Shown here: in pieces, positions 1 to 53,745 of the stretch | Layout of the letters: every line of letters begins with the position of its first letter | Numbering within the stretch: the stretch's first letter is position 1 | NCBI GenBank assembly: GCA_016180085.1 | Contig: JACPBX010000007.1 | Span: forward strand, 1 to 53,745 | DNA from: Candidatus Woesearchaeota archaeon | Lineage (GTDB): Archaea > Nanobdellota > Nanobdellia > Woesearchaeales > UBA10216 | Length of the DNA: 53,745 nucleotides | Direction: 5' to 3' | Notes under the pieces: model-generated | Databases searched by the model: none | What the model was told of the DNA's origin: nothing | What the model saw: the letters and a program-made list of their open reading frames with translations, nothing else | Translations under genes and position numbers: made by a program

Positions 1-345
1 AGAGTTGATATACGTTCTATAATCAGATTTGCCTTTAGCAATAAATATCCTATTGTTCGGCGAGAACTTTTTGATTAGTAAATCATAGAAAAGGTAAAGT
101 TTAGATAAATCCTTCCATTGATGGAAGTAAATTCGCCTTAAATCTTTTATTAAGCTGCCATCAGGCATCATACCAGCCAGCTTGGCTACATCTTCATCAA
201 GAATAAAAGGAGAGTGAATTTTTATCGTATTCTTTCCTCCTAAATGTTTGAGGGTAATAAACTCTCCTTCGTCGCTAAGAAGTTCAAAATCCTTATTAAG
301 TTCTTTGGGCTGAATTGTTTTATATGTTGTTTCTTCCATCTTCAT
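1..345 (-). CDS. LAGLIDADG-like homing endonuclease family protein (partial, runs off window start)
   Basis: Not in the ORF track; translated by hand: MKMEETTYKTIQPKELNKDFELLSDEGEFITLKHLGGKNTIKIHSPFILDEDVAKLAGMMPDGSLIKDLRRIYFHQWKD... The helix LAGMMPDGSL resembles a LAGLIDADG motif. GTG at 348 is an alternative start. Confidence 0.6.
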   Translation of the reverse strand, partial: MKMEETTYKTIQPKELNKDFELLSDEGEFITLKHLGGKNTIKIHSPFILDEDVAKLAGMMPDGSLIKDLRRIYFHQWKDLSKLYLFYDLLIKKFSPNNRIFIAKGKSDYRTYINS

Positions 346-374
346 CACACTCCGAAACCTCCGCAGTTTGGCGA

Positions 375-484
375 GGAGGACGTTGAGCGGAGCTGCCTAA
401 TGTGATTTTAGGCTGTAAAGCCGACCTTGCCGCAGCAAGGGAAAATCACAATTTTGGCAGCTCTGCGGTCCTCCGAGCTTTACT
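375..484. ncRNA. Nested multi-hairpin structured element upstream of the LAGLIDADG ORF
   Basis: Nested pairings GGAGGAC/GTCCTCC, CGGAGCTGCC/GGCAGCTCTG and TGTGATTTT/AAAATCACA, capped by hairpins GGCT-GTAA-AGCC and CCTTGC-CGCA-GCAAGG. The transcribed strand is ambiguous. Confidence 0.5.
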
Positions 485-493
485 TAAGGAGTT

Positions 494-533
494 GTTTATA
501 TACCCTCGCCGGGCATTTGTCCAGTGTCCAGTG
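494..533 (-). promoter_or_regulatory. 40-bp conserved TATA-ending element, copy 1
   Basis: Minus strand reads CACTGGACACTGGACAAATGCCCGGCGAGGGTATATAAAC. It is 36/40 identical to 11949-11988 and 34/40 to 13713-13752, ungapped. Confidence 0.75.
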
Positions 534-579
534 ACTTCTCGACGTGAAAAGTTTCTGGGTATTTCGGAAGAATTTCAAA

Positions 580-840
580 TTATGACTCAGTTCTGAGGAA
601 AATAACAGATGCAACAATAACATAAGCAGTGCCCAGCAATGTCAAAATATTGAAAATTTCATATAAGGCGTTGGCGAGTGATGTCATGTTTTCGCAAACA
701 TTCCAATGAAAAACGCCTTGCGGTCCGAATCGCCTTTGTTCGCAACCGGAATCTGGAATAAATGTTGTAATTATCCAAAATGCTAATGTAATTAGAGTAA
801 TGATGTAGAATGCATTTTTTGAAAAAAAGAATTTGCTCAT
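580..840 (-). CDS. Small two-TM membrane protein
   Basis: ORF from MSKFFFSKNAFYIITL, with two hydrophobic segments around a C-x14-C loop. The upstream in-frame extension in the track overlaps the next gene. Confidence 0.6.
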   Translation of the reverse strand: MSKFFFSKNAFYIITLITLAFWIITTFIPDSGCEQRRFGPQGVFHWNVCENMTSLANALYEIFNILTLLGTAYVIVASVIFLRTES

Positions 841-891
841 ACGGCTGCTATCGTTTCTGAGGTATTTAAAGATTGTTACAGGTCTTAGGCC

Positions 892-911
892 AAAACCGTC
901 AACATTAAAAA
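892..911 (+). repeat. 20-bp direct repeat, left copy (flanks the inositol monophosphatase gene)
   Basis: AAAACCGTCAACATTAAAAA, identical at 1865-1884. Confidence 0.85.
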
Positions 912-928
912 TTGGAAAAGAACGTATT

Positions 929-1855
929 ATGCCAATGACTACGCTGGAGGAGGTTCTAAGGAGTTCCAAGTATGCTGAAGTTGTAAGGCAAGTCCTGGAT
1001 ATTTTTGTTCCGCTTGCATTACGGCTTCCTCAATTGCGCGATAATCCTGCAGCGATGCTGGAGAAGGTAAAGGCAATCGGGCGAAGCGGCATTACAGATG
1101 TCGCAACAAATGCTGATATTTTCATTCAAGATGAATTGAGGAAACAGGTTGAAGGACTGCATGACGATTGGCAATTCTGGGGAGAAGAAGCCGCTGATAA
1201 TGCTGTCGTATATGATGCCACGAAGCGTTACCTGTTTATCACAGACCCAATTGAGGGAACAAACAACTTCAAGGCGAAGAAAGATGAGCAGTGGGGTTCT
1301 GTTGTTGCTCTCGTTGACATAGCCACCAAACAGCCTGTCATTGGTATAATTGCTCTTCCAGCACAAAGAAGATTTTATCTTGGGATAAAAGGAACAGGCG
1401 CCTATATTGTTGTGTACGGTGAACATGGACGGCCATCCTCCTTCACTCGCATGGCAAGTGAACCTGAACAAGCAGAGTTCACCTACAATAACAGTCCGCA
1501 CTTTGAAAGCAGGTTAGTCAGTCAGGTTCAAAAATTCATGGCTATGGGAAAGGTGCAGCCCAGTGCCCGGTTCGCCGACGCTCTTGAGAAATCCAGGAAA
1601 AAGATTATAATGCCTGATGGTTCTGTGTTTATTGACCCTGAAAGCGGTGCTTTGGAAGTGGTCCGCAACAGGGGGACAATTTACTTCAAAACAGGCAATG
1701 AAATGGCGGCTGTGGTTCCAATCCTTGAAGAGTTGGGAGGGAAAGTAACGGATGCTTACGGAACTATGTGGCATCTTGGAATAAGTACGCTTATTGCTGC
1801 GAGGACAAAAGCGGATTACCTGTATCTGAGAAGTATTTATGAAAGGACAATTTGA
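929..1855 (+). CDS. Inositol monophosphatase / FIG superfamily protein
   Basis: TDVATNADIFIQ, WGEE and FITDPIEGTNNF (DPIDGT-like metal motif). ATG 929 chosen as start. Confidence 0.8.
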   Translation: MPMTTLEEVLRSSKYAEVVRQVLDIFVPLALRLPQLRDNPAAMLEKVKAIGRSGITDVATNADIFIQDELRKQVEGLHDDWQFWGEEAADNAVVYDATKRYLFITDPIEGTNNFKAKKDEQWGSVVALVDIATKQPVIGIIALPAQRRFYLGIKGTGAYIVVYGEHGRPSSFTRMASEPEQAEFTYNNSPHFESRLVSQVQKFMAMGKVQPSARFADALEKSRKKIIMPDGSVFIDPESGALEVVRNRGTIYFKTGNEMAAVVPILEELGGKVTDAYGTMWHLGISTLIAARTKADYLYLRSIYERTI

Positions 1856-1864
1856 TAATGGTTT

Positions 1865-1884
1865 AAAACCGTCAACATTAAAAA
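1865..1884 (+). repeat. 20-bp direct repeat, right copy (overlaps the rnhB upstream region)
   Basis: AAAACCGTCAACATTAAAAA, identical at 892-911. Confidence 0.85.
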
Positions 1885-1907
1885 CAACAGTCGCGAGGGA
1901 TTCAGTC

Positions 1908-2618
1908 ATGGTCTTAATTTGTGCCATTGATGAGGCGGGCAGTTTATTCTTTTAGCAGCTGTTGCAGATGCTAATCGATAAGTCTATAGGCCCCATCATC
2001 GGCCCGATGGTAATGTGCGGCGTGCTGACTGACGAGGAAGGCGCTGCCGAGCTGAAAAAGATTGGTGCGAAGGATTCAAAGCTCCTGTCTCCAAGGCAGC
2101 GGCAGCAGCTGTTTGGCAAGATAGTCAAAATTGTCAAGGGCTACAAAATCGTAATCATAAGCCCTGCCGAGATAGACGCCTCTGTCAAGTCAGATGATGG
2201 CATGAACCTGAACTGGCTCGAGGCGCACAAGTCTGCCGAGATTATCAATGCCCTGAATCCCGAAAAAATAATTATTGACAGCCCGAGCAACAACGTGAAA
2301 AATTACAGGAAATACCTTATTGAGCTGCTGAAAAACAAGAAAATCGAGGCTGTTGTGGAGCACAAGGCTGACGTCAACCATGTTGAGTGCTCTGCCGCGT
2401 CAATACTTGCGAAAGTTACCAGGGATGAGGAAATAGAAAAAATCAAGAAAGTTGTGGTTGAAGACTTCGGCAGCGGCTACCTGGCAGACCCTAAGACTAT
2501 TGAATTCTTCGACAAATACTTTGAGACTTATCCTGACATCTTCAGGAAGAGCTGGGCCCCTTACAGGAAGAAGGCTGATGGCAAGTGGCAGAGGAAGCTG
2601 GGCGAGTTTGAAGAATAG
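1908..2618 (+). CDS. rnhB: Ribonuclease HII, interrupted by a 45-nt putative intron (exons 1908-1942 and 1988-2618; 221 aa spliced)
   Basis: ATG 1908 gives MVLICAIDEAG. Removing 1943-1987 gives AGA (R) and continues GPIIGPMVMCG. Downstream motifs IIDSP, HKAD, SAASILAKVTRD, DFGSGY and RKSW are RNase HII hallmarks. Confidence 0.92.
1943..1987 (+). other. Putative BHB-type mRNA intron in rnhB
   Basis: Central helix GGGC(1937-40)/GUCU(1982-85), bulges AG|U and AU|A, intron stem UUAUU/GAUAA and UUAGCA/UGCUAA, in-frame TAG at 1953. Confidence 0.8.
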
Positions 2619-2655
2619 AAAACAATAAAAATACATCTACGGCGGGTGATGTTTC

Positions 2656-2940
2656 ATGGCTAAAGACGAAAACGGTGAGGACGAGCTTGAGGCTAAGGAG
2701 CCTGAAGAGGAAGAGGACATCTATGAGGAAAAAGAGAGGGAAGAGCTTGAGGAGGAGGATGAGATTTCTCCAACAGAAGAGGCCTTCATGGAGGGCTATG
2801 AGGAAGAGGAGAAGGTTGCTGAGTGCGCAAAGTGCGGCAAGAGCCTCCTTGAAATGAAGGGCGCAGTTGAGCGGGAGTTCAAGGGCAAACACTACAGGTT
2901 CTGTTCTGAGAAGTGCGCCAGGGGCTACAAGTTCAAGTAG
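2656..2940 (+). CDS. Small acidic protein with C-terminal TRASH/YHS-like metal-binding domain
   Basis: Glu-rich N-terminus, then CAKC...YRFCSEKC. Confidence 0.7.
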   Translation: MAKDENGEDELEAKEPEEEEDIYEEKEREELEEEDEISPTEEAFMEGYEEEEKVAECAKCGKSLLEMKGAVEREFKGKHYRFCSEKCARGYKFK

Positions 2941-2990
2941 CTCTTGATTCTTAGTTAGCTTTAAATTATGCGCCGGATTACCCTTTTTGC

Positions 2991-4238
2991 ATGGCCATTG
3001 ATGAACATGTGAAAAGGCTAGGCAACCCGGATACGCTTGTCGAAGCTCTTAAAGCGGCTGGTTCGCCTGGCTTTTCAAATTTTACAGCAGCCGACTTTTT
3101 GAGGGGACTGAATCTTGTGCTGAAAAATGAAGAGTACAGGGCTCTTTTTTTCAAACACATAAGTGCTGCCGATTTAGTTGGACTGTTAAAAGAGCCGCCA
3201 GTAAGCCTTAGTTATTTTGAAACGCTTCAGCTTATGATGCTGCTGCCAACGCCAAAAATCCTGTCCTTCGTTTTTGCAGCTGGCACTGATGCGAAGTCCG
3301 ATCTTGAGGGCATAATCAACGGGATTCACAGTGGCGGTTTTAACCCCTCTGACCGGCTGCATCTGGAGCTGGAGTACTCAAGATATGCTACCAGGTTTTA
3401 TTCGCCGTTTTTCGAAACCACCATACCCTTTCCTTATTGCGATATGCCGTTCGAGAGTTTCGCTAAACTGCCTTTTCTGGATGGGCAAGAGGTAATTCTG
3501 ACTGACCGGGATTACAGAGAGGCCGAAAAGACAGCAAAAGAGGCCCTGAGCGTTCTTAACTTTGTCAAAGGCAAAGTAAGTCCTGCAGTTCCTCTTATGG
3601 TTATAGGCAACATGCGCTATGGCAGCCTCTTTGTAGTCAAGCCAATAGAAGATTACCTGGCTGAGCTGGGCGTTAAAGTGGTGCATGATGAATACGTTAG
3701 TTCCAGCGATTTTGACAGAACTGATAAACGTGTTGGAGATATTTCCAAAGGGACTCTTGACTGGATAGCCGAAAATGCTCCGAATGTAATTGTTGTTGAT
3801 GGCACTTCCAATAATCATGTCTTTGACGAGTGGGAGGTTGGTAAGCCAATAGATGACGCAGTTAGGTTCCCGGCAGCTATGCTTGGCTACATTTATGCGT
3901 TCAGGGACTTGAATCGCTACCATGAACTCAAAGTACCTCACTACGAATTGAATTTTTGGGCTCCCGAAATGCGAGAGCGTGTATTTGTTGGTGAACACGA
4001 AGTGCGCTACAAGCCAGTTGTTGGTGATGGCAGCCGCGAACTTACTATCGTGTGTTCAACTTCACTTGGCCCAGAGTCGTCCCACGGTTACTTTGACAAC
4101 CCTGAAAAGCGCGCAAGGAGGTTTGTACTGGGTTTCACAAGCAGCGGATTAAAATGGAGAATGGCTGCATCTACAGATGATTTTGTAGAAGCGGTACAAC
4201 AGCATATGAAAGTCGTGATAGCTGAGTTGTTGCGATAG
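2991..4238 (+). CDS. Hypothetical protein
   Basis: 415-aa ORF; no family recognised. Confidence 0.65.
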   Translation: MAIDEHVKRLGNPDTLVEALKAAGSPGFSNFTAADFLRGLNLVLKNEEYRALFFKHISAADLVGLLKEPPVSLSYFETLQLMMLLPTPKILSFVFAAGTDAKSDLEGIINGIHSGGFNPSDRLHLELEYSRYATRFYSPFFETTIPFPYCDMPFESFAKLPFLDGQEVILTDRDYREAEKTAKEALSVLNFVKGKVSPAVPLMVIGNMRYGSLFVVKPIEDYLAELGVKVVHDEYVSSSDFDRTDKRVGDISKGTLDWIAENAPNVIVVDGTSNNHVFDEWEVGKPIDDAVRFPAAMLGYIYAFRDLNRYHELKVPHYELNFWAPEMRERVFVGEHEVRYKPVVGDGSRELTIVCSTSLGPESSHGYFDNPEKRARRFVLGFTSSGLKWRMAASTDDFVEAVQQHMKVVIAELLR

Positions 4239-4268
4239 ATTTAAAATGTAACAATCTAAAGGGGTTTT

Positions 4269-6137
4269 ATGCCTTTCAAGAACCCTGCTGGCTTGTATGC
4301 GCTACTGGCACTCATACCTTTCATCTTCCTGTATCTGCGAAGGCCGAAGCCGAAGGAGAAAACCATCCCGAGCCTGATGTTTTTCATAAAGGAAGGCGGG
4401 GTTACGAAGTTTGCCAACTTTTTCAAGCAGATATTGAGGAACCTTCTTTTTTTGCTGCAGCTGGCCATAATCCTGTCCGCTGCTTTTGCCATTGCCTCCC
4501 CTTTTTTTACAAGCGAGAAGGCAGCAGCTGCCAAGCATACGGTCCTGGTTATTGACGGTTCTGCGAGCATGAACGCCTTGCTGAGCGATGGCTCAGGCAC
4601 AAGGTTTGGAAGGGCTGTTGAGGAAGCCAGTTCGAGGCTTGAGGGCAGGGTCAGCGTAGTTCTGGCTGAGAATATCCCTGTTGTTGCCCTGGATAAGGGG
4701 ACTGCAACTGAGGCAAGGAAGATTCTTTCAACCCTGAAGGCAAAAGCCACAAAGACGCACATTGGTGATGGCATGCTTGCTGCTGGCGAGCTTATCGATG
4801 ACAGCTCAGGGAATAGCAGGGTCGTTGTCCTGAGCGATTTCCAGGCTGATGAGGGCACTGACGCCATTGTTGCAAAGCGCTCCTTGGCAGCGAGGAAGAT
4901 TGATGTTGAGCTTGTCAATGTTCTCGGCAGCGGCAGCGAGGGAAAAGAGGCATTAAAAGGGTTGAGCAATGTTGGCTTTGTTGGCCTGGACATCAACAAG
5001 TTCCAGACAACAGCCCTTGTCAGGAATTATGACGACTCACAGCACAAGGTGGACCTTGAGGTCATGAACAACGGCAATCTGGTTGCAAAGGAGCAGCTGG
5101 ACATTGGCCCAAGGTCTGTTGAGCCTTTCAGCTTTGGCACAGTGCATGGCAGCACCCAGCTTGACATTCTGCGCAAGGATGACCTTGAGACAGACAACAG
5201 GCTTTTCGTAAGCTCCCCTGTGAGGAAAATCAGGGCCCTGCTGATAACAAACTCTGACAGCAGCTACCTCATGGCAGCCCTCAGGTCCTCTCCGAATGTT
5301 GAGCTTGACATCGCCTTCCCTCCTGTTGTCAAGGCCTTCAACTATGACGTGATAATAATCCATAATGCCTCTTCGCAGTTCATGCTGCCTGGCTTTTACA
5401 GGGAAATCAACAAGGCCGTAATGAATGGCACAGGCCTTGTGGTGACTGCCCAGCAGGTCAGGCAGGATTTGCCTGTTTATGTAAAGCAGTTTGACATGCC
5501 CTTGGAACTCTTTGGCATGGGCAATTCTTCAAGGGCTTCTGTGAGGATTGAGGGCTACCTCACTAAGGGTGTTGATTTTGGCGTGGTTGCAGGCTATAAC
5601 GTTGCAAGGCCTTACAGTACGGATAAGTTTACAAGCCTTGTCGTTGCTGACGACAACAGCTCGCTGCTTGGCTCTTATTCAAAAGGCAGCGGCATTGTTT
5701 TTTACTACGGGCTGCTTGACGATGCGAGCACATTCAAGAGCTCATACTTTTACCCGGTATTCTGGGACAACCTGCTCAGCTTCCTTACAAGGAGCGAGGA
5801 CATCGCAAGCTTCAATGTCCAGACAGGGAGAGTTGAGGGCATAAGCGAGCAGCAGGTCATGACACCATCAGGCAGGGTCAAGACCGCACGGCTTTTCTTT
5901 GACGAAGCGGGTTTTTACACAATCGGCTCAAAGGTGATTGCGGCAAACATTGTTGACAAGGCCGAGTCAGACATTGCCTCTGAGAAAGCGCTTGAGCTTG
6001 CCAGCTATGATTCCACTCTGCTGTCCGCTGCCACAACAGCAAAGAGCGAAATTGAATTTGGCAGCCAGCTTGCTTTTGCAGCTCTCGCGCTGGTCCTGCT
6101 TGAGCTGCTTCTGGTAAAGATGCGGGGTGACTTGTGA
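4269..6137 (+). CDS. BatA-domain / vWA domain membrane protein
   Basis: N-terminal FKNPAGLYALLALIPFIFLYL...P (BatA-like), MIDAS VIDGSASM, VVLSD, C-terminal TM. Confidence 0.85.
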   Translation: MPFKNPAGLYALLALIPFIFLYLRRPKPKEKTIPSLMFFIKEGGVTKFANFFKQILRNLLFLLQLAIILSAAFAIASPFFTSEKAAAAKHTVLVIDGSASMNALLSDGSGTRFGRAVEEASSRLEGRVSVVLAENIPVVALDKGTATEARKILSTLKAKATKTHIGDGMLAAGELIDDSSGNSRVVVLSDFQADEGTDAIVAKRSLAARKIDVELVNVLGSGSEGKEALKGLSNVGFVGLDINKFQTTALVRNYDDSQHKVDLEVMNNGNLVAKEQLDIGPRSVEPFSFGTVHGSTQLDILRKDDLETDNRLFVSSPVRKIRALLITNSDSSYLMAALRSSPNVELDIAFPPVVKAFNYDVIIIHNASSQFMLPGFYREINKAVMNGTGLVVTAQQVRQDLPVYVKQFDMPLELFGMGNSSRASVRIEGYLTKGVDFGVVAGYNVARPYSTDKFTSLVVADDNSSLLGSYSKGSGIVFYYGLLDDASTFKSSYFYPVFWDNLLSFLTRSEDIASFNVQTGRVEGISEQQVMTPSGRVKTARLFFDEAGFYTIGSKVIAANIVDKAESDIASEKALELASYDSTLLSAATTAKSEIEFGSQLAFAALALVLLELLLVKMRGDL

Positions 6138-8536
6138 TGGCTGTTTTCAGTCATCCAAAGCTGATGCTGCTGATTCCGGTAGCGGTTGCAATAATGTTTT
6201 TGGCAATTAGGAAGGATTTCGTCAAATTAAAAGGTGACAGGTGGGCATTCTACCAGAAGGTCAAGGTAAGAAGGCGCCTTGTCATCTTCGCATTGAGGTC
6301 TGCTGTTGTTGCATTATTGATTGCTGCCTTGGCCCAGCCAGTGGCGCTGAGGCAGGAGCTATCGTCAGGGGACCCTTCCCTGACAATTTTGGTTGACAGA
6401 TCAAGGTCATTTGACCTTTTTGACAGGACTGAAGCTGACAAGCAAAAGGAGGAGCTTGGAGACAATATGCCTGTGAGCATAAGGCAGATAGCAGCGCCTG
6501 ACAAGTCAGCGATTGGCGATGAGCTTCTGGCAGCAATGCTTGGCAATGACAATCTGCTGCTGGTATCTGACGGCAGGGTTACCAGCGGGAGAAGCCTGGG
6601 CGATGTGATGGTGGTTGCGTCCTCAATCAATTCCACCATCAATTCGCTGTATCTCGAGCCGGTAAAAACAGACCTTGCGCTGAAGGTTGAAGGGCCCCGC
6701 ATAACAACAGTTGGTATTGACAACGAGTTCCTCGTAAGGATTGATGAGACAAAGCCGCAGAATTCCATGCCTCTGGGCTATAACGTTGTTGTGACGCTTG
6801 ATGGCGAGAAGGTTGTGGACGAAACCTCTTCAGGCACTAACGCGTTCAGGTTCAGCAGGAAGCTCGATGAGGGCTACCACAGGATTGTAGCGCAGCTCAA
6901 CGCTGCCGATTTTATTCAGGATAACAACATATTTTACAAGACTGTGAAGGTTGAGAAGAAGCCGAAGGTGCTCCTCATCTCCAAAAAGAACTCCCCTCTC
7001 GAAGGGCTGTTCTCGCCGCTTTACGACCTTAGCATAGCCCAAAGCCTTAATGAGGTGGGTTTGTCAGGCTACTCTGCTGTTGTCCTTAACGATATGCCTG
7101 CAAATGAAGTGGATGCCGACAAGCTTTCCTCCTTTATTGATGATGGCAACGGCATTGTTGTTGTTGGTGGAAGAAGCTCATACGACAAGGGCAGTTACAA
7201 AGGCACATTCCTTGAGAACCTGCTGCCTGTCAATGTTGGCTCAGGTGAGGAGGCTTCCAAGAAGTTTGTCAACGTTGTTTTGCTCATTGACATCTCCGGA
7301 AGCACAGGGGAAGGCTTCAGCACAACCAGCTCAGCAACTGTTGAAGAGGTCGAAAAGGCGCTGGCCCTTGGCTTGGTAAGCGACCTAAGGCCTGAGGACC
7401 GGGTGGGGATTGTTGCGTTTAACGTTGAGCCCCGCACTGTTGCCGAGCTGGAAAGATTATCGGCAAACAGGAATGAGCTTCTCAGCAAGGTTCCAAGGCT
7501 TGTCTACACAGGCAGCACCCTGATTTCAGAAGGGCTGCGGGGAGCAAGGCAGATGCTTCGCGATGTTGACGGCAGCAAGAACATTGTCCTGCTCTCTGAC
7601 GGGAAGTCAGGCAGCATGGGCGAAGACCTGATTGCTGCAAGGTATGCGTCAGAGCTGGGCATGAAGGTGTATGCTGTTGGAGTTGGCGAGGGAACGAACA
7701 GCGAGCACATGCAGGCAATAGCCAAAGCCGGCAGTGGCGTGTATTTTGAGCCTACTGAAGCGCAGCAGCTGAGGATAATCTTCGGCTCTGCAGAGGCCGC
7801 TCCTACAGACAAGATGAAGCTTGAGAAGCTCAACAATAACCATTTCATAACCAGGAATGTCAAGCTTAATGCGAGGCTTGCGGGCTTTAACCAGGTTGTT
7901 CCTAAGCCAAACGCTGATGTGCTGGTCGCGACAGCTGAGAACAGGCCTGTAATCACGGTCTGGCGCTTTGGCCTTGGCAGGATTGTTTCCCTTGCAACAG
8001 ACGACGGCTCAGGCTGGGCGGCCGAGCTCCTAAACAGGGAAAACTCTGCTCTTGTGACAAGGACAATGAACTGGGCCATTGGCGACCTGGGCAGGAACAA
8101 GCGGTTTGATGTCACAGCTCGTGATGCCTTCCTGGGTGATGAGTTCGAGGTTGATGTCACGGCAGACAGCATGCCCAGTGATGCCAGGATGCCCTTTTCC
8201 AAGACTGGCGAGCGCCTTTACAGCGCGCAGCTTGAGGCTGACAAGACAGGCTGGTACTCGTTTTTCGACGCAACAGCCGCAGCAAATTATCCCCTTGAGC
8301 TTTTGAGCACAGGCTACGACCCTGACCTTGCCGTCCTTGTACAGGTAACAGGAGGCGAAACATTCAGGCCTGGCCAGAGTGATGAGATTCTGCAAAAGGT
8401 AAGGGACGACTCAAAAAGGCTTGTGACAAGGCAGAAAAGCCTGGCCTGGATTCCCCTCATAATCGCCCTTGTTGTTTTCCTGCTCGACATCGCAATCAGA
8501 AAGTTGTGGGAAGGTGCAGAAAACAAGGTAGCATGA
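6137..8536 (+). CDS. vWA domain membrane protein with GATase-like domain
   Basis: LVDRSRS and LIDISGS (MIDAS), LLSDG, FIDDGNGIVVVGG, WRFGLGRIV; TMs at both ends; start overlaps the upstream stop. Confidence 0.85.
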   Translation: MAVFSHPKLMLLIPVAVAIMFLAIRKDFVKLKGDRWAFYQKVKVRRRLVIFALRSAVVALLIAALAQPVALRQELSSGDPSLTILVDRSRSFDLFDRTEADKQKEELGDNMPVSIRQIAAPDKSAIGDELLAAMLGNDNLLLVSDGRVTSGRSLGDVMVVASSINSTINSLYLEPVKTDLALKVEGPRITTVGIDNEFLVRIDETKPQNSMPLGYNVVVTLDGEKVVDETSSGTNAFRFSRKLDEGYHRIVAQLNAADFIQDNNIFYKTVKVEKKPKVLLISKKNSPLEGLFSPLYDLSIAQSLNEVGLSGYSAVVLNDMPANEVDADKLSSFIDDGNGIVVVGGRSSYDKGSYKGTFLENLLPVNVGSGEEASKKFVNVVLLIDISGSTGEGFSTTSSATVEEVEKALALGLVSDLRPEDRVGIVAFNVEPRTVAELERLSANRNELLSKVPRLVYTGSTLISEGLRGARQMLRDVDGSKNIVLLSDGKSGSMGEDLIAARYASELGMKVYAVGVGEGTNSEHMQAIAKAGSGVYFEPTEAQQLRIIFGSAEAAPTDKMKLEKLNNNHFITRNVKLNARLAGFNQVVPKPNADVLVATAENRPVITVWRFGLGRIVSLATDDGSGWAAELLNRENSALVTRTMNWAIGDLGRNKRFDVTARDAFLGDEFEVDVTADSMPSDARMPFSKTGERLYSAQLEADKTGWYSFFDATAAANYPLELLSTGYDPDLAVLVQVTGGETFRPGQSDEILQKVRDDSKRLVTRQKSLAWIPLIIALVVFLLDIAIRKLWEGAENKVA

Positions 8537-8599
8537 CCACGGCGACATAATTTTTTATATAGTAGATGCTTCAAAAAGAGTTAAGTTTGGTGATGAAAG

Positions 8600-9112
8600 G
8601 TGTACGTGAAGAAAAACGTGAATTTTACGCTGCTGGTATTGGTCATAACAGTCCTCGTTGGCACTGTTGCAATAACAACCTACTTCCAGTCAACCTACAA
8701 GGATGTGTCAACAGACCTTAAGGAAAAAGCAGAGCAGCTTGAGGTCATAAGCAGCAACTTCACCACCAAAATTAAGGAGCTTAACAAGACCTACAGCGAG
8801 CTCCAGATTAAGCAGCTCGACAAGGAGAAGCTTGACCAGCTTTACACAGACCTGCTGAAAGACAAGGAAAAGGTTGATGCAGAGCTTACAGTGACCAAGG
8901 ATAAACTCATAGAAACGCTTACAGAACTTGAGCGCAAGAAAGACGAGCTTTCTGACGCAAATTACAAGATATTGCTTCAGGAAGACGAGATTACCGACCT
9001 CAGGGTAAAAGTCGACAATCTGGGCAAGACAATCAACAGCCTGCAGGACCAGGTTAAATCACTCGAGAAGCAGCTGTGCGACGAGAAGACAGCACAGGGC
9101 AAGGCGTGCTAG
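8600..9112 (+). CDS. Membrane-anchored coiled-coil protein
   Basis: N-terminal TM followed by heptad-rich helix; GTG start. Confidence 0.75.
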   Translation: MYVKKNVNFTLLVLVITVLVGTVAITTYFQSTYKDVSTDLKEKAEQLEVISSNFTTKIKELNKTYSELQIKQLDKEKLDQLYTDLLKDKEKVDAELTVTKDKLIETLTELERKKDELSDANYKILLQEDEITDLRVKVDNLGKTINSLQDQVKSLEKQLCDEKTAQGKAC

Positions 9113-9139
9113 CGGAAAAATGGAAAAGTAAAAGGCAAA

Positions 9140-16946: not shown

Positions 16947-19058
16947 TCACTGGAACCTTTTAAGCTCTTTTTCTATCTTGAACTTATCTTCGATATACGC
17001 TTTGGTGCTTACTATGCCTGCCGAGAAGCTTTGCTCGAGGACCCTGAGCTTCTTGTCAAGCTCCTCCCTGCTAACAGAAGATGATGGGGCTTCCGGCTTT
17101 TCTTCTTTCTCTGTAGTCTCTGCTGTAGCCTGTTTGGCTTCTGCTGGCTTGGCTTCGATGACTTTTGTTTCAACGCCCTTTCCTTTCTCAATTACAGCAG
17201 GCAGGGTTGGCACTGAAGGCTTCCTTCCAAACCGGGCAGGCAGGATTCTGGCAAGCCTCTCGCCAAATAGGCCTTTCCGCATCCCTGTCCCTCCCCCAAC
17301 TCCGCCACCAGCACCTGCTCCAGCAACAGCAACATGCCTGTGCGGCAGGTGGTGGGAAACTATCTCTACGACCGAGATTAGGCTGAGCAGTGATGTAAGG
17401 GCGAGTAGCGCCATTATTGCCATGAAGATAATGTTGGTTTCAGTAAAGCCCTTTGCGCCAAGCTGGATTGGGCTGAGGACCTCAAAGGTGTCGCTTCCAA
17501 CAGCTACAGCAGTTTTATTCAGCATGAGCTCAGCAAACACGTAATACTGGCCTGGCCTTGCGGACCTCGGCACTTCAAGGACGCCAGTTACGCTCGCCCT
17601 TGTCTCAACAGCGACTGTCTGCTGCTTGCTCGTTATCAGGGTGTCTTCATAATCCTTTATGCCGTATACGACAGTAACGTCAAACCTTCCGGCTCCTATC
17701 AGGTTGAACATTGCAATGTCTGCAACCACAGACTCACCGGGAAGCACTGATTTTGTTTTTGGGTTTATGCTCACAAGGGCATCGAACAGGCTCTTTAGAG
17801 GAACGACTTGTATCAGGACGTTAACCACTAGCTTATCCCAGTCTCCTTTGGCAATTATCTTGCCAGAATAGGGGCCTGGCTGTGTTTCCTTGCTGACAAG
17901 GACAAGCAAACCGATTGTACGGGATTCTCCTGGTTTCAGTTCTATGTAAGATGTGTCGAGCGATACGAAGCTGCCAATCTTTTCTGCGGTTATGTCAAGC
18001 TTGAGCGTCTTCTCGCCGGTATTCGTTAGCGTGAAAGAAGCTTTTTTGAATTCACCAGGCATGATAAATACAGTTATGAGTTCATCAGAAGCATGAATAA
18101 CGAGCGCATGCTTCGCAGCAGGCGCTTCTTCGGCAGCAGGCGTAACATTAGTCTTCACTGTCGCTACGCCTCCTCCACCTCCCCCACCACCGCCTCCGCC
18201 ACCGCTAGTGGTTGATGACGCTTCCGGGCATGCCGAGGACTCTGAAGGCTTGCTGTTCGTTGTGCCGCAGTGGTTGGAGTCAGTGCATGTCCTGGTGCCG
18301 CACTGCTGTGCAGAATCAGACCAGCCTGTGCAGCTCCAGCTTTCAGTGCAGCTAAGGGCTCCCTCAAGCTTGAACAGCACGGTTGATGTGCTGAAGTTGT
18401 CAAACGTTGCTGTGCCACTGGCAACCCTGAGGTTAAACTCAACAGTCTTGTCAACGAACTCCGAGCCGTTGTACCAGAGAAGCGTATAGAACGAGAAGCT
18501 GGTGTTGACTTCTATGCTCGCAGAAGCGTTTTCAAAGCTGTTGTCTGACTCGACTGTGATGTTTTTCTGGAATTTGGTTGAATTCACAAACTCAGCAGAT
18601 TGCGAAAGCGATGGAGGGGCCGCATCGAATATGATTGTTACTGTCTCGGCAGACAGGTTTGCCTCCCACGTCAGCTGGCCTCCGGAAATGGTTATGTTCT
18701 TTACCACGCCGCTTTCGTTTACCTTTACGTTTGTTATCTTCTTCCACGAGGTTGGGATGCTTATGGTAAGGTTTTGCAGCCCTGTGCCGTTATAGCTCAT
18801 TGGCAGCTGGATTGAAATGTTCGTACCGTTGACAGAAGGCGTGGAATTTTGGGTTGGCTGTGACTGGTTAATCACAACCGGCGGTATGGTTATGCCAACG
18901 TTGACTGTTGCAGCTGCGCTTACATCGGTAGAGCCCGTGATAATGCCGGCAGCTGCCAGAAGCAGCAGCAATATTAGAAACGCAGCACGTGCCGGCTCTG
19001 CATTCTCTGCATTATGTCCAGCATGCCTTGCTTTACCTGAACAGCAGTTTTTTGCCAT
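16947..19058 (-). CDS. Exported/membrane-anchored protein with Ig-like domains, Cys motif and poly-Gly linker
   Basis: Signal/TM, N-x-S/T-rich region, CTESWSCTGWS..C..R.C.D.N.CG, poly-G, Ig-like beta domains, C-terminal TM. Start uncertain (19058 or 19097). Confidence 0.75.
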   Translation of the reverse strand: MAKNCCSGKARHAGHNAENAEPARAAFLILLLLLAAAGIITGSTDVSAAATVNVGITIPPVVINQSQPTQNSTPSVNGTNISIQLPMSYNGTGLQNLTISIPTSWKKITNVKVNESGVVKNITISGGQLTWEANLSAETVTIIFDAAPPSLSQSAEFVNSTKFQKNITVESDNSFENASASIEVNTSFSFYTLLWYNGSEFVDKTVEFNLRVASGTATFDNFSTSTVLFKLEGALSCTESWSCTGWSDSAQQCGTRTCTDSNHCGTTNSKPSESSACPEASSTTSGGGGGGGGGGGGVATVKTNVTPAAEEAPAAKHALVIHASDELITVFIMPGEFKKASFTLTNTGEKTLKLDITAEKIGSFVSLDTSYIELKPGESRTIGLLVLVSKETQPGPYSGKIIAKGDWDKLVVNVLIQVVPLKSLFDALVSINPKTKSVLPGESVVADIAMFNLIGAGRFDVTVVYGIKDYEDTLITSKQQTVAVETRASVTGVLEVPRSARPGQYYVFAELMLNKTAVAVGSDTFEVLSPIQLGAKGFTETNIIFMAIMALLALTSLLSLISVVEIVSHHLPHRHVAVAGAGAGGGVGGGTGMRKGLFGERLARILPARFGRKPSVPTLPAVIEKGKGVETKVIEAKPAEAKQATAETTEKEEKPEAPSSSVSREELDKKLRVLEQSFSAGIVSTKAYIEDKFKIEKELKRFQ

Positions 19059-19647
19059 GTTTCCCTTTTTTCCTTTTGTGAATTCTGTACGCCGCATAGG
19101 CTATCACAATCAGGATGATAACCACCCACATCTTCCCTGTTTCCTGGAGGTAATAGCCCAGGTAGAACTTGTCAGAATTCTTCTCTATCTTCACCTTGAA
19201 CTTAAGGCTTACCCCAGGCAGCAGGGAAACTATCCCGCCGGGCTCTGACGTTAGCGGCTTGACGCTATACCTGACCTCGTAAACATCTCCAACCCTTGCG
19301 CTGTCAGGCACTGTTATGTTGATGGTTACCTTGGTGTCAACGCTGCCGGCTGGCAGGATATAGACATCTTTGGGATCAACTATCCTTGCTATGTCGCCAT
19401 TGCTGCTTACATCTACTTTAACAGGCACGTCCTCTTCATCAACATTCTGCAGGGTAATCGTGAACATGGCTGAGCCGCCATCCTCTGCAAGCTCCATGGT
19501 GTTTTTTTCAAGGAAAGGCGATGAAACGCCAAGCGCCCCTGCCTCAAGCGGCATTGTCGCAAGGGCAGCCAGAGAAACGGCAAACACAAGGGCTATTGCT
19601 GCGGAAATAAGGGAAAAAAACGGGTGTTGCCTCATGACATGCTTCAT
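19033..19647 (-). CDS. Exported single Ig-like domain protein with C-terminal TM
   Basis: Signal peptide, FTITLQN...INITVP..A.VG..Y, TM followed by a basic tail. Confidence 0.75.
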   Translation of the reverse strand: MKHVMRQHPFFSLISAAIALVFAVSLAALATMPLEAGALGVSSPFLEKNTMELAEDGGSAMFTITLQNVDEEDVPVKVDVSSNGDIARIVDPKDVYILPAGSVDTKVTINITVPDSARVGDVYEVRYSVKPLTSEPGGIVSLLPGVSLKFKVKIEKNSDKFYLGYYLQETGKMWVVIILIVIAYAAYRIHKRKKGKHGKKLLFR

Positions 19648-19707
19648 AACATCCTAAAATAAGGTGGCGCATTTATAACTTTTACTGCGTTTGCTATGCT
19701 TTTGCCT

Positions 19708-20652
19708 TTACTCTGTCCATACTTCCCATGCGCGCGATGAGTTGTAGGTTACTCCTGAGCTCAGGCCCTTGTTGCTGGGCACGTCTATGTAGATGTAAAG
19801 TGTCCTGTTTCCTAGCCTGTCACCCTCGTTTGTTGTCTTGTGAGGCAGCGTTGCCGATAGTGGGCCGTTACTGTCTGTAACATTCATTGGAGTTGCGTTT
19901 ACCATGCTATCACCAAATCCTGAGCTTGACGATTGTGTTGCGTTGATGCTGAAGTTGCCGCCTCCCAGCTTGAAGAAGTCTGTCAGGCTGGCGTTCAGGT
20001 CGTAGGGCGTAACGTTAATCTGGGTGAAGTCAAAGTTGCCTGTGTTGTTTATGACTATGCCAACTTCCTTGTTGGTGTCGCCAAGGTTGGCGCTTGTGAT
20101 TGACGAGTTCAGCATGAGCTTGAATGCTGAAAGGCTGCCTACGCTCACGTTATGGCCTGCGCCGTTGTTGTTGTTTCCGGCGCTTAGCGAGTCATTGAAG
20201 GCAATAGAGCCTGCATTGTCAGCTGCAGTCAGGTTAATGCTCCAGATTGTGGTTGCGTTGTTGAAGTAGCTGAATGCGACCATGCAGCTGTAAGTCCTTG
20301 TTGTTGAGCTTGCATCCTGTGTCACACAATTGCCGCTGTCATTGGTCAGGGTTATGCCGTTATAGGTTATGTTAACGCGCGATTTGGTATTGTCGATGTT
20401 CGCGGTTCCGTCAGCGTCTGTCACATTAAAGTTTACAGTGAACTGGGTCTTGCCTCCGTCTGTCAGCGATACTGTGCCATTCAGGGCGACACTGCCGTTA
20501 AAAACAACAGGCGCTGTGTTTCCAGTACTGACAGCGATATACAAGGAGTACGGCCCAACACGCGCAGCAACAGCACCGCCAACAAGAACCAGCAAGAAGA
20601 CAATAGCAGGAACATAAATATCCCTAAGACGCCCCTCTTTTAACCAATCCAT
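19708..20652 (-). CDS. Exported glycoprotein paralogous to the C-terminal ~270 aa of the 2494-aa protein
   Basis: NTAPVVFNGSVALN...YIYIDVPSNKGLSSGVTYNSSRAWEVWTE versus NTAPIVFNSSVALN...YIYIDVPQNKGLSTGVTYNISAAWEIWAE. Confidence 0.85.
   Translation of the reverse strand: MDWLKEGRLRDIYVPAIVFLLVLVGGAVAARVGPYSLYIAVSTGNTAPVVFNGSVALNGTVSLTDGGKTQFTVNFNVTDADGTANIDNTKSRVNITYNGITLTNDSGNCVTQDASSTTRTYSCMVAFSYFNNATTIWSINLTAADNAGSIAFNDSLSAGNNNNGAGHNVSVGSLSAFKLMLNSSITSANLGDTNKEVGIVINNTGNFDFTQINVTPYDLNASLTDFFKLGGGNFSINATQSSSSGFGDSMVNATPMNVTDSNGPLSATLPHKTTNEGDRLGNRTLYIYIDVPSNKGLSSGVTYNSSRAWEVWTE
19978..20049 (-). repeat. 72-bp near-identical repeat, inverted relative to 28799-28870
   Basis: 71/72 identity (AAC versus AAT Asn codon), encoding NNTGNFDFTQINVTPYDLNASLTD. 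Confidence 0.85.
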
Positions 20653-21048
20653 CTCTGTAACCTGTTTTAGCGTGATTTATCGGCATTCATGACCATATGC
20701 TGCTATACACATCTTTAGTTTGATATACGCATCACTATATTAATCTACCCTTCTTTGCAACAATCCATATTTAAACTTTTGGATATTCACCATGGTTAAC
20801 TCGGAACGCGCTAAAGACCAGTTCAAAAGCCATTCAATATCAGTTCAATGTGCTAGGTCACTCGTTCTTACTTCTACACACATAACAAGTAATTTTACAT
20901 TTTTATTAGGTATTAATTAGCAAAACATTTATAATTAAAACATACAAGATAAGCTATTTCTGAGAGGCAGCCTTTGACAGAAAACTTTAAAAACAACACA
21001 AATTAGGTTAAAATACATACATTATAGGACAATAATAGGACTTCCTAG

Positions 21049-21669
21049 ATGAAAAAGTCTGGAAAAAGAGGCGTTGGCAGGCGTTTTGCTAGCGATGCCT
21101 CTCCTTCTTCTCCTCAGAAATACCATCCAGCCCTGGTTTCTTCCCGGATAATAAAAAGAGCTGTTGAGGAGCTCTGCGCAAGGCTTGGCTTGAGCGAGGA
21201 GCAGGTTGTCAGGCTGCTTGAGGAAAGGGGCGAGGCAATCCATATCCCTGTTTCTATATTTTCTAATACAAAGCTTAGCGGCCTTGAGCTCGTCTGCAAA
21301 TACCTGAAAGAAGAGCTCAGCATCCATTTCTCGGAAATTTCAAAGCTGTTGAACAGGGATTACAGGACTGTCTGGACAACCTACTCAATAGCCAGCAAGA
21401 AGCACAAAGGAGCGCTTTCTGTTCCCAGGAGCAAATACTTCTTTCCAACATTAATTCTGACAGACAGGAGGCTGAGTGTTCTCGAGGCAATTGTTTCCTA
21501 CCTGAAAGATGAGCTTGGGCTGCGGTTCACCGAGATAGGCAGCGAGCTGCACCGCGACCAGCGCAACATCTGGACGGTTTACAGGCGAGCCAAGAGGAAA
21601 CTGGCCGCATCTGCTGGAGAGAAATCAGGAAAATCAGGTCCAGAAGGAGAAGATGAAAATACCAAGTGA
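21049..21669 (+). CDS. Protein with duplicated HTH-like module (putative regulator)
   Basis: Two repeats: LSGLELVCKYLKEELSIHFSEISKLLNRDYRTVWTTY and LSVLEAIVSYLKDELGLRFTEIGSELHRDQRNIWTVY. Confidence 0.8.
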   Translation: MKKSGKRGVGRRFASDASPSSPQKYHPALVSSRIIKRAVEELCARLGLSEEQVVRLLEERGEAIHIPVSIFSNTKLSGLELVCKYLKEELSIHFSEISKLLNRDYRTVWTTYSIASKKHKGALSVPRSKYFFPTLILTDRRLSVLEAIVSYLKDELGLRFTEIGSELHRDQRNIWTVYRRAKRKLAASAGEKSGKSGPEGEDENTK

Positions 21670-24600
21670 GTTTGAACTGCGAAGCAGGCTTGAAGCCCTG
21701 CAGCGAGCCAGGGAAGGCTGCGAAGAGCGCAAGATAGAGCTCTTCAAAGCTATCAACAAGCTCAAGCAGGACCTGCAGGAAGGGCTGATAGGTGAGCAGC
21801 GCTACAATGCTGAGATTGCAAAGCTGCCGAAAAGCCCGCAGCAGATAATCTCAGACTGCAACAGCGAGATTGCTGCAATAGATGTAGACATTGACTCGTG
21901 CAGGGAACAGCTGAGCAGCCTGCGTGAGGATAAGAAGAATGAGAGAATCAGGACTGCCGTCATCCTTGCGGCGCTGCTGCTTTTCAGCGTTGGCTTGCCG
22001 CTGCTTACCATAAAGCTGACAGGGTTTGTTGTAAGTGAGGAGGTAACGGCTTACACCCAGGACATCACAACAAACTTCACAGCATCACAGACCTTTGCGC
22101 TGAACATTGAAAGAACCGGAGGCGTTGGTGAGCTTAGAAGCCTGCTGCTTGGAGGAAAGCTTATCGGGGATGGAAAGGCAAGGGTTTACCTGGAAAGAGG
22201 CACTGAGCGCTACCTGATACTTAACGAGTCTGCGATTAAGGAAAAGGGCGTGACAAGCGCAAAGGCCCTGACTTCAATAACAGGTCGTGCAGTAGAAGAA
22301 GTCAAGGAAGCAAAGGCTGGAAAGCCGGAGGAAGCCAAAGAAAAGGCGAAGGAAGAAAAGACAAAAGAGCTGGGTAAAGAAGAAACTGCAGAGAACGCAA
22401 CGCAAATACCATTATCGAACGAAACAGAAGCCAATGCGACATCTGAAAATGCCACAGCCGAGATTACGTTGCCTGCTCCAGAACAGGAAGCAGCCTTGCA
22501 GAATGAAACTCAGAACTTGACGCAGAACGAAACCCTGAACCAGACACAGCCGCCAGAGGCAGAGCCTGAGCTGCCGCCTGAGCTGCCTTCTGCTATTGAA
22601 GTTGAGAAAGCAATAAACGTCAGCTTGGCTTACAAGTCGGGCACAATCTTTGATGCCAATGACGATGGCATAGAGCTTGACATCCTGGCAATAGACTTCA
22701 CAGTTGAGGGCACAAACTTCAGCTGGGATGCTGACCAGTCCAAGCTGTGCACGAGGTGGGTAACGCACTCAATTGATGACAACTCCGACAGCTCAATCTG
22801 CCATGGCAGCGCCGAGTGCTGCGCCCTGGTTGAGCTGACTCCGTTTGAGGAGAACTGGGATACACCCTTAGATGTTTTCGTTGGAAGGTATGGCGCAACC
22901 TACAACAACACGGTAAGCAGCCAGGTTATCTTTGCCAATTACAGTCTGGACCCTGAAAACGTTTACTCGGAGATATACTACAGCGAATTCAGCAGCCTGC
23001 CTGCAAAGTTCGCTACTGTTCCTCCGCTTGAAGGAGGCATCATGAATGAAACAAACAAAACCGTTGCTGTTACTGAGTTCAGCAACGTGTGCGTTGAAAC
23101 TTGCTCCTTATCCGGAATTGCTGGCTTGAACCTCAGCGAATACACCTTGGTTATTGAGGTTGAAAACGCCACATTAACGCTTAGCAACGTGACTTACACA
23201 TTGGCAAAGGTTACTGAGATTGACATAGAACCGCCAATAGTGACAATTACTCAGCCGAGAAACACAACATACACTGAAACAATAGCTTCAGGTGAAGTTA
23301 GAAATACCACAACGCTGAGGCTTGACTTCACAGTAAACGAACCAGCAAACTCAGTATGGTACTCGCTGAACAGCCAGGACAGCGTGACCATCGCCACGGA
23401 CACAGCCGCAGGCACAACAGCCACAACAATTACAGCAGCTAATGGAACAAACACGCTGCTGCTGTTTGCCAATGACACTTCCGGCAACGTTGGCTATGCT
23501 GTTGCTGAGTTTTTCGTGAACATCACAGCCGTGCCAATAGTAGTAATAGACTTAGAGCCTCCGATAATAAACATCTCATCGCCGCTGCCGAACGCAACAT
23601 ACAACACAACCTTTGTTCCATTGAGCTTCGCGCTTAGCGAGCCTGCAACAGTGAGCTACTTCCTCAACCTACAGAATAAGACTGAAATAGCTTCCAATGT
23701 GACTTTGGCTGCCGAGGAGGGAAGAAACCGCTTGTTGCTGCTCGCAACAGACATTGCCGGAAACGTCGCCCATGAGTCTATTGTGTTCTTCGTGAACACC
23801 AGCAACGTAACAGCAGCAAACATTACAGTCAATATTACGCCGCTGCTGAAGTCAAAGAAATCGCACTTCAAGCTTGGCGAAGATGCTGAGCTTGAGTTTG
23901 AGTACATCCAGAAGAAAGAGCTTGTGAAGGCTGGGAAGTGGAAGGACGGGTACGAGGCTTACGAGGACGAAGATGATTATGAGGAATTCCTTGAAACTGT
24001 TTCTGCTGCTAAGAAATCAGCGGTTGAACAGGCTATAGCTGCTGAAAAGGCAAAGCCCAAGCGCAGGCAGGTCGGCGAATGGGCAGCGCCAAACGAAACG
24101 ATAACAGCGCAGCTATTTGACAGCGAAGGAAGGGAAGTGGGCATTGGCGCAGAAATAGAGGAGCTAAGGGAGGGCAGATTCGGCATTAAGCTGCCAAAGC
24201 AGAGAGCATTCAAGGCCGGGTTATACACGTTAATGCTTAGCTTTACAAAAGATGGCACAATTTACACCGAACAACAAGACTTCACCTGGGGAGTCCTTGC
24301 CATTAACACGAACAAGTCAATCTTCCTGCCGAATGAGGATGCGTTCGTTGCGATGGCTGTGCTTGATGACCAAGGGCACATGGTGTGCGATGCTGACGTA
24401 ACATTGACCATTACAGACCCGGCAGGCGAAGCAGCAACGTTAACAACAACGAACAGCGAAATAAGCGTTTCAGACGAGTGCAAGGTTCTAGGCGTAACCA
24501 ACCTGCCGGACTACTACACAACCTACAAAGTTAAAGGAGCTGGAACTTACGTGATGAACCTCACAGCAGCAACTGCTAACGGCGTAAGGACAATACTTGA

Positions 24601-27600
24601 CAACTTCACAGTCCAAAGCCAAGTTGACTTTGACGTTGCAAGAGCAGGCCCAACCAGAATATATCCGCCAGTGCCTTACACGATGAACTTTACCGTAACT
24701 GCCAGCGACAGCTACAACGGCCAAATAACAGAATTTGTTCCCGCTTCATTTGTAATAGCGCCGCAGGACGGCTTAACCGTTGCAACAGCTGCCGGTGCAA
24801 AGGTGCTGACGTGGAACAAGGCGCTGAAGAAGGGCGAAACAGCCAGCTTCTACTACCAGTTTGACGCCCCTGACATAAGCCCCGAGTTCTACGTCTTAGG
24901 TGAATTGGGAATAGGAGCGTGGAAGGAAGCAAGGCAGTGGCAGATAGCATCAGACCTTGTTCCTGCCCAAGACGTTAACTTCACAACCCCCGATGCGGCA
25001 GCCCCGGGCATGAACATAATTGTCCAGTTTGTGGGTGCAAGCTTTAACGATTCAGAGATTGTCAAATTAAACGTAAGCTCCTCTGTCATCTTCGTTGGCC
25101 AGCCTATTGTGTCCAATGAGAGCGGGCATGCGAACATAAGCGGCAAGGTTTTGACAGTGCCTTTCTTCATCAACGCCTCTGCCGCTAACCAGGACGTTCA
25201 GGTAAACGTTTCCGGAAAACAGGTGAATGGTGTGTTCAAAATAATCACGCCGGCACCTCAAAGCGGCAACTTTACTGGCCTGAGCGGAAATCGGGTGCTT
25301 GGCAACGTTTCGAATGGCAACAGGACAAAAGGGGGAACAATTGTCCTTGACTCTCTGATAATACCGTCAGGGCTTACTGTCACCATAAACCTGTCTGATT
25401 CAAACACTGCAAAACAAGGCGACCAGGGCTACCTGCCTGCGGTGCTGGTTGTTGACGGGCCTGTGGATATTCAGGGAATATTGAGCGTTAATGGTTCTGA
25501 TGCTGGAGCAGTAAGCGGAGATATTGGAGGCCAGGGTGGAGATGGAGGCCCAGGCGGTGGAGGCGGAGGGGCAGGAGGAGGAGACATAGCAACGCAAAAC
25601 AGGGGAGGCCATGGCTTTACAGGAGGTGGGGGAGGCTCATGCGAAGGTGACCAGGCTCTATGTATTGAAGGCAAGGGTGGGAACGGCACTGGCACTCAAG
25701 GCGGAAACGCAACACAAACAGGCGCTGCCACATCCGGTTGGGGAGGCGATGGCGGTAATTCAACAACACCGTACGCAGTTGGTGCCACAGGCGGAAAAGG
25801 CGACGGCGTTGACGGCTCAGGAGGAGGAGGAGGCACTGGCTTCTTCTTCGGCACCAGCGGAAAAGGCGGTGTGGATACTACTGACGCAGAAGGCGCAGGA
25901 GGATTTGGAGGAGGAGGAGGCTCGTTCGCTGATGCAGGCGGAGGCGGTGGCTACGGCACAGCAGGCGTAACCCTCACCGGTGGCGGCGGCAGTGTTTACG
26001 GCAATGCGCAGATTGTTCCTTTAACAGGCGGCTCAGGCGGTGGAGGAGGAGGAGCTACAAGCTCAGCAGGCGGAGGCGGTGGAGGAGGAGGAGGGGCAGT
26101 CCTTATCATTGCTTCTGGAAACGTGAGCGTTTCAGGAACAGTTGCATCAATTGGCGGAGCTGGCAGCTCAAACACAGCTGATACTGCTGGTGAAGGTGAT
26201 GGTGGAGGAGGCTCTGGCGGGGCAATTGTCATTCAGTCATCAAACGTTTCAGTAACCGGCACCTTAACAACTCTTAATGGAACTTCAGGAGTAACCGCCG
26301 CGCCTGCTGGCGCTGGCAGAGTGAGGGTTGACGGCTTGGGCGACACAAGCGCCTTCGCAGGAGAGACAATTTCCGGAAGCAACTATACGGGCCCTGCAAT
26401 CAAGGAAGTTACAAGCACAAGCGTAATTGGCGTGGCAAACATAACCTCCGACGTACGGGTTATCGTGCAGAACCTGTCAAACAGCAACAGCTCGTTCTCA
26501 GGCACAACAGACACAGCTGGCAGCTTTAACATTGCAGTTACATGGTACACGGGCACGAATTTCATCACTGTTATCCAGAATACCAGCACGGCAAGCGACG
26601 TGGTTTCTGTCCACAGTTCTGCTGCCTTGGCAACATACTTTTATACTCCGCCGCCTTCGGACACAACGGTCCCGGACGTCGCCATCATAGTTCCCAGACG
26701 CGCAGACCTGAACAACACCAACATCTCAGGAAATTTCGTGATTAACGCCTCAGTCAACGACTCGGCGAGCAATGTGCTCCAGGTAAACCTGACAATTTAC
26801 AACCACACAGGCAACGTTACCAAGCTTGTGCCGATGAACATAAGCACAGGCACCAGGCTGAGCGGCTACTGGAACAAGACCTTCGACAGCACAACCTTGC
26901 CGGATGGACGCTACAACTTAAGCGTCAACGCAACAGACTCGGCAGCAACTCCAAACACTGCCATATCAGCAAACGTTTCAATAACAATAGACAATACCAA
27001 GCCTAACGCGACAATAGTCAACCCGCTGAACAACACAAACATCTCAGCAACAATGCTAATCAACGCCTCAGTCAACGACTCGCTCAGCAAGGTGTTCAAC
27101 GTGACATTCATGCTGTACAACAATACGGTAAACGCCACAGGCTGGCTCCTTGCAACCAATGGCGCAAACACCATAGACCAGGGCTACTGGAACACAACAT
27201 TCAACACAACAACTATCCGGGAAGCAGCATACAACATAACCATCAACGCGACAGACTTCTCAGGAAACCAGCTTGTCCTGAACCTGTCAACTGTAATAAT
27301 AGACAACACCAGGCCTAACGCCACAACTCTCTTGCCAGCCAACCAAAGCAACCTGAGCGGAACAGTGACAATCAGGGCAGGAGCCAACGACTCCCTGACA
27401 GGCATTCTCAACGTGACGTTCCAGTTCAGGAACAGCACAAACCAGACCAGCAGGGAACTTGCAACATTAAACACAGGAACCATCTACGCTGGAGAGTGGA
27501 CAGCAACTTACAACACAGCGCAGCTTGCAGACGGCAAATACAACATAACGTTCAACGCAACAGACTTCGCTGGCAGCAGCAACGTAACAGACGCAGGCAA

Positions 27601-29137
27601 TTACCAGAACTTCACAGTAACGATAGACAACACAGCGCCAAACGGCACAGTCATTTCACCGGCAAATGCGACAAACGTCAGGGGCTTCTTCTACGTCAAC
27701 GCTTCCGTAAATGACTCATTGACAAAAGTCCAGAACGTCAGCTTAAGGCTGAGAAGCCCGGGCGTGGAAGGTCCTCTTGTCTACGCAAAGCTGTTAGCTG
27801 GAACAATTGACCAGGGAGTCTGGAACGCTACGTTCAACAGCAGCGCAGTTCCGAATGGGGTTTACAACATCACCCTTAACGCTTCGGACTTTGCAGGCAG
27901 CAGGCTGCTTGTCAACACCTCAAACGTAGTGGTGAACAACACAGGCGTCCTTAACGTAACACTCAACTACGCAGGCAATAATGTTTCGCAGAACAGGACG
28001 TTCAGCGTTAATGCCACAATTGCCTGCCTGAGCGGCTACTGCCAGCAGGTCAACGCCACAGTCTACTACAACCTCACTTCCATCTCGCCATCTACAAGGA
28101 TTAACGCCACAGCGAAAGAAATACCGCTGCACAACGTAACCGCATATGTGAACCAGACCTGCGGCTACATGGAAATAGATGCGGTGTGCAACCTGAACTG
28201 GACCATTAACGCCACAGGCCCAACCGGAAGCAGCTACTTCCTCAGCATAAACTTCACCAGCAACAACACAGAGCTAGCCCAGAACGGCACAAGGAACTTC
28301 CAGATAAACATCTCAGAAACTGCTGTTGCAAACACTGCCCCAATAGTCTTCAACAGCAGCGTTGCCCTGAACAGCTCGGTAACGCTGACAGAGGGCACTA
28401 CAAAAGTGGTAGCAATAAGGTTCAACGTTACAGACGCTGACGGAACCAGCGACATAGCCAATGCCGCGGTTGGCGTCAATATCTCTTTCAACGGCATAAG
28501 GCGGGCAAACAACTCCGGAAACTGCGCGAATCTGGGAGATTCAGATGCAAATACCAGGCTTTTCAGCTGCAACGTAACGTTCAACTACTTTGACAACTCA
28601 ACAACATTATGGGATATTAACATAACAGCTGCTGATGCTTCTGGCGCTGTTGGCTACAATGACTCGCAAAGCCTTGGAGGAAGAGATGGCTCGCACAACC
28701 TGACTGTAAACAGCCTTTCAGCGCTGTCCCTGGTAACCACATCCGTTGTTAGCACAGCAAATCTTGGCACTACCAACAATGAGCTGTCAATAGTTATTAA
28801 CAACACAGGCAACTTTGACTTCACCCAGATTAATGTTACGCCCTACGACCTGAACGCCAGCCTGACAGACCTGTTCAGGCTGAACGGCAACTTCAGCATC
28901 AACGCAACCCAAAGCACCAGCAGCGGCTTCGGCAGCAACCTGCAGAATGGAACACCCAACAACTTCACAGACAGCAGCGAGACTTCCGCAACGCTGCCTC
29001 ACAAGATAACCAGTGGTGAAGGAGACAACCTTGGCAACCGCACCGTATACATCTACATAGACGTGCCGCAGAACAAGGGCTTAAGCACGGGTGTTACCTA
29101 CAACATTTCAGCAGCTTGGGAGATATGGGCGGAGTAG
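21653..29137 (+). CDS. Giant membrane-anchored surface protein (2494 aa): coiled coil, TM, Ig-like repeats, Gly-rich domain, C-terminal shared domain
   Basis: Uninterrupted ORF; TM followed by TGFVV; repeated DNTxPNAT..P.N.TN.SG...INASVNDS units; GGGGG-rich segment; very many N-x-S/T sequons. Confidence 0.9.
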   Translation: MKIPSEFELRSRLEALQRAREGCEERKIELFKAINKLKQDLQEGLIGEQRYNAEIAKLPKSPQQIISDCNSEIAAIDVDIDSCREQLSSLREDKKNERIRTAVILAALLLFSVGLPLLTIKLTGFVVSEEVTAYTQDITTNFTASQTFALNIERTGGVGELRSLLLGGKLIGDGKARVYLERGTERYLILNESAIKEKGVTSAKALTSITGRAVEEVKEAKAGKPEEAKEKAKEEKTKELGKEETAENATQIPLSNETEANATSENATAEITLPAPEQEAALQNETQNLTQNETLNQTQPPEAEPELPPELPSAIEVEKAINVSLAYKSGTIFDANDDGIELDILAIDFTVEGTNFSWDADQSKLCTRWVTHSIDDNSDSSICHGSAECCALVELTPFEENWDTPLDVFVGRYGATYNNTVSSQVIFANYSLDPENVYSEIYYSEFSSLPAKFATVPPLEGGIMNETNKTVAVTEFSNVCVETCSLSGIAGLNLSEYTLVIEVENATLTLSNVTYTLAKVTEIDIEPPIVTITQPRNTTYTETIASGEVRNTTTLRLDFTVNEPANSVWYSLNSQDSVTIATDTAAGTTATTITAANGTNTLLLFANDTSGNVGYAVAEFFVNITAVPIVVIDLEPPIINISSPLPNATYNTTFVPLSFALSEPATVSYFLNLQNKTEIASNVTLAAEEGRNRLLLLATDIAGNVAHESIVFFVNTSNVTAANITVNITPLLKSKKSHFKLGEDAELEFEYIQKKELVKAGKWKDGYEAYEDEDDYEEFLETVSAAKKSAVEQAIAAEKAKPKRRQVGEWAAPNETITAQLFDSEGREVGIGAEIEELREGRFGIKLPKQRAFKAGLYTLMLSFTKDGTIYTEQQDFTWGVLAINTNKSIFLPNEDAFVAMAVLDDQGHMVCDADVTLTITDPAGEAATLTTTNSEISVSDECKVLGVTNLPDYYTTYKVKGAGTYVMNLTAATANGVRTILDNFTVQSQVDFDVARAGPTRIYPPVPYTMNFTVTASDSYNGQITEFVPASFVIAPQDGLTVATAAGAKVLTWNKALKKGETASFYYQFDAPDISPEFYVLGELGIGAWKEARQWQIASDLVPAQDVNFTTPDAAAPGMNIIVQFVGASFNDSEIVKLNVSSSVIFVGQPIVSNESGHANISGKVLTVPFFINASAANQDVQVNVSGKQVNGVFKIITPAPQSGNFTGLSGNRVLGNVSNGNRTKGGTIVLDSLIIPSGLTVTINLSDSNTAKQGDQGYLPAVLVVDGPVDIQGILSVNGSDAGAVSGDIGGQGGDGGPGGGGGGAGGGDIATQNRGGHGFTGGGGGSCEGDQALCIEGKGGNGTGTQGGNATQTGAATSGWGGDGGNSTTPYAVGATGGKGDGVDGSGGGGGTGFFFGTSGKGGVDTTDAEGAGGFGGGGGSFADAGGGGGYGTAGVTLTGGGGSVYGNAQIVPLTGGSGGGGGGATSSAGGGGGGGGGAVLIIASGNVSVSGTVASIGGAGSSNTADTAGEGDGGGGSGGAIVIQSSNVSVTGTLTTLNGTSGVTAAPAGAGRVRVDGLGDTSAFAGETISGSNYTGPAIKEVTSTSVIGVANITSDVRVIVQNLSNSNSSFSGTTDTAGSFNIAVTWYTGTNFITVIQNTSTASDVVSVHSSAALATYFYTPPPSDTTVPDVAIIVPRRADLNNTNISGNFVINASVNDSASNVLQVNLTIYNHTGNVTKLVPMNISTGTRLSGYWNKTFDSTTLPDGRYNLSVNATDSAATPNTAISANVSITIDNTKPNATIVNPLNNTNISATMLINASVNDSLSKVFNVTFMLYNNTVNATGWLLATNGANTIDQGYWNTTFNTTTIREAAYNITINATDFSGNQLVLNLSTVIIDNTRPNATTLLPANQSNLSGTVTIRAGANDSLTGILNVTFQFRNSTNQTSRELATLNTGTIYAGEWTATYNTAQLADGKYNITFNATDFAGSSNVTDAGNYQNFTVTIDNTAPNGTVISPANATNVRGFFYVNASVNDSLTKVQNVSLRLRSPGVEGPLVYAKLLAGTIDQGVWNATFNSSAVPNGVYNITLNASDFAGSRLLVNTSNVVVNNTGVLNVTLNYAGNNVSQNRTFSVNATIACLSGYCQQVNATVYYNLTSISPSTRINATAKEIPLHNVTAYVNQTCGYMEIDAVCNLNWTINATGPTGSSYFLSINFTSNNTELAQNGTRNFQINISETAVANTAPIVFNSSVALNSSVTLTEGTTKVVAIRFNVTDADGTSDIANAAVGVNISFNGIRRANNSGNCANLGDSDANTRLFSCNVTFNYFDNSTTLWDINITAADASGAVGYNDSQSLGGRDGSHNLTVNSLSALSLVTTSVVSTANLGTTNNELSIVINNTGNFDFTQINVTPYDLNASLTDLFRLNGNFSINATQSTSSGFGSNLQNGTPNNFTDSSETSATLPHKITSGEGDNLGNRTVYIYIDVPQNKGLSTGVTYNISAAWEIWAE
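28799..28870 (+). repeat. 72-bp near-identical repeat, inverted relative to 19978-20049
   Basis: 71/72 identity. Confidence 0.85.
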
Positions 29138-29149
29138 AAACGAAGCAGA

Positions 29150-29524
29150 TTAAGGCTCAATCCTGGGAATGCCCAAGTTGTCAAAGTCCCTGTCATAGCT
29201 TACAATAGAATCACAGCCACTAACAAACGCACAGGCGTAATGAACAAGGTCAAAAATGCTGAGTTTAAGGCGGGCTGTTCTCTTCAACGCCTCAAAAACA
29301 ATGTTGACATCAACTTCAACAATTACAAGGTTGGACTTCAGCAGTCCTTTCACTGCCTTTTGAGCTGATTCCCTGCTGCCGGTTTCTTTCTCAATAACAA
29401 AGAACGCTTCTGTCAGGTTAAACGTGTCGACAAAGCCGCCTTCCATTATGGCGTTCTGGCATTTAACTGTGTGCACGTTATCGTAAAATGCATAAGCCAG
29501 TATGTTACTGTCCAAGTATCTCAT
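29150..29524 (-). CDS. vapC: PIN-domain (VapC-like) toxin
   Basis: YLDSNILAY, EAFFVIE, SIFDLVHYACA, IVSYDRDFD. Confidence 0.9.
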   Translation of the reverse strand: MRYLDSNILAYAFYDNVHTVKCQNAIMEGGFVDTFNLTEAFFVIEKETGSRESAQKAVKGLLKSNLVIVEVDVNIVFEALKRTARLKLSIFDLVHYACAFVSGCDSIVSYDRDFDNLGIPRIEP

Positions 29525-29744
29525 TTTCAACCAACTCGTCCATCTGCCTCGCAGTCAGCCTGTATTTAGGCTTTAACTTCTTTGCCTGCTCAAACAGCTT
29601 GCCCAAATCCTCACCAATAGGCTTAATTATTATTTCGCTTCGCCGTTTGACCAGCTCCACTTTGCTGCCTATGCGCAGATTCAAGTCTTTCCTGTACCGG
29701 GAAGGTATTGTTATTTGCTGCCCTTTGCTTACAGTCACTATCAT
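29505..29744 (-). CDS. AbrB/MazE/SpoVT-family antitoxin
   Basis: VTVSKGQQITIPSRYRKDLNLRIGSKVEL; overlaps the PIN gene start. Confidence 0.9.
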   Translation of the reverse strand: MIVTVSKGQQITIPSRYRKDLNLRIGSKVELVKRRSEIIIKPIGEDLGKLFEQAKKLKPKYRLTARQMDELVENEILGQ

Positions 29745-29809
29745 TTTAATCGCCTCCTAATGCTTAATTATTCATTAATCATTATACGTTTATAAAGTTT
29801 TCTGCGGTT

Positions 29810-30883
29810 TTATTCGTGAACATTGTTGTCACCATAGATCTGGTTGAATTCTTCAGCGTAAGCATTCGCAAGCCCTTTGTTGCGAATAATGATTATGTTC
29901 TCGTCATTCCTTTCATCCGCATTCCTTGTCGGGTTAAAGCTTCCTGTTATCACGGTTTCGTTGTCTATGACGAAGAACTTATGGTGCATCAGCCTTTTTG
30001 ACGATTCAAGCCTAATGCCAATGCCATTTGCTGCCATTGCTGCGTGCTTCGAATATTTGCTGCTTGTTGTGCTCTTTTCTATTATTCCGGCAACAGCAAC
30101 CCCTTCTGAAGCCTTGATGATAAGTTCGCTGGCTATTTCAGGATGGGTGAATGAGTAAGCTGCAAAGGCAATGCTGCTCTTCGCTTCCCTTATCCTTTCT
30201 TTAACAGCTGCTGCGCAGTTGTCTTCAGGGCAAAAATAGGCTTTGACAAGTGTGTTGTTGAGGATTGCCATTTTGGGCTTGGCATTAACCTTTTTAGCTG
30301 CGACAGCTGCAGCTGCGGTTATTTTTTGCCCTCTGCTGCCTTTGTTGCCTTTTAGCCTCTCAAAGTTGCTGCCGTAAAAAGCTGCCAAGCTTGTAGAATT
30401 GATGATGATCAGATTGTTGTAGTCGTTCCTGGCTGCAGCTACAGGGTTGAACGAGCCAGTCAGTATTGTTGTGTTGTCTATCACGCAGTATTTGTTGTGC
30501 ATTATGCCTTTTGACTTTGACTTGTAAACTGTTTTATTGGCAAAATTTACAATATCTGCAATCTTGGCTTTTTCGTCAAAAACGATTTCTGCAGCAGCGG
30601 TTGCCGGAATATTGTCAATGAGCTGCTCGTCCATCCTGTAGAATGCACACCTGGCAGAGCTCTTGGCATTGTTCAGCTGTGAAATTATCGTTTGCAGGCA
30701 GTCTTCCCTGCTGCAGAAATGCAGGGTGCTGTTAAAAAATTCTTCCTGGGCAACTGTCTGCCCCTTTGCCAAGTTGCCCGTTACAGTGCAGCCATAAGCC
30801 AGCAAGGCAGCCAAGACAGCAATAAACGCCATAGCTGGTATAGCTGGTGCCGCGGCCGGTAAATTCGGCTCTTTCATTCTCAT
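29810..30883 (-). CDS. Exported phospholipase D-like nuclease/lipase (two HKD motifs)
   Basis: MHNKYCVID..TGSFN and MHHKFFVID..TGSFN; N-terminal signal/TM. Confidence 0.9.
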   Translation of the reverse strand: MRMKEPNLPAAAPAIPAMAFIAVLAALLAYGCTVTGNLAKGQTVAQEEFFNSTLHFCSREDCLQTIISQLNNAKSSARCAFYRMDEQLIDNIPATAAAEIVFDEKAKIADIVNFANKTVYKSKSKGIMHNKYCVIDNTTILTGSFNPVAAARNDYNNLIIINSTSLAAFYGSNFERLKGNKGSRGQKITAAAAVAAKKVNAKPKMAILNNTLVKAYFCPEDNCAAAVKERIREAKSSIAFAAYSFTHPEIASELIIKASEGVAVAGIIEKSTTSSKYSKHAAMAANGIGIRLESSKRLMHHKFFVIDNETVITGSFNPTRNADERNDENIIIIRNKGLANAYAEEFNQIYGDNNVHE

Positions 30884-31038
30884 AATCGCTATGATAGAAT
30901 TTCAGGTTCTTATCCTTAAGCCGGAAATTTCAGGAAATAATCCGGCGCTTTGGGAATTTTTACTGCCGGCAAAGCAAATATTGCGGAAAAAAGGCAGAAA
31001 ATTGAAATGTTTGCGGGAATTCCGGAAATTCACTGCGC

Positions 31039-31272
31039 TTATTTTTTCCCTTCCAGCTCAAGCCCCGACTTGTACATGGTTTCGTAGCCCTTGTGCAGCT
31101 TTATCCAGACAGTATAGAGGATTATGAACACAACATCGGTTATGACAACATTCCTTACGAGCAGCGGGATTTTCGGCTCAAGAAAGGCTAATGTTCCGAT
31201 AACCGTCAAGAAGCTGACAATTACCAAGCCTCCAAGAAAAATCAGTATTCGCCTTATTGTGTTCTTACTCAT
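31039..31272 (-). CDS. Small two-TM membrane protein
   Basis: Two hydrophobic helices; overlaps the upstream ORF stop. Confidence 0.7.
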   Translation of the reverse strand: MSKNTIRRILIFLGGLVIVSFLTVIGTLAFLEPKIPLLVRNVVITDVVFIILYTVWIKLHKGYETMYKSGLELEGKK

Positions 31273-31970
31273 TTGTCAACCAGCCTTTTTACGCTGCTGC
31301 CCGCCTTGGCAAGGGCCTCTATCGTTCCTGGATACTTCCCATTAAGCTCAAGTATTTTCTGCTTCAGCCAGCCTCCAGTGGATTCTGCGTATTTAAGGTT
31401 TTTTATATTTGCATAGAGCCTGAGCTCTTTTTCGGTTATCGACTTGAAAATGTTTGCTGCACTTGCCTGCTTCTGTTGCTTCTGCAGCGGCATGAACTGC
31501 TGAGGCTGCTGCCGTCCTTCCATGGAAATCACCGTTTCCAAGAACTCTGTCGCAAGTTCATCGGCGCATTTGGCCAGTATAACAGCTGTAACAGCCGCAT
31601 TTTTGGGCATTTGCAAGGCACTTCCCGGAGTTACCGTTCCAAAGCCAAAGCCCGGCCTGCAAAGCTTTTTGACGAGGTAAGATGCTGCAACGCACTGCAG
31701 CGAGCTTTTGCTGCCGCAGACAATTGCAATCCTGTAGCCGGCATTGCTGCTTCCTGCTCCCCTGCTGCTTATGCCGCCTATGCCAGTGCCCGAAAGCTCT
31801 TTTTTGGCGCGCTTCTCAACAACATCGCACAGGCATTGCCTGCAGTATTCTATGCCTGCCATCCTCGCGTTTTTCCCGCATCTGCAGCAATTCCCAGCCA
31901 AATTTTTTCTCATGGTTGATGATGCTAAGGCTGCTGTTAGATAAGGCTTTTGGTGCAGCATATTCACCAT
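31269..31970 (-). CDS. Degenerate TtuA/Ncs6-like protein (N-terminal Zn finger retained)
   Basis: CCRCGKNA...YCRQCLCDVVEKRAKKEL, RIAIV, IFKSITEKELRLYA; no intact SGGKDS PP-loop. Confidence 0.5.
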   Translation of the reverse strand: MVNMLHQKPYLTAALASSTMRKNLAGNCCRCGKNARMAGIEYCRQCLCDVVEKRAKKELSGTGIGGISSRGAGSSNAGYRIAIVCGSKSSLQCVAASYLVKKLCRPGFGFGTVTPGSALQMPKNAAVTAVILAKCADELATEFLETVISMEGRQQPQQFMPLQKQQKQASAANIFKSITEKELRLYANIKNLKYAESTGGWLKQKILELNGKYPGTIEALAKAGSSVKRLVDK

Positions 31971-32172
31971 AGGAAGGTTGTTACTACTTTTATATACTCA
32001 ACAATCGAAAAGTTTATATATTTGCTATACCACTAAAAAGTAGAAAATAAGGTGTTAAGGGGAGTTATAGGGTAAGGCATAAAATTCGCAATCACCTCTT
32101 TTTGCCCAGGGCATCCCTTTCTCGCGAAGGGGCTGCCCCAGGGTTTAACTCTGTTCCTGTCCTGTTTGTCCC

Positions 32173-34149
32173 TCATTTCTTGTTTATTGCCTTTGTCCTT
32201 GCCCTGACCATGAGCCTTTTCTTCCCGGCAAAAGGTTTTTTTGCTGCGAGGACTGCGAGAATTATCAGGGCAAATGCAATGCCTGCGGCGAAGCCTATGG
32301 CGCCTGTTGCCAATGCTGCAGTAATCTTGGGCCTTGCCGTTTTCTGTGCTGAGGCTGTGGCGGCTGTGCTTTTGGATTTTTTAAGATAGATGCCCAGATT
32401 GCTCAGCTCGAGGGCATACTCGGAGAACAGCAGCGCTGACGGCTGGTCTGACTGCTTCAGGGTGCCTGCGTATTCGTAGTAGCTGTAGCTTACTATTGGG
32501 AATTCTCCGTTGTTTGTTTGCCTAGTTATGCTGGCCTTTGCTGCTTCCAGTTTCTTTTCTATCAGCGAGGTCAGGTTTTGGCTGCCGCTTAACGCGCTGA
32601 GCATCGCGTTGGCTTTGGCCTTTGCAATACTGGCTCGGTATATGCATGATGAGTGGTCCTTCTGCCTCAGGTAAGCGTAAGCCTGGCCCAGTTCGTCTTT
32701 GCTTTGCAGGGCGCCTGGAAGGTAAAGGTCAAGGTATTGCATATGTTCCTCTGCCTCGTGCAGCCTTGTGATGCACCCTTCCCTTAGTGATTCCTCGTAT
32801 CCGTTGTATGCCTGGGCAGGTTGGGTAGGCTGGGCGCTCTGCTGTGGTTGTGCAAGGAACTGGTTCCATGCTGCTGCGCTTCCAAGCCTTTCCCTTGCAA
32901 ACGCAAGCTGGTATATGCCGTCCTCGTAGCTTCCCTTGTCCAGGCTGGCTGAGCTTTGCTCCAGCAGCTCCCTTGCTTCCTCAAGCCTTTCCCTGACCAG
33001 ACCCCTGATCTGGAGCCCTGCGAGCGTTTTTGCTTCTGTGATGCTTTTTTCAAAGTCGGTTATTGCGTCATGGGTGCGGTTAATCTGCAGCAGCGCCTCC
33101 GGGGTGCTGATGTTTTCCTGCAGGAGCCTGACATAGCCGTATCTCACATTGGCTCCGAAGCACATGCTGGCTGCCGAGTAGTAGCTTTGGCTTTGCTTTT
33201 TCTCCATGCCTTCTGATGTGAGGTTTTTTGCCGCTTCCAGTATGCTTTGGGCTGTTTCGTTTTTGGTGCTGCCAGAACCTGTGCGAAGGGGCAGGTTTGC
33301 CAGGTTTGCGCTTTGGCTGCAGATTTCATCAGCCAGGGCGCCCATTGTTTCAGAATAGCTCCTGCTGATTTCTATGTTTTCTGGGATTTGCCCGTATGTT
33401 TTTCCAGTAAGGTAAAAAAGAGCCTCGCGGATGTCGCTGACCTCAGCCACTTCTATGCCGAGCGATTTTCCGTATTCCACGAGGTCCATGGTTTCAGGTG
33501 TTGAGTTTGACCTGCCTGTCTTGATGAAGCGCTCCCCGCTTGGAATGAGCACCAGCTTCAGGCCCTCCTTGGCTGCGGCTGCAATTTTTTCCTTCAGGCC
33601 GCCAACATTCCCTATGAGGCCGCCTGAATTTATTGTTCCTGTTACTGCCACTGAGCTGTTGATTGGCGAGTTTTCGGCTGCTGCTATTGCGATGGCAGCT
33701 GCTGCGGCGCCTGCGCTTGGCCCTCCAACCAGTGATGCGTTTGCCTCTATCCTGAAGAAGAAGTCGGTTGCGTCGCACTTCGCGGTTATGCCGATGCTTT
33801 CGCAGGCGATGTCTTTCGCGAGCCTTGTTGAGATCCTTGTGTCAAGCTTTGTCACCGGCTCTGTTTCTATGAACACGTTGCCTGCTCCGGGCGATACTTT
33901 CAGGAAGAGGTCTGCTGTTATTCCCTGTGCCTGCTGCCGGCTGCCATTCCCTTCTTGCTCTCCGTCTTTCTCTTCGTCTGATGACACTGCCAGCAGCTTG
34001 AGGTGGTATTCTTTTTCGCTTTGCAACTCTCCCTGCAGGTTTGCGGCGCTTGCGGCTGCACCCGGGCCAGAATTTAAGACGGTCAGTAGAAGCAGCGCAG
34101 CAAGGGTTAAAGCTGCAGCCACGAATGGTGCTGTTTTTTGATTTTGCAT
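32173..34149 (-). CDS. Membrane-anchored S16 (Lon-like) serine protease, archaeal COG1750 type
   Basis: VGGPSAGAA (catalytic Ser), TGTINSGGLIGNVGGLKEKI (catalytic Lys); signal peptide and C-terminal TM. Confidence 0.9.
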   Translation of the reverse strand: MQNQKTAPFVAAALTLAALLLLTVLNSGPGAAASAANLQGELQSEKEYHLKLLAVSSDEEKDGEQEGNGSRQQAQGITADLFLKVSPGAGNVFIETEPVTKLDTRISTRLAKDIACESIGITAKCDATDFFFRIEANASLVGGPSAGAAAAAIAIAAAENSPINSSVAVTGTINSGGLIGNVGGLKEKIAAAAKEGLKLVLIPSGERFIKTGRSNSTPETMDLVEYGKSLGIEVAEVSDIREALFYLTGKTYGQIPENIEISRSYSETMGALADEICSQSANLANLPLRTGSGSTKNETAQSILEAAKNLTSEGMEKKQSQSYYSAASMCFGANVRYGYVRLLQENISTPEALLQINRTHDAITDFEKSITEAKTLAGLQIRGLVRERLEEARELLEQSSASLDKGSYEDGIYQLAFARERLGSAAAWNQFLAQPQQSAQPTQPAQAYNGYEESLREGCITRLHEAEEHMQYLDLYLPGALQSKDELGQAYAYLRQKDHSSCIYRASIAKAKANAMLSALSGSQNLTSLIEKKLEAAKASITRQTNNGEFPIVSYSYYEYAGTLKQSDQPSALLFSEYALELSNLGIYLKKSKSTAATASAQKTARPKITAALATGAIGFAAGIAFALIILAVLAAKKPFAGKKRLMVRARTKAINKK

Positions 34150-34201
34150 CAAGCAGCGCTAATCGCCGGTGGTTTAAGAAGTTTATGAAGGTTAATTCCT
34201 T

Positions 34202-34474
34202 TTAGTCGTATCCTGCGAACCTTGGCGTGATGGACATCATGGATGCGATGAACATCAGCGCAAATACTAGGTCAAAAGCGACTCCCCAGCTGAGTTCTAT
34301 CCTGCCTGACACAGTGAATACTGTGGTTATTATCATGCCGAGTATAGATATCAGCGTGAACGTTGCCGGCAGGGGCTCCATGCGGTAGAAGCTTTTGAAC
34401 GGCTTCTGGCTCAGGTGCTTTTGTACCTGCCGCGGGATTTTTGCTGCAGCCACAGCTTTTTTTGCCTTTTTCAT
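34202..34474 (-). CDS. Small two-TM membrane protein
   Basis: Basic N-terminus, EPLPATF, two TMs. Confidence 0.7.
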   Translation of the reverse strand: MKKAKKAVAAAKIPRQVQKHLSQKPFKSFYRMEPLPATFTLISILGMIITTVFTVSGRIELSWGVAFDLVFALMFIASMMSITPRFAGYD

Positions 34475-34562
34475 TTTCCTCTTTTTGGTGCTCTGACCTT
34501 TTAGCTAATGGCAGAATTGTTTTATAAATCTTTTTATAAAAACAAGAAATCAAGCCTCCGTA

Positions 34563-35627
34563 TTATTTTCTCACATACGCCACATTTTTTACAATTTTGC
34601 CGATGCCGAGTGATGCATTCGTCAGTGCGATTGACTCCTCGGCAGGCATTGTGCCGAACATTGCCCTGATGGCGTCGATGTTTTCCGGCACGACATCGGC
34701 CTGCTGGTCTATTGCCATGTGCAGCCCTATCTCGCCGTCAGGGTCCACCCCTATGCCTTCTTTCCAGACACACACCTCGTAGAGGTTGCCGTTTCTGCCG
34801 TTAAGGGAAAACAGGTCTTTGAGCTTGGCTGTTGATGTCAGCCCCTTCTCGGTGGAGCACAGGAGTATTCTCGGGTTCTGCTTAAGGGATTCTGTTACCG
34901 CTTCTGCCGTTGCATTGCAGTTTTCCATTTCTATGAACAGCATGTGGCCGTGCATGAGTGTCATTGGCGCTTCCCCTGCCAGGGTTGTTATCTTCAGGCC
35001 GGGCATTATTGTTCTGACGTCAGCGGAGTGGTGGCTTGGGAAGCCTTTGCTTGTTTCAGGAACCCATGCGTTGAGCACGCTTTTTTCGCTTTCAGACTGA
35101 TCAGAGCTTCTCCTTACAAGGGTGGCTCTGACCTTCCTTATCTGAAAGCTGGTGTTGAGCGTGCTTATTATTCTGCACAGGGCTGTTGTGTTGCATGAAA
35201 CAACCCTTAGGAACCTTTTGCCTGCTGCCAGCTCAAAGTTGCAGTCGCTGTTAAAGGAAAAACCTGTGAGGTCATGCTTCTCCCCACCCTGGAATACCGA
35301 CTTAAGCCCGGGGTAGTTGCTGTAGATAGCGAGGTTTTCTTTTCCCTTGCCCTTTGGGGCGCAGTCAACAACAGCATCACATCCGTCAAGAAGCTCCTTC
35401 AGGCTTCCCTCGGCATAGTAGCCTGCTTCATCAAACTGCTTCCTGTCGCTTTCGTTCAGGCAGAATACTTTTATGCCTTTTTCCTGAGCCTCATCCACCC
35501 TGTAGTCTGCTGTTGCCTTTGTAACGCCAACAATGTCCATGTCTGGCTGCTTCATGACAGCATCAGCAACCCTTCTGCCGATGGTGCCGTAGCCGTTAAT
35601 ACCAATCCTGAGCTTTGAAATCAGCAT
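34563..35627 (-). CDS. gap: Type II (archaeal) glyceraldehyde-3-phosphate dehydrogenase
   Basis: INGYGTIGRRVADAV, FQGGEK, RVVSCNTT, SHH..DV, VVPENIDAIRAM. Confidence 0.95.
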   Translation of the reverse strand: MLISKLRIGINGYGTIGRRVADAVMKQPDMDIVGVTKATADYRVDEAQEKGIKVFCLNESDRKQFDEAGYYAEGSLKELLDGCDAVVDCAPKGKGKENLAIYSNYPGLKSVFQGGEKHDLTGFSFNSDCNFELAAGKRFLRVVSCNTTALCRIISTLNTSFQIRKVRATLVRRSSDQSESEKSVLNAWVPETSKGFPSHHSADVRTIMPGLKITTLAGEAPMTLMHGHMLFIEMENCNATAEAVTESLKQNPRILLCSTEKGLTSTAKLKDLFSLNGRNGNLYEVCVWKEGIGVDPDGEIGLHMAIDQQADVVPENIDAIRAMFGTMPAEESIALTNASLGIGKIVKNVAYVRK

Positions 35628-35652
35628 TCACCCTTGCGCTTTAGCTTGTGTG

Positions 35653-36828
35653 TTATCTCGCGTGCAGGAGCTTTTCCATCTCCTGCTCTTTCTTCAGAAG
35701 CTTTTCCATCTGGCGCTCTTCTTTCTTGAAGTCCTCCCTTATTTTGAACCTGGGCTCGAGTTTTGCAAGTATCTCCATTACACCGGTATACTCAAGCTCG
35801 TTCATGCCAAGCATTGCAGGCCCTGAAAAGCCCTGTTCCCTGAGAGCTAATGCTTTCTCAGCTGCCTTCGCCCTTACAGAGTCCCAGACAGGGTCAGCGT
35901 CAAACATGTCAACGCCGTCAGTGAGCTTGCCATTGTGCACGCAAAATCCTTGCGCGCAGACTATTGGCGGCCCGTCAAAGAAGCTCGCACCCTGACCGAC
36001 CTTTACAGGCGTCAATGGCCCGTTATGGCTGCCTCTCATAAATCCTGCTACGTAATGGCATATCTTGAACGGAGACAGAACCTCGCCTGTTGCCGGGAAC
36101 TGGCTTTGAGTCCTTACGAGCATCGGCGGGTCGTCCTTTCCGGTATATTTGCCTGCAATGTTGTGCAGCCTTGTTGTGCCGACGGCTACCGCCTGCTCGC
36201 CTGTAGCCCTGCTGTAAATGCCCTCAATTACAAACCTGTCATTATCCCTGATTAATGCGGCAAGCTCATAAAGCTCCTCTGGTGTGTTCAGCTCGATAAC
36301 CCTGTCGCCCTCAGTATACGTTACATCCATCACCTTAAACTTGAACCCCTGGCTCAGCTTCGAGCTTAGCAGCAGGCCTGCGCAGTTCATCGGGTCTGCA
36401 AACCCAAGATAAAGCGGCAGGTTAAATGCGCCAGCATCGCACTTGTCTGCTGCGAAAACAATGAATGGCTCGTTAGGCCTTTCCTCAATCTCCATCTCAG
36501 CTACTGAAGGCCCCATTCCCTTGACGTTGCCTGAAAAAGCATCCTTGAGCATGTCCTGCCCCGCTCCATAGAGCCCCTGCTCCTTGGCAATCTTTGTCGC
36601 AAAGGTGAAAGCGTCCCATGCAATCTTGTGCACTTCAGGGCTGTCCTTGCCCTGTGCGTGAGTCATCAGGATTCCTATGTCATCACCGATTGAAAAGACC
36701 CTGTAATCCATTGCCCACTGGCTTTTCCCAACAAAATCCTTGATTGCAGCCAGGACCTCCTTGCTCGGCCTTACATGCCCGCCGATGGAGCCAATGTCAG
36801 CTTTTATCAACGTTATAGTAGTCTTCAT
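35653..36828 (-). CDS. fbp: Fructose-1,6-bisphosphate aldolase/phosphatase (class V)
   Basis: IKADIGSIGGH, GDDI, QGLYGAGQD, GNVKGMGP, YTGKDDP, GFMRGSHNGP. Confidence 0.96.
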   Translation of the reverse strand: MKTTITLIKADIGSIGGHVRPSKEVLAAIKDFVGKSQWAMDYRVFSIGDDIGILMTHAQGKDSPEVHKIAWDAFTFATKIAKEQGLYGAGQDMLKDAFSGNVKGMGPSVAEMEIEERPNEPFIVFAADKCDAGAFNLPLYLGFADPMNCAGLLLSSKLSQGFKFKVMDVTYTEGDRVIELNTPEELYELAALIRDNDRFVIEGIYSRATGEQAVAVGTTRLHNIAGKYTGKDDPPMLVRTQSQFPATGEVLSPFKICHYVAGFMRGSHNGPLTPVKVGQGASFFDGPPIVCAQGFCVHNGKLTDGVDMFDADPVWDSVRAKAAEKALALREQGFSGPAMLGMNELEYTGVMEILAKLEPRFKIREDFKKEERQMEKLLKKEQEMEKLLHAR

Positions 36829-37050
36829 TCAAACACACCTCCACAACAACCTTTTTACATATTTCAACGGCTCATCACCATAGTGTATGATGAAGTAAGA
36901 TAAAATATGAGCTTATATTTAAAGATTGTTGTGCTGTGGTGCAGCATTGTGTGCAAAAAAAAACGTATGGAGGAATATAGAAACGTATTTATACTTGTCT
37001 TTGGAGAAGATTGCTTTAATCACAATTTAGTTTAACTTAGTGGCTTTATA

Positions 37051-40000
37051 GTGCAAATAGTGCAAAAGGGGTGTGCGTTTTTGGTTAAGCCAGTCAGACA
37101 AAGAATTGGTTTTATTTTCCTGCTTCTGCTGCTTGTTGCCATCTTGGCTTACTCTGCTCCTGTTTTTGGTGTTGTAAGCAGCGGCACGGCAAGTCTGAAT
37201 GTTTCCAGCTACATCAGCTTAAGCGACGGCACAGTAAGCAACCTTTCAGGCCACGTAAAATGGGACAACAGGTCAGGCATACAGGCAAGCACCTGGGCTG
37301 CAAGCACGCAGAACGGCTTTTTCAACGCAAGCCCTGGCAAGATTCATTCTCTCGGCCCCAAAAGCAACCTAAGTATCTACAGCGTGCCTAACGGTTCTGA
37401 CTTGTTCTACGGCCACTTGTATTACGAGAACCTTACTGAAACCATCTGGGCTGTTGGGGACAGTTTTGCTGTTATGACCAATAACAACACTTATGGATTC
37501 ATAGAGGTTAATAGCATAGCGTTTGGCAGCCACGTTAACATAACATGGAAGTTCCAGAGCAATGGCAGCAGCTCGTTCAGTGCCGGCTCTGGCGATTCTC
37601 AGCTTACAGGCTGCCTTAGGCACACGACAGAAGCCGCTTGCTGGAATGCCAGCACTAATGGTGAGACGTGCTACTGGGATAATTTCATAAAATCGTGCCA
37701 GCAAACTGTTGGCGGAGGGGGCACTGGAGGCGGTGGCGGGGGAGGGGCAGGTGCCAGTAACAAGACAGACTGCTTTGTTTTTGATGGCAATAAGGCGGGC
37801 TGCGGAAACATAACTGTCTGCAAGTGGTTCGATTCCGAAAGCATTTGCGACCCTAATCCCAGCTTCGACTATGCCAAGGGCGTGACGTGCCCGGACTTTG
37901 TTAACAAAACCGCTTGCAACAACCAGCCCTTCACCTCTCCGTTGTGCACATGGAACGGCACAGGTGCTGGGGAACTTCCAGTGGGGAATTGCAGCGCTAA
38001 CATCACTAAAACGTTCAACAGCTTTCCTGCTGCGCCGTATACTAACTGCGAGGCAGCCCCGAACCAGGGCAACTGCACCTTGCTGACCAACACTTATTTC
38101 ATGCCGTGTGAGTGGGATGGCAACAAGAACGAGTGCAAGGCTGCGCTTCATGGCATCTTCGGCGGAGATTCAGGAGGCAACTATTTTGACATAAGCACAA
38201 AGTCATCTTGCGAGGCATCTGGAGGCACTTGGAAGACAGAGCAGTACACCTATACCGACCAGTACGGCAATACTCAGACTTCCAGTGGCTCGTGGTGCGA
38301 GGCTTCATTCGGCAATTTCGGGAAAGAAAGCTGTAACGATGCCTGCTGGGCTTGTGAGAAGCAGAGTGACGGCACTAACTGGGCTGATGCTGCAACCGCT
38401 GCGCAAAAATGCACGAACTCTACGCTCGGCTTTTGCAAGTTCATATCAGATACAAATGCCTGGAACGGCCAGGGCTGGTGCGAGCCTGAGAGCTATATAG
38501 GGTTTGGGTTTGCGGACTGCAGCACCAACTGCTTTGGCTGCTTCAAGAACAACACGTGCGGGACAAGCGCTGCAAACTGCTCCTGGGTTCCTGACACGTT
38601 CAGCTATGACATAAATGGCGATGGCAAGTTCAACTCTTCGGAAGACGGCTGGTGTGACAAAAAGCTTGTAGCTGACAAGAAGGACTGCAGCAAGACATGC
38701 ATGGCCTGCCAAACCTCTAACGCCTGCACAACAAGCGCCTCAAACTGCACGTGGAACACCACAGGCTCTTTCGCGCAGTTCTGCCACCTGAACTCTACCC
38801 TGCAGGAGATTTGCTTCCTGCCCGGCGATGAGGACAACGACGGGCAGTTTGACTGCGCTGACGTTGATAGTTGTAATCAGGACCCGTTCTGCGGCTTCGG
38901 ATTCGGCAGTGGCGCCGGAGGTTCTGGACTGGGCGCTGGAACCGTGAACAACACAGCATGCATACAGCATGACAACAACCAAGCTAACTGTCTCCTCCAA
39001 AACGGCACGGGAATTATGAACCTCACGCCTGTGTGCTACTACCATCCTGCTCCTGGTCAGGAAACATCATTCCCGACTGTTGGCTGGTGCGACCCCGTAT
39101 TCGAGCAGAACATGATTGGCGGTATGCTCGTCGACACCCCTCCTGAAATTATAGGCGTTGATAACCTTAATGACAACATCTCAGGCCAGAACTGGACCGA
39201 CATTGGCGGCGTGGGCATTCACGAAAGCCCGGGAGCGCAGGAGAAGCTTGACCTGGGCATAGGCATGAAGAACCTCTCGCACTTTGCCGGCTGTAACAAG
39301 GTCGGCAGCTTCAAAACTACCAGTAAGAACCTCACGACAAAGTTTTACCGCTTTATTGATTCTGACAATAACGCAAGCTCTGGCTGCGCTGTAAACGGCA
39401 CACTGCCTGAGGGCGCGCAGTTCAACGAAACAGGCTTTGACTACAAGTTCTTCTACTCGGAGAACACAACAAGCGGCGAGTTCAAGGTTGCTTTCAAGTG
39501 CTACTCAGGAACGTGGATTCCTTTTTCAGCACAGCTTGCTGTTATGAAGGAGCTGTGCGTGCTGCCACCCGGAAGCCTGGGGCTTGATGTGCCAAGCGAG
39601 TTTGTCCCAAGCAGCGCCCAGGTGCTTGTCATCAACAAGGTTGACATAGGCAGCCCGAAAAATGCTATAAGAATCATGGTTATGACTGCTAACAGCAGCG
39701 GCAACCACACCGACCTTGCCGAGGCAGGCGCTGGAAGCAACGAATCAAACCCTGTTGACATTGCCGGGCCATTCTACTACACTCCCGGGAGCATTGACAA
39801 GAAGTTTGAGAACTGCCAGGCAACTGGACAGGACCTTGACGGCGATGGCCTGACAGCTGACAACGACCCTGACTGCACCTTGTTCAAGAAGTTCGGGTTC
39901 GTGCCCTTTGAGGGCGGCCCGCAATGTAAAGACGGCAAGGACAACGACAACAACGGCAACATTGACTGCAATGACGTGAGCTGCAAGTATGACCCATTCT

Positions 40001-41637
40001 CCGGATGCCCGGGAGGCTTTGGCATGAGCTGCGACCCGACTGACAAAAGCCCGCCAGGCCAGAAGTGGCTTGATGCCAGCATTTTCCCGGAAGGCGCATC
40101 AATCTCGTTTGATTCCGACGAGCCCAGCAACGGCACAATCGCATTTTACGGCAACGATAGCAAGTGCTTAACCCTCAACTCAACGATAAAGGACTACGGG
40201 CTGACAGATGCAACCACGGGCAACGAGTACAAGTCGTGGCACGACGCAGTAATAGACAGGTACAGCGTAAACGCCACATTGAGCAGCAACAAAACGTATT
40301 ACTACAAGTTCAAGATGTGCGACCTGTGCGGCAACTGCTTATCAGGCGCCTGCACGAACTTCACGACCACTGCGAGCTATTCAGATTACGTGTTCAAGCC
40401 TGTTCCGAACTCAGGGCTTCAGATAGACATCCCCCAGTTGGGTGTGTCTGGCGATAGCATGACTTACGGCAAGAAGGTAAACGCGTCCAATGCCCAGAAC
40501 ATTGACATAACAGTCAAGGACCCGACCATTGGCTACAACATCACACTGCACAACGTTTCGGTTTTCTCTGCAGCAACGATCAACATAACCACGCTGTACA
40601 GTTCAAACTCTAGCAACAAGTACGTCGGCATAAATACTACAAGCTGGAATACAATTATGCAAAAGCTCGGCGTTAAGTATGTTACAATAACAATACCTGA
40701 TAACGGCACCCAGCTTTGGAAGTGCGACGATGATAACTTGTCGAACTGCTTTGACATGACCAGCAACGCCAGCTGCACCTTCGGCACTTCAGTCACTAAC
40801 TGCACAATGTCGGTAGGAACAGGCCTTGGCTTCTCCTATTATGGGGTGCAGGGCACAAAAACTTACACAAGCGGAGGAAGCAGCCAGTCACCAAGTGGCA
40901 GCGGCGGTGGAGGCGGAGGAGGAGGCGGTGGTGGAGGAGGAAGTGCCTTGGTCTCTGAAAGCTCGCTGCTGCAGAAGGCCTTAAGCGCAGGTGACTCGGG
41001 AACCTTCACTTACAAGAAATTTGCCAGCCTTGGCGTTTATGAAATAGTTGCTGAGGCCGGAGCAGCCGCAACCAACCCCTCAGTAACTGTCAGGGAGACC
41101 AACCTGGCTGTAAACGTCGCAGCGCCAATCCCGAAAGAAGCGGGAAACGTGTACAAATACCTGTCGATAACAAAGGCCAACCTTGAAACGGTTACAAAGG
41201 CAACGATAAAGTTCAGCGTTCCGACTGAGTGGTTCACCAACAACAGCTTAGATCCATCCACCACTTCGCTAAACAGGCTTGTCTCCAACAGCTGGGTCAA
41301 GCTGCCGACAAGGCAGGCTGCATCCGGGGATGCCAAGTTTACAAGCTACGAGGCTGAAAGTGAAGGGTTCTCGACCTTCGCGATTGCGGCAGAAAAAGCA
41401 AAGGCCAAGCCGGTTGTGACAGCTCCACCAGTGCCGACAGGCGCTGTTGTTCAGGAAACGCCTGCACAGCAACCTGAGGATGTGCAGCCTCAACAGCAGG
41501 CAGCATCAGCCAAGGAAGGCAGCAGTCTTGGGTTTGTGTCAAGGACTCTGCTCACCATTATCGTAGCTATTGTCGCTGTGCTGGTCCTTTTGGAGGTCCT
41601 GCACAAGCTCCACAAGAAAGTTCCGCCAAAGCAGTAA
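37051..41637 (+). CDS. Large Cys-rich surface protein with C-terminal PGF-pre-PGF domain and TM anchor
   Basis: Repeated C-x-W...C modules, D-x-D-x-DG..DC.D.DC motifs, Fn3-like region, poly-Gly, YKYLSI...FSVP..W...Y.AES.GFSTFAI, C-terminal TM. Start uncertain. Confidence 0.88.
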   Translation: MQIVQKGCAFLVKPVRQRIGFIFLLLLLVAILAYSAPVFGVVSSGTASLNVSSYISLSDGTVSNLSGHVKWDNRSGIQASTWAASTQNGFFNASPGKIHSLGPKSNLSIYSVPNGSDLFYGHLYYENLTETIWAVGDSFAVMTNNNTYGFIEVNSIAFGSHVNITWKFQSNGSSSFSAGSGDSQLTGCLRHTTEAACWNASTNGETCYWDNFIKSCQQTVGGGGTGGGGGGGAGASNKTDCFVFDGNKAGCGNITVCKWFDSESICDPNPSFDYAKGVTCPDFVNKTACNNQPFTSPLCTWNGTGAGELPVGNCSANITKTFNSFPAAPYTNCEAAPNQGNCTLLTNTYFMPCEWDGNKNECKAALHGIFGGDSGGNYFDISTKSSCEASGGTWKTEQYTYTDQYGNTQTSSGSWCEASFGNFGKESCNDACWACEKQSDGTNWADAATAAQKCTNSTLGFCKFISDTNAWNGQGWCEPESYIGFGFADCSTNCFGCFKNNTCGTSAANCSWVPDTFSYDINGDGKFNSSEDGWCDKKLVADKKDCSKTCMACQTSNACTTSASNCTWNTTGSFAQFCHLNSTLQEICFLPGDEDNDGQFDCADVDSCNQDPFCGFGFGSGAGGSGLGAGTVNNTACIQHDNNQANCLLQNGTGIMNLTPVCYYHPAPGQETSFPTVGWCDPVFEQNMIGGMLVDTPPEIIGVDNLNDNISGQNWTDIGGVGIHESPGAQEKLDLGIGMKNLSHFAGCNKVGSFKTTSKNLTTKFYRFIDSDNNASSGCAVNGTLPEGAQFNETGFDYKFFYSENTTSGEFKVAFKCYSGTWIPFSAQLAVMKELCVLPPGSLGLDVPSEFVPSSAQVLVINKVDIGSPKNAIRIMVMTANSSGNHTDLAEAGAGSNESNPVDIAGPFYYTPGSIDKKFENCQATGQDLDGDGLTADNDPDCTLFKKFGFVPFEGGPQCKDGKDNDNNGNIDCNDVSCKYDPFSGCPGGFGMSCDPTDKSPPGQKWLDASIFPEGASISFDSDEPSNGTIAFYGNDSKCLTLNSTIKDYGLTDATTGNEYKSWHDAVIDRYSVNATLSSNKTYYYKFKMCDLCGNCLSGACTNFTTTASYSDYVFKPVPNSGLQIDIPQLGVSGDSMTYGKKVNASNAQNIDITVKDPTIGYNITLHNVSVFSAATINITTLYSSNSSNKYVGINTTSWNTIMQKLGVKYVTITIPDNGTQLWKCDDDNLSNCFDMTSNASCTFGTSVTNCTMSVGTGLGFSYYGVQGTKTYTSGGSSQSPSGSGGGGGGGGGGGGGSALVSESSLLQKALSAGDSGTFTYKKFASLGVYEIVAEAGAAATNPSVTVRETNLAVNVAAPIPKEAGNVYKYLSITKANLETVTKATIKFSVPTEWFTNNSLDPSTTSLNRLVSNSWVKLPTRQAASGDAKFTSYEAESEGFSTFAIAAEKAKAKPVVTAPPVPTGAVVQETPAQQPEDVQPQQQAASAKEGSSLGFVSRTLLTIIVAIVAVLVLLEVLHKLHKKVPPKQ

Positions 41638-41681
41638 GGAAGCAGTAAATAGGGCAGGATTAGTCCTATTAGCTCTTGTTC

Positions 41682-42608
41682 TTATTGCCGGCTTATGCCT
41701 TCAAGGTATCTTTCTGCCTCAAGCGCTGCCTGGCAGCCCATCCCGGCTGCCGTGACTGCCTGCCTGTATACCTTGTCGTGAACATCGCCAGCCACAAAAA
41801 CGCCTGGCAGCTTCGTCCTCATCCTGCCATCAGCGATGATGTAGCCGTTCTCGTCCAGCTCCAGAACGCCTTTGAACACCGCGCTGTTCGGGATGTGGCC
41901 AATCGCCAGAAAGACCGCATCTGTTTTCAGTTCGCGGCTGCTGCCATCATTAACGTCCTTTATTCTAACCTCGGTTACTTTTTTGCCGTCTCCAAGAATC
42001 TCCTCAACAGAGGAGTTCCAGACGACCTTTATTTTGCTGTTGCCGAGAACGCGTTCCTGCATTATCTTGCTGGCTCTTAACTGGTCTCTGCGGTGTATTA
42101 TCGTGACAGAGTTCACCACTTTTGCCGAAAATAAGGACTCCTCGCATGCGCTGTCGCCTCCTCCAACAACAACAATATCCTTCCCGCCGTAGAACGGCGC
42201 ATCACACGTTGCACACGTATGTACGCCCCTGTTCCAGTATTTCTTCTCTGATTCGAGGCCAAGCAGCCTGGCCGATGCGCCTGTGGCGATGATAACTGAT
42301 TTTGCCTCTATTTTTTCCCCGTCAACGACCATTTCGTAAATGTTCTTCCCTTTAACCGAAAATTGCTCAACATTCCCGTCCTTGAACCTCGTGCCAAACC
42401 TCTTTGCCTGCGCCCTTGCCTTGCTAATCATCTCAGGACCCATCACGCCTTCCGGAAAGCAGGGGTAGTTCTCAACAGCTGTTGTAAGCATGAGCTGGCC
42501 TCCTTCCTCCTTTCCTGAAATAACCAGAGGGCTGAGGTTTGCCCTGGCTGCGTAAATTGCCGCAGTGAGGCCTGCTATTCCTGCCCCGATTATTACGAGT
42601 TTTTCCAT
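41682..42608 (-). CDS. trxB: Thioredoxin reductase
   Basis: IIGAGIAGLTAAIYAARA, CATCD, VVGGGDSA, GVFVAGDV. Confidence 0.96.
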   Translation of the reverse strand: MEKLVIIGAGIAGLTAAIYAARANLSPLVISGKEEGGQLMLTTAVENYPCFPEGVMGPEMISKARAQAKRFGTRFKDGNVEQFSVKGKNIYEMVVDGEKIEAKSVIIATGASARLLGLESEKKYWNRGVHTCATCDAPFYGGKDIVVVGGGDSACEESLFSAKVVNSVTIIHRRDQLRASKIMQERVLGNSKIKVVWNSSVEEILGDGKKVTEVRIKDVNDGSSRELKTDAVFLAIGHIPNSAVFKGVLELDENGYIIADGRMRTKLPGVFVAGDVHDKVYRQAVTAAGMGCQAALEAERYLEGISRQ

Positions 42609-42720
42609 GCCAGAATGCGGCTATTGGCGGTTATTTAAATTATTTCCCTTTGAAGAAAAGGAAAACCTTAAGGAAGCTGGGCAAATTATTTTTAAATAAA
42701 ACAGGACTCCTGTTTTCTTT

Positions 42721-44007
42721 ATGGCGTTGACTTTGCCGGAAATGCGGCCCTTAAAGTGCAAGCTTGTAGAGGCTATAACTCCAGAGCTGCTGCGGCAGAA
42801 TTCCGGTGATGGTAATGCTTTCTATTTGGTCACACCTATCGAGCTGGGGCTTATGGCTCAATACGTTCCCTCGACAGCTTACCGTTTTTCTCGCGAGCTT
42901 GGACTGCCTTTTCCAGAGGAAACTGCCGAGCGAAAGGCAATGCTGGCTTTTCAGCTTCAGTCAGAGATAGTTGCCAAGGGCTCAACCATTGATTCTGGAA
43001 TAATAAACGGAAGAAGGGATGCCGGAAGCGTAAGTAGCAAAATCTACCAGCTTAAGAGGTTGTCAAATATTTTCAGAATGCTTGGCGTGAAGCCGCCTGA
43101 AAAGATTCCTGCAGACGTCCTTGAGCACGGTAACCTTGATGAGATTCTGATAGCTGCGAAGCTGCGCTTTGCAGAATTCATGAAAATACTTCCTGACTGG
43201 ATGCTGCCTGTCCCTGTCTCCGTGAAGCGCGCAGACCTCGATAGCGATCAACGAAAAAGGTTCGCCTACCTCGAAGACATATTGGGGATAGCCGGTGACA
43301 ATGCAGTGGGTGTGGCTCTTTACGGCTCTGCCTCCCGTGAAACTGACCAGGCAAAGTTTTCTGACTACGACAACTACCTCGTTGTTAAGGACGGCTCTCT
43401 GCCACAGCTTTACCCTTATCTTGTCGGGAAGCGGTTTGTGAACCCGTTTGATGGCAAGCCTGTCAGCTTTAATCTGATTGAGGAAAGCACTTTCACGAAG
43501 TTTGCAAGGATGCACCACGACCCTAGCGAGAATCTTGAAAGCGGCCTGGTGCTTTACGGGGAGCTGAAGTTTCCTGTTGCTTCTGGGACGGAAACCATAG
43601 AGAGGGGCGTATCGCACGCTGTACTAAGGGCGAAGGCTTTGAAGTCTGCTGCAATCTGGGTCGCGCAGGAGCCCGATGTGCTTTCCGGCAAAGAGCCGCT
43701 TTTCAGTTTTTTCCAGAAGTCACCGGTATTTATCGTCCAAGCAGGGCTAAACCATGCCCTGGGCATTGCCTCAAGGTCAAGGGACGATATTGTGGCCGCC
43801 ATGCGGAACATTAGCGGCGGCTCTGCCCTCCCTTACCAGCCCGATGCCGCCTACCTCAGGGATGCAACACACCTGGCTGTGACCTCGGCAACCTTGCTTC
43901 TTGAACACTTCTTCAGTGGAAAGCAGTTTCAGAACAGCTTCATGCAGGGAGTAGGAATGCATAGCTATAGCGAGCAGAGGCCAGAAGTTGTGCAGGCTGG
44001 AAGTTAA
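42721..44007 (+). CDS. Hypothetical protein with Pol-beta-like nucleotidyltransferase motif
   Basis: VALYGSASR...SDYDNYLVV (hG[GS]x9-13Dh[DE]h). Confidence 0.65.
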   Translation: MALTLPEMRPLKCKLVEAITPELLRQNSGDGNAFYLVTPIELGLMAQYVPSTAYRFSRELGLPFPEETAERKAMLAFQLQSEIVAKGSTIDSGIINGRRDAGSVSSKIYQLKRLSNIFRMLGVKPPEKIPADVLEHGNLDEILIAAKLRFAEFMKILPDWMLPVPVSVKRADLDSDQRKRFAYLEDILGIAGDNAVGVALYGSASRETDQAKFSDYDNYLVVKDGSLPQLYPYLVGKRFVNPFDGKPVSFNLIEESTFTKFARMHHDPSENLESGLVLYGELKFPVASGTETIERGVSHAVLRAKALKSAAIWVAQEPDVLSGKEPLFSFFQKSPVFIVQAGLNHALGIASRSRDDIVAAMRNISGGSALPYQPDAAYLRDATHLAVTSATLLLEHFFSGKQFQNSFMQGVGMHSYSEQRPEVVQAGS

Positions 44008-44022
44008 GAGGCAGAAGCTGGT

Positions 44023-44760
44023 TTAATCCGTGTCTACCCTTGGTGCAAGCACGAAAGCCATCATTACCTTGTCTACTGTGCTGTATGTAAGCCTGAGCGG
44101 GTAGTCCTTGTTGAACTGTATTACGACCTTGTCAGAGAGCTTGCTGCCCTCAATCATCTTCTTCAGGTACTCAACAGAATACTTTGCCTTGACCTTTTCC
44201 CTTGCGATTACCTTTGTGCTCTCGGACTCCTTTATCTCTATTGCTGCGCTGTTAAGGTCGCCCTCTGCCTGCAAGGTGAGCTTGCCTGTTTCGGCAATCA
44301 GGCTCACGGACTCTGAGACTATCTCGGCATCTACTATTGCCTCGTTGAAAAGTGTTGCATCTGTCTCAACGCTGACAGGGAATGCAAGCTCTGGCACCTT
44401 CTGCTCCTTTTCCTCTGTATCGATTAAGGGCAGGCTGAATGTCCTCGTTGATGCTGACCTGAGCTGTATCTTGAGCTTGTTGCTGTCAAGCTCCAGGCTC
44501 AGCATGTCGCTTGGGTTTGCCCTCCTGAGTATCTGCCTGAAGTTGGTAAGGTTTATTGCTATGTCTGCCGGCTTTTCAATGTCATACTCTGTAAAGGCTG
44601 TCGGGAGAAGCTTGAATATGACCATCGCAACGTTAGCCGGGTCCATGGCTACGAGCTCAATACCATCCCTGGAAATCCTCAGCTTTGCCTCGTTGACAAG
44701 CTCAGAAATTATGGCAATGCTCTCCTTAAGGTACTTTGGCTCTGAAAGCGTCAGCCTCAT
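44023..44760 (-). CDS. pcn: DNA polymerase sliding clamp PCNA
   Basis: GIELVAMDPANVAMV, KYSVEYLKKMI, DYPLRL, FVLAPRVD. Confidence 0.97.
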   Translation of the reverse strand: MRLTLSEPKYLKESIAIISELVNEAKLRISRDGIELVAMDPANVAMVIFKLLPTAFTEYDIEKPADIAINLTNFRQILRRANPSDMLSLELDSNKLKIQLRSASTRTFSLPLIDTEEKEQKVPELAFPVSVETDATLFNEAIVDAEIVSESVSLIAETGKLTLQAEGDLNSAAIEIKESESTKVIAREKVKAKYSVEYLKKMIEGSKLSDKVVIQFNKDYPLRLTYSTVDKVMMAFVLAPRVDTD

Positions 44761-44919
44761 CTTTTAACCCCAAAATCAGTAATTAACTCCGAAAATCCCC
44801 AAATCAACCGCTATTAACCACTGGACAGTTTTTGCCGCTATTTAAATATTTTTTGCAGCCCTGGGGTCTGCGGCGTTGCATTAGCTTTTTATGCTAAAGC
44901 GGACTCCCGAAAGCAGGCT

Positions 44920-45894
44920 ATGGCTCTGGAGTTAAAGTTTGGAAATAGGATAAGCGATGAAGGCAAAGAAAGGCTGAAGGCTTCGATTGCTTACTCTTAC
45001 ATGGAAGCGTTTTCGGTACTCCACAACTCCTCTTATTTTGAAACACTGCCCGGGAGAAGCAGGAAGGAGCAGCTGGGATTTATGCGGCAGTATGTGCGGG
45101 ACTATGACACCGGGCTGTATAAAGAGGTTACCGGGAGGATGCTGAGATGGGCGGCTGAAGAGGGACAGAGGCCCAGACACGTCCTTGATGGAGGCAGCGG
45201 TCCAGGCATTTCGGCACAGGTCGTACTGCAGGAGACTGCACCTGAAAAAATGACCTTAGTGGATGTGTCCGGAGCTGCCTTGGAACTTGCAAGGGAACGT
45301 TTACAACAGTTCAATGGTCCTACGAAAATTAGCTACAAAATAGGCAGGGTTGAGTCCCTGGAAGAAGTGATAATGGAACCCGTCGATATGGTTCTCATGC
45401 GCTCAGTTGTAAGGTTTGTTCATCCCTCGAACTACAAAGCAATGTTTAGCAGAATGAGAGATATTTTGAGGCCTGGAGGTGTAGTGCTGTTAGATCTTCC
45501 GTATTTTTCCCCGAAGCTTGAATTTTTTGATGCGGCGTGCGCTGAAGCCCTCGGAAAAGCACTTGGCAAGACTTTTGGCATACCTGAACTTGGGAATGAC
45601 TACTGTTATCCGCTTCCAGAATCGCTGCTTGCTGCAGCAAATGCTGGCCTAGCGGCTGCCGGCTTCAAGACCGTAAAAGAGAAGACATTCATTGAAGTGC
45701 CCAGTGCTGAAGCTCAGATTAGGATAATTTCAATGCAGCTGTGGTACGCAGCTATGGCGCTGGGGAATCACCCGGCCGATTTCGAGTTGTTTGTTAAGAA
45801 AAAAGATAAACTGGCAACCGAGGTGGTTTCTTCATTGTCAGGACGGAAACTCCATTACAGTTCCCCAGTCGCCGTAATGGCCGTAAAGGACTAA
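44920..45894 (+). CDS. Class I SAM-dependent methyltransferase (paralog 1)
   Basis: VLDGGSGPG, LVDVS, LRPGGVVLLD. Confidence 0.85.
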   Translation: MALELKFGNRISDEGKERLKASIAYSYMEAFSVLHNSSYFETLPGRSRKEQLGFMRQYVRDYDTGLYKEVTGRMLRWAAEEGQRPRHVLDGGSGPGISAQVVLQETAPEKMTLVDVSGAALELARERLQQFNGPTKISYKIGRVESLEEVIMEPVDMVLMRSVVRFVHPSNYKAMFSRMRDILRPGGVVLLDLPYFSPKLEFFDAACAEALGKALGKTFGIPELGNDYCYPLPESLLAAANAGLAAAGFKTVKEKTFIEVPSAEAQIRIISMQLWYAAMALGNHPADFELFVKKKDKLATEVVSSLSGRKLHYSSPVAVMAVKD

Positions 45895-45900
45895 GTCAAT

Positions 45901-45999
45901 GTAATGCAAGGTCACTTTCTTCCCTCCATGCTTAGGCCAAGGAGGGAAAACCCAAACCTGCATTACGCCGATTGGGTCCAGTCGCAACAGCGACTTGGG
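45901..45999. other. Structured intergenic element between the methyltransferase paralogs
   Basis: GTAATGCA(A)GG/CCTGCATTAC enclosing TTCCCTCC/GGAGGGAA, then hairpin CCAGTCGC-AACA-GCGACTTGG. Confidence 0.5.
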
Positions 46000-46100
46000 A
46001 GTGAGTGTTGCTAAACACCACGGCAGCAAGCAGAACCACAGACTCAGGACAAAGCTGCGTTCGTGAAAAAATTTTAAGCAGGCCGCTTCTGTCACGGCGC

Positions 46101-53745: not shown

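What the first reader, a model, noticed from the sequence alone, without database searches (positions are those of the whole stretch)
1908..2000. Candidate BHB-spliced intron in a protein-coding gene: 45 nt inside the catalytic DEAG-R-GP motif of RNase HII
Seen: MVLICAIDEAG (1908-1940) and GPIIGPMV (1989 onward) are in the same frame but separated by a hairpin with an in-frame TAG. The pre-mRNA folds as exon helix UGAUGAGGC/GGCCCCAUCA (imperfect), central 4-bp helix GGGC/GUCU, 3-nt bulges AGU and AUA, and intron stem UUAUU/GAUAA plus UUAGCA/UGCUAA. Cutting after the second nucleotide of each bulge, the tRNA-splicing endonuclease rule, removes exactly 1943-1987 and creates AGA. This is the only 45-nt register that restores the conserved Arg. 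The alternative ORF from 1962 lacks the catalytic Asp/Glu. Known: BHB mRNA introns are rare (crenarchaeal cbf5; putative cases in some DPANN). Inference: EndA activity controls RNase HII production, and the genome may hide more such genes that are currently annotated as pseudogenes.
Basis: partly seen in the sequence, partly recalled or inferred. Interest (0 to 1): 0.88.

Follow-up and report, generated by a model that had tools for sequence, protein, structure and literature searches.

The report
tRNA-type intron splitting RNase HII gene
The only RNase HII gene of this tiny groundwater archaeon (Woesearchaeota) is interrupted inside its catalytic motif by a 45-base hairpin that very probably has to be cut out of the messenger RNA by the tRNA-splicing enzymes, a kind of splicing that the papers I could search report inside the coding sequence of only one other archaeal gene (cbf5).

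Summary
Window 1908-1942 encodes MVLICAIDEAG plus AG. Positions 1943-1987 are a 45-nt insert with an in-frame TAG. Position 1988 onward continues A-GGC-CCC (R-GP) into an intact 209-codon RNase HII body.

The insert has bulge-helix-bulge (BHB) geometry. Cutting after the second base of each bulge restores DEAG-R-GP.

The decisive evidence is comparative. Sixteen distinct rnhB genes from Woesearchaeota-type genomes carry 20-106-nt inserts at exactly this codon position. Ten of these lengths are not multiples of three. The BHB rule restores the frame in all 16. The two free positions of the central helix covary: 31 of 32 are paired, 0 of 20000 shuffles reach that, and five pair types occur at each position. 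About 90 other orthologues are uninterrupted.

The genome has one rnhB, one alpha4-like EndA and an RtcB ligase. Exon 2 is under strong purifying selection (dN/dS 0.05-0.09).

It is most likely a genuine EndA/RtcB-spliced mRNA intron (about 0.87). No RNA data exist. A regulatory role was not tested; the patchy distribution argues against a conserved one. My genome-wide search found no further cases.

This scan has already noted mRNA BHB introns on other DNA, including rnhB in another Woesearchaeota genome. It is a new member of a known kind.

The parts
1866..1886 (+). Conserved A/T-rich promoter-like motif (AAACCGTCAACATTAAAAACA) with a TATA-like box that ends about 23 nt before the ATG. It suggests a leaderless or nearly leaderless rnhB mRNA.
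   Evidence: The same motif stands at the same distance before the ATG of intronless orthologues L004, L007, L008, L009 and L013. The promoter function and transcription start are inferred, not shown.
1908..1942 (+). rnhB exon 1: 11 codons (MVLICAIDEAG) plus the first two bases (AG) of the Arg codon. It carries the Asp-Glu pair of the catalytic DEAG motif.
   Evidence: Alignment of an intronless orthologue to solved RNase HII 1uax places this motif at D7-E8.
1928..1936 (+). 5' strand of the exon helix (h) of the BHB motif.
   Evidence: It pairs with 1990-1998 (3 bp, an A-C mismatch, then 5 bp). Codon choice supports selection for this helix: Glu is GAG in 15/16 intron-bearing genes against 13/41 nearer intronless ones.
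1937..1940 (+). 5' strand (GGGC) of the 4-bp central helix H. It lies in exon 1: the wobble base of the Ala codon plus the Gly codon.
   Evidence: It pairs with 1982-1985. Positions 1 and 4 covary across 16 loci.
1941..1943 (+). 5' three-base bulge AGU. The predicted cut is between 1942 and 1943.
   Evidence: The bulge is AGU, AGA or CGA in all 16 loci.
1943..1987 (+). 45-nt BHB intron with an in-frame TAG at 1953-1955. It contains inner stems 1944-1948/1977-1981 and 1952-1957/1969-1974.
   Evidence: It is related to the introns of L012 (58%) and L022 (64%) at the same site. It is not a dispersed repeat in this genome.
1982..1985 (+). 3' strand (GUCU) of the central helix H. It lies inside the intron.
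1986..1988 (+). 3' bulge AUA. The predicted cut is between 1987 and 1988. Thermodynamic folds leave G1989 unpaired too, which makes this a 4-base bulge.
1988..2618 (+). rnhB exon 2: the last base of the Arg codon, 209 codons of RNase HII from GPIIGPMV, and the stop at 2616-2618.
   Evidence: Pfam RNase_HII E 2.6e-35, model positions 9-197 of 199. It is 93% identical to the intronless orthologue L004. dN/dS is 0.05-0.09.

Best explanation
Positions 1943-1987 are an archaeal bulge-helix-bulge intron inside the coding sequence of the single RNase HII gene of a Woesearchaeota (DPANN) archaeon.

Proposed mechanism:
- The gene is transcribed with the insert.
- In the pre-mRNA, exon 1 (1928-1940) pairs with the end of the intron and the start of exon 2. 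This forms exon helix, 4-bp central helix, two bulges and intron hairpin.
- The organism's single-gene (alpha4-like) splicing endonuclease EndA cuts two bases 3' of each strand of the central helix, after 1942 and after 1987.
- RtcB ligase joins the exons, creating the AGA codon and the motif DEAG-R-GP. The 45-nt intron is released, probably as a circle.
- Unspliced mRNA gives either a 15-residue peptide ending at TAG 1953 or, from an internal start, a protein without the Asp-Glu catalytic pair.

Shown here: the anatomy, the conservation and covariation across 16 genes, the intact exons, and the presence of the enzymes. Inferred: transcription, cutting, ligation and circularisation.

The intron most likely persists as a tolerated, occasionally lost or transferred selfish or neutral element, not as a regulator.
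For: 1. Sixteen distinct rnhB genes from independent assemblies carry inserts of 20-106 nt at the identical position, after base 2 of the Arg codon.
2. Cutting by the BHB rule restores [DE][DE][AS]G-R-GP in 16/16. Ten of the 16 lengths are not multiples of 3. Fifteen of 16 have a stop in the exon 1 frame, and the remaining one shifts the frame.
3. Central helix: 63/64 positions are paired in register against 13-34/64 when slid by 1-3 bases. The first 4 pairs of the intron helix are also 63/64. The two positions free to vary (synonymous wobble bases) are paired in 31/32 with five pair types each, and 0 of 20000 shuffles reach this.
4. The unconstrained minimum-energy fold is exactly the BHB in 11/16 loci and lies within 2.8 kcal/mol in the rest.
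5. Flanking codons of intron-bearing genes are biased toward the exon helix. Glu is GAG in 15/16 against 13/41 (Fisher p 2e-5; kin are not independent).
6. The genome has one rnhB only. It has EndA with N and C domains in one 197-aa protein and RtcB.
7. ARAGORN finds only 23 tRNA genes, 14 of them with predicted introns, so this splicing pathway is heavily used.
8. Exon 2 compared with intronless orthologues gives dN/dS 0.05-0.09 at dS 0.7-1.3.
9. Cutting between the second and third bulge residue is the published rule, and the cbf5 intron (16-44 nt) likewise splits a catalytic-residue codon (PMC2738675).
Against: - There is no RNA evidence of any kind: no spliced junction and no circular intron.
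- This copy has the weakest central helix of the 16 (two G-U pairs). Its BHB form is not the predicted minimum-energy fold, so splicing here could be inefficient.
- The 3' bulge is predicted as four bases, not three, unless G1990 is looped out. In the DESG-type relatives the exon helix next to the bulge is poor, so the motif is somewhat relaxed. Alpha4-type endonucleases were classically considered strict (PMC5829648). That paper also links DPANN alpha4 enzymes carrying an extra loop to more disrupted tRNA genes.
- No independent assembly of this exact intron was found. The tools may withhold records of the same genome.
Confidence: 0.87

Rival explanations
1. Decaying pseudogene. A hairpin-forming insertion has inactivated rnhB, and its resemblance to a BHB motif is accidental.
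For: The in-frame TAG and the loss of the Arg codon on read-through. The genome is reduced (about 1 Mb, 83% complete) and DPANN lose genes readily. The fold's z-score is only -1.79.
Against: Both exons are intact. dN/dS is 0.05-0.09. It is the only rnhB. Fifteen other lineages keep an insert at the same base with a covarying helix and perfect frame restoration, which chance or decay cannot produce. No other lesion is present in 209 codons.
Confidence: 0.04
2. The insert is never spliced. It is a small mobile hairpin (MITE-like) element that landed in the gene. The cell lives with a truncated protein made from the internal start at 1962/1968, or without RNase HII.
For: Earlier notes of this scan describe a roughly 50-copy hairpin repeat in this genome that fills tRNA introns (e1-5774427, e1-5774428). 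An ORF from TTG 1962 exists.
Against: The rnhB insert has no other copy in the genome. The best other blastn-short match is 16 nt. The truncated product lacks the Asp-Glu pair that aligns to D7/E8 of solved RNase HII. A random insertion would not sit at the same base in 16 lineages, nor keep a 4-bp helix with the exon through compensatory changes.
Confidence: 0.04
3. Translational bypass or recoding. Ribosomes hop from GGC 1938-1940 to GGC 1989-1991 (as in T4 gene 60), or TAG is read as a residue.
For: Identical GGC codons flank the insert, and a stop and a hairpin follow the first one.
Against: Hopping GGC to GGC would give DEAG-PIIG, losing the conserved Arg-Gly. Relatives use different Gly codons on the two sides (for example GGA/GGC and GGT/GGC). 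Reading through would insert 15 residues into the catalytic loop and is impossible in the 10 loci whose insert length is not a multiple of 3.
Confidence: 0.01
4. Assembly artefact: a chimeric or misjoined read placed 45 nt into the gene.
For: The genome is a metagenome-assembled draft of 45 contigs. I found no second assembly of this exact intron.
Against: Related introns (58-64% identical) stand at the same site in independent assemblies L012 and L022. Fifteen other assemblies in all have inserts there. The insert pairs specifically with its own flanking exon.
Confidence: 0.01
5. Functional variant of the main reading. The intron is real and is kept because it regulates RNase HII, tying its synthesis to EndA/RtcB capacity or to the race between splicing and translation on a leaderless mRNA.
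For: Splicing is obligatory for an active enzyme. The intron lies only 35 nt from the start codon of a probably leaderless mRNA, so translation and folding of the BHB could compete.
Against: Orthologues 93% identical lack it. On the rnhB tree its presence needs 14 changes for 16 carriers and is no more clustered than shuffled labels. Intron sequences and lengths diverge freely apart from the helices. This is the pattern of a tolerated element, not a conserved regulator.
Confidence: 0.1

Closest known systems
BHB intron in the cbf5 (pseudouridine synthase) pre-mRNA of Desulfurococcales and Sulfolobales (Watanabe 2002; Yoshinari 2006; Yokobori 2009, PMC2738675)
   Same: A short (16-44 nt) protein-free intron inside a coding sequence. 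It splits the codon of a catalytic-motif residue. The predicted cut lies between the second and third bulge bases. Distribution among relatives is patchy, with gain and loss. It is too short to encode a homing enzyme.
   Different: A different gene (rnhB) and a different lineage (Woesearchaeota/DPANN, not Crenarchaeota). Most cbf5 introns have unconventional BHB motifs cut by a heterotetrameric endonuclease, whereas this genome has a single alpha4-like EndA gene and a mostly canonical motif. cbf5 splicing was confirmed by cDNA; this case has not been.
BHB intron in the 5' UTR of Haloferax volcanii HVO_1309 mRNA (Schwarz 2020, PMC7714728)
   Same: An mRNA substrate of the archaeal splicing endonuclease outside tRNA and rRNA.
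   Different: It lies in the untranslated leader, so it does not interrupt a reading frame. It was experimentally shown in vivo and in vitro.
Archaeal tRNA introns with the hBHBh' motif, including non-canonical positions and multiple introns (Marck and Grosjean 2003; PMC5829648)
   Same: The same structural motif, the same enzymes (EndA, RtcB) and the same size range. This genome's tRNA genes are themselves heavily interrupted.
   Different: The host is a protein-coding mRNA. The exon strands of the helices are built from codons, so they are constrained by both protein and structure.
IRE1/RtcB splicing of HAC1/XBP1 mRNA in eukaryotes
   Same: Spliceosome-independent mRNA splicing by a protein endonuclease that cuts at two stem-loop or bulge sites, followed by RtcB-type ligation. 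It changes the reading frame of the product.
   Different: A different endonuclease and recognition motif, and a regulated stress response. No regulation is shown here.

Membership tests
Archaeal BHB (EndA-spliced) intron | Two bulges on opposite strands separated by a 4-bp helix | tested here: met
   GGGC/GUCU lies between AGU and AUA in the window. In 16 loci, 63/64 helix positions pair in register against 13-34/64 when slid. Caveat: folds predict a 4-base 3' bulge unless one exon G is looped out.
Archaeal BHB (EndA-spliced) intron | Flanking helices on the exon side (h) and the intron side (h') | tested here: met
   h' is 2-10 contiguous bp: at least 4 in 15 of the 16 loci, and 2 bp plus a one-base bulge before 8 more pairs in L121. 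It is 5 bp here. h here is 3 bp, a mismatch, then 5 bp. h is weak next to the bulge in the three DESG-type relatives (L006, L015, L117).
Archaeal BHB (EndA-spliced) intron | Cutting after the second bulge base on both sides yields a functional product | tested here: met
   In silico, the frame and the DEAG-R-GP motif are restored in 16/16 loci, including 10 whose length is not divisible by 3. The rule is as stated in PMC2738675.
Archaeal BHB (EndA-spliced) intron | Structure maintained by compensatory change | tested here: met
   Helix positions 1 and 4 show five pair types each. 31/32 are paired and 0 of 20000 permutations reach this.
Archaeal BHB (EndA-spliced) intron | Splicing endonuclease and RNA ligase encoded by the organism | tested here: met
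   EndA is at contig C40:45896-46387, a 197-aa protein with PF02778 and PF01974. RtcB (PF01139) is at contig C15, apparently with an intein.
Archaeal BHB (EndA-spliced) intron | Spliced RNA and excised (circular) intron observed | not testable with these tools
   No transcriptome data are available for this uncultured organism.
RNase HII (Pfam PF01351, archaeal type 2 RNase H) | Full-length match including the N-terminal DEAGRGP motif with the first two catalytic carboxylates | tested here: met
   Exon 2 matches model positions 9-197 of 199, E 2.6e-35. Exon 1 supplies IDEAG. The intronless orthologue aligns from residue 4 to 1uax, with D-E at chain positions 7-8. The catalytic role of these residues is from established knowledge of Thermococcus and Pyrococcus RNase HII, not tested here.
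Dispersed hairpin repeat of this genome (earlier scan notes) | Multiple near-identical copies elsewhere in the genome | tested here: not met
   blastn-short of 1937-1992 against all 45 contigs finds only the locus itself. The next best match is 16 nt.
Mobile intron with a homing endonuclease | An ORF for a LAGLIDADG or other endonuclease inside the intron | tested here: not met
   The introns are 20-106 nt. The longest (L028, 106 nt) is an A/T-rich hairpin without an ORF.

The most novel reading that the evidence does not exclude
The rnhB insert belongs to a family of endonuclease-less BHB mini-introns that spread laterally between Woesearchaeota lineages into one conserved coding site. One possible route is recombination that carries flanking exon sequence along, as the mosaic G007 allele suggests. 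Together with the EF-2, uppS and other cases noted by this scan, this would make pre-mRNA splicing by the tRNA machinery a routine step of gene expression in DPANN archaea.
Probability: 0.3. Interest if true: 0.8.

Novelty: new member of a known kind. Interest (0 to 1): 0.66.

Why it matters
In the literature I could search, up to 2025, splicing of an archaeal protein-coding sequence by the tRNA endonuclease is documented for a single gene, cbf5. A Haloferax 5' UTR is the only other mRNA substrate (PMC7714728).

A second gene family in a different superphylum, with 16 independent carriers and clear covariation, has three consequences:
- The mechanism is not a crenarchaeal oddity.
- Standard gene callers will mis-annotate such genes as truncated or pseudogenes in DPANN genomes, which would understate their metabolic and repair capacity.
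- It gives a compact substrate of about 75 nt for testing how a single-subunit DPANN endonuclease handles mRNA, and how splicing competes with translation on a leaderless transcript.

It also bears on the origin and mobility of archaeal introns, because carriers and non-carriers are interleaved on the gene tree.

Tried and rejected
1. Homology-free genome-wide scan for more mRNA BHB introns. Criteria: 4-bp helix, intron stem of at least 5 bp, exon helix of at least 3 bp, and joining of two open frames. It gave 129 candidates with 3-base bulges, against 120 and 138 with impossible 5- and 6-base bulges. rnhB was recovered. On inspection, the 31 other candidates I listed are shadow frames or adjacent genes with their own starts, for example the lipoyl-synthase end next to the following gene. 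I found no evidence for further cases, but the method is insensitive.
2. Test of whether the intron is a copy of the dispersed hairpin repeat reported for this genome: it is not.
3. Search for an independent assembly of the same intron. The exact 31-mer had 0 hits in metagenome contigs. The exact product from ATG 1968 is not on record.
4. Rfam and ARAGORN on the window found nothing.
5. An attempt to rebuild the multi-intron tRNA genes noted earlier at 48.6 and 50.0 kb with my strict BHB finder plus ARAGORN failed, and I did not pursue it.
6. A single ancient gain with simple vertical descent does not fit the tree, which needs 14 changes. The six carriers L123-L128 were added because they carry the intron, so carrier frequency in that tree is inflated.
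7. G141 showed a long match span but proved intronless at this site.

Full report
**What is in the window.** From ATG 1908 the + strand reads MVLICAIDEAG (GGC at 1938-1940). It then reads SLFF, a TAG at 1953-1955 and eleven more codons, and from 1989 GPIIGPMV. That frame stays open to the stop at 2616-2618. Exon 2 matches Pfam RNase_HII over model positions 9-197 of 199 (E 2.6e-35). What is missing is exactly the first eight positions, the (G/A)IDEAGRG motif.

An intronless orthologue aligns to solved Pyrococcus RNase HII (1uax) with V-D-E-A-G-R-G-P at chain residues 6-13. Exon 1 therefore carries the Asp-Glu pair, which established work on Thermococcus and Pyrococcus RNase HII identifies as catalytic. 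Removing 1943-1987 turns AG + A into AGA (Arg). The neighbouring 45-nt registers give Ile or Ser.

**The structure.** On each strand the bulge follows the central-helix strand. The 5' strand of the central helix is exon (1937-1940 GGGC) and the 3' strand is intron (1982-1985 GUCU). The bulges are AGU (1941-1943) and AUA (1986-1988). The intron hairpin is 1944-1948/1977-1981 plus 1952-1957/1969-1974. The exon helix is 1928-1936 with 1990-1998 and has one A-C mismatch.

On its own this copy is not impressive. The minimum-energy fold pairs AG of the bulge instead of forming GGGC/GUCU. The BHB conformation costs 2.8 kcal/mol more. The z-score against shuffles is -1.79. The case rests on comparison with relatives.

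**Organism and machinery.** The window is contig C36 of a 1.0-Mb, 45-contig, 83%-complete genome. Its closest public relatives are groundwater 'Candidatus Woesearchaeota' MAGs. The genome holds:
- one rnhB match;
- one splicing endonuclease gene, encoding a 197-aa protein with both the N-terminal and the catalytic domain, that is, an alpha4-like single-subunit enzyme;
- an RtcB ligase whose match is split within a 1001-codon open frame, most simply by an intein.

ARAGORN with introns allowed finds only 23 tRNA genes, 14 of them with predicted introns. Earlier notes of this scan report multi-intron tRNAs in this genome. BHB splicing is evidently in heavy use.

**Relatives.** I located rnhB in 37 of 40 relatives and in 80 further public contigs, and read the sequence upstream of the GP codons. 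Most read straight through: DEAG(R/K)GP, or DDAGRGP in a Pacearchaeota-like clade. Ten distinct loci did not.

A search of 401 genomes of the order with an intronless full-length query found rnhB in 364. That tally includes thirteen unpublished genomes: G335, G229, G154, G227, G231, G143, G204, G294, G323, G134, G356, G354 and G392. No intron-bearing locus comes from them. Seven of them (G335, G229, G154, G227, G231, G143, G204) are among the 150 listed matches counted below as not flagged. Matches that began at residue 9-12, or that had extra length with stops, pointed to six more carriers, which I fetched and confirmed.

At least 10 of the 150 listed matches carry the insert, and I read the sequence only of the flagged ones. 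So do 6 of the 23 examined genomes of the window's own family.

**The sixteen introns.**
- All sit after the second base of the Arg codon.
- Lengths are 20, 21, 22, 23, 27, 28, 30, 31, 31, 33, 35, 35, 38, 39, 45 and 106 nt. Ten are not multiples of three.
- Fifteen contain a stop in the exon 1 frame, and the other shifts the frame.
- In every case exactly one candidate satisfied the BHB geometry, and it restored [DE][DE][AS]G-R-GP.
- In L121 the 5' bulge is CGA, so the rebuilt codon is CGA instead of AGA. It is still Arg.

The 5' strand of the central helix is N-G-G-N. The two N are the wobble bases of the Ala/Ser and Gly codons and are free to drift. The intron strand tracks them:
- Position 1 shows C-G, A-U, U-A, G-C and G-U, plus one A-C mismatch.
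- Position 4 shows C-G, A-U, U-A, G-C and U-G.

Thirty-one of 32 such positions pair, and none of 20000 shuffles of the intron strands among loci reaches that. In register, 63/64 central-helix and 63/64 intron-helix positions pair, against 13-34/64 when the partner is slid by one to three bases. The unconstrained minimum-energy fold is exactly the BHB in 11 of the 16 loci.

Codon choice next to the intron also differs. Glu is GAG in 15/16 carriers but in 13/41 of the nearer non-carriers. The two codons after Pro end in UC-AUC far more often. This is what the exon helix GAUGAGGC/GCCCC(A/G)UCAUC needs. Either selection for the helix or co-transfer of flanking sequence would explain it. Relatedness inflates the nominal p-value.

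**Not a pseudogene, artefact or bypass.** Exon 2 differs from six close orthologues (five of them intronless) with dN/dS 0.04-0.09 at dS 0.7-2.2 and has no lesion. Independent assemblies carry related introns at the same base: the window's intron is 58% identical to that of L012 and 64% to that of L022. Ribosomal hopping between the flanking GGC codons would delete Arg-Gly, and relatives do not keep matching codons. Read-through is impossible where the length is not divisible by three.

**Evolution.** On a maximum-likelihood tree of 108 exon 2 proteins, the 16 carriers need 14 changes of state. They are no more clustered than shuffled labels (mean 15.1). All lie in one 78-row clade and none in the 30-row DDAGR clade. 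Six carriers were added because they carry the intron, so the tree overstates their frequency.

Orthologues 93% identical to the window's gene lack the intron. Intron sequences fall into loose groups: the window with L012 and L022, L006 with L015 at 74%, and L029 with L044 at 84%.

The same-genus genome G007 (L006) is a mosaic. Its exon 2 is 80-90% identical to genus mates. Its upstream region, exon 1 and intron resemble L015 of another genus (69-76%, against 54-60% to genus mates). This pattern fits repeated precise loss together with occasional recombinational transfer. It argues against a conserved regulatory function. The intron is not a copy of the dispersed hairpin repeat reported for this genome, and none of the introns is long enough to encode a homing enzyme.

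**Are there more in this genome?** A scan of all 45 contigs for BHB geometry that joins two open frames recovered rnhB. It gave 129 candidates with the correct 3-base bulges, against 120 and 138 with impossible 5- and 6-base bulges. Among the 32 I inspected, none besides rnhB looked like one gene split in two. A homology-guided census is needed.

**Comparison with what is known.** Schwarz et al. 2020 state that, besides their Haloferax 5' UTR case, only the crenarchaeal cbf5 mRNA intron had been reported (PMC7714728). Papers from 2018 and 2025 cite only the cbf5 work for pre-mRNA substrates. Yokobori et al. 2009 describe a 16-44-nt intron that splits the catalytic Asp codon of cbf5, is cut between the second and third bulge bases, and shows gain and loss among lineages. 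They note that introns in other protein genes had only been predicted (PMC2738675).

The rnhB intron works the same way and shares the same evolutionary pattern. It lies in another gene and another superphylum, with a single-subunit endonuclease. My searches for rnhB or Woesearchaeota mRNA introns found nothing in print.

Within this scan the phenomenon has been noted before on other DNA: EF-2 and uppS in DPANN, several Asgard genes, and rnhB in another Woesearchaeota genome. I used those notes as leads only.

[quoted passage not shown] Splicing itself remains to be shown at the RNA level.

Noticed in passing
G000 contig C15:48015-50810 (- strand; loci L113, L114), outside the window: The RtcB ligase match is split into model positions 1-58 and 49-426, about 1.4 kb apart, within one 1001-codon open frame. 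This most likely reflects an intein inside the RNA ligase that completes BHB splicing.
   Followed up: no
whole genome G000: ARAGORN with introns allowed finds only 23 tRNA genes in an 83%-complete genome, 14 with predicted introns. It finds none in this 53.7-kb window, and Rfam also finds none, although earlier notes place multi-intron tRNA-Leu and tRNA-Pro genes at 48589-48850 and 50011-50188. My quick attempt to splice and re-detect them failed.
   Followed up: partly
L006 (genome G007, contig JACPTF010000016.1) compared with L015 and genus mates: Mosaic rnhB locus. The upstream gene, exon 1 and intron resemble another genus (69-76% identity), while exon 2 matches the window's genus (80-90%). 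This suggests recombination with a breakpoint at the intron.
   Followed up: partly
L028 (genome G024): The rnhB intron here is 106 nt and almost pure A/T, with long A and T runs forming a 10-bp stem. This is far longer than the 20-45 nt of the other fifteen introns.
   Followed up: no
L121 (genome G279): The 5' bulge is CGA instead of AGA/AGU, so the split Arg codon is CG|A. The intron position is kept even though the codon family changed.
   Followed up: no
record titles (e.g. L037, L038, L042): Several close Woesearchaeota-type rnhB loci sit in public MAGs labelled 'uncultured Methanosarcinales archaeon'. This looks like a taxonomic mislabel of those bins.
   Followed up: no
window 2656-2940 (+): A 94-aa ORF directly downstream of rnhB has a very acidic N-terminal half and a C-terminal Cys-rich treble-clef or YHS-like segment. 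Its Pfam hits are below threshold (E about 6e-4 to 9e-4), and the next ORF (2991-4238, 415 aa) has no Pfam match.
   Followed up: no
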